Virus record (IMG/VR): IMGVR_UViG_3300046328_000321
Location: 1 to 64,000 of that record
Source: a virus
Reading direction: 5' to 3' (one strand)
Length of the DNA stretch: 64,000 nucleotides
Made by a program: the position numbers and the translations under genes. A model generated the notes under the pieces. It saw nothing but the letters and a program-made list of their open reading frames with translations, was not told the origin of the DNA and did no database searches. This document shows positions 1-64,000 of this stretch, in pieces (the first letter of the stretch is position 1; the number at the start of each line of letters is the position of its first letter).

Positions 1-1
1 A

Positions 2-181
2 GCCTGGTATCTGAATGGTCAATGTCATCGTGAAGATGGACCTGCTATCGAATATGCGAATGGTGATAAGCGTTGGTACGTTGAAGATAAGCTCCATCGT
101 ATCGATGGACCTGCTATCGAATATGCGAATGGTACTAAAGAATACTGGCTCCATGGTGTTGAACAGGATCCACCTGGTTAA
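2..181 (+). CDS. 3' end of HRxDGPAxE 22-aa repeat protein (partial, copy 1)
   Basis: Frame 2 reads AWYLNGQCHREDGPAIEYANGDKRWYVEDKLHRIDGPAIEYANGTKEYWLHGVEQDPPG*; same repeat and C-terminal cap as the other copies. Confidence 0.9.
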   Translation, partial: AWYLNGQCHREDGPAIEYANGDKRWYVEDKLHRIDGPAIEYANGTKEYWLHGVEQDPPG

Positions 182-190
182 CTGATATAA

Positions 191-230
191 ATATATACAC
201 AGCCTGATAAGCTGTGTATATTTTTTTTTT
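191..230 (+). terminator. Intrinsic terminator shared by repeat-protein cassettes
   Basis: tatacacagc-ctgataa-gctgtgtata followed by a T-run; near-identical at ~22570, ~32782, ~33348, ~46800. Confidence 0.85.
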
Positions 231-331
231 CCTGTTTGTAAACTATTTTAGTCACATATATTCTATTTGAGCTATCGCTGTAGTTTAATTCACATCTCTG
301 TGAAACTATCAGCCAAGGAGATAGACATGAC
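231..331 (+). promoter_or_regulatory. Repeated promoter + leader hairpin + RBS module (type B)
   Basis: tgtaaactat..gtcacatatattctatttgag...tatcagccaaggagatagacATGAC; second copy at 32819-32920. Confidence 0.7.
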
Positions 332-647
332 ACAAGCATACAAAGCTTTCTTTGGTGGTATCAACGCCACCTGTCAGTTTGGCAACGAGGGCGACATGGA
401 CTTCACCAAATCTGCTGAGGTGGTGATCATTGGAAACAAAGGTTCAGCATTTGCTGAGACTTATCTGGTCTTGGACAAGACCAATGGTAAGCTCGGTCGG
501 GCCACGAAGGCAGCAGATGATGAGATCACTGCAACATATTACTGCACCGACGCCCGTAAAATTGGACCCAACTGGTCCATTGACAAATGTCTGGTAAGTC
601 TCGGTTTTAGTGAAGTAATGTCTTCGGAAATTCAAACTCACATGTAA
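327..647 (+). CDS. Hypothetical early protein (106 aa)
   Basis: AAGGAG RBS before ATG at 327 (the TTG start at 267 lies in the regulatory module); followed by a terminator at 662-701. Confidence 0.7.
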   Translation: MTQAYKAFFGGINATCQFGNEGDMDFTKSAEVVIIGNKGSAFAETYLVLDKTNGKLGRATKAADDEITATYYCTDARKIGPNWSIDKCLVSLGFSEVMSSEIQTHM

Positions 648-705
648 AAACATGTGAGAAAATAACACCCTAGCCCAAAAGGCCGGGGGTGTTATTTTTT
701 TTTGT

Positions 706-2925
706 TTATGTGCGTGTTGCGTTTGTGGCGCCAGATGCCACAGAGCTGCTACCCACCATATTCTCTACGATATTACCAATCACGGTCCAAGATAGAGCGC
801 CTGTGGTTAAAGTATCATGTACCACAGAAGACCATTCGGCCATAGAAGACATTCTGTTTAATCTAAGCATATGTTTAGCTATTCTCATTTTAGCTTTTGG
901 GATAGCAAACATTTGACTATATAGATCTTGTCCAGCCAATACAGCCAGGTAATCAGTTAAGATATTATCATCATCTAACGTCATCTCGATCGTCTTACCA
1001 AACATACCAGACGTTGTCAAAGGCATATGCATAATAGATGAAAGATCGACAATATTAAAACTTACATCCAAAGCTAAGGCATTACCTTTAGTATTGAAAG
1101 GTAGTGTAGAAGTGCCTCTGGTGACAGAAACAGATTCTATAATACCTAATTTAATTTGACACCTACCTCTGTCATAAAGTTGACATAACATAGGACTGGC
1201 ATAAGCAGATCTACCTGCTGAAATAGGTAATGCTCCAGCTAAAATCATACACAGTGGTATATAAATATTTTGCATTTGAGACATCACATTCCCATAAGGA
1301 CTGATCAATCTCATTTTATAAGATCCACTTGGTAACTTAGCATTTGAATTTTGCCAGTGTTTAGGGATATCTATATAACCTGCACTCGCCAAACCTTGTA
1401 AAAAATCCGACATGCCAAACGTCACACCGCTGATCATACCCAGACTTAAATCCATAGCAGCACCAGCTACCTTCCCGATGGTGTTAGTAACAAAATTATC
1501 TATTAAGTTACCATCGGCCATAGAAAATCTAATATCTCTAATTTGAGAAGCTGTGCTGTTTAACTTTTGTGAGAGTTCAGATTCAGTCGTGACATTAGAA
1601 AAAGATTCTGAGACACTACCTGTACTATCTACTTTAAAAACAGCAAATTGAGAACCTTGACGAAACTCAGCATCAAAATATTCTGCAAAACCAGGAGGTG
1701 ACTCTTTTAATTCAGCACCTTCTTTGGAATCTTTATCTATACGAGGATCTAATTCAGACTGAGATTCTTTTACAGCGGGACCATCACCACTGGGTGATGT
1801 TGCATTTTTATTATCAGACTTACTGGTAAAATAGCTGCTGGTCATCAAGACACTATTTACCCAATTATAAAGACTGCTAATAACACCTGTATTAACCAAA
1901 TCACTTGTAAATACACTGTCTCGTTTTTTTAGATAACCCACCCATTCTTCCGCCGAGTCTATGTTTTGTGCTGCTTCATATTCTGCTTGAAAAACACGAT
2001 TAGCGGTTCTTTGCGCTTTAGAGGCAATTGCAAATACATCAATATAGTTAGCATTACCATTAACACCTGTAAACATATCAGGCATCAAAGCAGATATTTC
2101 TTTAAGGTATTCCAGATCTAACTCAAAAGGTTGACCGCCTAATTTCTGAGCTTTACCATCTCTTAAAATTTTAGGTAATAGACCTCTATTAATAGCGATG
2201 CTATTAACCAAAATGTTAACAGCTGACCAATACATGTGCATGGTTGGTTTCAATGTGTAAAACTTTGTAGTTGGTCTACCAAATACAGCAGTCGTCACAT
2301 TACCTAAAAATACAGCCAAAGCAATCGGTGGAAAGGCTCTGGCTCCTACAAATGTACCTACTGCATCTCCTAGGTTATAAAAGAAACCCATACCTCGACC
2401 TGTTTTAGCAAGTGTGGTCATATTAGCATCGTAGGCTCTGGCGAAGAAATTTAACAGTCCATTAAACTGAGGTACACCAAATCTCAGAAATATAGTTTGA
2501 CTGGGATCGTCTATAGCCTCTGAATAATAACGACCCATACCAGAATCTCTGACAGATCCCACACTGGGTAATTTAAAAACAGATTTATTTCTACCTTGTC
2601 TGATATCAGCATAAGGTGTAAATCCAGGTCTTGCGTTAATACCGATGTTATTACCTAGTTTCGTACTAGTGAACTTCATCGAAGCTGAAGTATAGTATCT
2701 ATTTTTCTTATCAGCAAGATCTGTAATAGCAGCATCGGAAACCATGAATGCTTGTTTGACCCAATCTTCATCTTTATAAAAAGAAGTTGTGTCTCTTGCT
2801 AGCTGTTGTGTGGGAAAGATACTCGTATTGTCTGTTGTTTCGACAATACGAGTATCAGGTGTCAAATTTTCTGCCATGATTTTACCTTTACGGATAAAGA
2901 TGGACAGGCTATATAGCCCGTCCAT
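706..2925 (-). CDS. Virion structural/baseplate-hub protein (phiKZ gp182-like)
   Basis: ~720-740 aa ORF directly downstream of the tape-measure lysin, matching phiKZ-type synteny; start may be 2877. Confidence 0.6.
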   Translation of the reverse strand: MDGLYSLSIFIRKGKIMAENLTPDTRIVETTDNTSIFPTQQLARDTTSFYKDEDWVKQAFMVSDAAITDLADKKNRYYTSASMKFTSTKLGNNIGINARPGFTPYADIRQGRNKSVFKLPSVGSVRDSGMGRYYSEAIDDPSQTIFLRFGVPQFNGLLNFFARAYDANMTTLAKTGRGMGFFYNLGDAVGTFVGARAFPPIALAVFLGNVTTAVFGRPTTKFYTLKPTMHMYWSAVNILVNSIAINRGLLPKILRDGKAQKLGGQPFELDLEYLKEISALMPDMFTGVNGNANYIDVFAIASKAQRTANRVFQAEYEAAQNIDSAEEWVGYLKKRDSVFTSDLVNTGVISSLYNWVNSVLMTSSYFTSKSDNKNATSPSGDGPAVKESQSELDPRIDKDSKEGAELKESPPGFAEYFDAEFRQGSQFAVFKVDSTGSVSESFSNVTTESELSQKLNSTASQIRDIRFSMADGNLIDNFVTNTIGKVAGAAMDLSLGMISGVTFGMSDFLQGLASAGYIDIPKHWQNSNAKLPSGSYKMRLISPYGNVMSQMQNIYIPLCMILAGALPISAGRSAYASPMLCQLYDRGRCQIKLGIIESVSVTRGTSTLPFNTKGNALALDVSFNIVDLSSIMHMPLTTSGMFGKTIEMTLDDDNILTDYLAVLAGQDLYSQMFAIPKAKMRIAKHMLRLNRMSSMAEWSSVVHDTLTTGALSWTVIGNIVENMVGSSSVASGATNATRT

Positions 2926-2932
2926 CTGTGAT

Positions 2933-5900
2933 TTAAGTGGCTCTTCTTCTGAGATCTAAAGCTGGATTAGGTAAAATTTCTTTACCTGCATTAGGTATGC
3001 GACCAGTGGAAGGAGTTTCCTGTACGGGAGTACTCTTTTCTCCACTACCAGATCTGTTAGACATAAGTCCATGTATTTTACTAAGAACTTCCAACATTTG
3101 TTTTTGGACATTCAGAGAATCACCTAGATTACTATTCACAGTATTAAGATCCACACCAATATTTTTACTGGCGTCTGCGACAGGTTTTGAAGCTGTCTGT
3201 AGATCTGGAGCTTGCTGGAACGTAGTAAAAGATTTCTTTTGAGGGACATCTTGTTGATATGAGGTATTCTGAAAACCCGCAGAATTACTTATAGGACCAT
3301 AAGACTGTTCTATAGTTGTAGAACCAGAATCAGTTAAAACTTTAGCAACAGGAACATTTGCTTCTTGTTTAGGTTTTAACATACCTGCTACTTTACCACC
3401 TGCCTTAACCACTTTCTTTTTAAAGATCTCATAGATCTCTGCAAGTGTGCGTGGTCTGCGACCTTCAAAGAATATTTCTTTATTAGACGATGCAGCAGCT
3501 GGAAATAGTTGCGAGCCTGGTACATTAGGATGAGTCGACAAGAATCTACTTGCTCCATTCACACCTAAAAAATGTGCTAGATAAAGATCTAAGTCGTCAG
3601 GATTTTCTTTGACTTTTTTCAATATCTCTATATTACTCTTTATATACTCGGCAGCCAATAAACTACTGGCTCTAGGGTCTGTGGGAGAAACATCACCTAA
3701 ACTATATTTTTTACCGTGTTTTCTAAGCTGCTCTCTCCAAGTGTCTCTGGTAAATTGAAATAAACCTGTAGCAGAAGACCTTGGATTCTTTGCGTCTGGA
3801 TTCATATTCGATTCAATTGTGGCAAATGTTTTTAATGTCTTTGCATCCACACCTGTTTGAGAAGCAGCTTTTTCAATAATACTACCAATGTCGGTGGATC
3901 CACTATCTTCAGAATTAGTTAATTTACCATCTTCTGAATATTTCAATATTGTAGAAGTAGCATCTTTTGCTACTTTAATAGAAGATTCACCATACATGCC
4001 TGTAAAATTACCCATGGCATCATGTATGCCAATATCACCAATAGAAACATTTTCTTTAATTGGTGTTTTAGTTTCCTTAGTGGTTGTAGTTTTATCATCA
4101 GTCTTAGATGTATTCATGGTCTTATTGACCAAACTAATTTCATTTTCAGTTAACTGATTGTTAATTGTACCTGTGGTAGTAGCTTCTAATAAAGCTCTTG
4201 CCATGTCATAATTTCTACCTTTGAGACCACCTTGCATGATGGTACCATAACCACCACCGCCTCTACCGACACCATATTGAATTAAATTGGTAGCTGTGTC
4301 TGGATCTTTTATAGATCCCGTTAGAGATAACTGAATACCAGCTGGTTCTACGTGCCAAGGTTCAGAACCCACAGGACGAGTAAATCCGTACTTCTTGGTC
4401 AGTCCCATTTTTTCTAATTCAGCCATGATACCTCTGTCGATATCCATAGCCAAACCAAATTCATGTAAAGATTTTCCAGGAGGTGCTGACGTGCCAGGAT
4501 TTCTTCTATATATCTCAGCTTGTTTAGCATAAGAACGATATGCATCATTGATAGTGATCTTCTTACCAGTGATCTCCCCATATTCTTGAGCCATAGCCAG
4601 AAGATTTTTATACATCTCTGGATTCATATTCTCTATATTAACACCAGTCTTCAAACTGATATATTGCATACCTGTGCTACCATCTCTCATCGCACCATTG
4701 GCCAAAGGAGGAGTCTTCACACCACCTACAGCACCGGTTTGATTACTTACAGCACCTGCTTTGTCATTTACCTTACCATCTTCAGAACCCAAAATGTTAG
4801 GATCTACTGAGATAGGTTTTTTTGGTTTAATAATATTTTTTTCTTCTGGTGTGGGCAGCATCGGAGTATGTTTCTTAGAAACTTTCTCGTCAGTATGACC
4901 GGTATTATTACCCATAGCGTCTGTTTCAGACATTGGCATTTTTATTTCATCAGAGACTTTAGCAATCAAAGTTTTGATGACAGATCTTACCAACTCTCTG
5001 TTGTCAGATAACGTGGGTATTTCATTTATAGGGCTAACGTTAGCATCGTGAGGACCATCGTCAAAAGCCGTTAGTTCCAGATACTTTTTACGCTCTTCTG
5101 GTTTTAACTTTTCAATTTTATTTAAGGGACTACCTTTTCTAATACTGTTTAAAACTCTTAAGTGGTTAATGAAGAAGAATTTAAAACGATCTTTAAACCA
5201 TGTTTGTAGTTTTTGAGTTTGTTCTTTATTTTCTTCACTGACTCCAAATATAGAAGCCACGTCTTTCCATTCCAAAGAAGTGTTAATTTTAACATCATTG
5301 CCTGAAACAACAACGTGTTTATCTAACAACATATTTTCAAGCTCTATCATTTTGTAATGATTCTGAGCATGTTTGGGTTCATTGTTTAAACCGTATTGAT
5401 GCACACGGTAGAGCTCATACTTAGACAGATTGTTTCTGGTCAGGTATTCATAACCTTTATAAGTACCATAAGCGGTAGCGCCTATAACCATAGCCGCAAG
5501 TACTGGAGGAGATAGCAATAAAGTCATAGCAGTTCCACCCACAGCAGCAATAGCGCCAAAGGTGCTACCCATGGTACCAGCAGCCAACACGCCTGTGATA
5601 GCTGGCAGAGCCTTGGCTATAGTAGGCAGGTTAGTAACAGCAGCGGTACCTAAAGTAAATATACCTTTATCTAGAAATTTACTTATAAAACCAACATCTT
5701 TTACTAAAGACCAGACACCACCAACAAGCGATCCTGCACCAGAAATAAGTATGCCAAGTTTATCTATGATCCCTTTAAGCATACTACCTTCTTTATACTT
5801 TACGGTCATATCTGGTTCAGCAGCATCTTTACTTTTTTTAGATTGAGTAACTTTACCATTACCAGCCTCAACACCGTTTCGCATTTTGGTCAGTCTGTCC

Positions 5901-8900
5901 AACCAAGATCCATCTCTGTTACCGCCTCCATCTTTGTCGTTCAATTTCTCTTTGGCTTTCTGACCGCGTTTAGCAGCGATACGAGCCATACGCTCTAACC
6001 TACTACCCTTGTCAGCTTTACCAGGTATAGCTATCTTCTCAGATGCTTTTTCATCGAGTTGATCCTTAATAGCTCCTACACGCTCTTTACCTTCTATGAT
6101 TTTGTCTTTGACAGACTTACTCATAGATCCTAAGAATCCCAAAGCTTTGCCAGTAAGAGACTTCTTATCAGGCATAGGTCCTATGAAAGATTCTTTATGG
6201 GCTTGGTAAGCTTGTAGTTTTTCTTGTACATGTTTCTCAGCACTTTCTGCTTTTGATCTCAAGTATTGTCTGATAGATCCAGGTTTGTTCTCAGTTTCTT
6301 TTTTATCTTCGGTCTTATCCTTAGACTTAAAGTACTTGTCTTTGAACTCTGAATATTTCTTACTGAAAGAGAATTTCTCTTCACCAGGCTGAGGACCGAC
6401 AAACTCTTCTTGAAACTTGGCTTGTTCCTTAATAGTCTTGCGTTCTTCTTTTCGTTTGGCTATATTAGCCAAACGTTCTTCTCTGGTGTCTTTTTCTTTT
6501 TTGACAGGTTTCTTATCTTGTTCAGTGGTTGTTTTTTGATCGCCTATACCAAAGTAACCACCTACTTTACTCAACAGACCTTTGGCTTGTTTACCTTGAT
6601 CTGTATCGTCGAACAATTTTCTTAAAGCTGAGAAAGACTTTTCAGTACCGCCTGTATTGGTGCCTTCTTTTACAACTTGTTCAGTTGTTTCAGAATCTTT
6701 TTCACCTTTACGTTTTTTCTTTTTACCCCAGTTCTTGAGTATGTCTTTAATCTCATTCAGGGTATCCAATATTTTCTTGTTACCGAATCCGATACCTAAG
6801 TTGCTTGTATCAAAACTTTTAAAGGCTTTATTGGCTAATTGCCAAGCACCAGAAGCCACAGCTCCTAACACCTTAGCACCGAACTTAACGATGGTTTTAC
6901 CACCTGTATAAAGGTTTCTTAAAGAAGATTTGATGGATCTTCCTTTGATATCCACAAGACCTCTAATGATATCAGCGTTAGAGAGTATGATGTTACCGGC
7001 TTTGTCTACGACTTCACCTTTGATATCAGAATACTTTTTTATCACGGTACCAGAAGCTTTGTCGTAATATTCACCAGATTCAGCCAAGATCTTTTTTATC
7101 TTGGGCATGGCTTCGCCCTTGACATAGATATCAGCATCAATAAAGACATCTCTCACTATACCAAGAACAGCACCTGCACCTTTGAAGACACTACTGGTTA
7201 TTCGTTCAAGACCTTTATAACCCATCTCACCGACGTTCATGATAAGGTCTTTACCGAGATTACCTACAGTTCTTACTGTCTTATCTATTTTATCTCTGGA
7301 TTCATAGATCTTGTTAACACCGGTACCTATGGTACTTAGAGTACCTTTAGTGACTTTACCAGCTAAAGATAAACCAAATCTACCTGTACCCAACACAGCA
7401 TCTTTGACAAGTCTGCCTGCTGTCACGGCTGAATCACCAAAAGAACCAAAGAAGTTTTTATCTATCGTTAGACCTGGTATGGACAATATAGTCAATTTAC
7501 CTAAAGCATCTAGCTTGTCTAACGATGTTTTTGTATGTTCTGAAATAAGTCTTAGGTATTCAGTCTGAGTACCAGCCATCTCCTTTAACCCATCCATATC
7601 CCCAGATTTAAGTTTAGATAGATCATCAACTTTTTGATTGACTTCTTGTATAGCCGCCATGTTCATACCGTTCATGGTAACCAGATCTATCTTTCTACCA
7701 TCTGGAGCGGCCTCTTCACCCAAGTTACGTTTAACGTCTTGAGCCATGGGTCCTATTTTAGGACTATTGGAATCTTCACCTAAACCTTGTTTATAATTCC
7801 AATTAAAAATTGGAACATTTTTCATAGATGATAAAATGGATCTTCCATTAAAACCAGGTATAACTCTACCATCGTACTTACTAATATTAGTTTTAGTATT
7901 TACGTCAGATGTTGCTATGCGTTGAGCAGCAGTTGTGTCTTTAATAAATTTTAAATATTTGTCCATAACGACGGTATATTTACCATCGCTATTCATTTTG
8001 ATAATACCTGCATTAATCAGTGCTTTATCTTGACCTGCTTCAAGATACTTACTAATGACATCCTGAACGTCAGGAGTAGCCCCTCTAATACTATCTATTT
8101 CGTTTGTAAAGGCAGTACTTGCTTTAAATCTATCTCGATTACCCTCAGCTTCCATCTTTCTAAAAATAGATTCAGCAACTTTTGCTCTGGTGCTGGAAGA
8201 CATCTTTTTGAAATCATCGTCTTCAATTATACTGTCTAAAGATGTATTATTATTTTTACCTGTAGCAAAATCAGCTAAGAATTGTTTAAACTCTTCACGC
8301 TCTGCTTCATCAGCATCTTCACCAAGTATTTTATCAGTTATATCGGCAATAGTCCTATTGAAACCATAAGAACGATTTTCAACAGCTTCTTTAATACTAT
8401 TTTGTATTTCAGCATCTAAGTCAGATTGAGTTTTAAATTCACCCTTGACCTGATCATAAACCAGAAGAGAACTGTTTCTTCCTTGAGTCCTTGTCATTCT
8501 CAATTCTTGATGAATTCTAGATAAATAACCAGGAATGATTTCAGTCACACTAAGTAACATACTACTATCTGACTGTGCCTTAGCACCAGGTACATCAGAA
8601 GCAAATAATTTCTTAGCATTTAGTCTATCCTCAGGACCTGTTTTATTCCCCATGTCTAATATCTCATCGAAGGTCTCGAATAGAAATCTCTTAAAGAAAT
8701 TGTTACTCTGTAAACCATTCTTCATATCCTGACTTTTCTTGAGCTTATCTATATACTTGTAAGGATTGGCAATCATACTCTGCCATTTCTCACCAGTCAT
8801 TTTAAGATCAGGGAATTCTTTTTCTAGTTGTTTTCTGAGTTCTGGAGTCAATAAGTTTCTGAGACTATTTATACCCATGGCACCCAATTGCTCACCAAAG

Positions 8901-9943
8901 AACTGAGCATTACTACCACCCATCTGACTGTTCATGTCCATACCCATCTCAACCATCTCTATACCAGAGACACCTTGTTGGATACCTTCAGATATTTCAG
9001 AAACTTTTTGACCAATATAAGGTGTCAATCTGTTGAAGAAGTTATCAACAAAGTTATTTTTACCAAATAACTTATCAGCTATTTTACCTGTAGTACGTTT
9101 AGCAAGTTCTTCTCTAAACAACTCATTCTTATGTATCTTTAAGAATTCAGGTAAAGCTGTATTCTTAGCAATTATATCGAACTGTTTGGTTGTAACTTCT
9201 TGATACTTACGACTATAGTCAACCAATTCTTTCTGAACAAAGAATGAGCGCATTTGTAACTCTAAACTTTTCTTTTGAAAAGCCTGAGTGATATTATCAT
9301 TGTAACTGGTTAGTCTGGCAATGTTATCATGGATACCACCTAACACACCAATCTCAGAATCAAAACGTTTCTTTTCAACACCTTCTCTGATGTTGTTTTG
9401 AGCGTTTTGCCTAGCTGTTATTTGACCCTGTACCTCCTGATTGGCCGCAAAGACTCCAGCGATAGTGCTTTGGATACTTTGCTCAAGTTGGTTATCACCG
9501 GATCCATTACTTATCTGATCTTTACCACCCGTGGCCTCAAGAAACTTATCGGTCATTCTTCGAAAGAAACCGTCTTCTTGAGGTACAAGCTTATCTATCT
9601 TTTTACCTAAGCTATTCAGCTGAGGTTTTAATTCCCGGATAGTTTCATCATATAGCCTGGTAGACCTACTGATAACTTTATCCGCTGTGGTAAAACTAGC
9701 ACCGTAAGACTCTGGCAGTACCTTTTCAAGTGTATCTGTCAGAAATTGAGGACTAGATAATTCACTGGCTGCTCCAGAGATAGTACCTTTGAATACCTCA
9801 GTAACAGGATTTCTGTTTTTAGGTTGTTGAGATTCAGGTGATAATTCACCTGAAAGATCATCCATACCAAAGTCATCTAAATCGAGATCGTCATCTAAAT
9901 CAAATTCATCTCGTTTTAGTTTTTTCTTAACGTCTTTAGCCAT
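2933..9943 (-). CDS. Tape-measure/tail-associated lysin (phiKZ gp181-like) with internal S74-like, M15 peptidase and lytic transglycosylase domains
   Basis: 2336 aa; SLT motif IESNMNPDAKNPRSSATGLFQF; M15 motifs SLHEFGLAMD and EPWH; divergent from the RNAP beta' gene as in phiKZ. Confidence 0.85.
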   Translation of the reverse strand: MAKDVKKKLKRDEFDLDDDLDLDDFGMDDLSGELSPESQQPKNRNPVTEVFKGTISGAASELSSPQFLTDTLEKVLPESYGASFTTADKVISRSTRLYDETIRELKPQLNSLGKKIDKLVPQEDGFFRRMTDKFLEATGGKDQISNGSGDNQLEQSIQSTIAGVFAANQEVQGQITARQNAQNNIREGVEKKRFDSEIGVLGGIHDNIARLTSYNDNITQAFQKKSLELQMRSFFVQKELVDYSRKYQEVTTKQFDIIAKNTALPEFLKIHKNELFREELAKRTTGKIADKLFGKNNFVDNFFNRLTPYIGQKVSEISEGIQQGVSGIEMVEMGMDMNSQMGGSNAQFFGEQLGAMGINSLRNLLTPELRKQLEKEFPDLKMTGEKWQSMIANPYKYIDKLKKSQDMKNGLQSNNFFKRFLFETFDEILDMGNKTGPEDRLNAKKLFASDVPGAKAQSDSSMLLSVTEIIPGYLSRIHQELRMTRTQGRNSSLLVYDQVKGEFKTQSDLDAEIQNSIKEAVENRSYGFNRTIADITDKILGEDADEAEREEFKQFLADFATGKNNNTSLDSIIEDDDFKKMSSSTRAKVAESIFRKMEAEGNRDRFKASTAFTNEIDSIRGATPDVQDVISKYLEAGQDKALINAGIIKMNSDGKYTVVMDKYLKFIKDTTAAQRIATSDVNTKTNISKYDGRVIPGFNGRSILSSMKNVPIFNWNYKQGLGEDSNSPKIGPMAQDVKRNLGEEAAPDGRKIDLVTMNGMNMAAIQEVNQKVDDLSKLKSGDMDGLKEMAGTQTEYLRLISEHTKTSLDKLDALGKLTILSIPGLTIDKNFFGSFGDSAVTAGRLVKDAVLGTGRFGLSLAGKVTKGTLSTIGTGVNKIYESRDKIDKTVRTVGNLGKDLIMNVGEMGYKGLERITSSVFKGAGAVLGIVRDVFIDADIYVKGEAMPKIKKILAESGEYYDKASGTVIKKYSDIKGEVVDKAGNIILSNADIIRGLVDIKGRSIKSSLRNLYTGGKTIVKFGAKVLGAVASGAWQLANKAFKSFDTSNLGIGFGNKKILDTLNEIKDILKNWGKKKKRKGEKDSETTEQVVKEGTNTGGTEKSFSALRKLFDDTDQGKQAKGLLSKVGGYFGIGDQKTTTEQDKKPVKKEKDTREERLANIAKRKEERKTIKEQAKFQEEFVGPQPGEEKFSFSKKYSEFKDKYFKSKDKTEDKKETENKPGSIRQYLRSKAESAEKHVQEKLQAYQAHKESFIGPMPDKKSLTGKALGFLGSMSKSVKDKIIEGKERVGAIKDQLDEKASEKIAIPGKADKGSRLERMARIAAKRGQKAKEKLNDKDGGGNRDGSWLDRLTKMRNGVEAGNGKVTQSKKSKDAAEPDMTVKYKEGSMLKGIIDKLGILISGAGSLVGGVWSLVKDVGFISKFLDKGIFTLGTAAVTNLPTIAKALPAITGVLAAGTMGSTFGAIAAVGGTAMTLLLSPPVLAAMVIGATAYGTYKGYEYLTRNNLSKYELYRVHQYGLNNEPKHAQNHYKMIELENMLLDKHVVVSGNDVKINTSLEWKDVASIFGVSEENKEQTQKLQTWFKDRFKFFFINHLRVLNSIRKGSPLNKIEKLKPEERKKYLELTAFDDGPHDANVSPINEIPTLSDNRELVRSVIKTLIAKVSDEIKMPMSETDAMGNNTGHTDEKVSKKHTPMLPTPEEKNIIKPKKPISVDPNILGSEDGKVNDKAGAVSNQTGAVGGVKTPPLANGAMRDGSTGMQYISLKTGVNIENMNPEMYKNLLAMAQEYGEITGKKITINDAYRSYAKQAEIYRRNPGTSAPPGKSLHEFGLAMDIDRGIMAELEKMGLTKKYGFTRPVGSEPWHVEPAGIQLSLTGSIKDPDTATNLIQYGVGRGGGGYGTIMQGGLKGRNYDMARALLEATTTGTINNQLTENEISLVNKTMNTSKTDDKTTTTKETKTPIKENVSIGDIGIHDAMGNFTGMYGESSIKVAKDATSTILKYSEDGKLTNSEDSGSTDIGSIIEKAASQTGVDAKTLKTFATIESNMNPDAKNPRSSATGLFQFTRDTWREQLRKHGKKYSLGDVSPTDPRASSLLAAEYIKSNIEILKKVKENPDDLDLYLAHFLGVNGASRFLSTHPNVPGSQLFPAAASSNKEIFFEGRRPRTLAEIYEIFKKKVVKAGGKVAGMLKPKQEANVPVAKVLTDSGSTTIEQSYGPISNSAGFQNTSYQQDVPQKKSFTTFQQAPDLQTASKPVADASKNIGVDLNTVNSNLGDSLNVQKQMLEVLSKIHGLMSNRSGSGEKSTPVQETPSTGRIPNAGKEILPNPALDLRRRAT

Positions 9944-9985
9944 TTTTTGGTAATCCTTATTAGGCTGATTAATTTCATAGGATCA

Positions 9986-12492
9986 ATGATGCCATCTTCT
10001 TCTCTACCCTTTAATTTAGATCTGCTAAACCTCACAGATATAGATATCAGAAGTCTACGACCTGTAAAAGTATTGGATATCACTGATGGTCTTAGTAAAA
10101 ACTTTCACCCTGATGGATTGTTCAGCACAGAAACATTTGGGATGATTGGTGAAGAGAAAAGAAATCGGATGTTCTCTTTTATAGAATTACATATACAAAT
10201 TCTTCACCCTATTGTTTTTAAAGCTGTGTATGATCTAAAAAGTCTATATGGTGACATCATGTCATCCAAAGGGTATGCTATTTTCGATCCTCAACTTAAG
10301 GACTTTGTTAAATCAGATCCTGTTGAAGGTAAAACAGGTTTTGATTTCTTTATTAAACATTTCAAAGAAATCAAATTTGAAGAAAGACCTTCTCCCAGAC
10401 GAGAGTTTAACATCAAGTTGGTGAATAAATATAGAGAAAAGGCACTGATCGATAAATTTGTAGTTATGCCTGCTGGGTTAAGAGACTACACTTTAGATGA
10501 GAATAACCAACCCAGCGAAGATGAAATCAATACTTTATATAGGAAGGTATTATCTTTAGCCGGTGTGATCGGTACAGTGGACTCTAAACTAAATGCTGAA
10601 TATTTTAACAATATGAGGTTTCAGTTACAGATTGCTTGTAACGAGATTTTTGAATATATTAAGAACTTGCTTGAAGGTAAAAGTAAACTTGTTCTAGGTA
10701 AATGGGCTGGAAGAAAAACTTTTCACTCTACTAGAAATGTGATTACTTCTTACGTAAGTAAAAACAAGAAACTATTTGGTCCTAATCATGTCTCTACCAA
10801 CCAGACTGTAGTTGGTCTTTATCAGTTTCTTAGAGCCACGTTACCTCTGTCTATTAAGAATGTCAGAGATGGTTACATGACTAAAGTATTTTCAGGTCCC
10901 AATACACCTATGATGTTAACGGATAAAAAAACACTAAAGAAAGTCATAGTACCCATTGATGGTAAGGAATACGATAAGTGGATGACCAATGAAGGTTTAG
11001 AGAAAGTGTTTGCTACTTACGGTCAAGAAAACTTAAGACACGATCATGTTGAAATAGCTGGTCATTATGCAGGACTTATTTTTAAAGGTAAGGATAATAC
11101 ATATCGTTTTCTACAAGACATAGATGAGTTACCTGAAAGATACAATAAAGAAGATGTATCGCCCATCACAGTGACAGAACTCATTATGTTAAGTGTTTAT
11201 GAAGGTTCCAGTGAAATACCTTGTTTTGTTACTCGTTATCCTGTCACAGGTTACGGCAGTATCTATCCAAGTTATGTTTATTTGAAATCTACGGTAGAGA
11301 ATGAAATTAGAATTTTGTTAGATGATAATTGGGAACCAACAGAACAAACATGTGCAGAATTTCCTACACCAGGTAGTGGTTTTTTTAATTCTTTCTCTGT
11401 GAGTAGTTCTCATTTAGGAAGATTGGGAGCTGATAAGAAGCAGTTTTTGGATATTTAAATTTGCTCTTTTACCTATAATGCGGTTTAATTAACGTTATGG
11501 TGAAAAGCATGTTTAAAAGATTTTTCCACACAGTTTTTTTGATTTACAACATTAACTGATGTGGAAAAAGCTTGAGATTGGTAATCTCATAAACAAAATT
11601 TGTTATGTCCTCTTAGGTAGTAATATCTAAAGAGTTTTTTCTTGAATTGCTAGAAAGCCTTTAGAGCTTTGTTAACCACTGCGAGACGAAAGTCAAAGCC
11701 AAGGTTTGAAAATAACAGAGATTAGGTAATCAGCAGCTAAGACGCTAAAGTCAGTTGTGAAATTGATCATGCGTAAAGTTCAACGACTAACCCTTAAGCA
11801 AGGTGTAGGAGATAGTATCTCCGAAGTGGGAAACACCCTACTGTTCTACAGAGGGTGAAGATATAGTCTGCTCCTTTGGGAAAGCCAAAGGCGGGTGTCA
11901 AAGCACACCGGGTTACTTTATGATAGGCTTGATGCCGAACGACTGTAACTGGACAATAGGTTCGATAAACGTGAATACTGATTCACAACTGTCGCCTGTG
12001 GAGGAAATACCACAGTGATAACTTCTTGAATTGCTGGGAACTCTTGTTAGACTGTTGAACTAAAGCGGAGTGTGAAAACACATACGTCTATGTTTGAAAA
12101 TCAGCAGGTAGAGACAATCAGCAGCTAAGCTCCTTTAAACTGGAGAAAGTTCAACGACCATCTCAGAAATGAGAGTAGGATCTAGTAGGTCCGAAGTGGG
12201 AAGCATCTAAACAGGTAAAGCTGAAGATGGTGATATGGTCTGTTCCTGTATGAGAATACAGGCGGGTGTCGAAGCATACCGGGTGTAAAGGGTAGGCTAT
12301 TATAGCTGAGCGGTTACATCGGACAACAAGGGTGACACGATGTCTTTGGTCTGTGTGATGAGTGAAGAATCCAAAGCAGAGATCAAAGACAAATTAAATT
12401 CTAGAAATTATTATATCGGAGTTAACAACAAGATGAATTTCAGTGGTAATGACGACATTTTGGATTTGACCTTGGCCAACATGACGAGTTAA
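9986..12492 (+). CDS. Virion RNA polymerase beta'-like catalytic subunit (phiKZ gp180-like); spliced exons 9986-11434, 11961-11966, 12331-12492 (~538 aa)
   Basis: DGLFSTETFG, TRYP motifs; joining the three exons restores LGAD-FD-GDTMSL, the DxDGD Mg-binding motif. Confidence 0.92.
11435..11960 (+). mobile_element. Group I intron 1 (no intact homing endonuclease)
   Basis: Upstream exon ends in T, intron ends in G; core motifs P gaattgctagaaa, Q aatcagcagc, R gttcaacgacta, S aagatatagtct; P7.1/P7.2 hairpins (IA-like). Confidence 0.9.
11961..11966 (+). other. 6-nt micro-exon TTCGAT (Phe-Asp of DFDGD)
   Basis: Lies exactly between the terminal G of intron 1 (ggacaatagG) and the start of intron 2; supplies the missing FD in frame. 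Confidence 0.88.
11967..12330 (+). mobile_element. Group I intron 2 (ORF-less)
   Basis: P gaattgctgggaa, Q aatcagcagc, R gttcaacgacca, S gatatggtct (P7 GACCA/TGGTC covaries with GACTA/TAGTC of the other introns); IGS GTCG pairs exon CGAT with a U.G wobble; ends ggacaacaaG before GGT GAC. Confidence 0.92.
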
Positions 12493-12496
12493 AAAT

Positions 12497-15400
12497 ATGC
12501 AAAAACTTTTTAGTCTTTTTTACAGAGAAGTAGGAGCTCGAAGAATACAAAACTTGGCCAGTCCTAAGTTGATAGACTTCAATAGCTTTCCTCGTAACTC
12601 TGTTTACCATTGTTTACAGCAGAATGACGCCAGAGATTTAGATGTATCTAAATTGTATTATAAAGGTTATAAGTCCAAGATCGCTGTGGACTATGTCATA
12701 GAAACCAATTATACAGAAGGCGGAGCTAAAAGAATTTCTTTTGTGCTCAAGAACGCTATTCGTATGTTTCATACTAAGAACAAACAATTTCAATACAGAC
12801 CAGATGCTATTTCCTTTGTAAAGGATAGTGGTGTATTGTTGGTGCAAAACTATAACTATCTGAATCAGTCTTATCGATACATGGACATGGCTTTAACGCC
12901 TTACTATATTTTTAAGAATCAATACAGCACGGTCTTGAAAACTATAGCTGATCAGATTAATAAATCTGATCGTCAGCATTTCATCTTCATAGATGTTCCC
13001 AGAGAAATACCTGCTGTTAGTTTTCTAGAACAATTTTCTAGAAATAAAGTCACAGCAGGTATGCTGTCTTTGTTCAACTCTGTGGAAAAGCTTTTAATTT
13101 TAGAACTCTATAAGTGGTTGGATAAAGAACATAGTGAAAATAGTATTTTTTCTATACTCAAAGACAAACAATTGGGCATGGTGAACTTGGTGTTCTTTAA
13201 TAAGAACGGAAAAGCTTCTGTGCTTAATTTAGGTTATATGTTCAGCTGGATCAAAGGTCATCAGAATATCATAGGCTTCACAGACACTGTACAACTTGAA
13301 GATACTCAATTACAGAGATTGTTTTTGAAGTTTCTTTTGGATATTAATACAGGCGACGATGCTGTAGAGATAGAAATACCTACCATAGATAGCATTGATC
13401 ATCCCAGAAACGAATCTGATTTGGATGAGTTTGAAGAATCTGAAACTAATTTTCCAGTCTCTGATGCTTTTATACATGGTGTCAGTAAAGATAAAAGTAA
13501 AGAAACTGTTTACAAAACTGCTGAGGTGTCTGACGATATAGACGATGGTTTAGAACAAACAGAAGATTTGGATATTATCTTAGCCAATATAGATCAGGAT
13601 TTAGAAGCCATAGATAAAGCACAGAAGACCAAACTCGCTAAAAAGGGTATGGTTATCACAGTCGATGGTAATCTGCAAGAGACTCATATTAAGAAAGAAG
13701 TTACAGAAGAAGAGGTAATGCTTGAGGTCTATGGAGATAAAACTTATCAAGAAAGTTTAAAAGCCTCTATAGATGCAGCTGCTGACACTGGTAGACTATC
13801 TGCTTCTGATTATAAGAAGTTGATTAAAGCTTCTCAAGAATTTGAAACGATGAGTAATCCTTACAATGGTAAAGAGTCTATCTCTGCCTCTAATAAGGTT
13901 ACAGTGGCTGATGTTACCATGAATGAAGAAGATAACATCATTATTGCGTCTGAATATCTTACAGACAAAACGATGAACCAATCTTCTTTACAAACTTTTG
14001 ATAAACAGTATATTAATACTGTTATGAAAAAAGACATGTTGATGTTGGTGTCTGGGTTACAAAAAGCTGGTGTACTTATTACCAATTATGAAATCCAAAG
14101 AGAAGTCAGTATCATGGGTAGTTATGATGTACACGAGGTGCAATTAAAACCTGTGGACGGTATGGCTTCAACCGTTAGATTCCGAGTACCTGTACCTGAT
14201 GAAAACGGAGTAATGAAAGTAGGTGGTAGCAGCTACAGTTATCGTAAACAGATTGTAGATTTACCTATACGCAAAATTGATCCTATCACGGTGGCTTTGT
14301 CGAGCTACTATGGTAAAACATTTGTGGCTGTTTCTGATAAAAAATCCAACAGTTCTTACGATTGGCTGTTGCGTAATATCTCTAAGATCAGCATCTCAGA
14401 CACACCGATTATTACAGACTTAGGTCCCGCTAATGTTTATAACAATCTGTTAAAAGCTCCGTATCTTTATAGTTTTTTATCTCAGAACTATAAAACGTTT
14501 AAGATTGAAGGTAATACGTTTATTTTTGATGAGCGTGAGCGTAACCTCATTATAGAAGATCATGCTAAGATCGAAAAAAACGGGAGTATCGTTTGTGGAT
14601 TTACAGCTAAACTTGAACCTATATTAATGTCAGAAACTGAAGAGTTTCTTATCTACAAAGCAGGTGGATATAACAACATCGGTCGTATCGAGGATATGTT
14701 AAAGTTAGACAAGACCAAAGCTCCTATAGACTTTACTGAACTTCGAGTCTTTGCCAAAACCATACCTGTAGGGGTTGTATTGGGTTACTATATTGGATTT
14801 GAGAAATTGTTAAAACTGACCAAAGCCAAGTATAGAATTATAGAAGGTCGCAAACAAAAAGATCTTCAGCAAGATGAGTATGCTCTGACCTTTGCAGATG
14901 TTTCGTATATTTTCACCAGAAATCAAAAAGTCACCAGTTTGATCATGTCTGGATTCTTGGAATATGAAAAAACATTAAAACAATACCCTGTTGAGTTATA
15001 TAACGATAAAGATGTTTATTTCAACTTGTTTGATAGTAAATCATTGTCTTCTTTATATATTAAAGAATTAGACATTTACAGGCAATTATTTATTGACGGT
15101 ATTACAAAGACCATCTTGGAACAGATGAACATGCCTGTGACATTCGAAGGATTGTTGGTAAAGTCAACTGAAATGTTGATTAATTATCATCATCCTGATA
15201 CTCAAGACATGGAACATATGCGTGTTCGCGGATATGAACGTTTGGCTGGTATAGTCTACAGTGAACTTTCGACAGCCATACGTCAGTTCAGAACCAAGAA
15301 TATATCCGGTAGAGCCAAGATTGACATGTCTCCGTTTGCCGTATGGTCGACGATCATGAAAGATCCAGCCATCAAGTTAGTAGAGGATATCAATCCTATA

Positions 15401-17369
15401 CAAAATATGAAAGAATCTGAGATCGTTACCTACGTAGGTGAAGGTGGTCGCGGTAAGGAATCTATGAACAAAGCCACCAGAGCTTATCATAGAAGTAACG
15501 TGGGTGTGGTATCTGAAGCTTCTGTAGATAGTGGGGATGTAGGTATTAACTTCTATCTCTCAGCCAATCCTAATTTTAAAGACATGCGTGGAGTCATCAA
15601 AACTGATAAAATAATGACTCCTTCATCCATGGTAACGACAGCTACTATGCTTGCACCAGGTAGCAGTAACGATGATTAACTGTATATAGTGAAAACTGTA
15701 TACGCTAGCTGTAATACGTTAAATTTTAAAACAGTCGAAAGATTCTTTCAATACAGAGTTTAGTCAGATAGTAAAGTGTTTTTCTCAGAAAAAATAAATC
15801 TGCTAAATATTACGGTAATGATAATAATGTTAAAGTAACAACTTTAAATTAGTGTCTTAATCAAAAAAAGTTAAAAGTTTCTTTTGCCAAACATAAATAT
15901 TCGTATTACAGTCAGCTAAGTCCTTTGAAAACGAAACTTTTCAAAGAATCTCTTTGAATTGCTAGAAAGCCTTTAGAGCTTTGTTAACCACTGCGAGACG
16001 AAAGTCAAAGCCAAGGTTTGAAAATAACAGAGATTAGGTAACCAGCAGCGAAGCTCCTTTAAACTGGAGAACGTTCAACGACTAGAGCCTTATCAGCTCG
16101 TAAAACCCCAAGCGGGGAAGAAGCGGAGAGCACCTTACTTTAACAGAAGGTGAAGATATAGTCTGTTCCTTTGGGAAAACCAAAGGTGGGTGTCGTTGCA
16201 CACCAGGTGTAAAAGGTAAGCTATATAGCTGAGCGCTTACATTGGACAATAAGGGTAAGAGAGTAAATTTTGTGCAAATTCAAATGTCTCATTTGATCGC
16301 CTGTAGGGATTATCATCAACCCATGGTAAGAACTGGTTATGAATATATCGTCTCGGGTAGAACAAGTGAACTCTTTGCTTGTAATGCCGATCAGGACGGT
16401 AAAGTATTGTCTGTGGATGATCGTGGTATCATTGTGCAATTTAAAGATGGTACTCAAAAGGGCATTCAACTGGGTCGCATTTACGGCAAGGCTGAAGGTA
16501 GTGTCTATCCCCATGATGTAAAAACACATTTATCACCAGGTGTTAAGTTCGTCAAAGGTGATAACTTGGCTTATAATTCTGGATTTTTTGAACAAGATAT
16601 ACTTGATCCCAAGCGTGTCGTGATGAAGAATTCCATGGTTATTAAAGTAGCTTTATCAGAAACTGCTCAAACACATGAGGACAGTTCTTCTGTTTCCCAT
16701 CGTGTATCAGGTATGGCTACTGCTAATACTACGAAAATGAAATCTGTCACAGTTTCTTTTAAACAGAATGTTCATAACGTAGTTCCATTTGGTAAAGAAA
16801 TTAAGCCTAATGACATCTTGATGGTATTGGAAGATGAAATCACTTCTACCGGACAATTTGATGAGGCGTCTTTATCGGTTCTAGCCGATTTATCAAAACA
16901 GACTATCAAGTCTAAATATGACGGTGTACTGGATAGAATTGAAGTTTATTACCACGGATCTAAAGAGGATATGAGTCCTTCTTTAAGAGCTTTAACTGAT
17001 AAAAGCGATAAGTTGATTTCATCTATTTGTAAGTCTACAGGGACTCCTGTTATTACAGGGGAGGTGAATGACGAGTATCGTGTTAGCGGTAGTAGACTCG
17101 GACTAGATAAGGCAGAAATCAAACTTTATATCACCATCGCTACTGATGTTGGTGTGGGTGATAAACTTGTGTTCGCTAATCAAATGAAGAGTGTGGTTGG
17201 TGAGGTTATGGATTATGATGTCCATACTGAAAGTGGTGAGCGTATAGATGCTATCTTTGGATTCAGGTCCATCATGGCTCGTGTCGTTAACTCTCCTTTT
17301 ATCATAGGTACCACTACTACGTTGTTAAGAAAAGTTGCTGAAAAAGCTGTCAAAGTTTATAAAGGTTAA
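12497..17369 (+). CDS. Virion RNA polymerase beta-like subunit (phiKZ gp178-like); spliced exons 12497-15676 and 16254-17369 (~1431 aa)
   Basis: Splicing gives SSNDD-GKRVNFVQIQMSH (equivalent to RpoB HDDANRALMGSNMQRQ); HEDS and GDKLVFANQMKSV RpoB-type motifs. Confidence 0.9.
15677..16253 (+). mobile_element. Group I intron 3
   Basis: Exon ends GAT, intron ends ggacaataaG; P gaattgctagaaa, Q aaccagcagc, R gttcaacgacta, S aagatatagtct. Confidence 0.92.
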
Positions 17370-17371
17370 TC

Positions 17372-17563
17372 ATGTCCATTCCTAATCTCAATATCCATAA
17401 TACAGTTGTTATTGCTAATGTAGGTCAAATCGTTAAAAGCGTTTTAACTAAAATTGCTGGTAACGATATCTCTAATGTTATCAATGGTTCTAAAGCCACT
17501 ACTGAAGTAATTCACACTTTGGTGAAACAGCGCATACGTTCCAAACTACTAGCTGGTAAGTAA
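17372..17563 (+). CDS. Small hypothetical protein
   Basis: 63-aa ORF abutting the RNAP gene, followed by a hairpin at ~17573-17610. Confidence 0.6.
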   Translation: MSIPNLNIHNTVVIANVGQIVKSVLTKIAGNDISNVINGSKATTEVIHTLVKQRIRSKLLAGK

Positions 17564-17637
17564 GTATTTTATACGACACCTAGCTAGATGATTCTAGCTA
17601 GGTGTTTTGTTTTCACATTCTCTTTTAGGATATCAAC

Positions 17638-19104
17638 ATGTTAGAAAAAGTTATTTTGACTTCTTCTTTTGAGCTGGGTGCTCATTACGCAAGTCAGAAA
17701 AAAGCATTAGTAGCTAATCCAAACAGTCTTTTGGGTCAATTGGTAAATCTGTCTTCTGGTCAAATCAGTGTAGACACATCAGTCATGGCTCCTGAACGAT
17801 TTACCCCTGAGTTTATCGATGGGATCTCCGAGCAAATCAGTTCTGTGACTCAGGGTACTTTGGAAACACCTACATTACACGATAATGCCATCGGTCAAAC
17901 CATCGACACGCTATCCGCTGCTGTGACTGGTCATATTTCTATAGCTCGCAATATCGTCAAGCCTCATGTTATAGAATTCATGACAGAATATGCCGAATAT
18001 TGTAATCGAACTAAATTAGTAGATCCTGCTGCTTCTTTTAATATAGTGCAAAAAGAACTACCTGCTGTTTTTGAAGATGAAAGTTTCATTGAACAGTTCA
18101 AGTATTATGAAGGCAAATCAGCTGTTATTCCTAAGACTTCTATAGATCTTGGGAATGCTGTAGTAGACGTATCTTCTTTATTAACTACAGGTTCTGCTCG
18201 CATTGACAAGCTGCTGAACGAAGCTTTGATGGAAATGGGTTCTGATTTTGCTCAGAATGTATTTGATACTTTTTTCACCATGAAGCTTAACAATTCGTTG
18301 GACATGTCTTATGCAGATATTGGTCAACGGAACTTATATGATGCTTTGTATGTTTGTCTGACTGTCTACGTCATGGCTCAAAAACTGTATGGAAATATTC
18401 CAGACAAAGCCGGTAATACTGAGTTGGTCACATATCAAGATCATATGATCCAAGTACGTGACTTTGCCGGTACCATGATCAACGTTCTAATTAAACGTGC
18501 CTACTTCATGATCAAAAACAATACCATGATTTTGAAGAACGACAGTGCTAAACGTACAATCTATGTACAAGGAGCAGTCTATCGTACTTTTCTTGAACAA
18601 GGTGGTAATGTCGAAATGGTATTAGGTGTTTGTGCCACAGATAGTGGGCTAACCTCTTTGACCTCTATTTTAGACAGTCGCGATATCCTCGTTCGTGGTT
18701 GGAACTCTTATTGCTCATTCACTGCTGTTTCAGGTGAAAATGCACGTTTGGATAACACTCGGTTATATCTCATGACTGTATTTAACACAGCCATGAGTAA
18801 TTTATCCCATGTGGAAAAAGAATATCTCACCAAAGATTCTCAGTACGTTCAAACCGCAAGTAAACTGGCTACTGAGTATGTGAAATGTTTAAAGATGAAT
18901 GACTTAGATCTTATCGGTGAGTTAAGTCTTAACTTGATGGCTCGCTGCCGATTCTATTTTACAGCAGGTTATCAAATTTTGTCTGGTATTGAACAAGCTA
19001 GTAAAATCAGCACTAATTTAGATCCACGCGAAGCTGCTTTGGTTTCGGCCATCAACTACGTGACTGATTTCTTAATTGATCAAATCACTCCTGTACAAGC
19101 ATGA
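17638..19104 (+). CDS. Conserved phiKZ-like hypothetical protein (gp177 position)
   Basis: 488-aa ORF with RBS, between the RNAP and protease genes. Confidence 0.6.
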   Translation: MLEKVILTSSFELGAHYASQKKALVANPNSLLGQLVNLSSGQISVDTSVMAPERFTPEFIDGISEQISSVTQGTLETPTLHDNAIGQTIDTLSAAVTGHISIARNIVKPHVIEFMTEYAEYCNRTKLVDPAASFNIVQKELPAVFEDESFIEQFKYYEGKSAVIPKTSIDLGNAVVDVSSLLTTGSARIDKLLNEALMEMGSDFAQNVFDTFFTMKLNNSLDMSYADIGQRNLYDALYVCLTVYVMAQKLYGNIPDKAGNTELVTYQDHMIQVRDFAGTMINVLIKRAYFMIKNNTMILKNDSAKRTIYVQGAVYRTFLEQGGNVEMVLGVCATDSGLTSLTSILDSRDILVRGWNSYCSFTAVSGENARLDNTRLYLMTVFNTAMSNLSHVEKEYLTKDSQYVQTASKLATEYVKCLKMNDLDLIGELSLNLMARCRFYFTAGYQILSGIEQASKISTNLDPREAALVSAINYVTDFLIDQITPVQA

Positions 19105-19814
19105 AATATACACGCTCTTCAGCATGTAAAGTCAATCTAGTAGATAACGGTAAGGGACAAATACTTACAAAACAAAATTGTAAGATACAAGTTCCTTTTC
19201 GTTATTCTACAAGAGGTCTTGGAGAAGTCAGTGTTGACACTCGTATCTATGGGTGTTTTCCTGTAATTTTTGAGAATGGACAATACACACTCTGTAATGT
19301 AACTTCTGTGATAGAAATCAATCCGTTTAAAACTTCTGTGGTTTTAATTGATGAAGTTGAATATCATCAATTTGAATTCAGAGCTGGAGACGTAGTTATA
19401 AAGAATACCGAAGTGGTGAGAGATGACTTATTGATGTATAACATCTTTGATGAGTTCATCTTTAAAGGTAAGATACCTTGGTATATGGGTTATGATGACT
19501 TAGGTAAGTTGTTCGATACAGCTGCAAGCCATGCTGGTAGCAATGTGGGTGATAATTATGAAGTGATTGAATTAATTGCTTCTATGGTAACCCGCAGTAA
19601 AGAAGACAGAAGTAAGTACATTAGATCTGTTGCTGAAACGTATGCCGATGTGTCCGATGGTAAAATAGATTACGTTCCTTTAAGCAGTGTTTTCTATTCA
19701 GTTAACAGTACAGTTAATAAAATTGCCGGTAGTTACTTCACAGACGGTGTTGTAAGTGCATTGGTAGTACCTACTGCCAAAGTCGATAAGATCGAAAGTA
19801 TTTTACGAGCTTAA
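19101..19814 (+). CDS. Conserved phiKZ-like hypothetical protein (gp176 position)
   Basis: 237 aa, ATGA overlap with the upstream gene; hairpin terminator at 19813-19846. Confidence 0.6.
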   Translation: MKYTRSSACKVNLVDNGKGQILTKQNCKIQVPFRYSTRGLGEVSVDTRIYGCFPVIFENGQYTLCNVTSVIEINPFKTSVVLIDEVEYHQFEFRAGDVVIKNTEVVRDDLLMYNIFDEFIFKGKIPWYMGYDDLGKLFDTAASHAGSNVGDNYEVIELIASMVTRSKEDRSKYIRSVAETYADVSDGKIDYVPLSSVFYSVNSTVNKIAGSYFTDGVVSALVVPTAKVDKIESILRA

Positions 19815-19896
19815 GTTATATGGGGTCATATGACCCCATATAACTTTTATGCTTTTAATTAAATCCAGTGGTAATATTTACTTGTATTTAATAAGG

Positions 19897-20670
19897 ATGA
19901 TCATGGGGCAAATTAAATTTACGTCTACCAGACTAGAAGGTACTGGTAAAAAAGGATTGCTTAAAGCTGATGCCGCTGGATATTATACACTACCTGTAGG
20001 TGGTCTTAATGTTTTTAATAGCGTAGGTCAATTCTATACAGCTGATGGTGCTAAAAAATTGTTTGAGTCCAGCAGCATCTTCATGCGTCGAGTTAAATCA
20101 GGTTGTTTAAAAGGTGAATCCGGTCACCCTAAACGGTTACCTGGTATGTCTATGGATGACTATCTAAATCGTATCTTAACCATTGAAGAAACCAATGTAG
20201 TTTGTCATTTTTCTGAGATTTGGTTAGATGAAGACTTTGGACGTAAACATCCTAAGTTCAATAATCCTAATTTAATCGCTATCATGGCTAGGGTAAAACC
20301 TGCTGGTCCCCATGCAAACTCTTTAGAGACTTCTTTAAATAATCCTGAAGAGGAAGTATGTTTTTCCATTAGGGCACTCACCAGAGACTTCTCATTCAAA
20401 GGTGTCACTCATCGTGTCTTGGAACAAATTGTTACATGGGATAATGTGGTGGAACCTGGATTGTCTTTAGCTAAAAAGACTTACAGTCCTGTATTAGAAT
20501 GTATGGTAGAACAAAATGTAAAAATTAGCCAATTAGAAAAACTGGCTAAGAACATAGGTGGTTTGGTGGCCACAGAATCTTCTTTGGAATTAGCTAAGGA
20601 AGCCTATGAGATAGCTACTCGTGCAAATGAAGTTAAACTAGTTACACTTCCCTCATTTTCACGTTGGTAA
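19897..20670 (+). CDS. Prohead maturation serine protease (phiKZ gp175-like)
   Basis: GESGHP (His), FSIRA (Ser), TWDNVVEPG (Asp) motifs; synteny; start 19897 or 19903 after AAGGA. Confidence 0.8.
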   Translation: MIMGQIKFTSTRLEGTGKKGLLKADAAGYYTLPVGGLNVFNSVGQFYTADGAKKLFESSSIFMRRVKSGCLKGESGHPKRLPGMSMDDYLNRILTIEETNVVCHFSEIWLDEDFGRKHPKFNNPNLIAIMARVKPAGPHANSLETSLNNPEEEVCFSIRALTRDFSFKGVTHRVLEQIVTWDNVVEPGLSLAKKTYSPVLECMVEQNVKISQLEKLAKNIGGLVATESSLELAKEAYEIATRANEVKLVTLPSFSRW

Positions 20671-20852
20671 ACCATATACGACTTCCTTCAGTGGAAGTCG
20701 TATATGGTGTGTATTTTTTACAATAGATGTAATTTATTATGGCTGAATATACACCAGCCTTTGTAAAAGCGTATAATCACTCATACTTTATCTGACTAAA
20801 TATAGTCAACTTTTGCAAAAGTCGTCTTTCAATTTAAACTTAAGGAACCATA

Positions 20853-21323
20853 ATGTCCGAATCCAAACTCAAAGAACGCATTCTTGACTTGGCAGCAAAA
20901 ATTGAATCTAGTATTAAATTAGACAAAGCCACCGGTGTTGGTGTCAGTGAGGGTGATGTCTATGGTGAAAACTTGCCTGAAGGTATTACGATAGATACAG
21001 TCAATACTGTAAACGCATACGATGCTGATTATGTCGCAGCTGGGACATATGCTTTTGGACGTATGTCGACTGAGGTTATGAAAGGTGTCAAGAAACTGAC
21101 CAAGACAGAAGTTGAAATCCCTATGGGACCAAACAAAATGTCAGTGACCTTCGACCGTCAACGTGAGTATACCAACTCTCTGGCTAAAGAAGGCGAACCT
21201 AATAAAATCGTAAAATACGGTGTAGCTACAACAACTTTTGAAGTTCGCGGCGGTAAGAATTCTGGTGAGTTGAAAAAAGCACGCCAAGAACTTAACCAGT
21301 TGGCTGAAAAGCTGTTGGGTTAA
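20853..21323 (+). CDS. Hypothetical protein
   Basis: Strong AAGGA RBS, own terminator at 21331-21380. Confidence 0.75.
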   Translation: MSESKLKERILDLAAKIESSIKLDKATGVGVSEGDVYGENLPEGITIDTVNTVNAYDADYVAAGTYAFGRMSTEVMKGVKKLTKTEVEIPMGPNKMSVTFDRQREYTNSLAKEGEPNKIVKYGVATTTFEVRGGKNSGELKKARQELNQLAEKLLG

Positions 21324-21411
21324 AATAAGTTATGTGGGTGACGTAGTAACAAATATAAGTTACTACGTCACCCATATTTTATCTTTAATAAAATTTTATT
21401 AGGTAACGATT

Positions 21412-22557
21412 ATGCCAACACACGGTAGAACATTTAATAGTCGGTTATTTGTTAACCAACAAAAAGATCAAAAAGTTGTTACCGACAAACAAAAAGCTTA
21501 TAAGTCAGAATATTGTTTACAAGAAATGTCAAAAGAACAGTTAATTACATTGATTAATATGCAAAAACAAGAACCCATTTCTGTAAAAATGTTACATAAT
21601 AATAGCTGTTTAAATGGATTTGATAACCTCAATAAAGTAGGATCTTTTATCAATATCCTAGGAATGGGATATTACCAAGGTTCTAAATCTAAACCTAATG
21701 TGTCTGTTATTTACCCGTATGTAAATGTAACTTCTGATTATTCTGTAAAGGAGAGTTTTTTCCCCAAGATATCTTTTTCAGATTCATTTGAACAACAATC
21801 TAATAAAATTGAATTTTCGTTACTTCAAGCTGAACGCAAAATTAACGAATTGCAACTTCTAATAGATGTGATGATCAATGAATTTAAACAGTATAAAACA
21901 ATAAATAACAAAAATTCCCATCTTGAAAATGTCCCTATTGTAAAATATGCAAGTGGTAATAAGCGTTGGTATCTGAACGGTAAGCTTCATCGTGAAGATG
22001 GACCTGCCATCGAAGATGCAGATGGTTATAAAGGCTGGTACCTAAACGACCAGCTTCATCGTACAGACGGACCTGCTGTTGAGCATATAAATGGTGATAA
22101 AGTCTGGTATGTCGATGATAAACTTCATCGCACAGATGGACCTGCTATCGAACGTGCAGATGGTACTAAAGAATGGTGGGTCAACGGCAAACGACACCGG
22201 ATCGATGGTCCTGCTGTCGAAGATGTGCATGGTTATAAAGCATGGTATCTGAACGGTAAGTATCACCGTGAAGATGGACCTGCTATAGAATGGGTAGATG
22301 GTAGTAAAGCCTGGTGGGTTGATGGTAAGCTCCATCGTACAGATGGACCTGCTATCGAATATGCACATGGTTATAAAGCCTGGTATCTGGATGGTCGATA
22401 CCATCGCACAGATGGACCTGCTGTGGAAGATGTGAACGGTTATAAAGCCTGGTATCTGGATGGTCAGCTCCATCATACTGATGGTCCCGCTATTGAACGT
22501 GCGAATGGTGGTAAAGAATACTGGCTCCATGGTGTTGAACAGGATCCACCTGGTTAA
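21412..22557 (+). CDS. Fusion of an unrelated N-terminal domain with ~9 HRxDGPAxE repeats (copy 2)
   Basis: Repeats from ~21940 ending EQDPPG*; shared terminator follows. Confidence 0.85.
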   Translation: MPTHGRTFNSRLFVNQQKDQKVVTDKQKAYKSEYCLQEMSKEQLITLINMQKQEPISVKMLHNNSCLNGFDNLNKVGSFINILGMGYYQGSKSKPNVSVIYPYVNVTSDYSVKESFFPKISFSDSFEQQSNKIEFSLLQAERKINELQLLIDVMINEFKQYKTINNKNSHLENVPIVKYASGNKRWYLNGKLHREDGPAIEDADGYKGWYLNDQLHRTDGPAVEHINGDKVWYVDDKLHRTDGPAIERADGTKEWWVNGKRHRIDGPAVEDVHGYKAWYLNGKYHREDGPAIEWVDGSKAWWVDGKLHRTDGPAIEYAHGYKAWYLDGRYHRTDGPAVEDVNGYKAWYLDGQLHHTDGPAIERANGGKEYWLHGVEQDPPG

Positions 22558-22671
22558 CTGATATAAATATATACACAGCCTGATAAGCTGTGTATATATT
22601 TTTTTTTTCTATTGTAATTCACTCTCCTCTAGACCTTTGGGTCTAGAGGAGAGTGGTCCTAACTGAATGTG

Positions 22672-23535
22672 TTAAGAAATAATAGCAGACTTACTTAAGT
22701 CGTCAGTACCCTTGAAATAACCTTCAGAATTATCCGCAATATTAGAATCCAATTTCTGAATGAAGGAAGGGCGAAGATATGGATTAGCATTAGTCAAGTT
22801 GATTTTATCAAGAATTGACTGAGCAAATTTGTTAGTTCCCAAGTTGAACTGAGAAATACCAGTAAAAGGAATCGTTAGAGTCAGAGTTTGACTCGCAGAT
22901 GTCAGATCACGCTTACCGCTGATTTCACCTGTTTCTTTAGGAAACATGTTTGTGGTTACCCAAGACTTAACCACACGGCGGTGAGTAGGATCGGGTTCAA
23001 AGAACAAGCAGCTTGCGGAGTACCAATCAGGCAACATGTCCGTAGGACGTTGTCCTTGTAGGGTACCGACCATGGCATACTTGGTATCAGGATCCATCAA
23101 GCCGTAGGTAATCCAGTTATATAGGAAAGTCTGGATAGGCATACCAGCTTTCTCGATGAAAGTGAACGAAGGTTCAGAACGTGCGCGGGTCACGTTAGTT
23201 ACTTCATCCTGCAACTCACCTGCACCACCTACAGGATGCGTATCAGTTTCAACAGTCAGGGCACCATTAAAACCCTCGATAGAACGTGCGTGTAGTTCCA
23301 TCAAAGATTTCAGCGTATCTACCCATTTTTGAGGATCAGGCATGAACTGAAAGAAACGAGGTGGTTCTAAAAGAACGCATACAAGATTACGAGGAACATA
23401 AGCTTGGTTACTGACCCATTCTGTTAGATTAGGTGCCCAACCAAACTGTCCACCATGAACCGTGTCCAACATATATTGGCTGGTATTCTTACCAAACGCT
23501 TTTTGATCTAGCAAAGCATCTGTGATTCGAGACAT
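22672..23535 (-). CDS. Tail tube protein (phiKZ gp30-like)
   Basis: 287 aa, directly downstream of the sheath; AGGAG RBS; terminator at 22620-22655. Confidence 0.75.
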   Translation of the reverse strand: MSRITDALLDQKAFGKNTSQYMLDTVHGGQFGWAPNLTEWVSNQAYVPRNLVCVLLEPPRFFQFMPDPQKWVDTLKSLMELHARSIEGFNGALTVETDTHPVGGAGELQDEVTNVTRARSEPSFTFIEKAGMPIQTFLYNWITYGLMDPDTKYAMVGTLQGQRPTDMLPDWYSASCLFFEPDPTHRRVVKSWVTTNMFPKETGEISGKRDLTSASQTLTLTIPFTGISQFNLGTNKFAQSILDKINLTNANPYLRPSFIQKLDSNIADNSEGYFKGTDDLSKSAIIS

Positions 23536-23600
23536 GTAAAAACTCCTGTGTTATGTTCAGTGAGAGGAAAACAGTTTATTATTTTCCTCTCTATTGCTTA

Positions 23601-25682
23601 TCAGACCGTAGGAAGATCGCTCAGACGATATGCTTGTACATATGTTGTCATTACTGTCTTCATAGAAGGGGCATACAATTTGATAGGTAGTGTCCAAGAA
23701 AAACCACGTACTTCGTCCATATCCGTAAACAATGCATCAGGTTGGACAATGAATCGACCATCAAACTTACCCTGAACACGTTCAGTCACAGAGTCGTTCA
23801 CTCGTGCAGCCAACTGTACATTGGACAGATGAGAAACTCCACTAAATTGACGCCATACGCTATTGGTCACTTTATTTAACTGACAGCAAGCCATCGCTGT
23901 GAAATAACTATTCAATACAGAAGTATCATTGTCATACACAGTTTTCAAGGCAGGGAAGAAATAAGAACTGCGGTCATAAGTTAAAACCCAGTTTAAACCC
24001 ACGTCCCAAAAACGATTGCGCACAGCAGCAGACACCCAGGTGATGTTGATATCGGTGAAATTATCAATCACAGAACCAGGAGCACCGTCAAAGTGAAAAC
24101 CGTTTTTCCAACGGCCGTCAGAAGAACCCATGTACTTGGCAGACTTGATCACAACTTCACCAGTCAAAGGCAAACGACCTGTATATTGACTGTTACGTAA
24201 AATGCCAGAACAACCCATTACCATACCACGCATCACAGGGGTGCCGAAATAATCGGACTCAGGATACATTTGTAAATGAGTGCGCAAAGCAATCGCCACG
24301 GACATTTCTTCGGACTGTGTAAGAGCACGATCGCCAGCAATATGAGTACCTAAGTTAACAAAGGTATCTTTACGATTGGCAATAATGGAACACAAATCTT
24401 TCTTGGTCTGAAGAGGGAATCCTGAATCATAGACAACAGATTCAACATGATAAGCCACATCCATCAATTCGTCACTAGGGTCTAGATAACGCAAGACCTC
24501 TGCAGAAGTCAAAGATGCATGAATGACATCAGACATTATACCATCGTTACCACTCTTAGCATAGATGTTGGTTACTTCGGACAAACGAGTTGAAATACTG
24601 TCATCTACGAATGTGAAACTGTGATATTTTACATTCTGGCTAGAAACACCAGATACGATGTTAAATAAATGTTTGCTGATTGGATCAGTCTGAATGTCAC
24701 TGAAGCTATCGATATGAGCAACCTCAGCAGCATGAAACTGAGTCAACAGAGTTTCCAGATTAGCCTGGTATACATGCAATCGTCCAAAATTACCAAATAG
24801 TTTAGGATAACGAGGATCCGTCAAATTTTGATAACTGTTTAAGAAAATGTCGTTTAAATTTAAAGACTTATCAGTCAAAGGATCGACTACATTTTCCTTT
24901 AGTGTAACCATCAAACGCTGTTCACCAAACAAAGTAGCTTTTACAGCAGCAGATGACTGTGCATCAGCGCGTTCAACTACAGAGATGTAATATGGATAAG
25001 CTTTTTCAGCTACCATCATCTTGTTTGGCATGGCCGATACCGATTTCACGGTAGGGGCCCAGAGACGAATGCCAGAATTATTACCCCATTCACCTTCGCT
25101 GGATGTTTCCAGTTCGAAGATAGGATAACGTTGAGATTGCAAACCAGCAACTGCATCAATCTGATCACCAGCGACAACACCATAAGAACCAAAACTAGAT
25201 TGATCCGCAGTTGTATTACGACTGGTAAAAACCCACTTAACCTTATGACCAGGAGTTGTACCTATAACTTCTGGCTGATTCAAAGCGTCTAAAAATAAAG
25301 AACCGTCTACATTTCGACGATATAAATCTACAGTAGTAGTCAGAACATCTAACCATGCCACAATGTTTGATTTAGGACCCATGTCTGTTGGAAACAGACG
25401 TTGAATCATACAAGCATTACCTTGAGCATTAGCTAGATTTGCAAAGACAGTCTGGTGATTTGCGTACTTACTACGATAATCAAAAGACGAAGTACCAAAA
25501 ATTCGATCACGTTCAGCACCCGAAACGAGTTGAGGGGTCCTTGGACCTTTCTGAGTGAACAGATAAAACTTTGGTAGATGTTGTGGAATTGCTTCCGGCA
25601 CCCGAGGAGGTTGACGTGTACTCAAGTCTTGAGTACCATACTCCACCACCATCGGTGCTGCATTGACAATTTGATTTGCCAT
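23601..25682 (-). CDS. Tail sheath protein (phiKZ gp29-like)
   Basis: 693 aa; N-terminal NAAP...GTQDLS...PQHLP..Y.FTQKGP and YDSGF motifs of phiKZ-type sheaths. Confidence 0.85.
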   Translation of the reverse strand: MANQIVNAAPMVVEYGTQDLSTRQPPRVPEAIPQHLPKFYLFTQKGPRTPQLVSGAERDRIFGTSSFDYRSKYANHQTVFANLANAQGNACMIQRLFPTDMGPKSNIVAWLDVLTTTVDLYRRNVDGSLFLDALNQPEVIGTTPGHKVKWVFTSRNTTADQSSFGSYGVVAGDQIDAVAGLQSQRYPIFELETSSEGEWGNNSGIRLWAPTVKSVSAMPNKMMVAEKAYPYYISVVERADAQSSAAVKATLFGEQRLMVTLKENVVDPLTDKSLNLNDIFLNSYQNLTDPRYPKLFGNFGRLHVYQANLETLLTQFHAAEVAHIDSFSDIQTDPISKHLFNIVSGVSSQNVKYHSFTFVDDSISTRLSEVTNIYAKSGNDGIMSDVIHASLTSAEVLRYLDPSDELMDVAYHVESVVYDSGFPLQTKKDLCSIIANRKDTFVNLGTHIAGDRALTQSEEMSVAIALRTHLQMYPESDYFGTPVMRGMVMGCSGILRNSQYTGRLPLTGEVVIKSAKYMGSSDGRWKNGFHFDGAPGSVIDNFTDINITWVSAAVRNRFWDVGLNWVLTYDRSSYFFPALKTVYDNDTSVLNSYFTAMACCQLNKVTNSVWRQFSGVSHLSNVQLAARVNDSVTERVQGKFDGRFIVQPDALFTDMDEVRGFSWTLPIKLYAPSMKTVMTTYVQAYRLSDLPTV

Positions 25683-25728
25683 ATTTTCCTCTTCAGCTAG
25701 GTTTCCTAAAAATCACAAAGGTTTCGTA

Positions 25729-26706
25729 ATGTCGATATACAAAGATGCTTACATGACTTCGATCGGATCTATGTATCCAACACGACAAATCGAAGTCTCC
25801 ATTAAAGAATCTCTGATTAAAGATCAGGGACTCAAAAATGAAAATCTAGGTCTTGTCAACAATGGTGAATACCAGGCTGTCTTTATCACCGGAAAATTTT
25901 CTAGTGAAGCCGATATACCATTATTCACTCATCCGATAACTATAAATAATTTTCAAGGAAAAAATTATTTAGTTACAGATTTAAGACTATTTTTAAATAA
26001 ATATAACTTAGATAGTAAGATTGAGGATCTCGTTAAAAACAGAACAGATTTTAACTTTGCTAAAAGCAGAGCTATGTTAAATCTTATTTGGCTGAACGAG
26101 AGTCCGTCTGTTGTAAAAAATAATTTAAACTTTTCAGCTACTGTATTTTCTGCTGTGATCAGTGAAACGATCAGTAGAGCATTTGCACTTGATTATAATG
26201 ATCTTATTACACTAGGTGTCCTTGCTGAAATTTACTACTATAGTCTCTTTTTAGAGTCTGAGAGTTTGTCAGACGATGACAAACAAAAGATTGTTGTCCA
26301 TATTATCAGATCGGGAAAAATTCGCGCTGATTACATATATGAAATAATGGATAAAATAGGTCCTATGAAGGACCTTAACGGATATTGTGAGAATGTGGTA
26401 AAGGTAATTGAGAATGTGAGGTTGAGTAAATTTAACTCAGCTATTCTTCTTAGCATCTTAGCTAACAGTTGGTATGGTACCAATGCCAAGGAAATCATCA
26501 GTGTTTCATTAGAGCATCCGCCTACATGGACAGCTTTGGTTTATACAGCTCTTTCAGAAAAAACTTTTAAATCCAGTGCTATTTTCAAAGCTGCTGAAAG
26601 ATTAGGTAAACGTGGTGTTGCTGATCAGTTCACAATGGCGTATACAGCTTTGGTTAAAAATCATACTGTAGTTGTAGAAGAATTAGTTATACGAGATTTT
26701 GAATAA
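25729..26706 (+). CDS. Virion structural protein (phiKZ gp28-like)
   Basis: 325 aa, divergent from the sheath; EHPPTW motif; synteny. Confidence 0.6.
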   Translation: MSIYKDAYMTSIGSMYPTRQIEVSIKESLIKDQGLKNENLGLVNNGEYQAVFITGKFSSEADIPLFTHPITINNFQGKNYLVTDLRLFLNKYNLDSKIEDLVKNRTDFNFAKSRAMLNLIWLNESPSVVKNNLNFSATVFSAVISETISRAFALDYNDLITLGVLAEIYYYSLFLESESLSDDDKQKIVVHIIRSGKIRADYIYEIMDKIGPMKDLNGYCENVVKVIENVRLSKFNSAILLSILANSWYGTNAKEIISVSLEHPPTWTALVYTALSEKTFKSSAIFKAAERLGKRGVADQFTMAYTALVKNHTVVVEELVIRDFE

Positions 26707-29294
26707 TGTTTAAATACCTGGTAGATCACGCGATAAAAAATGTCTGGTGCACACCAAGACAAGATAACAGTTATGTGTTTCAACCAGCCAGGATAAGTAA
26801 ACCAACAGGAGAGCTCAATCGTTTTCACCTCATGGGAAGACTTTTGACTTTACCTGTCCCCATGCTTAAAATGCACGTTTTCCAAATAGGACAGATCAAA
26901 CCTGAAATACTTGGATTAACCACTGACGATCCTGGCTGGCTCAGAGAATCATGGAAATTATTTTCCACAGTCATAAATGAAAGAGAAATTCAAGTCGATA
27001 TTTACAATGACAACGGTGTGCAAATACCGAGATATAAAGCTTGGTATATGTTTACACAGGAAAACAATTTATTAATTGCTATCTCTGAATCACAAAGACT
27101 ACCTGTTAGATATGACACAGATCATATTTATATAAGACTGTATAGCAACGCTTATTTTGAATCATTGAGATCAGATGGTCTAAGCAAAACTATTTGGACC
27201 AATGGCTATACTGTACAAAATAATCAAGACATTTTAAATCTTCAAAATGAAGAAACTCTAAACAGAACACTAACAGGGTCTATCAAGTCATATGTCAATG
27301 GATTTTCCGTTGATAAAATAGACATGTTAAATGTTGTCGTGGGTGATGAGGTTGAATATGTTTATGATGCCAGTGTCAAAACAGTAGTCACCTTCCCTTA
27401 CGACAGTTTGAATAATTTTACTTCTGTTTTAGATAATTGTTATAAATATCTATTAAGTTTTGATGGAGACGGTGAACAAATTGATTATCAAGATGATATC
27501 GATGTTTACATCTATAAAAAAACTGGTGTTAAATACAAAGGGGTCTATTTCTCCAGGAATTTAGCCAAGCATCACCGTATGGTCACACATAAAGACTATG
27601 CCATTGATCTGAGTCAAACTGAAAATCTGTTCCGGTATATGAGAGAAGTTTCTGGAGTGCAGATCAATTCAGACATGATGATTGAAGTCACCATACGTAA
27701 GTCTGGTTATGCAAGATCTTTGTTATATGAAAATAGTCGTATTTTTGAATTGTTTAAACTAGATCATAACACCAGAGTCAGAGCTTTACTGGGTTTAGAT
27801 TCTAATTTAGATATCTGGACAGCTGCTGCTCTTGAGAACAGTGGTTATACTGAATTAATGAGGACTGACATGAGTAATGTCAGTCAAGATATGGTGCAAA
27901 GAGCTTACGGATATAATTCTATCAGTAAACTAGTAGGTAACACACCCGTTAAAACTATACTTAAAAATAACAGACAGTATGCCCCAGTGCCTTATTTATT
28001 AGCAGAAAGTTCTACTGCATATGAGTACGATATAGATGGTTATCTGTTAGGTAATTATTACCATATGTCCGGTACTGATTATTATTGCCAGAATAATAAT
28101 ACTCGTTTAGTAGAAATGATTTCTGGTAAAGGTAGTGATACACCAAATATTATTTTTGGTAAAAATAACATACCTTTACCCATTTATCATAATTACCGTG
28201 TCTATATGTCCGGTGTAAATGGCGGTAATTCAGATGAAAATTGGATAGACATCACAAACAGTGATAAATACCACATTAATAACAATACCCTCATCTGGGA
28301 CAGTCCTATTTCTGACTATTTATTAATGATTCGCATCGACAGTGATTTCTTAGAATTTGATATAAATATGTTACCCATAGCCGGCAATCTTTTTTTCACA
28401 TTGTTTGAAAAAGAAGATCGAGGTAACGGTTTATTAACATACAGTTTACCAGTACCTATGGGTGAACTGGATGTATGGTTAAATGGTAAATCCCTGATAC
28501 GTGGATTAGACTATGTAATGGATTTTCCTAAGATATATATAGTCAATAAAAGATACTTAAATCAACCATCTGGGTCGACGATACAAACTATAAAAGTTAG
28601 GTTCACAGGTTTCTGTGACAGTTTTATGAAGTCAGATGTGGTTGATGACTATGGTTTTGTGGAACACAATTTTCTTTCCAATAACAACCGTTATGACATT
28701 AGGGATGATAAAGTAATGCGTATAACTGTAGGTGGTATGTTAAAGACCAGTGAGGATGTACTGTTTTCTGAAGAACATACTGGTATTAACATCACATCTG
28801 CTAACAATGGACTTCCTTATCAAATCAAAGATATCGTTGTACCATTGAAAGAATTAGTGAGTGAGAATACTTACAGCTTGCGCAATAAGTCTATGATTAT
28901 CGATAAGAAAGTCAGCGACTATATGACATTAAAGCTACCACAACCTATTCGAAATGGTGTGTCCGCTATATCTGGTAAGTATGAATTATTAAGTCCATTT
29001 TTCACACATTTGATCAATGACCTTGCCAGTGAACAAATTAACACAGCAACTGTGATAGATGCAGTTACTGACATGCAGGTTATGCAGGTTTGTGCTGCCT
29101 ATGAACCTTTGTTAAAATATGATCCAATCACATATAGAGATAATTTGGATTGGGATTATGTCGTACTTCATCCACACAACCTTACTAATGTGATAACTCT
29201 AACTCTTTATAAGTATAGATTTCTCACTAAAGTAACACGACTTTACGGACACGGATTAATAGATCTATCTTCGTTCGTTAATTTTAATGAATAA
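26706..29294 (+). CDS. Virion structural/baseplate protein (phiKZ gp27-like)
   Basis: 862 aa starting YLVDHAIKNVWCTPRQD; translationally coupled. Confidence 0.65.
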   Translation: MFKYLVDHAIKNVWCTPRQDNSYVFQPARISKPTGELNRFHLMGRLLTLPVPMLKMHVFQIGQIKPEILGLTTDDPGWLRESWKLFSTVINEREIQVDIYNDNGVQIPRYKAWYMFTQENNLLIAISESQRLPVRYDTDHIYIRLYSNAYFESLRSDGLSKTIWTNGYTVQNNQDILNLQNEETLNRTLTGSIKSYVNGFSVDKIDMLNVVVGDEVEYVYDASVKTVVTFPYDSLNNFTSVLDNCYKYLLSFDGDGEQIDYQDDIDVYIYKKTGVKYKGVYFSRNLAKHHRMVTHKDYAIDLSQTENLFRYMREVSGVQINSDMMIEVTIRKSGYARSLLYENSRIFELFKLDHNTRVRALLGLDSNLDIWTAAALENSGYTELMRTDMSNVSQDMVQRAYGYNSISKLVGNTPVKTILKNNRQYAPVPYLLAESSTAYEYDIDGYLLGNYYHMSGTDYYCQNNNTRLVEMISGKGSDTPNIIFGKNNIPLPIYHNYRVYMSGVNGGNSDENWIDITNSDKYHINNNTLIWDSPISDYLLMIRIDSDFLEFDINMLPIAGNLFFTLFEKEDRGNGLLTYSLPVPMGELDVWLNGKSLIRGLDYVMDFPKIYIVNKRYLNQPSGSTIQTIKVRFTGFCDSFMKSDVVDDYGFVEHNFLSNNNRYDIRDDKVMRITVGGMLKTSEDVLFSEEHTGINITSANNGLPYQIKDIVVPLKELVSENTYSLRNKSMIIDKKVSDYMTLKLPQPIRNGVSAISGKYELLSPFFTHLINDLASEQINTATVIDAVTDMQVMQVCAAYEPLLKYDPITYRDNLDWDYVVLHPHNLTNVITLTLYKYRFLTKVTRLYGHGLIDLSSFVNFNE

Positions 29295-29308
29295 CGGAAG
29301 TTTAAATT

Positions 29309-30988
29309 ATGCCTAATAATGCATCATTACTTGGAATCGTAGGTACGGATGGTTCAGTACCAGTTTTCACTCCAGATGGGAGGTGGTGTTGGTGGGGTCT
29401 GCATGAAATCTATGTGGGTGGTGTCGGTGCATCTATGTATGTACCTAAAGTTAAAGACTATGTGATGGATACCGAAACGTATACAGCATATGTGGTAGAT
29501 AATCTAGATCCTGTTACTTTAATACCTACTCTCAGAGAAATCAAACCTGCTAACATGTCTTTCAGTTTATCAACAACTGACGTGTTGTTTGGTACTGGAC
29601 CAGGTACTGCTTCTGAAACTTATCGTGTTTATATCGATAAGTCTGTTACACCACATGTTCTGTCTGTAGATGCCTCATTAAAGGTGGCTGGTACTCAGTG
29701 TCAATATGCCAAGATTTTTAAATCCACAGATGTTACATCAATGGGTACTGTGGTCAGTATGGTCTATGACAATTCTGGTAATTTAATCACCAACAATGTA
29801 CCGTTAGAATTAGCTGCTATGGACAGTCATGTGAACCATACTGTTAAAGTAGTAACTCCTTGTTATACCACTGCTAACTTAATAGATGGTGAGTTAGTGA
29901 CTGTTGTATTTTATAATACTGCTGGACATGTGGTTCATAAACGACAACTCATGGTAGAAGTTTCTTCTTTCATACGAAGTATTAATCTAGCTACTAAGTA
30001 CATTAGCCATATTTCTTTAGATACAGCTTTTCTATCACCTACTTTAGATCATGTGATCAATTTCCCTGTTAATATCCCATTAAACAGTTTAAACATGATG
30101 GGTATAGTTCATTATAGCGATGGCTCTACCCTTTCTTTACCTGTTGACGGTGTTAAATTTAAAATGCATGGGTTAGATCAATATGTATCTACGATTGTAG
30201 GACAACAGGTTAATTTGGTCTTGACCTATGAACTTAGTTCAGGAGAGGTTGCTTATAATGGCCTATCCGATGATAATAGATATATTAGTGAACCTTATAG
30301 CTTAGTCACTATCAATCCAAATAACAGTTACGCTGTTAAGCTGTTTGTTTATCCAGAATGGTTGAACGATACTGATGGGTATGGTCTTCGCTGGTGGATG
30401 TTCAATATGGATAGAAATGTTTATTTTGATGTAACTGGTCATGTCATGTTAAATAGTTTAACTGGGTCTTTTGTGCAAAAAGGTTACGGTTACCAACAAG
30501 TCAAAAATGTTAGCATCAATTTAAATAACGTATCCGCCATATTCAAGAATTTCATACACAGTCAAACAGTAGAAATTAATCTGTTTGGAAATCCTAATGA
30601 GTCATTTGATTCTTGGTCTGTTGGACATGAGTATATTGTAGGCAGACCCAATTATGGTGTTGGGTTGGTTTGTAAACTTATAGACAACTTCACTGTACGG
30701 TTAAAATCTAATATAAACACTTTTGTAGAATGGAAGCAGAAGGTGTATCTTAACACTTATCCTATTACAGATGTGTTAAATCAAACTACCGTACTCGAAC
30801 CAACTCACTTTGTACTTACTGTTGGTACTGTCAGTAAGGAATGCACTATCGATCAATGGGGTAATGATATTGTTTTACCTGCTGAGATTAATCAACATTT
30901 AAATAAAAACATCTATATTCGTTTTATTAGAAAAATAGGTTCTTTAGAATTACAATTGAGTATGGCAGCGATGGTTATTAAAATGTAA
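29309..30988 (+). CDS. Virion structural/baseplate protein (phiKZ gp26-like)
   Basis: 559 aa, beta-rich; synteny; terminator at ~30997-31028. Confidence 0.6.
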   Translation: MPNNASLLGIVGTDGSVPVFTPDGRWCWWGLHEIYVGGVGASMYVPKVKDYVMDTETYTAYVVDNLDPVTLIPTLREIKPANMSFSLSTTDVLFGTGPGTASETYRVYIDKSVTPHVLSVDASLKVAGTQCQYAKIFKSTDVTSMGTVVSMVYDNSGNLITNNVPLELAAMDSHVNHTVKVVTPCYTTANLIDGELVTVVFYNTAGHVVHKRQLMVEVSSFIRSINLATKYISHISLDTAFLSPTLDHVINFPVNIPLNSLNMMGIVHYSDGSTLSLPVDGVKFKMHGLDQYVSTIVGQQVNLVLTYELSSGEVAYNGLSDDNRYISEPYSLVTINPNNSYAVKLFVYPEWLNDTDGYGLRWWMFNMDRNVYFDVTGHVMLNSLTGSFVQKGYGYQQVKNVSINLNNVSAIFKNFIHSQTVEINLFGNPNESFDSWSVGHEYIVGRPNYGVGLVCKLIDNFTVRLKSNINTFVEWKQKVYLNTYPITDVLNQTTVLEPTHFVLTVGTVSKECTIDQWGNDIVLPAEINQHLNKNIYIRFIRKIGSLELQLSMAAMVIKM

Positions 30989-31129
30989 TAACCACAGATA
31001 CAGTAGACCATTAGGTCTACTGTATCTTATTTATTAAGTTTTCAATTATCATTTATGTAACAATTTGTTTAAATCTTTTACTTCCAATCCTGATAATTTG
31101 ATCTAACAGAAACAGAATTAACCAACACT

Positions 31130-31564
31130 ATGAATCAATCTGAAAATAATCTATACGGCATTCGTTTTTTCGACGATATGAAAACCACTGTATTTTTATT
31201 AGATGTACTTTGTAAAGCTAATATTTATAATCTTTTTGCGGCTTATAAGTATAGAAATCTTATAAAAAATTCAGAAGGCAATTATTATCTTTGCTCATTA
31301 ACTGATAAACAATTTATCAGTAAAATGCAAGATGGGACTTGCACACATTATTTTTTCCTAGTATCCGAATATGATAAGAAAATAATACACATAGACAATC
31401 GTAAAAATTTCTTCAAAGCAAAAGCTTCTGTTATGGAAACGTTAGAACCCCACATAGCTGAAAAAACGTTGCAATTTAAAGTACATTTAGTAGTAAATGT
31501 TAATGACCTCTATAATAAAACCTACTTATCAAATTTTGACCCAGAAGAATCAACACTTCATTAA
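31130..31564 (+). CDS. Hypothetical protein
   Basis: 144-aa AT-rich ORF. Confidence 0.55.
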   Translation: MNQSENNLYGIRFFDDMKTTVFLLDVLCKANIYNLFAAYKYRNLIKNSEGNYYLCSLTDKQFISKMQDGTCTHYFFLVSEYDKKIIHIDNRKNFFKAKASVMETLEPHIAEKTLQFKVHLVVNVNDLYNKTYLSNFDPEESTLH

Positions 31565-31566
31565 TT

Positions 31567-32100
31567 ATGTATATTTTACCATCTGTAAAACTTAACTTCG
31601 GTAAATCAATAATAACATCAGTATTGCCATCTATTTCTGATATCTTAACACTGTTTCACAATAACGGACATGAAGTTGTGTGTGATGTAAATCCATGTAT
31701 CCTTGATCTTCGTGTTATTGTAAATCAGGTTGTCGGTAATTCACCGTGGATGATGTTTGTATTGACAACAGACGGTCTAATTTGGATACTAGATACTACA
31801 GCTAAAGACGGAATATCATCTTCTGAATATGTTTTTAAAGCCAGTTGGTTAAGACCTTCACATCTTATTCTAATAAAAAATCAACTAAATGGATTAAATT
31901 TTATTCAACAATATCTTGATAAAATTTTAATTACAGATTCAAATATGCCTGCTAATTTAAGTCAGTTATTTGACTGGTATTTAGACTTAAATGAAGCCGA
32001 TAAATATCTTAACACAGGTTTAGAACGCTTTTTAGTAGAAACACAAATAGATCTTATAATAAATAACTATGTTAGTAGAAATGATATTATAAGTATATGA
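31567..32100 (+). CDS. Hypothetical protein
   Basis: 177-aa ORF; its stop codon lies in the repeated module that follows. Confidence 0.55.
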   Translation: MYILPSVKLNFGKSIITSVLPSISDILTLFHNNGHEVVCDVNPCILDLRVIVNQVVGNSPWMMFVLTTDGLIWILDTTAKDGISSSEYVFKASWLRPSHLILIKNQLNGLNFIQQYLDKILITDSNMPANLSQLFDWYLDLNEADKYLNTGLERFLVETQIDLIINNYVSRNDIISI

Positions 32101-32229
32101 ACATAAACATTCCCTTTATAACATATTTCAGCTATACATACTTTAACTGAGCTATTACAGTTTAAACTGATGTATCTGTCAGTACTGTTAATTAAAGGAG
32201 ATAAAGATGACTATCGTTACTAATGAAAA
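32094..32229 (+). repeat. Repeated promoter + leader hairpin + RBS + start module (type A)
   Basis: tatatgaacataaacattcc...ttacagtttaaactgatgtatctgtcagtactgttaattaaaggagataaagATGACTATCGTTACTAATGAA; copies at ~33383-33500 and ~46052-46185. Confidence 0.85.
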
Positions 32230-32770
32230 CGGTATCTTTTACTATAATGAAAAGGGTGAATATCACCGTGAGGATGGACCTGCTGTTGAATATCGAAATG
32301 GTGATAAAGAATGGTATCTGAATGATAAGCTTCACCGGATCGATGGTCCTGCTGTTGAATATGCGAATGGTGATAAAGTATGGTTCGTTAACGGTAAACG
32401 GCACCGGACCAATGGTCCTGCTGTGGAATATAGCAATGGTGATAAAATATGGTATGTCGATGGTCAGCGCCATCGTGTGGATGGTCCTGCTTTTGAAACA
32501 TTAGGTGGTTATAAAGCCTGGTATCTGAATGATAAGGTCCATCGTCTCGACGGTCCTGCTGTCGAAGATGTGAACGGTTATAAAGCCTGGTATGTCAATG
32601 ATCAATACCATCGCACAGATGGACCTGCTGTGGAAGATGTGAACGGTTACGGTTATAAAGCCTGGTATCTGCATGGTCAACGCCATCGTGTGGATGGTCC
32701 CGCTATTGAGCGGGCGGATGGTACTAAAGAATACTGGGTTAACGATATTCAACAGGATCCACCTGTTTAA
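32207..32770 (+). CDS. HRxDGPAxE repeat protein (copy 3)
   Basis: Tandem 22-aa repeats, QDPPV cap, AAGGAG RBS. Confidence 0.9.
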   Translation: MTIVTNENGIFYYNEKGEYHREDGPAVEYRNGDKEWYLNDKLHRIDGPAVEYANGDKVWFVNGKRHRTNGPAVEYSNGDKIWYVDGQRHRVDGPAFETLGGYKAWYLNDKVHRLDGPAVEDVNGYKAWYVNDQYHRTDGPAVEDVNGYGYKAWYLHGQRHRVDGPAIERADGTKEYWVNDIQQDPPV

Positions 32771-32915
32771 CTGATATAAATATACACACAGCTTATTAGA
32801 CTGTGTGTATTTTTTTGTTCCTGTTTGTAAACTATCTCAATCACTTATACTTTATTTGAACTATCGCTGTAGTTTAATCCATACATCTTTGGAACTATCA
32901 GCCAAGGAGATAGAC

Positions 32916-33335
32916 ATGACTGTGATTAAAAACCAGTATGGTACTTTTTATAGGAATGACGCAGATCAACTCCATCGTACCGATGGACCTGCTATCGAAT
33001 ACGCGAATGGTGATAAGCGTTGGCATCTGCACGGTCAGCTTCATCGTGAAGATGGACCTGCTGTGGAATATGTAGATGGTAGTAAATCATGGTTCGTTAA
33101 CGGTAAACGGCACCGGACCAATGGTCCTGCTGTGGAATCTGCAGATGGTTATAAAGCCTGGTTCGTCAATGGTCGACGACATCGTACTGACGGTCCTGCT
33201 GTGGAATGGGGAGATGGTAGTAAGTCATGGTGGGTCGACGATAAGCTCCATCGTGAAGATGGTCCTGCTGTGGAATATCCAGATGGTACTAAAGAATACT
33301 GGGTTAACGGTGTTAAACAAGATCCACCTGTTTAA
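32916..33335 (+). CDS. HRxDGPAxE repeat protein (copy 4)
   Basis: ATG at 32916 after AAGGAG in the type B module; repeats; QDPPV cap. Confidence 0.9.
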   Translation: MTVIKNQYGTFYRNDADQLHRTDGPAIEYANGDKRWHLHGQLHREDGPAVEYVDGSKSWFVNGKRHRTNGPAVESADGYKAWFVNGRRHRTDGPAVEWGDGSKSWWVDDKLHREDGPAVEYPDGTKEYWVNGVKQDPPV

Positions 33336-33477
33336 CTGATATAGATATATACACAGCCTGATAAGCTGTGTATATTTTTTTACCTTTTATAACATATTTC
33401 AGCTATACATACTTTAACTGGGTTATTACAGTTTAAACTGATGTATCTGTCAGTACTGTTAATTAAAGGAGATAAAG

Positions 33478-33984
33478 ATGACTATCGTTACTAATGAAAA
33501 GGGTGAACTTCATCGTGAAGATGGTCCTGCTGTAGAATATGCACATGGTTATAAAGTCTGGTATCTAAATGGTAAGTTCCATCGTGAAGATGGTCCCGCC
33601 ATCGAATATGCGAATGGTGATAAGCGTTGGTACATTGAAGATAAGCTCCATCGTGAAGATGGTCCTGCTGTAGAAGGTGCAGATGGTTATAAAGCATGGT
33701 GGGTCAATGGTCAACGACACAGGATGGACGGACCCGCTATCGAATATCCAGATGGTAGTAAAACTTGGTATCTGAACGATAAGGTCCATCGTACAGATGG
33801 TCCTGCTGTAGAAGGTGTAGATGGTACTAAAGAATGGTGGATCGATGATCAACTCCATCGTGAAGATGGTCCCGCCATCGAATATCCAGATGGTACTAAA
33901 GAATACTGGCTCCATGGTTATAAAGCCTGGTTTCTGAAAATATTAAACAAAATATTAACCAGGTATTCTTGTTTTAAATTTTAA
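33478..33984 (+). CDS. HRxDGPAxE repeat protein (copy 5, aberrant C-terminus)
   Basis: Repeats; lacks the QDPP cap and the shared terminator. Confidence 0.85.
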   Translation: MTIVTNEKGELHREDGPAVEYAHGYKVWYLNGKFHREDGPAIEYANGDKRWYIEDKLHREDGPAVEGADGYKAWWVNGQRHRMDGPAIEYPDGSKTWYLNDKVHRTDGPAVEGVDGTKEWWIDDQLHREDGPAIEYPDGTKEYWLHGYKAWFLKILNKILTRYSCFKF

Positions 33985-34046
33985 AACAAGAATTTTTTAC
34001 TTGGATTAACTTTAAGACAATTTAACTTTTATAAAGATAGTAAATC

Positions 34047-34952
34047 ATGAATATAAATGAAATTAATCCAAAACCTCTTATTCTTTTGACAAATGTTCAA
34101 GAGACAACCGTCAATACCGCTGTTAATAATGAGAAGAAATATGTCGCTAAATCGATTATTAACATGTTGGATAAACCAACATGTTGTATTGTATATAATC
34201 ATTTCAGTTTAGATGCCATGATGGCTGCTGCTGTTTATAAGACACAAACACCAGGTTCGGTTGTCTACAGTAGTATTAAACAAATACCCTCAGATATTGA
34301 TTTTTATATTGTTATTGGGATGCGTAAAGTTCAAAGTTTTTACAATCCCCTCAAACGTATTTTTAATTTTAATAATGCTAAATTAGACTACTCAGAAAAC
34401 ATAAAATGTTATTGGGTTGAAACAAAAGGACATGACTATATGTCAACACCTTCTTTATTTCATAAGGTCTGCGAAGAATTTGGTGTAGTTTCTGAAGTTA
34501 TTGATCAAATTAGTTATGCTGTTGGTCGGATTTATGAGAAGGATTTGACTTTGAGTCAATTAGTTCTGGTTTATGTGAATATGATGTTAGCACAAGCTGC
34601 TATCGTCGACACACGGCGTAACTATAAACCTCGCGATATTCTCAATGACGATAATACAATTCGAGGAACTGATATAGAAAACTTTCGTGCTTATGTGAAA
34701 GCAATTCAACACAAAGTCAACGGAAGCATCAACCTGAAATATTTTACAATCGGTAATAAAACGTATAAAACCATATTGACAAACATTACAGATGATTACT
34801 TTTGGTCCATGCGTTTGATTCGTATTGCTCACGAATATGTTGTGAATCTTGCAATAACACCTCGGGGTTATTTAATTGATAGTAACATTTCAGATGAAGA
34901 TTGTAAAAGCATTGAAGTTCAAATTGATTTTATAAAAGCTGAAACATTTTAA
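34047..34952 (+). CDS. Hypothetical protein, possible degenerate DHH-fold
   Basis: IVYNHFSLDAMMAAAV resembles DHH motif I; no DHH or GGGH motif. Confidence 0.5.
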   Translation: MNINEINPKPLILLTNVQETTVNTAVNNEKKYVAKSIINMLDKPTCCIVYNHFSLDAMMAAAVYKTQTPGSVVYSSIKQIPSDIDFYIVIGMRKVQSFYNPLKRIFNFNNAKLDYSENIKCYWVETKGHDYMSTPSLFHKVCEEFGVVSEVIDQISYAVGRIYEKDLTLSQLVLVYVNMMLAQAAIVDTRRNYKPRDILNDDNTIRGTDIENFRAYVKAIQHKVNGSINLKYFTIGNKTYKTILTNITDDYFWSMRLIRIAHEYVVNLAITPRGYLIDSNISDEDCKSIEVQIDFIKAETF

Positions 34953-35000
34953 TATAAAACATAATTCTACCTGACCTTATGGGTCAGGTAGAAGTTTGTT

Positions 35001-37133
35001 TTATATTTTTTTGTATTTTTTACTGTCTCGAATATTCTGTATCAGTTCATCAACAGACAATACCTTTTTATCTGCGTCTGTCAGATTAACGGCCAGATGT
35101 CTAAGTTTTTGTTCTAATCGATGTATCACATAAGGATCTTTTTCCATACGAATTTGATCAACTGTATTTTCAATCGTCAAACGTAATTGAGATTGCTGTT
35201 GCTGCTGTCTTATTTTAACAGGATCATTATCTTGATTATTTTGTTTGTTAGAAGACAAAATATCTCTGACATTAATACCATAATAAGAAAGACCCGTACC
35301 TTTGGTTATAAACCAGAATGACAGCAACCAAGTAATCACCAGGTCATCATGTCCTCCTTCAGCATGGTCGACTCTACCATTTCTAATAACTAAAGATAAT
35401 ATCTGATCAATTATCTTAACATCATATACACTATCTGATGTTAATCTAACAGCATTCTGTAAAGTGTTACTATAAAGATCTGTGCGACTGGTCAGTCCAG
35501 TACCAGAAGTAGTAAAACCAAAGTGTTTTTTATACTCTACAAGAAGATCAGGTAAAGCCAATAAATTATACCTAAGTAATTTCTCTATACGAGTTAAGTC
35601 CGTAGGGTCTTCTACAGATTTTTGTACGACTGTATTATAAAGTCTTTTAAATGGATTAATACCTTTAGTGGGTAACATCAATAATAAATAATCAATAATG
35701 GCTGATCCTGAAGATCTTCTTTCAATGATGCAGGTAAAGTTTTCATATTTGACAAACCATTCTACCAACCACTGAGCAAACATAATTAAATTGGTTTCGT
35801 TGTAGTTACCAGCAGCTATGACTTCCCCAGTTTGTATATCTCGCATTGTCAGTCCGATATCATCCCCACCGACAGCATCACTGGTATCTATAGCCATACT
35901 GTAATGCCCTCTTACCATTCTAGAGGAAATTTCATTCTCAGATATATACCATCTGGTTATGTAACCAAATTGCTGAGACATTTCAGCATAATGGTCTAAT
36001 CTTTCAGATTTACGTATTCTCTCAGATTGTTCCACTGATAATGGGGAAGTCAAACTACCGGATGTCCAAATATTAAAAAAATCACGATCCGCGTCCTCTC
36101 CTTTAGCACCGGTGATTTCTAATGTTTCTTTTAACCACTGATCGGTATAACCCAACTGTCTATGGTTAAACGTGCAGTTTACACGAGCCTCTCCTTTTGG
36201 AGAATTTCGTCGGATTATTTTATATAGATCATTTATATCTACAGCGTCTAATAGTTTTTCATTCCAAACAGCTGAACCTTGTACTAATTCGTGAGTAAAC
36301 TTACCGTCAGGGTCGTCTTTTTTACCTGACGTTGTGGTAAAAATATTACCATACGGCTCATTCTTTCTTTTAGCTAATGAACGTGCTGCTGTTGTGGATG
36401 CCAGTGCTGCTGGTAAGGTAATACTAATATTAGGTAAGAATGCTATTTCATCAACTTTAAATACAGGCGATGTCAAACCCCGTCCTACATTTAAAGCCAT
36501 TTTCATAGATTTATTCGGGAGGTGACCTTCGTAAGCATTATTCAGATTACCTACGACTAACTTCTCTGTATTGGATACATCCCCTCTTTTTCTTTGATTT
36601 AAATAAAAAGGTAACTCATCAATAATATCTTTTAACCGTATTAAGTTAGCAGATCGGAGTTTATCGTCTTTGGTTAACAAGTTAATCTTACCAAAAGTCA
36701 TGCCTATATTTAATAAATAGGTATCTAATACATCGGAAGAAAAAGATTTACCTGTTTGACGTGGTTGTATGAGAAACAGAGTTACATGATTAAAAAATAA
36801 CCATGGTAAAGCAATACCACCGCGATTAGCGCGATATGATATTGGATCTGAAATGGAACCTCCAGGTACTCTTACAATTTCTCGAAGATAGTACCAATAG
36901 TTAATTTTACATTCAAAAACTATAGCCGCCATGCGTTCCACAGTTAGATTAGCAAAGTCGTATGGATCGACTCCCTGTAATTCTGGGTTATGTAATGCTA
37001 AAACAAAAGCATGGTTCTTTATACCCATGTCTCTGTATAAAGCAGCCATTCTTAAAAATGAAACATTCTTAGTTTTATGATCGACTATCGCATCGGGATA
37101 GTTCTTCCAATCATCAGCAAACAGTATAGTCAT
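35001..37133 (-). CDS. Terminase large subunit (phiKZ gp25-like)
   Basis: Walker A PRQTGKS, Walker B FKVDE, nuclease motifs AIDTSD and GHDD. Confidence 0.9.
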   Translation of the reverse strand: MTILFADDWKNYPDAIVDHKTKNVSFLRMAALYRDMGIKNHAFVLALHNPELQGVDPYDFANLTVERMAAIVFECKINYWYYLREIVRVPGGSISDPISYRANRGGIALPWLFFNHVTLFLIQPRQTGKSFSSDVLDTYLLNIGMTFGKINLLTKDDKLRSANLIRLKDIIDELPFYLNQRKRGDVSNTEKLVVGNLNNAYEGHLPNKSMKMALNVGRGLTSPVFKVDEIAFLPNISITLPAALASTTAARSLAKRKNEPYGNIFTTTSGKKDDPDGKFTHELVQGSAVWNEKLLDAVDINDLYKIIRRNSPKGEARVNCTFNHRQLGYTDQWLKETLEITGAKGEDADRDFFNIWTSGSLTSPLSVEQSERIRKSERLDHYAEMSQQFGYITRWYISENEISSRMVRGHYSMAIDTSDAVGGDDIGLTMRDIQTGEVIAAGNYNETNLIMFAQWLVEWFVKYENFTCIIERRSSGSAIIDYLLLMLPTKGINPFKRLYNTVVQKSVEDPTDLTRIEKLLRYNLLALPDLLVEYKKHFGFTTSGTGLTSRTDLYSNTLQNAVRLTSDSVYDVKIIDQILSLVIRNGRVDHAEGGHDDLVITWLLSFWFITKGTGLSYYGINVRDILSSNKQNNQDNDPVKIRQQQQQSQLRLTIENTVDQIRMEKDPYVIHRLEQKLRHLAVNLTDADKKVLSVDELIQNIRDSKKYKKI

Positions 37134-37238
37134 GTTAAATTACCTCAAAACATAGTATGTAAAATCTGGGTAAAAAGACATCTACCAGCCCTTGTGAGGC
37201 TGGTAGATGTACTATAAATAAAGACCTTTTACATATCT

Positions 37239-37682
37239 TTATTTTTGTTTTTCGATAAGGTTCTTAAAAAACTCTATGTACTGAGATAAAAGTTCCCTAT
37301 CAAGGTCATCTTCAAATTTTCCTACTAAAGAATCGTATTTAAATACTATTTTCAAATTATTGTGTTGACGTATAAATTCAGGCATAGTTTCATCAACCTG
37401 CATGCGGATTGAATAAGCTACATATTGCACTTCATCTATACGACCGAATCTTTTGACATAATCAGTAAATACTTCTCTGTAAAAGAAAAATTCAACGCTC
37501 TGACCACCTACAGTTGTAAATTCAGATTTTTTGAATTCTGGCTGTAATGGTATTCTCTCTGTGGTGTAAAAGCGAATGCCTTTAAACATCACATAGAGTT
37601 TTATTATTAGTCTTTTGAACATTTGATCCTCTCTAGATAACCATAGGATCAAGAATTTCGACCTATCAAAGCTCTCAGACAA
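37239..37682 (-). CDS. Hypothetical protein
   Basis: ORF; start probably 37622. Confidence 0.5.
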   Translation of the reverse strand: MSESFDRSKFLILWLSREDQMFKRLIIKLYVMFKGIRFYTTERIPLQPEFKKSEFTTVGGQSVEFFFYREVFTDYVKRFGRIDEVQYVAYSIRMQVDETMPEFIRQHNNLKIVFKYDSLVGKFEDDLDRELLSQYIEFFKNLIEKQK

Positions 37683-38866
37683 ATATAAAGTATCAAAGAA
37701 GTTCTAGTAGCCATCAGTAAACTTTCAGAGAACTTACTTTTAGTGGAAAGTTTAACTATCTTACTACCCATGTCTCGTATCTTTATTAATTCTGGATCTG
37801 TGGATCGAGTAGATAAATAAAGATTTTTTAAATTAGTTAACACCATTGGGTAATCTCGCATATTACCAATAGAGTTCTGATGTAATAAATGATAACTATA
37901 AATAACTACTCTTTGTACGAACTCTTGCATCAAAACAGCATTTTCATTAATGCTGCCTTCATGCACTAGTTGTAAAACGATGTTAAGCATCTTATTAGAA
38001 CTATTTTTGTTGATACTGGCTATAACCTGTACCAACTCCTGCTTTATAAAACTGTTACGATCACTTAATATCTGTAGCATGTATTGAACATCAGTTTCTA
38101 CAGACTTTGTTTTATCTTTTAAAGTCTCTTCACCGTCTGCATCATAGAAAGTACCTCCGGTAGTATTTATTCTACCACCTGACTCTCTAACCAACATAAA
38201 CTCAGCATAATAATTCTTGATCATATCTCTGATACGACCTTGACTATCGGACACTGCATAAGTAACAGTAGAATCATCGGCAAATTTATGGAGATTATTA
38301 AGATGTATACTGTTTTTACCCGTCAGTTCATCAGAACGATAATCCACCACAGCGTGCCAACTACCAAGTTTCTTTATAAGATATTTGTTACTCAGATTAG
38401 CATATGTCATCTGAGCCACATGTGGATCGGCAGGATATTTGAAATAATGACTGAATAAAGCAGCTAAACATCTACAGAAGAAAATAACAGCCACGTCATA
38501 AGTAGCTCTCTTTTTCTTAGCCTCATTTATTAGATTACTTCTTAAAAACCCATGTATGAGATACATGCATGTCAGATTCATAATGTCACTACCGACTTTA
38601 TGACTGTGATCGATGGTATCGACAGATCTTATATCTTGAGTCAACTCAGCCAGACTTACGTCAAGCGCATCTTCATAAAATCTCTTCAGATCACTGTCTT
38701 TAAATCTAACGACATGTACACCTAACAAATTCCCACCAAAAAACTGTAAGTGTTCAGAATTTTGGTTGATGTATCCGATTTGAAACTTATACAGCTTATC
38801 AGCTAACTTAGCATCAAACTTCACATGTGCAAAATTCTTCTGAAAAGCTTCATATAAGTTTTTCAT
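37649..38866 (-). CDS. Conserved phiKZ-like virion protein
   Basis: 405 aa; FFGGNLLGVHVVRF and YLIKKLGSW segments recalled from phiKZ-like core proteins. Confidence 0.6.
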   Translation of the reverse strand: MKNLYEAFQKNFAHVKFDAKLADKLYKFQIGYINQNSEHLQFFGGNLLGVHVVRFKDSDLKRFYEDALDVSLAELTQDIRSVDTIDHSHKVGSDIMNLTCMYLIHGFLRSNLINEAKKKRATYDVAVIFFCRCLAALFSHYFKYPADPHVAQMTYANLSNKYLIKKLGSWHAVVDYRSDELTGKNSIHLNNLHKFADDSTVTYAVSDSQGRIRDMIKNYYAEFMLVRESGGRINTTGGTFYDADGEETLKDKTKSVETDVQYMLQILSDRNSFIKQELVQVIASINKNSSNKMLNIVLQLVHEGSINENAVLMQEFVQRVVIYSYHLLHQNSIGNMRDYPMVLTNLKNLYLSTRSTDPELIKIRDMGSKIVKLSTKSKFSESLLMATRTSLILYICLRALIGRNS

Positions 38867-39393
38867 TTCAAATAACCTTTCATACTCTCTATGGCAGCTT
38901 TTCTGTTAAATACTACGTCAATACCCATACTGGTAGCCATGTCGTGTAGTAAAGCTACCTTACGAGTAGGGGTCACACATTCTACAGCCAAGATGACTTT
39001 TTTGTATTTTTTACTGTCAAGAGCAAGACGAAGTTTATCACTCGCCTGTACCATCTCCTGACCATCCATTTTGCTTCCATCAGTCGTGTAGACGTAAAGA
39101 TCTTTCTCATCGGCAGTTCCTGCTTGCTCATCCATTAATTCCATATCTTCAGGGTTCAACATATTCATGACTGATTCTTTACCGTAAGCTAGATTTAAAG
39201 CTTCACTGTAAATCTTACTCAAAGGACCCGTCATCACAACATTCTTACCTTTATTACCAGCAGCGTTGTCGGTAGCAGCAGGGGTAGCAGGTTCAGTACC
39301 TATTTTTACATCCGGTACTGGGTCAGTAGGATTCTTAACTGCCTTACTGACATTCTCAGTTGTAGATATGTTACTTATGTTAAAGATACCCAT
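38863..39393 (-). CDS. Putative head/virion protein
   Basis: Likely start MGIFNI at 39393 after GGAG; GPLSKIYSEALN segment. Confidence 0.55.
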   Translation of the reverse strand: MGIFNISNISTTENVSKAVKNPTDPVPDVKIGTEPATPAATDNAAGNKGKNVVMTGPLSKIYSEALNLAYGKESVMNMLNPEDMELMDEQAGTADEKDLYVYTTDGSKMDGQEMVQASDKLRLALDSKKYKKVILAVECVTPTRKVALLHDMATSMGIDVVFNRKAAIESMKGYLK

Positions 39394-39962
39394 GCTAGTA
39401 CTCCATAGTGTAGAAAGGAAAAAGTTACACACTGTGTGTAAACAGTTATCATAGCATAAATCGTTAGATCTTCTAAAAAATAAAAAAAAATATTTAAGGA
39501 TATAACTATGGGGGTCATATTTATAGGACATGCTATAAGGGGCTCCGCCCCTTATAGTAGCTGTTCCTTATTGAGATGCTCCTCTTCTAGGCTATATTAG
39601 CTTCATCGTTCCGTTACACTACACTTACGTCGACTTATGACTGCGACATAATATATATCTGAGTATAAATAAAAAATAATGAGTGTGTAAAAATAAAGGA
39701 CTCATGAGAATGTCTATAACAGTTATATCTTTATAATTGATGTAACTTCACTACTGTCTTATAAACATTTATTAAAATATAAGTTTATAAGTATAAACTA
39801 TCTATAGTAACAAATGTAGCATCCACCTTTCTATAGAGATTTTTTTTTTCGATTTTTTAGAAAAAAGGACTTTCTAGATAAGTTCAGTAACTTAAACTTT
39901 ACGTGAGACAATCCCAATCTTATACTGGGTAAGACACTCAGCAACATTCTGAAAGGAAACTG

Positions 39963-40457
39963 ATGAAAAAGCTGATCGCAATATTTGTTATATTACTCAC
40001 ACTCTTTCCCATGAAAGCAAGCGGTGATATAACAGAATACCTAAACGATCGCTGTGGTAAAAAATGTTTTCATGTTAACACCATGATTAATGAAGCTGTG
40101 CAAATAGCTTCGGAATCACATAAGGTTAATCCCGATGTGATAATCGCAGTGATGCAGGTAGAATCTAAATTTAATCCTAAAGCTGAAAACATGAGCAGCA
40201 AAGGACTGATGCAGGTGAACCTGAGGTATCATCGAAAAAAGTTCTCAGGAACTAATCCGTTTAACATATACGCTAACGTGTATGTAGGAACATCCATACT
40301 GAAAGAATGTATGGATAGAAGAGGGAATAACCTCACCAGAGCACTTAAATGCTATAATGGTGGTGGTGATCCCGGTTATGTGAAAAAAGTGATGACGGCT
40401 TTAAATAACGTCAGATCTCAAAAACTTATTGTAACACAAGGAAATCAAAATGGCTAA
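39963..40457 (+). CDS. Lytic transglycosylase (SLT family) with N-terminal signal peptide
   Basis: MKK + hydrophobic stretch; VESKFNPKA, GLMQV and YNGG motifs. Confidence 0.88.
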   Translation: MKKLIAIFVILLTLFPMKASGDITEYLNDRCGKKCFHVNTMINEAVQIASESHKVNPDVIIAVMQVESKFNPKAENMSSKGLMQVNLRYHRKKFSGTNPFNIYANVYVGTSILKECMDRRGNNLTRALKCYNGGGDPGYVKKVMTALNNVRSQKLIVTQGNQNG

Positions 40458-41427
40458 GCAAAACACAATCGCAGTTTACGGTGCCGGTGGCTTTGGTATC
40501 AATATCGCAAGTCAATTTACTCGATTTGTTGGTAAGACAGATCCTGGTTTCGCTAAGATCATGCCTTACTTTATTGATACTAGCAAATCTAATTTGTTGG
40601 AAAGTGTTCCGCCTAACACATATTTGGTAGAAGGACTTGATGGTTCAGGTAAATTGCGTAATAGTAATTACGGTATAATTTCTGAAAAGAGTAAAGAAAT
40701 CTTGCATCAATTCCGTCCTGGTGATGTGAATGTAGTCGTACATTCAGGAGGTGGAGGATCAGGATCAGTGATTGGTCCAGTTCTTGTCAGCGAGTTGTTG
40801 GCTCGTGGTGAAACTGTTATTGTGTTGATCGGTGGTTCTACTTCATCTCGCATTGAAACAGAGAATACTAAAAAGACTTTGCAATCTTACGAAGTGATCT
40901 CACAAAGACGTGACAAACCTGTCATTTGTTTCTATCGTGAAAATACCAAAGATACTCCTCGTGGCGTTGTAGATAATCAGATGCAAGTAGCAGTTGTTGT
41001 GTTGGCAGCTATTTTCTCTGGTGCTAATCGGGAATTGGAATCTGCTGACTTGAGTAATTGGATCAACTATAATAAAGTGACAAGTTATTCTCCTAAACTT
41101 AATCTTCTAGAATTCCATTCTGGTGATGTGAAATTGGGTAAGGGTCAATCTCTGATCTCTTTGGCTACTTTGACAGATGACAATCACATCTCTGACATCG
41201 ACACACCTGTCGAATATCAGTGTGTAGGATACGTTGGCGAACAAGCTCAGAAAGCTATTTCCATGGAGATGCCTATTCATGCTTGTATTGTCGGCGGTGT
41301 CTTCAATGAAACGGTTAATCGTCTTGAAGAAAAAATTGCTGTGTTTGACGAAATTCGTGCTGTGGTGGTAGAGAAATCTATTATCAAATCCAACACTGTG
41401 TCTACCGATGATGGTTTGATCTTCTAA
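40450..41427 (+). CDS. phuZ: Phage tubulin PhuZ
   Basis: GAGGFGINI, IDTS and GGGSGS tubulin signatures; acidic C-terminal DDGLIF tail; 325 aa. Confidence 0.92.
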   Translation: MAKQNTIAVYGAGGFGINIASQFTRFVGKTDPGFAKIMPYFIDTSKSNLLESVPPNTYLVEGLDGSGKLRNSNYGIISEKSKEILHQFRPGDVNVVVHSGGGGSGSVIGPVLVSELLARGETVIVLIGGSTSSRIETENTKKTLQSYEVISQRRDKPVICFYRENTKDTPRGVVDNQMQVAVVVLAAIFSGANRELESADLSNWINYNKVTSYSPKLNLLEFHSGDVKLGKGQSLISLATLTDDNHISDIDTPVEYQCVGYVGEQAQKAISMEMPIHACIVGGVFNETVNRLEEKIAVFDEIRAVVVEKSIIKSNTVSTDDGLIF

Positions 41428-41559
41428 TTAAAAATACACTCTGGCCTGTAATAGCCAGAGTGTATTTTTTTTTTAGTTACATTAAGGCCTTTAAAAAGTA
41501 CTGTGATAATACATACTTTGATTGATAATACCTGATTCATCAATCCAAAGGAAAGTAAC

Positions 41560-41931
41560 ATGACCAATAGCATTTTAACGGTTTATACCACTTATGTGGT
41601 ATCAATTGCTACCATGCGAATCAGATTCACACAAGATCTACCAGTACTGATTCTTACTTATTTGTTAAAATCTGATGAATATGAGCATTTGTTTGACTGG
41701 TTAATACAGCGCGCATATCTAGATTTGTTACACGATAACAAGTTTGGATTACAACAACATTACCAACACGATGTATTCGAAATGATTTACGACAATCATT
41801 ATAAATACGTTTTACCTACTTACATAGCAGATCGTCTCAGAGACATACATGTACTCCACCCAAGTCATGAAAAGACAATACATAAATTAATGGTTTGTGG
41901 TGATATAGTTTTTATTTCAAAAGGAAAGTAA
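41560..41931 (+). CDS. Hypothetical protein
   Basis: ORF with RBS downstream of the phuZ terminator. Confidence 0.6.
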   Translation: MTNSILTVYTTYVVSIATMRIRFTQDLPVLILTYLLKSDEYEHLFDWLIQRAYLDLLHDNKFGLQQHYQHDVFEMIYDNHYKYVLPTYIADRLRDIHVLHPSHEKTIHKLMVCGDIVFISKGK

Positions 41932-41934
41932 TCC

Positions 41935-42639
41935 ATGTATGATTATAAAAACCCAAGAGAACTATTGACCAAGGTCAGTGGTGTGATGGTAATCGATTTA
42001 GTTGACAAAATCCCATTATTAGAAGACTTTGTTCAAACCATCAAACCCTTGGAAGAAGGTATCTATGATGCAATAAGCAACAAACTGATTTTCTCTCCAA
42101 GTAAATACAGTTATGAAGATGTTGATTCTAAAGGTATCAGTAGATCTTTAAAGACATTAAAAGATTTTCAACAAGCCAAAGGTGTCATCCTTTCAAAGAA
42201 TTTCACTCAAAAGCCTGATAAAAAATCTTTAATCATCAGGAAAAATTTAACAAATAAACCGTTTACGGACACACGTCTTATCTCAGTAATTGAAAAAGTG
42301 ATTGACGATCATTTTTATAGACTTTGTCCTTATACGAAAACAACTTATAACAGTTTTAATATTGAAAATCTGATTCTGGATAAATATTCAGAAGATGAAA
42401 AAATATCTATCGCCGATGAAGTTCAATTTACATTGGCATCTGTTATGGAGCAAATTAATGAATTCATTGGACTCGACACTTGGCATTTCTATTTTACACA
42501 AAGACGTGGTAATGCTTTAGTCATCTCTAAAACAGTCGATTATCGTATTTATGATTGGTACAGAATGAAATGGGAAGCTGAAGGTAAAAGTATAGATGAA
42601 GAGGCAGAAGCTGATATCTTCAGTGTTTTGGCAGGATAA
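41935..42639 (+). CDS. Conserved phiKZ-like hypothetical protein
   Basis: 234 aa; C-terminal DYRIYDW. Confidence 0.6.
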   Translation: MYDYKNPRELLTKVSGVMVIDLVDKIPLLEDFVQTIKPLEEGIYDAISNKLIFSPSKYSYEDVDSKGISRSLKTLKDFQQAKGVILSKNFTQKPDKKSLIIRKNLTNKPFTDTRLISVIEKVIDDHFYRLCPYTKTTYNSFNIENLILDKYSEDEKISIADEVQFTLASVMEQINEFIGLDTWHFYFTQRRGNALVISKTVDYRIYDWYRMKWEAEGKSIDEEAEADIFSVLAG

Positions 42640-42640
42640 T

Positions 42641-43099
42641 ATGAATCAAATACTCTATACTGTAGATATGAGATCGGTGATAGAGTATTACAGAACAGTT
42701 AAAGAACTTCAAAAGGCGTACTCAGTGGTTACACTGAGTACGCTTATGGTTTTTATTTTAACTGTACCTGGTAATATGGATGATGAAGAATATTTTTGGC
42801 AAGTCATAGAACCCTATATTGTAGGAAGACCTGATGTATTTACAGATGAATTTATAATCGACGAACTGCAATTTTGGCTCGATGATTTAAAATTCTCTAT
42901 AGATCAGGAAGTTATTCGACAAACACCATATGGAGTAGACCCAGGTGAATCTTATTTCGTTCAATGGGTGGACCATACTACAGTTTTATTGAGATCTGTC
43001 ATATGTCTCCCGAATCAAAACTTAAACTTTATGTCTCGGACCTTAGCATCTCCGTTGACAATCTCGACTTACAATCATACACAGATGAATCTGATATGA
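42641..43099 (+). CDS. Hypothetical protein
   Basis: Likely start MNQILY after AGGA. Confidence 0.55.
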   Translation: MNQILYTVDMRSVIEYYRTVKELQKAYSVVTLSTLMVFILTVPGNMDDEEYFWQVIEPYIVGRPDVFTDEFIIDELQFWLDDLKFSIDQEVIRQTPYGVDPGESYFVQWVDHTTVLLRSVICLPNQNLNFMSRTLASPLTISTYNHTQMNLI

Positions 43100-43377
43100 C
43101 TAATGATGACTGGATAAAACTTATTTGGTTATGTCTTATTAGAAACAGAGAATTGATTTTAAAAGATACCTCTCATAAATCTCTACCTACCATTAACACA
43201 ATCCAGAAAATTCTAAACGGTTTTACCATTAAAGACTGTAGTTTAGACTTCGCTGAGGCCTATGATCAATTATATCAGATAGTCAAGACCCGCATCATAC
43301 AAGCTAAAATAGACCCTAAAAAGATCAGAGGTATGACCATGACATCACCCAACAATCTTTACATATACCATGTCTAA
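43003..43377 (+). CDS. Hypothetical protein
   Basis: ORF in operon; start uncertain. Confidence 0.45.
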   Translation: MSPESKLKLYVSDLSISVDNLDLQSYTDESDMTNDDWIKLIWLCLIRNRELILKDTSHKSLPTINTIQKILNGFTIKDCSLDFAEAYDQLYQIVKTRIIQAKIDPKKIRGMTMTSPNNLYIYHV

Positions 43378-43822
43378 GCAAAGTGTAGTTGTCTTGGTGG
43401 GTATAAATGATAACTTAGGACAGATATTACAAAGCCATATAACAGAAATGTTATACATGTTACTCGGTAACACATTTCCCAGATACATTTTAAATGAAAC
43501 TTGTAGAGAAACTTATAGAAATCTAGTTAAGCAAATTATTGATAATACATCCGATGATTATTCTGATTTTTGTTTAAACTTATTGTCTTTACCAAATTTC
43601 AATGGACTTCCTTACGTCCATGGAGAACATCATCCGTTTGCTTACTGTGATGAGAAACATATGGCTGGACTTAATTTTGCCATAAGGCAATTAGGTACTT
43701 CTCTATTCTTTTCTATTGCTAAAAACAAACCTTCTGGTATGTATTTGAATAATATCAACTACATAGATACTGATACCATTGGTCTGCTCTACAAACAAAT
43801 GGTTGTGGAGTCCGTACTCTGA
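43370..43822 (+). CDS. Hypothetical protein
   Basis: 150 aa; overlaps the upstream stop. Confidence 0.55.
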   Translation: MSKQSVVVLVGINDNLGQILQSHITEMLYMLLGNTFPRYILNETCRETYRNLVKQIIDNTSDDYSDFCLNLLSLPNFNGLPYVHGEHHPFAYCDEKHMAGLNFAIRQLGTSLFFSIAKNKPSGMYLNNINYIDTDTIGLLYKQMVVESVL

Positions 43823-43832
43823 AAGCAACAAA

Positions 43833-44231
43833 ATGGATTTTCAACTCAATAAAGTTTATAGCTTTGTCACACGAGCACCTAGTCTTTTAGGCGCTTCTAT
43901 CATTAATGCCAAGTTGGTCGGTATCATGATAGCAGAGACAGCACGAAAAACTCATAACGTGGATATGCAATATCGTAAGATATTTCCATTACTTCCACCA
44001 AATACACCTGACGATATTGAAAGTTGTGTGTTCTATGAATTCATAGGACAGTCTGGTGATCGTGTTATTTACGCTGACCAATGGATCGATATGACCAGCG
44101 TGGAGATCGTTGACCATATTCGTATTGTGACTACTGTTGTCAATGCATCTTTGAACGATGTTGGTCGCATTCGTGATGTCCTTAATGCCATGGGGTATCG
44201 TGACTTCACAGTAGAAGTCACAACACCATAG
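43833..44231 (+). CDS. Conserved phiKZ-like hypothetical protein
   Basis: Likely start MDFQLNKVYSF...APSLLG. Confidence 0.6.
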   Translation: MDFQLNKVYSFVTRAPSLLGASIINAKLVGIMIAETARKTHNVDMQYRKIFPLLPPNTPDDIESCVFYEFIGQSGDRVIYADQWIDMTSVEIVDHIRIVTTVVNASLNDVGRIRDVLNAMGYRDFTVEVTTP

Positions 44232-44267
44232 TAGTAATATCATTTATTTAAACATATTGAAATTATA

Positions 44268-44669
44268 ATGCCTTATTTTAAAGACTCATATGCAGATATA
44301 GGTCGTGATGAGTTGGTGCTCACACCAGAACCTATTGCCGGTTATATTGTTAATAAATTTGATAAAAATAAATTTACATATTTAATAATGTCAACCGGAC
44401 TTATTTATGTGCGTGAAATAGATATTAATTTGAAACCACACGTAGGTTGGGTGTATCTTCATGAGTCTTGTATCAATGAAATTTTTCCTAATGATAGACC
44501 CTATGTTTTGTTTGATATAGAATGTGTCAATCTAATTAACCATTACAGAGATGGACTTAGTATAAATAGCATGAATTTTCAAAAATTTTATCAGCAGCTT
44601 TTTAATAAATATGGAGTTCAAAAGCTCCATGAAGATTTTTTTGATAATTTTAACATTTTATCTTTTTAA
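44268..44669 (+). CDS. Hypothetical protein
   Basis: 133-aa ORF. Confidence 0.5.
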   Translation: MPYFKDSYADIGRDELVLTPEPIAGYIVNKFDKNKFTYLIMSTGLIYVREIDINLKPHVGWVYLHESCINEIFPNDRPYVLFDIECVNLINHYRDGLSINSMNFQKFYQQLFNKYGVQKLHEDFFDNFNILSF

Positions 44670-44670
44670 T

Positions 44671-45030
44671 ATGAAGCACATAGACAACTGGTTAGACTCA
44701 CCACCTTTTCAACAATCAGAAAATATAATCTATGCAAAATGGGTTATTAACTATTTTAGATTACCAGCTGGTTTAAAAATACAGTTTAATAAGTTCATGA
44801 TTGGATTTCATCTTTTTGCAGAATGGAAAGGAAACGTTTATCGAGTCACAGGTGCTTCTCGTATGGGTGATGTTTGGTTATCTGAGGACTTTAATCGTGA
44901 AAACGGTTACGATCTTCGTGTGGAAGTAAGTGAGCTAACCAACTGGTCTAATAAACCAGATGGTTCTTACGATCCGAATCTTTTTCCTACAAAGCCGTCT
45001 TATGATACGAGTCAGATGGTCACGGCATGA
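44671..45030 (+). CDS. Phage hypothetical protein
   Basis: Likely start MKHIDNWLD; YRVTGASRMGDVWL segment. Confidence 0.6.
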   Translation: MKHIDNWLDSPPFQQSENIIYAKWVINYFRLPAGLKIQFNKFMIGFHLFAEWKGNVYRVTGASRMGDVWLSEDFNRENGYDLRVEVSELTNWSNKPDGSYDPNLFPTKPSYDTSQMVTA

Positions 45031-45385
45031 AGGTTATGAGGTAAGTTCTAAAGGTGATAAAAGATTCTCTGCTTTAAACGCCATCTTACCAGAAGGTAGA
45101 AGTATAGAGCAGATTTATCAGCTTGACTGTAAAGGCTTTGACCCCGGTGGTACAAATTGGAGACTGGGAAAAGGAAAATCTCCTCTTAATCCTGATATCG
45201 ATTTGTACAGAGCTTACCTAGATCTTTGGAAGTGTTGGACGCTTCACAACTTCGATCTTATCTGTGAGTTGAACAGACTTGCTTATGAGAATAACAATTG
45301 CTTGAGAGACAGATTCGCTTCCACGGATATTAATCAGGCAAGAGCTTTAGCAGAAATACCGACCATACTGAGAAACAGGTCTTAA
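45002..45385 (+). CDS. Hypothetical protein, possibly NADAR-like
   Basis: YEVSSKGDKRFSAL...SIEQIYQLDCKG; likely start MIRVRW. Confidence 0.5.
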   Translation: MIRVRWSRHEGYEVSSKGDKRFSALNAILPEGRSIEQIYQLDCKGFDPGGTNWRLGKGKSPLNPDIDLYRAYLDLWKCWTLHNFDLICELNRLAYENNNCLRDRFASTDINQARALAEIPTILRNRS

Positions 45386-45401
45386 CTCAAGGAATAGTAA
45401 A

Positions 45402-46058
45402 ATGATTAAATCAGACAAATGGATTCGTGAAGAATCTCTTCTTCGTGATATGATTGTTCCATTCTACATGGAAAGTATCAACAAAATCACAGTACATGGT
45501 GAAGAAAAGAAAATACCCAGCTATGGACTATCCTCTTATGGATACGATGTAAGATTGGGTGGTAATTTCACATTCTTCCGTGGTCCGCGTGAGCAGATTG
45601 TTCGTAATAGTTCTTACGACGGTGACGGACTTCCTGTTAACACAGTGGTTCCAGCAGGTACCCATGATGGTTTTATCGATATTGCTGATTTCACAAACAC
45701 CTGTGAAATCACAATGATTGAAAACGTTGCTTGGATCGAATTACCTCCCAAGAGTTTTTGTTTAGGACACACTCTTGAGCGTATAAGAATGTTACGCAAC
45801 GTAACGGCAATTTGTATGGGTAAATCTACAATAGCTCGTGCCGGCATCATCGTAACTGTAACACCTATTGAATCTGAATGGTCTGGATTTATAACATTGG
45901 AGATAGCTAATACCACAGATATCCCAGTACGTATTTATACCGGTATGGGTATTACTCAACTTCAATTTTTCCAATCGGACGAAGATTGTCTGGTGAGTTA
46001 CGCTGATCGTAATGGTAAATATCAGAATCAATTAGCTGTTCCTGTAACAGCTATATGA
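45402..46058 (+). CDS. dcd: dCTP deaminase
   Basis: MIKSDKWI, SYGLSSYGYDVR, GKSTIARAG, WSGFITLEI, YADRNGKYQ motifs. Confidence 0.93.
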   Translation: MIKSDKWIREESLLRDMIVPFYMESINKITVHGEEKKIPSYGLSSYGYDVRLGGNFTFFRGPREQIVRNSSYDGDGLPVNTVVPAGTHDGFIDIADFTNTCEITMIENVAWIELPPKSFCLGHTLERIRMLRNVTAICMGKSTIARAGIIVTVTPIESEWSGFITLEIANTTDIPVRIYTGMGITQLQFFQSDEDCLVSYADRNGKYQNQLAVPVTAI

Positions 46059-46163
46059 ACATAAACATTCCTTTTATAACATATTTCAACCACTTATACT
46101 TTATTTGGGTTATTACAGTTTAAACTGATGTATCTGTCAGTACTGTTAATTAAGGAGATGAAG

Positions 46164-46790
46164 ATGACTATCGTTACTAATGAAGAATGTACCTTTCATT
46201 ATAATGAAAAGAATGAGCTCCATCGTGAAGATGGACCTGCCATCGAAGATACAGATGGTTATAAAGCATGGTGGGTTAACGGTAAACGACACCGGACCAA
46301 TGGACCTGCTATCGAAGGTGCGGATGGTAGTAAGTCATGGTGGGTTAATGATCAACGCCATCGTACAGATGGACCTGCTGTGGAATATGTAAATGGTGAT
46401 AAACTATGGTTTGTTAATGATCAGCGCCATCGTGTGGATGGTCCCGCTGTCGAATATAACAATGGTTATAAAGCCTGGTATGTCGATGGTCAGCGTCATC
46501 GTGTGGATGGTCCCGCTGTCGAAGAAGCAGATGGTGGTAAAGTATGGTATCTGTATGGTCAACGACATCGTGAAGATGAACCTGCTGCAGAAGGTGCCAA
46601 TGGTAGTAAGTCATGGTGGGTTAACGGTCAACGACACCGGATCGACGGTCCTGCTGTAGAGCGAATAGACGGCCATAAAGAATGGTTCGTTAACGGTGAA
46701 CCCCATCGTGTAGATGGTCCCGCCATCGAATACCCAGATGGTACTAAAGAATACTGGCTCCATGGTGTTAAACAGGATCCACCTGTTTAA
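46164..46790 (+). CDS. HRxDGPAxE repeat protein (copy 6)
   Basis: Type A module, repeats, QDPPV cap, shared terminator. Confidence 0.9.
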   Translation: MTIVTNEECTFHYNEKNELHREDGPAIEDTDGYKAWWVNGKRHRTNGPAIEGADGSKSWWVNDQRHRTDGPAVEYVNGDKLWFVNDQRHRVDGPAVEYNNGYKAWYVDGQRHRVDGPAVEEADGGKVWYLYGQRHREDEPAAEGANGSKSWWVNGQRHRIDGPAVERIDGHKEWFVNGEPHRVDGPAIEYPDGTKEYWLHGVKQDPPV

Positions 46791-46928
46791 CTGATAGATA
46801 TATACACAGCCTGATAAGCTGTGTATATATTTTTTTTACCTTTTGTAAACTATTTCAGTCACATATATTCTATTTGAGCTGTGGTTTAACTTAACATTTA
46901 GTTGAGACTATTAGTTCAAGGAGTTATC

Positions 46929-46985
46929 ATGGAAGCATATGAAATCATTTTAACCGAAGAAGAGTGGAATTTCTTCTTCGGTTAA
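46929..46985 (+). CDS. 18-aa minigene MEAYEIILTEEEWNFFFG
   Basis: AAGGAG RBS, promoter-like motif at ~46844-46880, terminator at 46985-47016. Confidence 0.65.
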   Translation: MEAYEIILTEEEWNFFFG

Positions 46986-47092
46986 AAGGAGAGGTCTTTA
47001 CGACCTCTCCTTTTTTATAATCAATCATTTGAACATACTTTATTTTTTTTTTGTAAAGTATGTTTACCTATCATTCTAAGTCGGATAGTTAA

Positions 47093-47515
47093 ATGAAAGA
47101 ACATGATTTTGTCAAAGTTTTAGTCTTAAGTACTTTCAATAATCAATTTGGAAAACATTTAAATGATAATGATTTTAATATAATTTGCATCCCTAAGAAA
47201 CAAGATTTTCCCATAGCCTTTGAAATTTATACGAATCGAACAGATGATTTTCTTCGTCTGAGAGTTTATTTACAAATTGGTAAATCTGATTACTTGCAAA
47301 CTTTTAAACTTGAAGTTAATCCACCATTTCATAATTCAACTGTTGAAGATGAAGTATGGGTGACTTTAGGAAGTATCGATGTCTATCATTTAGAATCCAG
47401 ATATTTAAAAGAAGAGTACCTTTACAATTGTCCAGAACAAACATCGTCAATTATCCTCACTGAAGATGGATTTCCTATCCTTTCTGAGGATGGATCCTAT
47501 GTTCTGACAGAATAG
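47093..47515 (+). CDS. Putative virion structural protein
   Basis: C-terminal ILTEDG..ILSEDG..VLTE motif. Confidence 0.5.
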   Translation: MKEHDFVKVLVLSTFNNQFGKHLNDNDFNIICIPKKQDFPIAFEIYTNRTDDFLRLRVYLQIGKSDYLQTFKLEVNPPFHNSTVEDEVWVTLGSIDVYHLESRYLKEEYLYNCPEQTSSIILTEDGFPILSEDGSYVLTE

Positions 47516-47605
47516 TAATACAATATATAATTCGTCAAATCTAAAACACATCCGGATAGATGGGAATCCTATGATAATATTTTACATTACGGCAAGGGTG
47601 TTATT

Positions 47606-48175
47606 ATGAGTTCAAGAAAAATAAGTGATATGTTACTATTACCCACACCGATGGGTCTAGAACAAACAGTAGTTGCTGTAAATGGTGTTAACTACCGTGT
47701 TACACTAAACGCTATTAAATCACTGGTAACAAAAGCGGATCTAGGATTAGGGAATGTCGACAACACAAGTGACATGGGTAAACCTATATCCACACTTATG
47801 TTAACTGCTTTAAATAATAAATCAGATACTTCGCATTCACATTCAATATCTGATGTAGTGGGTTTAATACAGTATATAACAGACCAACTGTCTATTCTAG
47901 CTGCATCTATGGCAAGTCTAGGACATACACATCAAGTATCAGATATTTTAGATTTAGTAAACCAGTTAAATAATAAAGTCAACATAAATGACTTAACAGC
48001 AATATCTATTTCCATAGATAATCTAAATACTGCTTTGTTAAATAAAACAAATATAGGACATTCACATACATCTAATGATATCTCAGACTTTGTTACCGAA
48101 GTCCAAAACATCGTCAATGCTATGGGGTTCGGAACACTGTTAAATGTCGTTACGATTGGTGACATACAGTGGTAA
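47606..48175 (+). CDS. Putative fibre-like structural protein
   Basis: VTKADLGLGNVDNTSD segment and three HxH repeats typical of trimeric phage fibres. Confidence 0.6.
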   Translation: MSSRKISDMLLLPTPMGLEQTVVAVNGVNYRVTLNAIKSLVTKADLGLGNVDNTSDMGKPISTLMLTALNNKSDTSHSHSISDVVGLIQYITDQLSILAASMASLGHTHQVSDILDLVNQLNNKVNINDLTAISISIDNLNTALLNKTNIGHSHTSNDISDFVTEVQNIVNAMGFGTLLNVVTIGDIQW

Positions 48176-48227
48176 ATTTAATCCACTCACGATATTTTAT
48201 TCTTTCATAATTCCGTAGGAGTTAAGC

Positions 48228-48800
48228 ATGGCACAATTAAAGATTTCTAAGGTCACAAGTCTTCCAGGCACTTTTGATCCATCGACCCTTTATCTGGTTT
48301 CAGATGCGGTTCGCACAGATGATGTCAACATCTATGTTTCTAACAGTGCTGGTACTGCTGTCAAGCATGTGCCAACCTTTGCCGAATTAGAAACAATGGT
48401 AGATACCAAGATAGCTGCTGGTATTTCAGCCGCCTCAGCTTTACGAGTCGTTGCAGATATTACTGCTCGTAATGCATTGAATCCAACGGTCACTACTTTG
48501 GCACTTGTGTTGGACGCCACTGATGATATTTCGGTAACATCCGGTGCCGCTACTTATGTCTTCACAAATAATGGTGAAGATCCATGGACGAAGATCACTG
48601 AATATGAATCGCTCGATGTTGCAATTCAGTGGGACAATATTCTTTACAAACCAGCATCTACTGTTACAGATATAGATGATGCTGTCACCAAGCGTCACAC
48701 ACATACCAATAAAGCTGTATTAGATTTATTGACGTTCACTACCGTACTTGAATACAATGGTCAACCTGTTGTACCTCAACTGGTCGCTGAGCAATGGTGA
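48228..48800 (+). CDS. Putative virion structural protein
   Basis: VVADITARNAL..LVLDATDD and HTHTNK motifs; AGGAG RBS; terminator at 48821-48853. Confidence 0.55.
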   Translation: MAQLKISKVTSLPGTFDPSTLYLVSDAVRTDDVNIYVSNSAGTAVKHVPTFAELETMVDTKIAAGISAASALRVVADITARNALNPTVTTLALVLDATDDISVTSGAATYVFTNNGEDPWTKITEYESLDVAIQWDNILYKPASTVTDIDDAVTKRHTHTNKAVLDLLTFTTVLEYNGQPVVPQLVAEQW

Positions 48801-48976
48801 TCATAATAATTTAAATTTAACATAGATAGAGCCATATGGCTCTATCTATGTTTATTATGTTTGTAAATTATTTCAGTCACATATACTTCACTTGAGCTAT
48901 ACTCTAGTTCAATCGAGATTAACTCGATAGCCTATAGACAGTTGGGTTTTATTTACTGTCATTGAGGAGACGAGAC

Positions 48977-49228
48977 ATGGTGGTAACAACCTCAACTCAG
49001 TTACAGACTGAGGCAACAGCATTGGCCAAAGAGCTAATGATAGTGGCAAGGAGGATTGTGAACATGTTTGAAAAGTTATCAAAAGACAAACGCTACGATG
49101 CAATTGTCATTGAAGACTTTCATCGAAGTCTCAAAGCTGACCCATCGATCATGGGTCAGCTAAAGGCTATTGACATTATCATCGATGTCAGTTACATCGA
49201 TGAGATGGAAAAACTGATTAATCAGTAG
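48977..49228 (+). CDS. Hypothetical early protein in a self-contained cassette
   Basis: Promoter-like motif at ~48862, GAGGAG RBS, terminator at 49236-49274. Confidence 0.65.
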   Translation: MVVTTSTQLQTEATALAKELMIVARRIVNMFEKLSKDKRYDAIVIEDFHRSLKADPSIMGQLKAIDIIIDVSYIDEMEKLINQ

Positions 49229-49350
49229 CCTGAATAAAATCCCCTAAGTCAAAAGCTTAGGGGATTTTTTTTTTCAACACCTTGCTATAATTTTTTGGTC
49301 ATATAAATTTTACTTGACTTATTGTGCCATCTCACCTAAAGGAAAGTATC

Positions 49351-49779
49351 ATGTCAATAACCGATAAAGTAAAATCGTTGCAAACAATTGTGGATTCTCA
49401 GTTTGTTAAGACACTTTGTCTTATGGAACATGAGGATGTGTTAGAACTGGTAAATGAACATAGTTTTAATAATGAATTTAAACAAGCCATTCTTGCTATG
49501 GATGCAGCAATCCATGCAGTATTATGGTCTCGTGGTACTTATGATGCTCTGACCATATCTCATTTTAATCAAATTCAATCTGATAAGAATATAAAACTAG
49601 CGATGAGGAATGTATCTGTAACAGATGCATTCATGGAACGAAACCGTGAGAAGTTAAATTCAGCTCCTTCTCATGTTGCTCGCTGGCAAATTATTCTTGA
49701 ATCTGAATTTAATAACGTTGTGTTGATGGATCGTACCGTTGCTATTATTTTGAAAGGTGAAAAAAATGGTAAAAGGTAA
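49351..49779 (+). CDS. Hypothetical protein
   Basis: Likely start MSITDK after AAGGA. Confidence 0.6.
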   Translation: MSITDKVKSLQTIVDSQFVKTLCLMEHEDVLELVNEHSFNNEFKQAILAMDAAIHAVLWSRGTYDALTISHFNQIQSDKNIKLAMRNVSVTDAFMERNREKLNSAPSHVARWQIILESEFNNVVLMDRTVAIILKGEKNGKR

Positions 49780-50488
49780 ATTAATCGTTATAGAGGGTGT
49801 GGACGGTGTGGGTAAAAACACACAAGCTAAATTCATGACAACCTTGTTATCAGAGATAGTTCCTGTAAGGTTTTTCTCATTTCCTCAATACCATACAGAA
49901 ACTGGATTAGAGATTTCAAAATATCTTAACGGCAAAGCATCTGATCTTACAAGAATGCAAATTGCTGAACTCTATGCTAATGACAGGTTAGCTGTAAGAG
50001 ATGAAATCAATGAATGTCTTGACAAAGGTATTTTTGTAATATGTGATCGATACGTCATGTCTAACATAGCGTTTCAATCATCTTGGTATCTTAGCCGTGA
50101 TGGAGCTGGTGAGGAACAAGTCAAACTAGCTCAGAAAATAATTAACGATATTGATGAGTTAGAATATCAGCAAAATCAAATGCCTGTTCCTGATTTGACA
50201 TTGAGTTTGATTCTACCTGTAGATGTAACTATGGTTAGGGTTACAGGTAAAGATAGACGAGAATACACAGATGCAATTCAAGATATTCACGAAGTAGATG
50301 TGAAGTTACAAACACATGCTGCTGATTTTTTCAGTAAGATGGCTAACATGGGATTTTCAGAAACAATTAAAGTGATCAATTGTTGGAATTTTGTTAAAAA
50401 AGAACAATATTCTAAACAAGAGATTCATGAGAAAATTTGGTTTCCAAATGTTGTCAACCTCATTAAGAGTGTACGCGGGGATCGGTAA
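49766..50488 (+). CDS. tmk: Thymidylate kinase
   Basis: P-loop IEGVDGVGKNTQ, FP, LYANDR and ICDRY motifs. Confidence 0.9.
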   Translation: MVKGKLIVIEGVDGVGKNTQAKFMTTLLSEIVPVRFFSFPQYHTETGLEISKYLNGKASDLTRMQIAELYANDRLAVRDEINECLDKGIFVICDRYVMSNIAFQSSWYLSRDGAGEEQVKLAQKIINDIDELEYQQNQMPVPDLTLSLILPVDVTMVRVTGKDRREYTDAIQDIHEVDVKLQTHAADFFSKMANMGFSETIKVINCWNFVKKEQYSKQEIHEKIWFPNVVNLIKSVRGDR

Positions 50489-50993
50489 CAGAGATACACC
50501 TGAGTTCTACCTGAATAGAATGCGTAAAATAGCAACCCTTCTAGAGTTGCGAGGTTATGTGTTGCGATCAGGTGGGGCAGATGGAGCAGACTCTGCTTTC
50601 TACGAAGGTCTGTCAGACAAAGCCAACGCTGAGATATATTTGCCATGGGATGGTTATAATGGTCATTCCCATAAAGCATGTATCCCAGCGGAAGCTTACA
50701 GATTGGTGGAAAATCTGGTGCCAGACTTTCAATACAGATCACAAGCTGTACAACATCTGTTTGCCGGAAATGCGCAACAGATATTGGGTAAAGATCTGGA
50801 TTCACCTTCTGAATTTGTGATCTGTTATACCAGAGATGGTTATACAGGTCCTCACGACAGGAGCTTCAGGACAGGTGGTACCAAGATAGCCATAGACTTA
50901 GCAGTCAGTATAGGTATACCTGTGTTTAATATAAAAAGGATAGATCATCATAATACAGTGGTGAACTACTTCAACGATGATCACCTCCTTTAA
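50448..50993 (+). CDS. SLOG/DprA-like Rossmann-fold nucleotide-binding protein
   Basis: YAGIGNRDTP, LRSGGADGAD, YLPW and GGT motifs. Confidence 0.75.
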   Translation: MLSTSLRVYAGIGNRDTPEFYLNRMRKIATLLELRGYVLRSGGADGADSAFYEGLSDKANAEIYLPWDGYNGHSHKACIPAEAYRLVENLVPDFQYRSQAVQHLFAGNAQQILGKDLDSPSEFVICYTRDGYTGPHDRSFRTGGTKIAIDLAVSIGIPVFNIKRIDHHNTVVNYFNDDHLL

Positions 50994-51084
50994 ATCCCCT
51001 TTGTAAAAATACATAGTCATATATACTATACTTGACAATTGGGTCAATTTTTAATTGATACGGTTATTAAATGAGTGAAAACTT

Positions 51085-51157
51085 AGTCGTAATTCTCTGA
51101 TGAGTTCTGCGACTTTAAATAAAAGAACGAAACACCGTCCACAAGACGGTGTAAGAA
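51085..51157 (+). ncRNA. Type I hammerhead ribozyme with loop II pseudoknot; predicted cleavage after 51153
   Basis: UUCU-CUGAUGA-GUUCU[GCGACUUUAAAUAAA]AGAAC-GAAA-CACCGUC[CACAA]GACGGUG-UA^AGAA; loop II GCGACU pairs with upstream AGUCGU (51085-51090). Confidence 0.9.
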
Positions 51158-51482
51158 ATGTGTTAGCTTACGGTGATTACACACCATAAATCTTATTGGC
51201 TTATGGTCTAGCTGATGTTCTAACCAAACGTCAAACCGTGTGTCTATAGTTAGTTTCGCGAAAGAATACCCTTGGTCGGGATCTTAGCGCCGCTTCTATA
51301 GAAAGTTGTAAACTCTGGACTTGATCGCTCTAGAGAGCAGCCTATCATCCATTCGTATCTAATATGAGTGGATTTTAGAGTGCTATAAGATCTTACCGAC
51401 TATCAATCTACAGAACAATGTCAGCAGTTTATTCTGCGAAAATGACTTTGGTTCTTGATTGATAGTCGGTATTTTTTTTTTT
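51154..51482 (+). ncRNA. Unknown structured ncRNA downstream of the hammerhead
   Basis: No ORF of 60 aa or more; four nested stem domains; ends in a 15-bp perfect stem (51394-51408/51457-51471) plus a T-run. Confidence 0.65.
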
Positions 51483-51541
51483 CTTTGGAAATATAAATAG
51501 TACCATACGGAGCATCTGCTCCGTATGGTACTTTATTATGT

Positions 51542-52126
51542 TTATGTATAAGTAAATGAAGTATCCTGACCTTCATGTAACTGGACTATTAACCCAGTAG
51601 CATCTGTACCAGCACTTACAACATCGATGGATATAATATCATCATCGTTTATAACAATACCGTTAGAAGGTAATGAATTGTTAAAATTTACAACAGCTGT
51701 TAGACTTGAGGTTTCATTAGCGTCAATAGACAGTAATGTACTTCCAGCTATATTAACACCATTCAAATTTACTTGTATGGTTACAAGTCCCATATTTGAA
51801 GGTATAAAAACACTGGCTCTTACATGTTTTAACAAGAAAGTTCGTGGAGATCTTAAATAAGCTACATTAACGCCTGCGGTTATAAACGTAGTAGTGTCTT
51901 TATACGCTAAAGCTAAAACTAGAGGATTAAAGATAGGTGAGTATTTTTTAACTGTGTCAGATCGAAGTCGTTCACTTGAAATATCAAGTAATGCTGTCGC
52001 ATTAACATCTGAGATATATGCATCTGTTTTATACTCATTACCGGTTTTAACATAGTAAAGAGTGGAAGCCTGTATGGCTGAAAGTAACGGTTTAGTCAAA
52101 ACCTTAGCTATACTAAGAATGTTCAT
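51542..52126 (-). CDS. Putative virion/tail-fibre-associated protein
   Basis: Beta-rich C-terminus (DDDIISIDVVSAGTDATGL); terminator at 51498-51533. Confidence 0.55.
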   Translation of the reverse strand: MNILSIAKVLTKPLLSAIQASTLYYVKTGNEYKTDAYISDVNATALLDISSERLRSDTVKKYSPIFNPLVLALAYKDTTTFITAGVNVAYLRSPRTFLLKHVRASVFIPSNMGLVTIQVNLNGVNIAGSTLLSIDANETSSLTAVVNFNNSLPSNGIVINDDDIISIDVVSAGTDATGLIVQLHEGQDTSFTYT

Positions 52127-52138
52127 ATTGTTCCTTTT

Positions 52139-55100
52139 TTATTTATTCCAAACTCTAGTACAGTTTATCTCAACAGTTTTACCTTCATCAGTGGGATGAA
52201 AAGTTAAAGTTAGAGAATCTGTATCTAAAGATATTTCACCTGGAGATGGTAAGGCACCAGATATGATTACAGGGACCGTGTTATTATTAAGTTTGCCAGA
52301 AATAGCTGTATCTATAACCACTTCTTTACAGTTCATATCGAAAGATTCGGTACCCTGTAATTCATTTCCTAACTTAATGGCATTATCACTACCATTTGAA
52401 ACTATGGTTGTAACACCACAGAACTTATCAGATACCACATGGTCATTGGTACCATCGTATCCCAAACCAAACATAACATCAAGTCTACTATCTGCTTGCC
52501 TTATTGCTGAAACGACTATTGTATAAACAGTGTTACCATTTTTAGTAATAAATATTGTTGTACCAATGCGTTTTATACCGACATTATCCGAACTTGAAAC
52601 AGAGAACGATGAAATACCGGCAACAGCTCCATTTTTATTTGAGCTATCTCTAATGCTATAATGTAAGACGTCACTTGTACATATGTTAACAGTAGAAGAT
52701 GTGCTGAATAGTAAATAAATAAGTGGTCTATCACCACGCTTATGTTTACCCACACCTACAAAAGTAAATCTATTTAAAATATTTGACATATCTGCACATG
52801 ACACAGTCAACTCAAAATCACCCGTGACTTGTTTATCACCTACAGCAAATTGACCTACATTGTTACCAGGAAAAGTAACTCTATTGGATCCATCTAAATA
52901 AACATCTTTAGATTTAAATACAGAGTGCGCACTCACGATACCAGTGGGTAAATTGGATAATGCAGGTACTGTATTGCTTGTAAGTACAGGTACACCAGTT
53001 TCTGTTCTTGTAAAGAATGTAGGTACTTTGATACTCAGCCTTGTAGCGTTATCTTTTAAAACACCTTCAGCTAAACCAAATTTATAATAATTACCAGAAA
53101 TAAAAGATGTACCAGAAACACCGTTGGTAAAAGCTATGTTAATGCCGTATGCTAAGGGTTCAGGAGTCGACGATGTTAATTTAGAACCACTGTGATCGAG
53201 TTCCCAATTAGTCCCATTCCAACCATAATTCTTAGTACATATCCATCTAGAAGCACCACCGTGTGGGGTGTTGTTTAACCCAGCTGTAATAACACCAGCT
53301 CTGAAAGAGTACTTATCAATATTCAGATGTGCTATGAACATAGTGAATAAAACACCATCACTCAGCATAAATGACATTTGGCAATCGTAATTTGAAGAAT
53401 CAGAGACAATGTTACTACGTAACGTAGCATAGCTACCAGACGAATTATCGATCGATCTTAATATCGACATTACAGGGTAACCATAACCATTGTTACCACG
53501 TATCACTGTGTTGATAGTACCATCTAAATTAATAAGGTTATAACCTTCATTATTTTCAACTGTAAATCTATACCAAACACCATTATTTTTTACAAAATTG
53601 TAAGTTGATATAGACTTGTCACTTGAACTTGGGTAATTTGTTTTATTTACAGGTGATGTTGTTTGTCCAAATGTCATATAACTAACATGATTGTACAACC
53701 AATGTCCTTGTAAACCGTATATTTGACCTTTATTTCTTTTACAATCCTGATAATAACTGGTTACATAGTTAGATGTTTCAACAACGGTTGTATCTACCGA
53801 CCACCAGAATCCCAGTTTGGTACTAGATTCTGTCTTATAAACACAAAGCATCTGATCTGCACTAGATTCGAAGTCAACAACTAGATAGTTGATATATGTA
53901 TAATCAACAGGTATGAAAGGATTAGTCGTTGTGGAATCATAAAGGGTCCAACTTGTACCATCAAACGAAGCTAACGCGTCTAAACCAACTGCCCATATTT
54001 TATTATCATAACCAATGGCAACACCATTACAAGAACTAAAATTAGCATTTCTGTAACCTGTTACTGTGACTTGCTGCGCGGTTAAAGAGACTCTCGGATT
54101 AACAGTCCATAATCCAGTATCCCGACAAGCTATAAACACAACATCGTTTCTAACTGCTATTTGATGTATGTTAGTAAACGAACCAGTTATTCTCCAATAT
54201 CTAGATCCAGGTATCGAATAAAGAATAATCTCATTTTTTTTCGGTAATAAAACACTAGAAGCATCGTATGGTTTAGCTGCGGATATTTGTTCAGGTCCGT
54301 AAATATCAGGACTGACAACACCCATAACACCTTTGTTATTGTGAACAACAGCATAATCTGTGTCACTTAAAAGACCCGTGATAAGTTCAGGAACCTGTTT
54401 ATTTTTAGGTATGAGATTATACCCACTAACATAATCAACACCATTACTAACCTTAATAAAAGGTTGTACGCTATATTTATAAGAAGCTGATCCTACTGGA
54501 CCACCCGTTGTAATTTCTAAAGAGATTCGTTTTGCAAAGTCTTTCCTAAAATATAGATTAGGATTATTTGTAATTTCCTCATTCTCCCAGTCTCCAGTTA
54601 ACTGTATGGATCCGGAACCATTTGCAAGTGCGTCTATATCTAAGAAGTAGTCAGAATTAGTGTTACTACTTTCAAAAGCATAACCAAATATGTTTTGTAT
54701 CTTAGATCTGTTTCTATATACGTCTGAAAAATGTGTAAAATTTTGAACACGTTCTTCTCTGGTACCAATAGAGTTAAAAATACATCCTGATCTTTGATTG
54801 AAACCTAGATTCACAGAACCATCTGCGTGTTTTAAAGAATAATTTCTTTTATTTATAACAGGAAGATTAATATTTGGAATTATGGTTTCAGTGTAACACG
54901 ATGTTGTATTAGGGTGTGATCTAGTTGTTACTCTTACTATGTCTTCAGAAGAGTTTATATTTAAAATTGGAAAACAACTATAAGAATCAAAATAACCTAA
55001 AGTATTAGAATAAAAATTGTTAACCAACAGATTTTTTATCATTGACTTGTAAATTACCCAAGGGATTCCATTTGGGACATCAGTGTAGTCAAAAATAATT

Positions 55101-55546
55101 CTATAATAAATATCGTAATATTGACTTGTAGTTTGAATGCAAGGAGTAGCTAATTCAGTCAGTGTTAATAATTTTCCACTGCTACTTTCTAACATCACAG
55201 ATTTGATGGTTCTAGATACAGTTGAAGGAGGAGCAAAACGTGCCGAATATTGAAGTATCGCTGGTGTTGATTGTGTTTCATCAATGAAAGACCAGGCGGG
55301 GACACCAAATACATCACCAGAACGAACTAAAGACTCAAATCCATTTGAATCATTTGTATGAACAGTATATGGATACAAAGTAGGTTTATAAATCGCTGTG
55401 GATAATCGGACATTTAACTGTAGATTTCCACCCTCGACAGTAAAGTTTCTAATAAATCCATCACCTATGATGTTTTTACATTCAAATTCATTTTCTACTT
55501 CACTGGTTTGAATATTTACAGCTTTGATTGTAATGATACCTTGCAT
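52139..55546 (-). CDS. Large virion structural/receptor-binding-like protein
   Basis: 1135 aa, S/T/N/G/Y-rich, propeller-like segments (IWAVG..ALASFDGTSW). Confidence 0.55.
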   Translation of the reverse strand: MQGIITIKAVNIQTSEVENEFECKNIIGDGFIRNFTVEGGNLQLNVRLSTAIYKPTLYPYTVHTNDSNGFESLVRSGDVFGVPAWSFIDETQSTPAILQYSARFAPPSTVSRTIKSVMLESSSGKLLTLTELATPCIQTTSQYYDIYYRIIFDYTDVPNGIPWVIYKSMIKNLLVNNFYSNTLGYFDSYSCFPILNINSSEDIVRVTTRSHPNTTSCYTETIIPNINLPVINKRNYSLKHADGSVNLGFNQRSGCIFNSIGTREERVQNFTHFSDVYRNRSKIQNIFGYAFESSNTNSDYFLDIDALANGSGSIQLTGDWENEEITNNPNLYFRKDFAKRISLEITTGGPVGSASYKYSVQPFIKVSNGVDYVSGYNLIPKNKQVPELITGLLSDTDYAVVHNNKGVMGVVSPDIYGPEQISAAKPYDASSVLLPKKNEIILYSIPGSRYWRITGSFTNIHQIAVRNDVVFIACRDTGLWTVNPRVSLTAQQVTVTGYRNANFSSCNGVAIGYDNKIWAVGLDALASFDGTSWTLYDSTTTNPFIPVDYTYINYLVVDFESSADQMLCVYKTESSTKLGFWWSVDTTVVETSNYVTSYYQDCKRNKGQIYGLQGHWLYNHVSYMTFGQTTSPVNKTNYPSSSDKSISTYNFVKNNGVWYRFTVENNEGYNLINLDGTINTVIRGNNGYGYPVMSILRSIDNSSGSYATLRSNIVSDSSNYDCQMSFMLSDGVLFTMFIAHLNIDKYSFRAGVITAGLNNTPHGGASRWICTKNYGWNGTNWELDHSGSKLTSSTPEPLAYGINIAFTNGVSGTSFISGNYYKFGLAEGVLKDNATRLSIKVPTFFTRTETGVPVLTSNTVPALSNLPTGIVSAHSVFKSKDVYLDGSNRVTFPGNNVGQFAVGDKQVTGDFELTVSCADMSNILNRFTFVGVGKHKRGDRPLIYLLFSTSSTVNICTSDVLHYSIRDSSNKNGAVAGISSFSVSSSDNVGIKRIGTTIFITKNGNTVYTIVVSAIRQADSRLDVMFGLGYDGTNDHVVSDKFCGVTTIVSNGSDNAIKLGNELQGTESFDMNCKEVVIDTAISGKLNNNTVPVIISGALPSPGEISLDTDSLTLTFHPTDEGKTVEINCTRVWNK

Positions 55547-55558
55547 GATTTTCCTTAT

Positions 55559-56542
55559 TTAACCCAAAGAAGAGTATTCGAAAGCTTTGACTTCTACAAC
55601 AGATTGAGATCCCAGAACATAACCGATAGATGAAAATAACATATCGTTAGCAGTATTATTGGATACAAGTTGTCGTTCAATGACTTCTAAAACATTAGAT
55701 ATTGATTCAACATATGTTAAATTTGTTACAATACCATGTTCTGAATCTGATGTATAAGTGGATTCTATGGTTCGCGTAACAGTTTCTAAAACCTCATTTA
55801 TACCAGATGTGTATTTAATAGATGTATTTACAGTAGTATCATCAGTTATACCTAAATCAGGATCTGTTATAAAATTCAGAGAGGAATAACTTTTAGCAGA
55901 CGTTTGACTTGCTTCGTAATTAGTACGTGAATAAAATTTATAACTAACATCAGTTAACAATCCGTTTAGATATAGCAATACAGATGATGCATCATTATAG
56001 AAAGTTGTACTTATAATAACATCATTACCATTTAATAGTTGGGTTAGCAATACGTCAGAACCAACCACCTTAGAGTTTGTGACAAGCACAGCACGTTGTA
56101 TGTCATTCAATGCTGCGGAACCAGGCGGTCTAAATGATGGTATTAAATCACTGAACGCATCATCTATGTACAATCCAGATTGGTGTGGCCCGTCTCTATA
56201 CCCTAAATAAGTCTTTAAAATATCAGTAGGTACTGCGCTGACTAAAATCTGTCTAGACTTAACTATACTTGTACCACGATCTAAAGTAAATTTAAATACT
56301 TTATTGTCTCGAACAGCAGGTTGTTGAAATAACACAGTCTGTTGATTTTGCGGCTCCAACCAAATAACAGGAGTTCCAGTTAACTGTTCCCAAAGAAATG
56401 TATGATTTGTTAGATCTCCTATCAGCGTTGCATTTAATGTAATGATATCATCGCAAGAAACAGTCATGACTGCATCAAGCTGTATAGAAATGTTATCGAG
56501 AACGTTTCTAAATATATGACTTTGTGGATTGACAAATGGCAT
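55559..56542 (-). CDS. Virion structural protein with PKD/Ig-like domain
   Basis: FLWEQLTGTPV motif; likely start MPFVNP after GAGGG. Confidence 0.55.
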   Translation of the reverse strand: MPFVNPQSHIFRNVLDNISIQLDAVMTVSCDDIITLNATLIGDLTNHTFLWEQLTGTPVIWLEPQNQQTVLFQQPAVRDNKVFKFTLDRGTSIVKSRQILVSAVPTDILKTYLGYRDGPHQSGLYIDDAFSDLIPSFRPPGSAALNDIQRAVLVTNSKVVGSDVLLTQLLNGNDVIISTTFYNDASSVLLYLNGLLTDVSYKFYSRTNYEASQTSAKSYSSLNFITDPDLGITDDTTVNTSIKYTSGINEVLETVTRTIESTYTSDSEHGIVTNLTYVESISNVLEVIERQLVSNNTANDMLFSSIGYVLGSQSVVEVKAFEYSSLG

Positions 56543-56884
56543 AAATCCCTCTTTATTTACTATCAAGTAATCACAAGATGATCGTAAAATCAAGACTGCT
56601 TGACATTAATAGTTTAACAGAGAATGTCGGTACCGACTTCCTGTATTTTTTTTTTTCTGTCTTTTAGAGAATATATTAATACTACATACTTTATTTGAAC
56701 TAACTTTAAAAAGGGTTCAAATGGTTAAATGATTATCAGGTTCAAATCTTACAGCCTAAAATATCGAATCTCACCAATGTGTTTCAACGTTTTTCAAAAT
56801 GGTGGATACCCAAGATTTAAATATAAACATTTTAGACAATTTATTCAACACGCTGGAATGTTGAAAAACCATAAAGAAAGTAAC

Positions 56885-57337
56885 ATGACAATAGAAATCA
56901 AATTTAAAACCCGTAGAGTTGTTAAGAAGAGGTATAAGACTTACAACCCTGTGACCTTTGCTGTTCCCAAAGAACTAAAGGATAAGATCCGTCGGGTATT
57001 TGAGTTGACGATCGCAGCGATCAAGACTAACACTGGTACTGTCACGGATTGGTACAACGTTGCCTTTCGCACCAAGCATGCTCTTGAGATAGCCAAAGTA
57101 GTCTATACAGATGAAACTGTTAAAGAATTTCAAACCATCTTTGACATGTTGGTATTGAAAGCTTCTGAACATGAATCGAATCTCAACTGGTTTCGATTCA
57201 ATGAAAACGAAGTGGCGTTGGTAGAAGACATGCATGAAGCCATGTGTGTGATGGAAGACGATGTTACCAGACGTATACAGTTAGAAACCATACACATAAC
57301 TGACAGGTACATGAAACAGTTTATAAACAAATCATGA
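56885..57337 (+). CDS. Hypothetical protein
   Basis: Likely start MTIEIK; basic N-terminus. Confidence 0.55.
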   Translation: MTIEIKFKTRRVVKKRYKTYNPVTFAVPKELKDKIRRVFELTIAAIKTNTGTVTDWYNVAFRTKHALEIAKVVYTDETVKEFQTIFDMLVLKASEHESNLNWFRFNENEVALVEDMHEAMCVMEDDVTRRIQLETIHITDRYMKQFINKS

Positions 57338-57729
57338 ATCAATTAAATTTATTTACCAAACAGACAGGTAAACCCAAAAACAATTTACTAAAACCAGTTC
57401 TATCTCCTTCTAATATTAAACCCACTGCTTCAGGTTTATTTTATACAAGTATTGATAAAACATATAGTTGGGCCAATCGAATAAGAACTAACTATTGTTT
57501 TACGATTAAGGATAAAATTTCATTTGGAAAAGTTAAAATAGTTGAGTTGATTTTAAACCAAGATATTTTATCTGCTGAAGAATATAGTAAGCTTTCTAAA
57601 TGGGAAAAAAGAAATGTAGATCATTGGTTAAATGAAGATAAAACAAAAGCCATGATTAAAACACCTATGACAGTCAGAGTTCTGACAGAAACAGAAGCTT
57701 GGTACTACTGGGTAACTAAAGATTTTTAA
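57334..57729 (+). CDS. Hypothetical protein
   Basis: ATGA overlap with the upstream gene. Confidence 0.55.
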   Translation: MNQLNLFTKQTGKPKNNLLKPVLSPSNIKPTASGLFYTSIDKTYSWANRIRTNYCFTIKDKISFGKVKIVELILNQDILSAEEYSKLSKWEKRNVDHWLNEDKTKAMIKTPMTVRVLTETEAWYYWVTKDF

Positions 57730-57783
57730 AATAAATAAACATATTTTACAAGACTGAGCCACATTTGGCTCAGTCTTGTATAT

Positions 57784-57999
57784 TTATTTTTTTACATTAT
57801 CATTCTGCTGCCATTTATCATCAATTGTGGCAAACCCTATATATGTTCCCACCACACCCATAACAAAAATATAAAAAGGACCAGCAACAGCACCTAATTG
57901 CGTATTGTTGCTATATAACAACAGCAATGGAAATCCTAAACCAGCGAGTAGTGATAACCAAGCCATTCGTCTTCTATTTCTCCATCTGTCTTGTTGCAT
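57784..57999 (-). CDS. Small two-TM membrane protein (holin-like)
   Basis: RWRNRRRMAW followed by two hydrophobic segments; GAGG RBS. Confidence 0.55.
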   Translation of the reverse strand: MQQDRWRNRRRMAWLSLLAGLGFPLLLLYSNNTQLGAVAGPFYIFVMGVVGTYIGFATIDDKWQQNDNVKK

Positions 58000-58156
58000 A
58001 TAACCTCTTTGAAAATAATGAGTATACTTTATACTCAAAAAATTTATCATAAATTAACTGTTTGTAAATTATTTTGACCACATGTATTTTAATTGAAGTT
58101 TGGTATTTCACCAAGCATTATTAACACATAGGCTAATAACCAACTGTGTTTAAATC

Positions 58157-58528
58157 ATGGCAATTTTTTACAAGGGTGTTTTACGCTCATTGTTGAATGA
58201 TAACTTTCGTCCTGGCACTGTGACGAAAGACTTCAAAGAAGCGTTGCGGTGGGCAGAACGTATCAAAGGATCTGTTAAGAAGGGGCCTTCGCGACACATC
58301 AGTCATGGTAAGTCATGTGTCATCGAGATCATTTTTGATGAAAGAAAACTTCATCACCATGATGAGTTTCAAAAGTCAGGAGTGTCTGAACATGATCGAA
58401 AAAATTGTTGGACTTCAATAGCACATGTCAAAGCTCAGATCAACTCCAAAGTTGAATATCGAGTACTGACAGATGAAGAAGTCTGGGACATGTTTACTCT
58501 CAACACGAGTCAATCATGTTTATTTTGA
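58157..58528 (+). CDS. Hypothetical protein
   Basis: Downstream of a promoter-like motif at ~58063. Confidence 0.6.
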   Translation: MAIFYKGVLRSLLNDNFRPGTVTKDFKEALRWAERIKGSVKKGPSRHISHGKSCVIEIIFDERKLHHHDEFQKSGVSEHDRKNCWTSIAHVKAQINSKVEYRVLTDEEVWDMFTLNTSQSCLF

Positions 58529-58761
58529 TTTTCACCCGTCACAAAGATCCTAAATGGATTAACAAAATTGTGGTCTGCGATATCAGAACCCTTTTCAATC
58601 TTGCAAAAAGTCTGGACAGTTCTTCTGAAATAAAATCTTGGAACATACCAGAAATTCAGCGAAAAGGTGGAGTTAAGAAAGTTTTTGGTTGGAACGATAG
58701 GTCGGATCATTGGAAAAAATTCGACCTTAGTCTCACAGATGATGTCAGCGTAGTCTCTTAA
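58516..58761 (+). CDS. Hypothetical protein
   Basis: 81-aa ORF in operon. Confidence 0.5.
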   Translation: MFILIFTRHKDPKWINKIVVCDIRTLFNLAKSLDSSSEIKSWNIPEIQRKGGVKKVFGWNDRSDHWKKFDLSLTDDVSVVS

Positions 58762-58778
58762 AACAGAAAGGATCAATC

Positions 58779-59702
58779 ATGGAACGTTTCTATGGAAAGA
58801 AAGTGGAGATTCATTTCCACAAAAATTGTAAAGATGGTTTTACCTCAGCATATCTGTTCTACAGATATATGACAAATGTTTGCCGAGAAATCATCTTTAC
58901 ACCTGTTCAATATGACATGAGTCCTCCTATGTTGGCTGATGATGTTGATGCCTTGGTGATTGTCGATTTCAGTTATTCTGTTGAACAAACAGAAAAGTAC
59001 AGAACTGAAGTTAAGAACCTTGTCTTCATGGACCATCACCTCAAAGCAGCTAAAGACCATGGAGGTTATTGTTTTTGTGAAGTGAAGAGTGAATTTGGTC
59101 TATTCACAAAGATCATCAAAGAAGAGCGTTCAGGCGCTGGTCTCATGATGGATTTTTTGGAAGATATTGGGTTCGACATCATCGACATTCATAAAGAGGT
59201 AGCCCTCGCTGTGGAAGATCGGGATTTGTGGAATTTTAAACTTCCAAAAACAAAGTACTGGACACAAGTCTTGAACAACGTACATATGACGTTTGAGGCT
59301 TGGGATCAACTCTTAAATAACAAGGTTGCTTTGTCAGATGCATTTTCAAAGGCAGTTATTCAGGTAGAACAGTATGAGTTTATGGTGGCAGGTTATGTCA
59401 AACATTCTGTGACTGTTAATACATCTGAGGGACCTATGGCTTTGATCAATTGTGCTTCTAACTTTGCATCTTCTGTTGGTGAGACTTTGAGTAAAACCCA
59501 TGCATTTGCTTGCATGTTCATTGTTTCACCTAAGGACAAAATTGTAATTTGTTCTCTGAGAAGTGACAAAGAAACAGGTGTGGACGTGTGCGCAATCGCC
59601 GAAAAACATGGTGGTGGCGGACATCGCAATGCTGCTGGATTCTCATTCAGCTTATCTGACACCATGACTATGGCTAAGTTGATGGACGGATCTTTGTTTT
59701 AA
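58779..59702 (+). CDS. DHH/DHHA1 phosphoesterase (NrnB/oligoribonuclease-like)
   Basis: HKNCKDGF, IVDFS, MDHH, SLRS and GGGGHRNAAGF motifs. Confidence 0.9.
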   Translation: MERFYGKKVEIHFHKNCKDGFTSAYLFYRYMTNVCREIIFTPVQYDMSPPMLADDVDALVIVDFSYSVEQTEKYRTEVKNLVFMDHHLKAAKDHGGYCFCEVKSEFGLFTKIIKEERSGAGLMMDFLEDIGFDIIDIHKEVALAVEDRDLWNFKLPKTKYWTQVLNNVHMTFEAWDQLLNNKVALSDAFSKAVIQVEQYEFMVAGYVKHSVTVNTSEGPMALINCASNFASSVGETLSKTHAFACMFIVSPKDKIVICSLRSDKETGVDVCAIAEKHGGGGHRNAAGFSFSLSDTMTMAKLMDGSLF

Positions 59703-59755
59703 CAAACTGTAAAAAAGAAGAGGGTAAACCTCTTCTTTTTTATTAAAGGATTAAA

Positions 59756-60142
59756 ATGAAACTATATTTTACCACAGATTTTCTTTGTGAGTTGATAGAC
59801 CGTACTACCAAGAAAGTATTTTTCTCAGAAATAATTAGAATTAAACACATAGGTTACATTCATGAAGGTCAAAACATTGATAATTTTGATTTCACAAAAA
59901 ACATAGGAGTAACTTTAGATTTTAAGAATGTGATATTATCAGCATTAGATGACCGTAGTAAATTTGTTCCGTCTTTGAAAAACACAGTAAAAACAAAAAA
60001 TTTTTATATTGACATTTGTCAGCTGTCAAATACCACGCATACTGTTGAGACAGATGTAAAAAACGACAACAATCCATATCTGATAAAAATTGTTGACAAT
60101 TATTGCATAGTAAACATGTCTGACCTTTTTTTATCAAAGTAA
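59756..60142 (+). CDS. Hypothetical protein
   Basis: AAGGA RBS; flanked by hairpins. Confidence 0.6.
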   Translation: MKLYFTTDFLCELIDRTTKKVFFSEIIRIKHIGYIHEGQNIDNFDFTKNIGVTLDFKNVILSALDDRSKFVPSLKNTVKTKNFYIDICQLSNTTHTVETDVKNDNNPYLIKIVDNYCIVNMSDLFLSK

Positions 60143-60209
60143 CCTACATTGTGGAAATAAAAATTTCCACAATGTAGGTCAATCTTTTAGAAGGAAACAA
60201 AAGGACAAA

Positions 60210-60647
60210 ATGCATTCATTTATAATAGATAAGACATTACCAGACTTTAAAGACTGTACGTGTCTTACAACATTTTTCAATTTAATTGGTGAATATCTAT
60301 TTCTGTGTTTCAGCAATGATACAGATGATGTTTATTTGTTTGATGGAAATTTTAGAATTTTAATGGAGTTTTCATCGGGCGGTGAGGTGTACTCTATAGC
60401 TACTGACTGTAAAACAAAAATAAAACTTGGATCATTTACAGCTCCACACAGCAATAAATGGGACAGTCAGTTAGAATTCACACCAAATTCTTCATTCAGT
60501 TTAATATTAAATGTTTTTCAACAACATGCTGAAGCCTACATAGAAAGAGAAAAGAAACTTTGTAAGTTTCTAATAAATGGTAAAGATCCACAGATCTTAA
60601 AAGATTTTATAGCTGGACATTGGGATAAATTCCCTAAGAAAGGTTAG
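60210..60647 (+). CDS. Hypothetical protein
   Basis: AAGGA RBS. Confidence 0.6.
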   Translation: MHSFIIDKTLPDFKDCTCLTTFFNLIGEYLFLCFSNDTDDVYLFDGNFRILMEFSSGGEVYSIATDCKTKIKLGSFTAPHSNKWDSQLEFTPNSSFSLILNVFQQHAEAYIEREKKLCKFLINGKDPQILKDFIAGHWDKFPKKG

Positions 60648-60648
60648 T

Positions 60649-60879
60649 ATGTTCATCGTTTTCGATATTCTTTATAAAAGTAATGGTGTTGAACGAATCG
60701 AAATGGCTGTATCTTCAGCTAAAGAAGCTGTGACAACTATCTGCTTACTATATGATCATCCCAGGGTCAAGGCTTTCAAAATGAGTCAATTTAGCCCTTC
60801 TGATTTGGGTATGGGTCCGAACGAAAATTATGAAAAATATCGTAAAGATAGTTTCACACAGCAAGACTATCGAGATTAA
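60649..60879 (+). CDS. Hypothetical protein
   Basis: Coupled ORF. Confidence 0.55.
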   Translation: MFIVFDILYKSNGVERIEMAVSSAKEAVTTICLLYDHPRVKAFKMSQFSPSDLGMGPNENYEKYRKDSFTQQDYRD

Positions 60880-60891
60880 AAGAAAAATAAC

Positions 60892-61350
60892 ATGGAAAAC
60901 GTTTTGAGAATGTACAAACAGCAACTTGATGAAATCATCCGGGAAGCTGAAAGCGACGGTGTGGTTCTGACCATTGAGTTGGTCAGCAAAAAGCCATTAG
61001 CTATGGGTAATCACCGTATGGTTTCGTTTGTTCGTGAAAAACGAAAATTAGCCACAGCGAATTCTGAGATGCATAAAGCATTAGATGAATCTGTTAAACA
61101 GGCTGGTAGTGTTTTAGCCGGTGATTCTGTTAAAGAACCCCCGTTTAAAATTTCCAAGTCCTCTATCGATCTGTATAGATGTGTATATCCCAGCAACCCC
61201 GCACTTCGTTTGGGTCAAACTTTTCACCAGTATTTCAAACTGGAAAAAATCACCAATCCCGAAGCTAAGGTACTTGCCGATCGTATTTACAACGCTGACG
61301 AGGTTGAGATCAAAGATTTGATTGACTACATCACAGATTGGAGCAATTGA
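60892..61350 (+). CDS. Hypothetical protein
   Basis: 152-aa ORF; LRLGQ segment. Confidence 0.6.
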   Translation: MENVLRMYKQQLDEIIREAESDGVVLTIELVSKKPLAMGNHRMVSFVREKRKLATANSEMHKALDESVKQAGSVLAGDSVKEPPFKISKSSIDLYRCVYPSNPALRLGQTFHQYFKLEKITNPEAKVLADRIYNADEVEIKDLIDYITDWSN

Positions 61351-61586
61351 TGATTCCGAAAAGCAGGATCGCTGATGCGTGGAACAGATTCTTCAACATT
61401 CCACCCTTTAAAGACTATAAAGTCAAAGCCAGCAGTGAAGAAGAGCGTACGGCCATTTCACAAACTGTGGATCAAAAGAAACTTGCTTGCGACTACGACA
61501 AAATAGCCATGTCAGACAAGTGTACTTTCTATCTCACAGATGGTGAAGTGGTTTGCGCTACATGTGGCAAGACTATCAGAGTCTAA
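61350..61586 (+). CDS. Small protein with C-terminal CxxC zinc ribbon
   Basis: CATCGK; TGATG coupling with the upstream stop. Confidence 0.5.
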   Translation: MIPKSRIADAWNRFFNIPPFKDYKVKASSEEERTAISQTVDQKKLACDYDKIAMSDKCTFYLTDGEVVCATCGKTIRV

Positions 61587-61637
61587 AGAAGAACAGGCCG
61601 AAGCCTGTTCTTCTTTTTCATTTAAATAAGGTAACAC

Positions 61638-61964
61638 ATGCATACGTATGAAGAATTGATGGCCTGTGACAAGTTCACTTTGGTTGAATACATCAAAGAT
61701 CTGGAAACAGAACTTGAAGGATTAAGCACCAGAATAGGTCCTCTTATCATGTCAAAAGAATCTTACGATAGAGTAGAGGTGGTGTTCCCTGACAATGTTT
61801 ACAAACCTTTTGAAGAAATCATAGGTAAAGCTGTTTGGGAAATGCAAAATTTGTTACAACTGCGTGAAGCAGCAGCTGTGTCAGGAGCCATGCGTTGGTC
61901 TTGGTCCCAAGAAGCTGGTATTGTTTCCGATAATCCATCAGTTAAAAAGTTTCGTTATGTCTAA
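61638..61964 (+). CDS. Hypothetical protein
   Basis: AAGGT RBS, after a terminator at 61585-61618. Confidence 0.6.
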   Translation: MHTYEELMACDKFTLVEYIKDLETELEGLSTRIGPLIMSKESYDRVEVVFPDNVYKPFEEIIGKAVWEMQNLLQLREAAAVSGAMRWSWSQEAGIVSDNPSVKKFRYV

Positions 61965-62087
61965 ATGAGAGAGATCTATTTTACTTATTCAGAAGTTCAA
62001 CATGGAATTTCATAAGGTCCGTGAAGTCAAATAAGGTAAATTTTATATATCTGAACAAGAATCCAGACTGACATCTTTAAGAAGAAG

Positions 62088-62915
62088 GTGTCAAATACTG
62101 ACTTACTATCGTTACCACCTCATCGAGAAAAGCAAATCGTGAAAATTCAATTTGACAACGAACAAACCTCAGTACGCCCACCTATGGATATCGATCTGTA
62201 TAACAGGTGTGTTGATAAAACAATGGAATTTCTGAACTTCAAAGAAGATCCTAAAGATAAACGCAAACTCGACAGGTACATCAAAACCAAGTTACCTAAT
62301 CTGATTAAACTTCTCACCTATCCTGAACCAGGTGCCTTTACAGCCGTCAAACTGACGATCTCAGACATGATGCATCTTAATGACGCAGGTGTCTTGAAAC
62401 ATCTGACAGAAGGATCAGCTATCGATAAAGCCAAGACTTATGTGTCTGAGTTGAAAATTATCGGAGAAGAGACTCTTGCTACAGGTAAAGTTCTACCTGT
62501 TTACTGTTATCACCCTACAGTGGAACATATGGTGAATTATTTTACCCATTGTTTCAACAACCATAAAGGTGACTTGATGGCCAGAGACCTTTTGTTCTTT
62601 AGCCCCATGGGGTTGATTAACAAAGAAGGTAATGTGTTGTCTGAACTTGAAGTAGCAGATACTATGATCTCAGGTACTTATAAACTTAACGGTAAGTGGA
62701 GAGAATTCTCATCATGGATGGTTGCTCATAATAAAACTGTTAATAATACATTCAGCAGGGTTAAATATATAAAATTGTTAAAAATGATGCTGGCCATGTT
62801 GACTATAAAGGTTATATGGGATACCAAACAAAATGATAAAATGACTGATATAAGTATTATGAACCATGTTGAGTTTATTTTATCAAGTGTAACTAAAGAC
62901 TGGTTATATGCATAA
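62088..62915 (+). CDS. Hypothetical protein
   Basis: ~260-275-aa ORF. Confidence 0.6.
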   Translation: MSNTDLLSLPPHREKQIVKIQFDNEQTSVRPPMDIDLYNRCVDKTMEFLNFKEDPKDKRKLDRYIKTKLPNLIKLLTYPEPGAFTAVKLTISDMMHLNDAGVLKHLTEGSAIDKAKTYVSELKIIGEETLATGKVLPVYCYHPTVEHMVNYFTHCFNNHKGDLMARDLLFFSPMGLINKEGNVLSELEVADTMISGTYKLNGKWREFSSWMVAHNKTVNNTFSRVKYIKLLKMMLAMLTIKVIWDTKQNDKMTDISIMNHVEFILSSVTKDWLYA

Positions 62916-63008
62916 CCCTTTCTAAAAAGACACAATCATATAAACTATAATTGGTAATCTATCTCGGATAATTTTTATTCCGAGATATTATCTAATGAAG
63001 AACAGATT

Positions 63009-63035
63009 GGGCGGATGGCGAAATAGGTAGACGCA
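63009..63035 (+). pseudogene. 5' fragment (acceptor strand + D-arm) of a disrupted Leu-type tRNA
   Basis: GGGCGGA-TG-GCGAAATAGGTAGACGC-A; acceptor partner TCTGCCC-A-CCA lies at 63971-63981. Confidence 0.75.
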
Positions 63036-63038
63036 AAA

Positions 63039-63536
63039 ATGGATAAAGAAAAACTTCTTGGATTATATCCAGGTTACACTTCTGTTTTGGGACCTTACAC
63101 AAGGCCGGACGGTAGAAAACACGTTATACTTAATAATTCTAACGCTTCTAACGGAACTAAGGGTAAGACTAAAACTATCTCTTACCCCAAAGCCTTAATG
63201 GAAGTTGAATTAAATAAGAAACTCAATCCAGATGAAACTGTCGATCACCATGACAGAGATTTCACTAACGATAACAGTATTAATTTAAAAGTGAAGACGC
63301 GCTCTTTACACGCGTCTGAAGATGCTTTACGAATTAAGGTAGAAGATATTAGATGTCCACAATGTGGAAAATATTTTACACCTAGTGTAAGTCAAAGAAA
63401 TAAAGTAAACAGTATAATTGCTGGTCCATTTTGTAGTAAACAGTGTTCCGGGTTATATGGAACAAATATTCAAAAAGGTATGCAGCCTTTTAAGAGAACA
63501 GAAATTAGAAAATATTACTATCGTAAAGATAAATAA
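63039..63536 (+). CDS. Free-standing HNH endonuclease with C-terminal zinc finger
   Basis: ETVDHHDRDFTNDNSINL....RSLH HNH motif; CPQC and FCSKQC. Confidence 0.85.
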   Translation: MDKEKLLGLYPGYTSVLGPYTRPDGRKHVILNNSNASNGTKGKTKTISYPKALMEVELNKKLNPDETVDHHDRDFTNDNSINLKVKTRSLHASEDALRIKVEDIRCPQCGKYFTPSVSQRNKVNSIIAGPFCSKQCSGLYGTNIQKGMQPFKRTEIRKYYYRKDK

Positions 63537-63559
63537 ATATTTTATTAGAGAACATTGGT

Positions 63560-63889
63560 GGCCCGCTGATGAAATTGGTAGACATAACGGAAAACCAGAA
63601 AGTTAGTCCGCCTTTACTAGTAATAGTAAAGTAAACTGTGGGTGAACTCAGGAGAATCTAAAGCGCAAGCCATGATAATCGTGAGCCAAGCTAGAAGTAC
63701 ACTTCTAGAAGGTGCAGAGACTACTGGAAAGGTAAAGTCCTTTTAATAACCAGCTAGAGCGCCCACTACCGTAATAGAATTTCTATCGGTAAAGAGATAG
63801 TCCATGTCCATTGGAAACTTTGGAACACATGCTTAAAATCCGTCGCTTCCGAAAGGAGCATTCCGGTTCGATTCCGGAGCGGGCCACCA
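63560..63889 (+). tRNA. trnL: tRNA-Leu(UAA), intron-containing (exons 63560-63591 and 63832-63889)
   Basis: Acceptor GGCCCGC/GCGGGCC, anticodon stem ACGGA/TCCGT with loop CTTAAAA, long variable arm, T-arm TCCGG-TTCGATT-CCGGA, A73 and encoded CCA. Confidence 0.88.
63592..63831 (+). mobile_element. Group I intron in tRNA-Leu
   Basis: P3 gtgggtg/cgcccac, P gaactcaggagaa, Q aatcgtgagc, R gtgcagagacta, S aagagatagtcc; terminal G at 63831. Confidence 0.85.
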
Positions 63890-63911
63890 ATGTTCTCTTC
63901 AATCTTTAATA

Positions 63912-63981
63912 CTGCTCGTAGTTAAATGGATATAAAGCTTCTAAGTTTTAGTTCCAAGTTCGATTCCCGTTCTGCCCACCA
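63912..63981 (+). pseudogene. Chimeric pseudo-tRNA: degenerate tRNA-Arg(UCU)-like 5' part joined in the T-loop to the 3' end of the broken tRNA
   Basis: gctcgtagttaaatggatataa..cttctaa..ccaagttcgattc then ccgttctgcccacca; T-stem and acceptor strands do not pair internally. Confidence 0.65.
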
Positions 63982-64000
63982 TGTATTATTGTTTATTAAT

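Follow-up and report, generated by a model that had tools for sequence, protein, structure and literature searches.

An HNH endonuclease gene and an intron-bearing tRNA-Leu gene lie between the matching ends of a tRNA-Leu-type relic in a phage genome

How can the two ends of one tRNA gene come to lie 931 nt apart in a phage genome, with a nuclease gene and a complete tRNA gene between them? The question is raised by a locus near the end of the 64,000-nucleotide stretch of virus DNA analysed here (the window; positions 1 to 64,000 of IMG/VR record IMGVR_UViG_3300046328_000321). A first-pass annotation had proposed that the interior of a tRNA gene with still matching ends is taken up by an HNH gene and a tRNA block, and this core claim was supported by our analysis. 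The features of the locus are listed in Table 1.

Table 1. Features of the nested tRNA locus (window coordinates)
Feature	Position	Strand	Basis or remark
Outer tRNA 5' half	63009..63035	+	nhmmer match to tRNA-Leu(UAA) HMM positions 1-28; 7/7 pairing with 63971-63977
HNH homing-endonuclease gene, 165 aa	63039..63536	+	ORF; phrog_14913, E 8e-19
Leader arm, 21-nt perfect inverted repeat	63547..63567	+	100% complementary to trailer arm
Inner tRNA-Leu(UAA), whole gene	63560-63889	+	clean cloverleaf, ARAGORN intron mode
Inner tRNA-Leu(UAA), 5' exon	63560..63591	+	acceptor GGCCCGC, D-arm, anticodon-stem 5' strand ACGGA; ARAGORN intron mode
Group I intron, ORF-less, 240 nt, tRNA position 31/32	63592..63831	+	RF00028; ARAGORN boundaries
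Inner tRNA-Leu(UAA), 3' exon	63832..63889	+	CTTAAAA loop, TCCGT, long variable arm, T-arm, GCGGGCC, ACCA
Trailer arm, 21-nt perfect inverted repeat	63878..63898	+	flanks inner tRNA-Leu
Decayed tRNA-Arg(UCU), T4 type	63912..63965	+	84% identical to phage PM2 tRNA-Arg
9-nt T-loop stretch GTTCGATTC, common to both parents	63958..63966		join falls inside; PM2 alignment
Outer tRNA 3' end	63966..63981	+	sequence and acceptor match to 5' half

The outer 5' half was present where it had been annotated, ending 3 nt before the HNH start codon. It consists, in this order, of the acceptor strand GGGCGGA, TG (U8-G9), the D-arm GCG/AAATAGGTAGA/CGC and A26; the D-arm, with its 3-bp stem and 11-nt loop, points to a tRNA of the long-arm Leu/Ser/Tyr type. 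No anticodon stem follows, and after AAA comes the ATG of the 165-aa ORF at 63039. The matching 3' end, annotated about 930 nt downstream and as joined to a decayed tRNA-Arg(UCU), was confirmed by its sequence and by acceptor pairing. It is made up of CCCGT (63966-63970, the 3' strand of the T-stem), TCTGCCC (63971-63977, acceptor), the discriminator A (63978) and CCA (63979-63981). GGGCGGA and TCTGCCC pair in all seven positions (six Watson-Crick pairs and one G-U), and the CCCGT strand was also found at the outer 3' ends of three other loci (L011, L018 and L066). That the HNH gene and the intron-bearing tRNA-Leu lie between these ends was verified by the ORF, the phrog_14913 and RF00028 matches and ARAGORN. 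Only tRNA positions 1-26 and nucleotides 63966-63981 of the outer gene are left: the anticodon arm, the variable arm and the 5' strand of the T-stem are all missing, and the two pieces do not jointly give a whole cloverleaf as the halves of a split or permuted tRNA gene do. Lacking an anticodon arm, the outer gene is a relic rather than a working split tRNA, and cannot yield a tRNA.

The decayed tRNA-Arg was called neither by ARAGORN nor by Rfam (E≤10). It has a 5' acceptor strand (CTGCTCG) without partner, a D-arm, the loop CTTCTAA, the T-stem 5' strand CCAAG and a T-loop. Its alignment with the tRNA-Arg of phage PM2 spans the D-arm, anticodon loop, variable loop, CCAAG and T-loop, with 5 nt of the anticodon stem deleted in the relic. 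The identity stops after TTCGATTC, where PM2 continues with TTGG-TGAGGGT and the window with CCGT-TCTGCCC. The strand CCAAG does not pair with CCCGT, nor does CTGCTCG pair with TCTGCCC. The PM2 alignment thus supports the proposal of a crossover in the conserved T-loop; this join between the tRNA-Arg and the outer 3' end was seen in this genome alone, which is an assembled contig.

The HNH ORF is intact, and its product carries the catalytic motif (D69, H70, N82, H91) and a CxxC...C...C zinc ribbon. In an alignment of 36 HNH sequences D69, H70, N82, C106, C109 and C132 were invariant, and H91 and C136 were nearly so. There were 181 homologues at E≤1e-10, the nearest being those of L011 (65% identity) and L018 (62%). 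The homologues carry PF13392; a Pfam search with the window protein itself gave no match at E≤0.01. The window nuclease matched HNH families only, and a GIY-YIG domain of the SegB type was not found. When the family profile was compared with solved structures, only zinc-finger segments were matched, and the sequence search turned up no HNH relative of known structure. In the HNH tree the window protein falls in a clade with support 98/96, all five members of which have the order 5' half, HNH, intron-bearing tRNA-Leu. The AGGT of the outer D-loop (63025-63028), which sits 10 nt before the HNH ATG, may serve as ribosome-binding site for this gene.

After removal of the intron the exons of the inner gene join into a perfect cloverleaf, and the 21-nt inverted repeat lengthens its acceptor stem by 13 bp. 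A matching inverted repeat with two compensatory changes is present in L018. The intron was recognized by Rfam (RF00028) with 62.4 bits (E 3.6e-15; gathering score 50). The only ORF of at least 30 aa within it is an unsupported frame of 34 aa, and 23 nt separate the HNH stop codon from the downstream tRNA. The HNH ORF of the window is located upstream of the tRNA 5' exon, whereas it is intron-encoded in eight homologous loci. A group I intron that lacks an ORF, in the gene adjacent to the nuclease gene, is characteristic of collaborative homing. Intron sites differ across relatives, lying at 25/26, 31/32 or 35/36. In the nearest relatives the homologous intron is at 25/26, six nt upstream of the window's site, with a canonical P1 helix (GACAU/GUGUC); exon 1 of the window is identical to that of L070 and L071 through position 25 (...GACAT) and differs from that of L018 by one base. 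The window intron ends in G at its 3' end, and the base before its 5' splice site is an A that pairs with U, in contrast to the usual U-G. Because of this atypical splice site and the shifted 31/32 position, this copy may splice poorly or not at all. If it failed to splice, the phage would be without a working tRNA-Leu from this locus.

The association of this nuclease with tRNA-Leu recurs in many phages. A tRNA-Leu sequence touches the HNH ORF in about 50 of 52 loci of uncultured phages in IMG/VR. When the 150 nt upstream of the HNH ORF were searched in 55 loci, 41 tRNA-Leu HMM matches were obtained, compared with none in ORF-internal controls. Among the upstream matches were 13 orphan 5' halves, whose ends fell at HMM positions 26-34, seven 5' exons (ending at 35-38) and 19 complete genes. 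The HNH ORF was found inside the canonical tRNA-Leu(UAA) intron in eight loci, the eighth 5'-exon locus (L037) having been scored separately from the seven detected by the upstream search. The earlier suggestion of collaborative homing fits the family, with the HNH gene inside the tRNA-Leu(UAA) intron in these eight loci and beside an ORF-less intron in the window clade. A scan of JGI metagenomes yielded four loci, of which two (L070 and L071) were useful, both cut by contig ends.

Nested loci, in which the HNH gene and a spare tRNA-Leu lie between matching outer halves, numbered eight including the window, and were scattered across the HNH tree. Their cognate acceptor strands paired at 7/7 positions in all eight, as opposed to one of 56 non-cognate combinations. 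Relatives might have shown the two fragments to belong to different tRNA genes. The opposite was found: L011 and L018 have the window's layout with other outer acceptors (GCGGGGG/TCCCCGC and ACCAGGA/TCCTGGT, respectively), each pair matching at 7/7, which identifies the halves as partners. The cassettes of the window, L011 and L018 are homologous (69-71% nucleotide identity), and their outer acceptors differ at several positions on both strands. Differing outer stems around homologous cassettes fit separate invasions of different tRNA-Leu genes. The left join of the window lies directly after the D-arm, and the orphan 5' halves of relatives end nearby (tRNA positions ~26-34); in the least-eroded nested loci the outer 3' parts start at tRNA positions 32-36. 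Phages similar to Salmonella phage PVP-SE1 have the same order of HNH, tRNA-Leu(UAA) and tRNA-Arg(UCU), preceded by an orphan Leu-type 5' half ending 2 nt before the ATG. Orphan 5' halves were also considered as partners of the 3' ends of neighbouring complete tRNA-Leu genes, for example in the Salmonella phage, and no pairing was found.

An intact GGGCGGA...TCTGCCCACCA tRNA, suggested by the first-pass annotation as a check in related phages, was found neither in IMG/VR nor in 185,579 prokaryote genomes. No exact 26-mer of the intact outer tRNA and no pair of the two outer ends separated by a gap occurred in IMG/VR; the same gapped search of the 185,579 prokaryote genomes gave three matches, about the number expected by chance and none of them a tRNA. 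The outer 5' half of L011, used as query, matched L011 itself only. No close relatives of the window genome were found in the phage, IMG/VR and JGI collections: a search with the upstream 275-aa protein gave none, and a DNA search retrieved the intron core and the tRNA-Arg relic only. In this phage itself the outer gene may have been a resident one.

Insertion into tRNA genes was also seen at two other places. Just past the window, a second, unrelated HNH gene about 120 nt away splits a tRNA-Thr(UGU) gene, replacing 8 nt; an intact tRNA-Thr(UGU), to which the halves are 97% and 100% identical, occurs in an unrelated phage contig. An analogous insert is present in phiKZ, where an 89-nt tRNA(GUU) and the HNH gene gp296 lie within tRNA-Asn; KEN51 and no fewer than 20 further relatives of ~99% identity lack it and have an intact tRNA-Asn. 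At the level of sequence, these comparisons show both cases to be plain DNA insertions.

Could the pairing of the outer halves be fortuitous, or the locus a chimera assembled at the repeated T-loop? T-loop repeats no more than 100 nt apart are a classic spot for mis-assembly. The analytic probability that a given pair matches at 7/7 positions, no more than one G-U being allowed, is ~2.7e-4; as each 3 kb contains about 14 loose candidates for a 5' half, we calculate a chance match of ~0.004 per 3' end. (A first shuffle control overestimated chance because true partners recurred in the shuffled pool, and the analytic estimate was used instead.) A scan of both strands of the 113-kb genome for acceptor and D-arm starts paired with T-loop and acceptor ends within 3 kb gave four matches, all in the cluster; only four T-loop...NCCA ends exist in the genome, each with a partner. 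Chance origin of the pairing is therefore unlikely. Moreover, the nesting is likewise present in seven independent contigs, and a T-loop mis-join would alter the tRNA-Arg relic only, leaving the outer halves still flanking the cassette, so that chance or chimerism together appear highly improbable. Equally improbable, in our view, is that a functional split tRNA arises from the outer halves, or that the insert of 930 nt is spliced out of the RNA as one giant intron. Perfect acceptor complementarity over about 1 kb in eight loci would suit such a reading, and ARAGORN in intron mode does call these layouts intron-containing tRNAs, but it is contradicted by the anatomy described above. Besides, Rfam found no ribozyme outside the inner tRNA, the insert is mostly ORF and complete tRNA, and the phiKZ and tRNA-Thr comparisons point to insertion at the DNA level.

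Ordinary recombination or deletion among tandem similar tRNA genes, with the HNH gene as a bystander of tRNA clusters, needs more consideration, given the abundant tRNA debris in phage tRNA clusters (L003, L007 and L010) and the microhomology that T-loops and D-loops offer without any nuclease. Against it, the layout recurs with one enzyme family (eight nested and eight intron-encoded loci), at least 13 loci have orphan 5' halves that end at the HNH start or a short spacer before it, and a second, unrelated HNH gene splits a second tRNA gene nearby. These observations make a bystander role rather improbable. Somewhat less remote, though still unlikely, is that the nested block including the outer halves is itself the mobile unit, the halves being portable homology arms that were never a tRNA gene of this lineage and arrived ready-made. 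The blastn alignment with L018 begins inside the outer 5' half (63013) and extends unbroken across the HNH gene and on into the inner tRNA, the position of the tRNA cluster relative to conserved neighbour genes differs in L018 and L011, and this genome has no known empty site. On the other hand, the outer acceptors of homologous cassettes show differences at as many as four positions, on both strands, yet are fully paired, which would be expected had each lately served its own phage as a functional tRNA, and is not expected of arms drifting with the element; and the flanks of the phiKZ insert are the resident tRNA-Asn of sister phages.

The arrangement is thus probably best explained by invasion of a resident tRNA-Leu-type gene by a homing cassette that carries its own replacement tRNA. 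The HNH enzyme, which we predict to cut tRNA-Leu DNA, would cut or nick the intron-less gene between the D-arm and the anticodon loop. Repair of the break would copy the donor cassette, with the conserved 5' half providing homology at the left end. Synthesis would pass through the HNH gene and the spare tRNA-Leu into the tRNA-Arg and rejoin the recipient via the 9-nt T-loop microhomology. The spare tRNA would make up for the lost function. The intron, by interrupting the target of the enzyme, may render the cassette immune to its own nuclease; many members of the family adjoin intron-less tRNA-Leu genes, so that coexistence needs no intron.

The closest parallel is SegB, a free-standing GIY-YIG homing endonuclease in the tRNA cluster of T4 (PMC2330249; PMC13096335). 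SegB recognizes the T-loop motif GGTTCRANTCC, makes its cuts within tRNA genes and transfers adjacent tRNA genes to phages that have no segB (PMC2330249), and its ORF is co-transcribed and processed with the tRNAs (PMC2330249; PMC13096335). The window HNH is likewise a free-standing nuclease gene within a phage tRNA cluster. However, segB lies between intact tRNA genes, and no nested target halves, dedicated spare target or intron have been described for it. As predicted by the proposed route to mobile introns through collaborative homing, relatives of the window nuclease are intron-encoded. In the known cases, collaborative homing involves protein-coding targets and the recipient allele is simply converted, whereas here the putative target is a tRNA gene, the recipient survives as two defunct halves on either side of the cassette, and the intron site varies among close relatives.

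Three further systems share single traits with the locus. A cyanobacterial tRNA-fMet intron encodes an endonuclease with specificity for the region of the anticodon (Bonocora and Shub 2001, as cited in PMC3984707). As far as described there, it resembles the window nuclease in its putative tRNA-gene target and its linkage to a group I intron, but has another fold, lies inside the intron and is bacterial; splicing restores the single gene and no second copy is needed. F-TflI/II/IV are HNH endonucleases encoded in the tRNA region of T5 (Akulenko et al. 2004, as cited in PMC2330249), where HNH ORFs are similarly interspersed among phage tRNA genes; the citing sources report neither nesting in a tRNA gene nor linkage to a single tRNA. 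In phage PA11, the annotation of a homologue of the window HNH notes similarity to TflI. The known tRNA-Leu(UAA) intron occupies the same host gene, and its canonical site (U34/A35) is shared by L011, L023, L046 and the eight loci with the HNH ORF inside the intron. The known intron has no ORF and is largely passed on vertically, whereas the window intron is of a phage, at 31/32 and linked to a nuclease. Our literature search found no account of matching tRNA halves that enclose an HNH gene, nor of HNH-bearing introns in phage tRNA-Leu. According to a 2014 review, every phage intron known at the time was in a protein-coding gene (PMC3984707). The loci described here place group I introns, along with their nucleases, in phage tRNA genes.

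To our knowledge, homing endonucleases are thought to require an intron, an intein or an intergenic site for landing. Here the probable landing site is the middle of an RNA gene of 75-90 nt, and a passenger copy of the gene would offset the damage. We would tentatively suggest, while leaning slightly to the side of doubt, that the HNH family with its spare tRNA might be a distinct mobile element (an 'intron-less homing cassette') that colonizes a tiny essential RNA gene without a ribozyme, that the tRNA halves act as portable homology arms, and that the family holds, at tRNA-Leu(UAA) alone, every stage of the proposed path that begins with a free-standing nuclease, passes through collaborative homing and ends with an intron-encoded one. 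If so, colonization without a ribozyme would be possible because the cassette brings a replacement copy of its own target, and portable arms would permit jumps between unrelated phages. Host defences that cut tRNAs might, with similar reserve, also favour delivery of a spare tRNA. Phage tRNAs counter such defences, and under this pressure SegB is able to amplify a tRNA locus (PMC13096335); cassettes of nuclease plus tRNA may therefore be units of an arms race. The recurrence of this arrangement with one enzyme family in many phages indicates a way in which elements of this kind can enter RNA genes that are very short and conserved. The family would provide a natural series for testing the origins of mobile introns, and the arrangement would account for fragments and mosaic order in phage tRNA clusters.

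A strong terminator at genome positions 64888-64918 closes the whole cluster, both HNH genes included; with this single terminator, the cluster is probably transcribed as one RNA that is processed into tRNAs. Such clusters also matter for annotation. In default mode ARAGORN made no tRNA calls in the window, and in intron mode it mis-called the second split gene: the 'tRNA-Phe(aaa) with 571-nt intron' that it reported at 64101-64766 is a forced fit, the gene being in reality the tRNA-Thr(UGU) minus 8 nt.

The nested tRNA genes sit at the extreme end of the window, and reading was extended past it into the genome (L001, genome bases 60001-72000, of the 113,368 bp virus record, G+C 36.9%, of which the window covers bases 1-64000). 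The first-pass annotation had placed a tRNA 5' half just before the ATG of an HNH gene, and a matching 3' end, fused to a decayed tRNA-Arg(UCU)-like sequence, beyond that gene and an intron-bearing tRNA-Leu. This description was right in all details. The 5' half reads as described, and its D-arm (3-bp stem, 11-nt loop) resembles those of long-arm tRNAs (Leu, Ser, Tyr). Only AAA separates it from the ATG that opens a 165-aa ORF, an HNH endonuclease (phrog_14913, E 8e-19). The inner tRNA-Leu(UAA) contains a 240-nt group I intron (Rfam, 62.4 bits), and its exons, once joined, give a clean cloverleaf (ARAGORN, intron mode). The sequence that follows is 84% identical to tRNA-Arg(UCU) of the T4-like phage PM2: in this alignment the D-arm is intact, 5 nt are deleted from the anticodon stem, and the loop CTTCTAA, the T-stem 5' strand CCAAG and the T-loop are kept. 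After TTCGATTC the alignment switches, and the relic has CCGT-TCTGCCC-A-CCA where PM2 has TTGG-TGAGGGT-A-CCA. CCAAG is unable to pair with CCCGT, as is the relic's own 5' acceptor with TCTGCCC. TCTGCCC pairs with GGGCGGA at 63009 in 7/7 positions (one G-U).

Features of the tRNA cluster and its downstream neighbourhood (genome coordinates)
Feature	Position	Strand	Details
Outer tRNA, 5' half	63009-63035	+	GGGCGGA-TG-GCG-AAATAGGTAGA-CGC-A: acceptor strand, U8, 3-bp D-stem, 11-nt loop
Candidate ribosome-binding site	63025-63028		AGGT
HNH gene	63039-63536		165 aa
Inverted repeat, left copy	63547-63567		21 nt, perfect
Inner tRNA-Leu(UAA)	63560-63889	+	starts 23 nt past the HNH stop codon
Intron of inner tRNA-Leu	63592-63831		tRNA position 31/32; A-U pair at 5' splice site
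Inverted repeat, right copy	63878-63898		21 nt, perfect
Decayed tRNA-Arg(UCU)	63912-63965		
Outer tRNA, 3' end	63966-63981		
Intact tRNA-Arg(UCU)	64008-64084		
tRNA-Thr, 5' part	64101-64134		reaches first bases of anticodon loop; beyond the window
Second HNH gene	64166-64735		unrelated to the first; 189 aa; PF13392; phrog_15471, E 8.7e-33
tRNA-Thr, 3' part	64733-64766		variable loop, T-arm, acceptor AACCGGC, ACCA
tRNA with anticodon CAU	64785-64858		L001:4785-4858; Rfam 47.5 bits; missed by ARAGORN
Terminator	64888-64918		
208-aa ORF	64985-65611		L001:4985-5611
Terminator-like hairpin and T-run	near 65730-65760		
PP-loop ATPase, TilS type	65788-66387		L001:5788-6387; PF01171, E 1.2e-25

Both strands of the whole genome were scanned for acceptor plus D-arm starts paired, within at most 3 kb, with T-loop plus acceptor ends. 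Four pairs were returned, all within this cluster: the outer pair (969 nt), the intron-bearing tRNA-Leu, the intact tRNA-Arg(UCU) and a second split pair (662 nt). T-loop...NCCA ends occur just four times in the genome, and a partner is present for 4/4.

At E<=1e-10 the 165-aa protein has 181 homologues; across 36 homologues there is conservation of its HNH residues and of a zinc ribbon with four cysteines. The best matches from cultured phages are in Salmonella PVP-SE1-like phages (47% identity), where an orphan Leu-type 5' half stops 2 nt before the HNH ATG and the HNH gene is followed by tRNA-Leu(UAA) and tRNA-Arg(UCU), the order found in the window. Remoter homologues are immediate 5' neighbours of other tRNA genes. 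Scanning IMG/VR with an alignment-based search yielded 52 loci. For their classification ARAGORN was combined with an HMM trained on tRNA-Leu(UAA) genes from these loci, 32 in number; tRNA-Leu sequence touches the HNH ORF in about 50 of the 52. The ORF is either located within a canonical group I intron of tRNA-Leu(UAA) (layout A, 8 loci), or stands between an orphan 5' half and a complete tRNA-Leu that is intron-less (layout B) or intron-bearing (layout C), or follows a complete tRNA-Leu, often with an orphan 3' part behind (layout D). When the 150 nt preceding the ORF were searched with the HMM, 41 matches were obtained in 55 loci, against 0 in ORF-internal controls, and the orphan 5' halves stop at HMM positions 26-34. 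In the HNH tree the window and four contigs (L070, L011, L018, L023) form a well-supported clade, all with layout C, and nested loci are scattered across the tree.

The two outer fragments might have come from different tRNA genes. Both outer halves are present in eight loci, the window included, and 7/7 acceptor pairing was found in 8/8 cognate but only 1/56 non-cognate combinations, which argues against separate origins. The closest full loci, L011 and L018 (HNH identity 65% and 62%), have the same layout in cleaner form: the outer 3' part is retained from the anticodon loop onward in L011 and from the variable arm onward in L018. Their outer genes share the T-stem ACGGG/CCCGT, of which CCCGT is the strand surviving in the window. 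These phages are distant relatives of the present one, with neighbouring genes 30-57% identical and the cluster at different places; the cassette DNA is 69-71% identical to that of the window. Their outer acceptor stems differ from the window's at up to four positions, with changes on both strands, yet pairing remains complete. Most simply, every one of these outer genes served its own phage as a functional tRNA-Leu until a short time ago.

A distance between AGGT and the HNH ATG that is compatible with a ribosome-binding site makes the role proposed for this motif plausible. The HNH gene also starts 2-5 nt past the orphan half in L018 and the Salmonella phages; in L011 and L070 it is preceded by a 64-70-nt spacer with its own GGAG.

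Three intron positions occur within the one small HNH clade. In L018, L070 and L071 the exons are nearly the same as in the window, and the homologous intron lies six nt upstream, at 25/26, with a canonical GACAU/GUGUC P1 helix containing U-G; the introns of L011 and L023 are at the classic 34/35 site. By pairing leader with trailer, the inverted repeat around the inner tRNA-Leu adds 13 bp to the acceptor stem. An equivalent repeat in L018 (2999-3020 and 3313-3334) carries two compensatory changes, and for this reason the helix looks selected; it is absent from L011. It could serve as an RNase III-type processing site at which the pre-tRNA is cut loose from the HNH transcript, or it could help the intron to fold.

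Could the outer gene be interrupted by an intron? In the window it has no anticodon arm, no variable arm and only half of its T-stem, and no ribozyme was detected outside the inner tRNA. An analogous locus in phage phiKZ (L004:2262-3122; NC_004629, ~268.8-269.7 kb) has the order tRNA-Asn 5' part, 89-nt tRNA(GUU), gp296 HNH, tRNA-Asn 3' part. The 89-nt tRNA and gp296 together make up an insert of ~775 nt in the anticodon loop of a second tRNA-Asn gene; in KEN51, and in at least 20 further phages that are likewise ~99% identical, these ~775 nt are absent and tRNA-Asn is uninterrupted. The 89-nt 'tRNA-Asn' of phiKZ is annotated, both parts of the interrupted gene are not. No empty-site allele was found for the present phage. 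On this comparative reading the interruption of the outer gene is an insertion, not an intron.

Behind the outer gene, tRNA-Thr is split by the second HNH gene. The two parts are 97% and 100% identical to an intact tRNA-Thr(UGU) in an unrelated IMG/VR contig (L076, 8085-8160), from which 8 nt have been swapped for 598 nt with the HNH gene. The bases lost, GTAAGCGA, comprise anticodon positions 35-36, what remains of the loop and the greater part of the 3' strand of the anticodon stem. As judged from this alignment, the case is direct evidence that an HNH gene of this cluster can occupy a tRNA gene whose ends survive. A tRNA-Phe with a 571-nt intron, called here by ARAGORN in intron mode (64101-64766), is a mis-call of the split tRNA-Thr(UGU). 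In two IMG/VR contigs (L012:2883-3560 and L013) a homologue of the second HNH gene stands between a complete tRNA-Arg(UCU) and an orphan T-arm with acceptor CGAGGGT. This acceptor strand pairs with the tRNA-Arg 5' acceptor GCCCTCG and makes a Watson-Crick pair at position 5; there, the 3' end belonging to the tRNA itself, CGGGGGC, gives a U-G wobble. This pattern would be expected if the complete tRNA-Arg(UCU) is a donor/recipient chimera.

What has been observed is the arrangement itself, the fact that it recurs with a single enzyme family, and insertion polymorphism in analogous cases; the route to them is proposed as follows. The HNH enzyme would cut intron-less tRNA-Leu DNA between D-arm and anticodon loop, and the donor cassette would be copied during repair, its left side making use of the conserved 5' half. 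In the present phage, synthesis may have passed the spare tRNA-Leu into the donor tRNA-Arg before rejoining the recipient via 9-nt T-loop identity. The spare tRNA would replace the lost tRNA function, and the intron would split the enzyme's target. Collaborative homing has been reviewed (PMC3984707), and T4 SegB, for which a T-loop motif is the recognition sequence and whose cuts fall within tRNA genes, is a precedent for the logic of this route (PMC2330249). It is already known that phage tRNA clusters harbour HNH genes and that SegB spreads tRNA genes. A literature search returned no description of a nuclease gene and spare tRNA that sit together, as a cassette, between the two matching halves of the target, nor of HNH-bearing introns in phage tRNA-Leu; according to a 2014 review all phage introns then known were in protein-coding genes (PMC3984707).

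In L018 the tRNA/HNH cassette lies between homologues of the window genes at 49.3-51.0 kb (L018:1-2262 matches 49339-50987) and a stretch 69% identical to the non-coding 51.1-51.4 kb of the window (L018:3991-4278 matches 51096-51384); this non-coding DNA is thus conserved, and the tRNA cluster has changed its place with respect to it. Past the cluster, the tRNA with anticodon CAU and the nearby PP-loop ATPase could be a phage tRNA-Ile2 plus its lysidine synthetase; L011 holds an equivalent pair (tRNA-CAU 755-830; PP-loop protein 1629-2243, 50% identical). The 208-aa ORF, flanked by the terminator and the terminator-like hairpin, has no match in Pfam or PHROG. It encodes CxxC...CxxC close to the N-terminus. 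At 49.8% G+C versus 31-36% around it, this stretch has the look of a recent foreign acquisition, lodged between tRNA cluster and PP-loop gene.

Follow-up and report, generated by a model that had tools for sequence, protein, structure and literature searches.

The tRNA-Leu(UAA) gene lying close to the 3′ end of the phage DNA analyzed here is probably functional, and what interrupts it is probably a member of a widespread, undescribed type of group I intron that is spliced after an A. Comparison with related genes makes it very likely that the intron is a working, undescribed variant; in the naming scheme of Williams its type would be called Leu.0Ag. The fold of the intron, the logic of its junction, and the conservation and covariation of both are seen directly in the window (the whole stretch of DNA that was analyzed, 64,000 nt) and in its homologues.

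Gene, intron and homologous family

The window covers the opening 64 kb of a viral record of 113 kb with a CheckV completeness of 43%, and its G+C content is 36.9%. When introns are allowed (ARAGORN -i), a tRNA-Leu(UAA) is called at 63560-63889 with a 240-nt intron at 63592-63831, and the Rfam family RF00028 matches 63576-63824 with 62.4 bits (gathering score 50, E 1.7e-15). Default ARAGORN and the Rfam tRNA model both fail to call the gene at 63560-63889 as a tRNA, which indicates that tRNAs of this kind are under-annotated. The exons follow the bacterial type-II tRNA-Leu pattern, with a 7-bp acceptor stem and a 3-bp D stem closed by a AAAUUGGUAGA loop, and when they are joined the anticodon stem ACGGA/UCCGU encloses the loop CUUAAAA. 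The last base of the 5′ exon is A63591, the last base of the intron is G63831, and the 3′ exon begins CTTAAAA at 63832. Only one junction gives a 7-nt loop, and because the bases flanking the two boundaries differ, this junction is unable to slide. The 5′ exon lacks T beyond 63585, so that an exon ending in U is unavailable, and a G immediately preceding the loop sequence is found at 63831 only. AGUCCG (63605-63610) is the exact complement of the joined exons, CGGA followed by CU. An earlier sequence-only reading of this DNA had given the same coordinates for gene, intron, exon ends and guide, with an intron ending in G behind a 5′ exon ending in A and an internal guide sequence AGTCCG complementary to the ligated CGGA and CT; ARAGORN -i and inspection of the sequence bear out each of these points, and the guide covaries with the exon in homologues. 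Coordinates of the individual elements are collected in Table 1. A perfect 13-bp inverted repeat (63547-63559 / 63890-63902) prolongs the acceptor stem of the window gene, pairing the 5′ leader with CCA and the trailer; it was not seen in the other family members looked at.

Table 1. Elements of the intron-bearing tRNA-Leu(UAA) gene and the neighboring endonuclease gene, in window coordinates.
Feature	Position	Strand	Basis
Free-standing HNH endonuclease gene, 165 aa, 23 nt upstream of the tRNA	63039..63536	+	PHROG 14913 HNH endonuclease, E 8e-19
5′ exon: acceptor 5′ strand, D arm, anticodon-stem 5′ strand ACGGA (63587-63591)	63560..63591	+	ARAGORN -i; cloverleaf pairing in 16 homologues
P1 exon strand CGGA, 5′ splice site after A63591	63588..63591	+	pairs with 63607-63610; exon/guide covariation
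Group I intron, 240 nt, without ORF	63592..63831	+	RF00028; structure counted on alignment A1
P1 extension hairpin, AAC/GTT around loop CAGAAA	63593..63604	+	MFE fold of P1 segment
Internal guide sequence AGUCCG	63605..63610	+	UCCG (63607-63610) pairs with exon
P2 hairpin, 8 bp, GUAA loop	63612..63631	+	compensatory change in 8/8 pairs
P3 (63638-63644 / 63760-63766)	63638..63766	+	encloses P4, P6/P6a, P7 5′ strand, extra hairpin
P4	63648-63653 / 63679-63684	+	counted on A1
P6/P6a	63686-63712	+	counted on A1
P7 5′ strand GACUA	63719..63723	+	pairs with 63798-63802; invariant 16/16; fits Rfam consensus
Extra hairpin between P7 and P3′	63724-63753	+	covaries in A1
P8 hairpin	63767..63791	+	compensatory in 4/5 pairs
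P7 3′ strand UAGUC	63798..63802	+	counted on A1
P9.0, AUG 63804-63806 / CAU 63828-63830	63804..63830	+	3/3 pairs covary
P9 hairpin inside P9.0, GAAA loop	63807-63824	+	counted on A1
Omega G, final intron nucleotide	63831..63831	+	adjoins covarying P9.0 helix; G itself fixed in scan patterns
3′ exon: complete anticodon loop CUUAAAA, UCCGU strand of the anticodon stem, then long variable arm, T arm, acceptor 3′ strand and encoded CCA	63832..63889	+	ARAGORN -i; cloverleaf pairing

A scan of viral contigs for the P7 3′ strand followed by CTTAAAATCC identified 13 further phage tRNA-Leu(UAA) genes with an intron at the same place, and a looser scan of these contigs added nothing of a different kind. 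Species-representative genomes contributed three more, in the isolate chromosomes of Curvibacter microcysteis RS43 and C. cyanobacteriorum HBC61 and in one betaproteobacterial MAG, and a metagenome scan, which left tRNA position 39 free, another 43. The family totals 60 genes (51 distinct sequences), whose introns measure 220-344 nt; within the first 14 members, the intron is 62-79% and the mature tRNA 62-78% identical to that of the window. ARAGORN -i places the junction identically in the window and all homologues, and all 51 distinct genes are interrupted between tRNA nucleotides 31 and 32. Because the omega G, the loop start GCTTAAAA and two stem bases were specified in the scan patterns, they are not independent tests; the A at position -1 and the guide sequence were left free. 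Within these free positions the guide, which reads G-U-C-C-S, complements the last four exon bases in 51/51 (exon:guide pairs GGGA:UCCC in 39, CGGA:UCCG in 11, and AGGA:UCCU in 1). In 50/51 the guide U is preceded by G, and the P10 G-C pair is likewise present in 50/51 family-wide and in 15 of the 16 rows of alignment A1. The metagenome contig Ga0326514_10375450 (L285) is the sole member with A in place of the guide G (AAUCCC), and its P10 G-C pair would be lost. An exact search of the viral contigs with a 19-mer of the 5′ junction gave no match, and by blastn the whole gene is absent from GenBank phage records, among which related intron cores were found in crAss-like phages, Flavobacterium phages, the cyanophage psbA intron and a 735-kb phage. 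A search for homologous phage tRNA introns, proposed as a check by the sequence-only reading, has in this way produced 50 other distinct phage, metagenome and bacterial genes of the same layout.

Two RNA states and the 5′ splice site

Alignment A1 comprises 16 sequences, with P1, P10, P2, P3, P4, P6, P7, the extra hairpin, P8, P9.0, P9 and the tRNA stems written out. In the ribozyme state 96.1% of its cells are paired and 52 of the 77 pairs show compensatory change; none of 500 shuffles scored as high, and controls in which the structure was slid along the alignment were 36-46% paired. The tRNA cloverleaf that forms across the intron is 100% paired, with compensatory change at 15 of 20 pairs (shuffles as high, 0/500; slid controls, 26-46% paired). 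Both the intron fold and the tRNA cloverleaf are clearly under selection. Assignment to the group I core is based on covariation of P3, P4, P6 and P8 and an invariant P7 in the 16 sequences of A1, together with an Rfam score above the gathering score; P7 is the guanosine-binding helix of group I introns. P9.0 covaries at all three positions (e.g., AUG/CAU, GUG/CAC, AAA/UUU) and, as this helix lies just before the terminal G, its covariation fixes the 3′ splice site. At the 5′ side, the P1 pair adjoining the splice-site pair covaries (G-C in 12, C-G in 3 of the A1 sequences), while A31:U, the pair at the splice site, is constant, tRNA pair 31-39 being A-U throughout the family; covariation consequently backs the neighboring P1 pair and not the splice-site pair itself. 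In the middle of P4, a G.G mismatch (63651/63681; A1 columns 99 and 141) is present in 16/16 sequences and is flanked by covarying pairs.

Few features of group I introns are as constant as the U.G wobble pair at the 5′ splice site, the textbook determinant of where cleavage takes place. No U at -1 and no such wobble is found in this family: the -1 base is A and faces a guide U in 51/51 distinct genes, leaving the guide G without an exon partner. Since membership in this ribozyme class rests on the core, the missing U.G makes the intron a variant and not a non-member. The tRNA-Leu intron of Anabaena needs a pyrimidine at this site, paired to a guide G, and lost its activity when the pair was swapped (PMC12355055); a C-G pair at the splice site inactivates the Tetrahymena intron, according to Williams 2020.

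The first intron base (+1) is A in 21, U in 16, G in 14 and C in none of the 51 distinct genes. Its identity covaries with that of the guide base lying two nucleotides upstream of the guide U (U-A 15, G-C 6, A-U 5). The resulting 26/51 paired cases compare with 17.6 expected under shuffling (p 0.0004, a value that ignores relatedness). In members with a paired +1 base, half of the family, P1 is continuous apart from a single G bulge opposite the scissile bond; in the remaining members, including the window, the guide G lies inside a 1x2 internal loop. Minimum free energy (MFE) folds of isolated P1 segments recover the exon-guide helix in 51/51 and leave the G unpaired in 42/51. In the window, G63606 has no exon partner in P1 and is able to pair with C63832 in P10, as is A63605 with U63833. 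The use of U.G by relatives with this core was taken from Williams' curated seeds and from reading alignment A2. Among these seeds, Lys.2Ug, Phe.2Ug and Leu.1Ug share the core, having an extra hairpin with UAAUAA and a P7 strand GAGAUAGUCC or GAUAUAGUCC, and their wobble G is the first base of a guide of 3-4 nt that lies just ahead of P2. G63606 occupies the position of this wobble G. Judged from these sequences, the simplest description would be a canonical P1 minus its U partner, in which the unpaired G would still mark the splice site.

We infer the splicing chemistry, a landmark role for the unpaired G, and joint spread with the HNH endonuclease encoded upstream, as follows. In the precursor, UCCG (63607-63610) would pair with CGGA (63588-63591) to form P1, replacing the anticodon stem, and the RNA would be cut after A63591, Watson-Crick paired to U63607, at a site marked by G63606, bulged or in a small internal loop opposite the scissile bond. 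After this first step, G63606 and A63605 would pair with C63832 and U63833 (P10), P9.0 would put G63831 into the P7 guanosine pocket, and the exons would be joined. The anticodon stem ACGGA/UCCGU would then re-form around the 7-nt loop CUUAAAA, giving a 90-nt tRNA that would read the commonest leucine codon of the phage. The intron would spread together with the upstream HNH endonuclease, whose target it would disrupt.

Alternative readings of the junction

Demand for an exactly joined tRNA can be judged from the bacterial members of the family and from codon use. No second tRNA-Leu(UAA) was found in the two Curvibacter genomes (4.9 and 4.8 Mb) with a 3′-half pattern and a D-loop-to-anticodon pattern, leaving the intron-bearing gene as the sole tRNA-Leu(UAA) detected in both. 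It is surrounded there by ordinary genes of the chromosome, which encode a TctC-family receptor, an Exo_endo_phos protein and an alpha/beta hydrolase. Under the established rules of decoding, UUA requires the tRNA-Leu(UAA) isoacceptor; with a sole gene detected to supply it, the precise 7-nt loop has to be made. TTA accounts for 33% of leucine codons in the long ORFs of the phage and is its commonest leucine codon.

Two other placements of the splice site are rejected. The canonical 34/35 site fails, as GGA is followed by variable bases and CUU is located downstream of the intron, and a P1 register shifted to give A.G plus G.U fails, as exon position 28 covaries with the guide in the unshifted register. 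A return to the canonical register, with A63592 (+1) as the true -1 base, a cut 1 nt further 3′, and either an 8-nt loop N-CUUAAAA or a 3′ site that has moved as well, would account for the match in position between G63606 and the wobble G of related introns, and with U at +1 in 16/51 genes a canonical U.G pair with the conserved G could form one position downstream. It is nevertheless improbable, as the +1 base varies among A, G and U in step with an intronic base and not with the G, the seven loop bases are invariant, and P10 would be lost, with C facing A. If the 3′ site were shifted too, the last intron base would be C and tRNA position 32 would be A or G in 35/51 genes; in either form the register would have to serve the only tRNA-Leu(UAA) detected in Curvibacter. 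An error of sequencing or assembly at 63590-63595 that conceals a normal U before the intron has next to nothing in its favor, and is ruled out by the identical junction in 50 other distinct assemblies from unrelated samples.

Other readings accept the junction after A63591 and question what becomes of the RNA. Given that mutants of the wobble pair are severely impaired in model introns, the RNA may not splice by itself, its first step being carried out by a protein cofactor, by hydrolysis or by some other helper-dependent route. We regard this as unlikely: the family occurs in phages, Betaproteobacteria and varied metagenomes without a common neighbor gene, an HNH-like ORF is near only ~10 of 60 loci, and the core is that of a complete, conserved ribozyme. 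It is very improbable that the intron is, in the phage of the window, a decaying passenger of a homing cassette that yields no working tRNA. The scrambled surroundings, with a broken outer tRNA-Leu, a tRNA-Arg remnant and, just past the window, a tRNA split by an HNH insert, would suit such decay, but all helices of the window copy are intact and fit the family consensus, CCA is encoded, and TTA is the leucine codon that the phage uses most. A working intron spliced after A31 is the reading retained in what follows.

Known tRNA introns, the HNH endonuclease and the biology of the family

According to Williams 2020, 5292 bacterial tRNA introns were mapped into 21 types, with U at -1 and a terminal G in 98.5%; the one reported exception to U at -1 is Leu.3Cg (72 cases, in Proteobacteria), whose splicing is said there to need testing. 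Neither a position-0 nor an A(-1) type appears in the text and seed alignment of that study, and full-text literature searches found no description of a tRNA intron of either kind. The sequence-only reading had suggested a non-canonical splice-site variant or a new insertion position, and comparison backs both, with site 31/32 and A(-1):U in 51/51. A 2014 review placed all phage introns then known in protein genes (PMC3984707); the present family shows that phage tRNA genes do carry group I introns.

The classical tRNA-Leu(UAA) intron, Leu.3Ug, resembles that of the window in its host gene and isoacceptor, in being an ORF-less ribozyme with a terminal G, and in the short pairing of its guide with the end of the 5′ exon. 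However, Leu.3Ug is inserted between U34 and A35 (CUU before the intron with its terminal g, AAAA after it), uses a U.G pair (with guide GAGU in locus L034), and has an IC3-type core without a hairpin between P7 and P3′. The window intron has neither the insertion between U34 and A35 nor the compact IC3 core: it lies at 31/32, has an A-U pair and carries the extra covarying hairpin, and its P1 takes up bases of the anticodon stem, excluding that stem, while the whole loop CUUAAAA belongs to the 3′ exon. Leu.3Cg is similar in being a natural, recurrent tRNA-Leu intron without a U.G wobble, yet, as described by Williams 2020, it has C-G at the classical 34/35 site with the G still paired, whereas in the window a purine at -1 pairs with U and the G is unpaired.

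A closer relative is Leu.1Ug. Its seed Mga42.Leu.1Ug, in Williams' alignment, is also in a tRNA-Leu with an exon ending in CGGA; GAGUCCGC immediately precedes a P2 capped by GUAA, and the intron carries an extra hairpin containing UAAUAA and the P7 strand GAUAUAGUCC. The guide GAGUCCGC beside P2 and the UAAUAA-bearing hairpin core are both found in the window intron (a motif-level comparison of the seed row with A1/A2), and on these sequence motifs the two introns probably belong to the same lineage. They differ in that the Leu.1Ug exon, in this seed, keeps U32, which can wobble with the guide G and precede the cut, whereas in the window the exon ends at A31, the variable +1 base is intronic, C32 is supplied by the 3′ exon, and the G lacks an exon partner. 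A search for Leu.1Ug genes in the viral contigs found none.

The free-standing HNH endonuclease gene that adjoins the ORF-less intron's host gene in the window, at a distance of 23 nt, has homologues beside other such genes. These lie directly upstream of the 31/32 intron type at L289 and L290, the latter homologue passing Pfam HNH_3, and ~0.8 kb upstream at L313 and L315; weaker HNH-like ORFs are present just downstream at several other loci. At L034 (3001-3830), a 65%-identical homologue is located 11 nt upstream of a tRNA-Leu(UAA) gene with a classical Leu.3Ug intron. The HNH gene upstream, and its homologues at other such genes, suggest a homing cassette in which the endonuclease is the probable mobility partner of the intron. 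In collaborative homing, a free-standing endonuclease and an ORF-less intron act at the same target (PMC3984707), as described for F-CphI with the cyanophage psbA intron (PMC6083498) and for T4 mobE (PMC2790892). The window resembles these cases in its ORF-less intron and in the free-standing HNH gene beside the interrupted gene, and differs in that the target is a tRNA gene and not a protein gene. By analogy, one endonuclease lineage together with two unrelated introns in the same anticodon region would fit collaborative homing, and the intron may protect the gene from the nuclease, as the sequence-only reading had also considered.

The surroundings of the cassette contain further tRNA fragments. 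Two parts of a broken older tRNA-Leu (5′ part to position 26 at 63009-63035; T loop to CCA at 63959-63981) lie on either side of the HNH gene, the interrupted tRNA-Leu and a tRNA-Arg(UCU)-like remnant (63913-63966), which resembles a tRNA-Arg of Pectobacterium phage PM2. A search for an intact copy of the broken outer tRNA-Leu found none, and at L034 a tRNA 3′ remnant is also present downstream. Just past the window, at 64101-64766 of the record, a 571-nt insert coding for a second HNH protein divides another tRNA gene, in which neither an Rfam intron core nor a matching 3′ anticodon-stem strand is present. Other Rfam group I introns are located in the window at 11590-11890, 11967-12262 and 15897-16186, and there are nine Rfam group I matches across the 113-kb record, several of them in tandem.

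Taken as a whole, the broader reading is somewhat more plausible than not: a widespread natural lineage that has given up U.G for an A-U splice site and an unpaired guide G, which later pairs with the first base of the 3′ exon, and that phages may spread as a cassette of HNH gene plus protected tRNA-Leu overwriting a resident tRNA-Leu. If U.G is indeed replaced by A-U and an unpaired G throughout a large family under selection, the family would offer a natural system for splice-site recognition without the contact between wobble pair and receptor, and in Curvibacter microcysteis RS43 such an intron resides in what looks like the only tRNA-Leu(UAA) gene of the organism.
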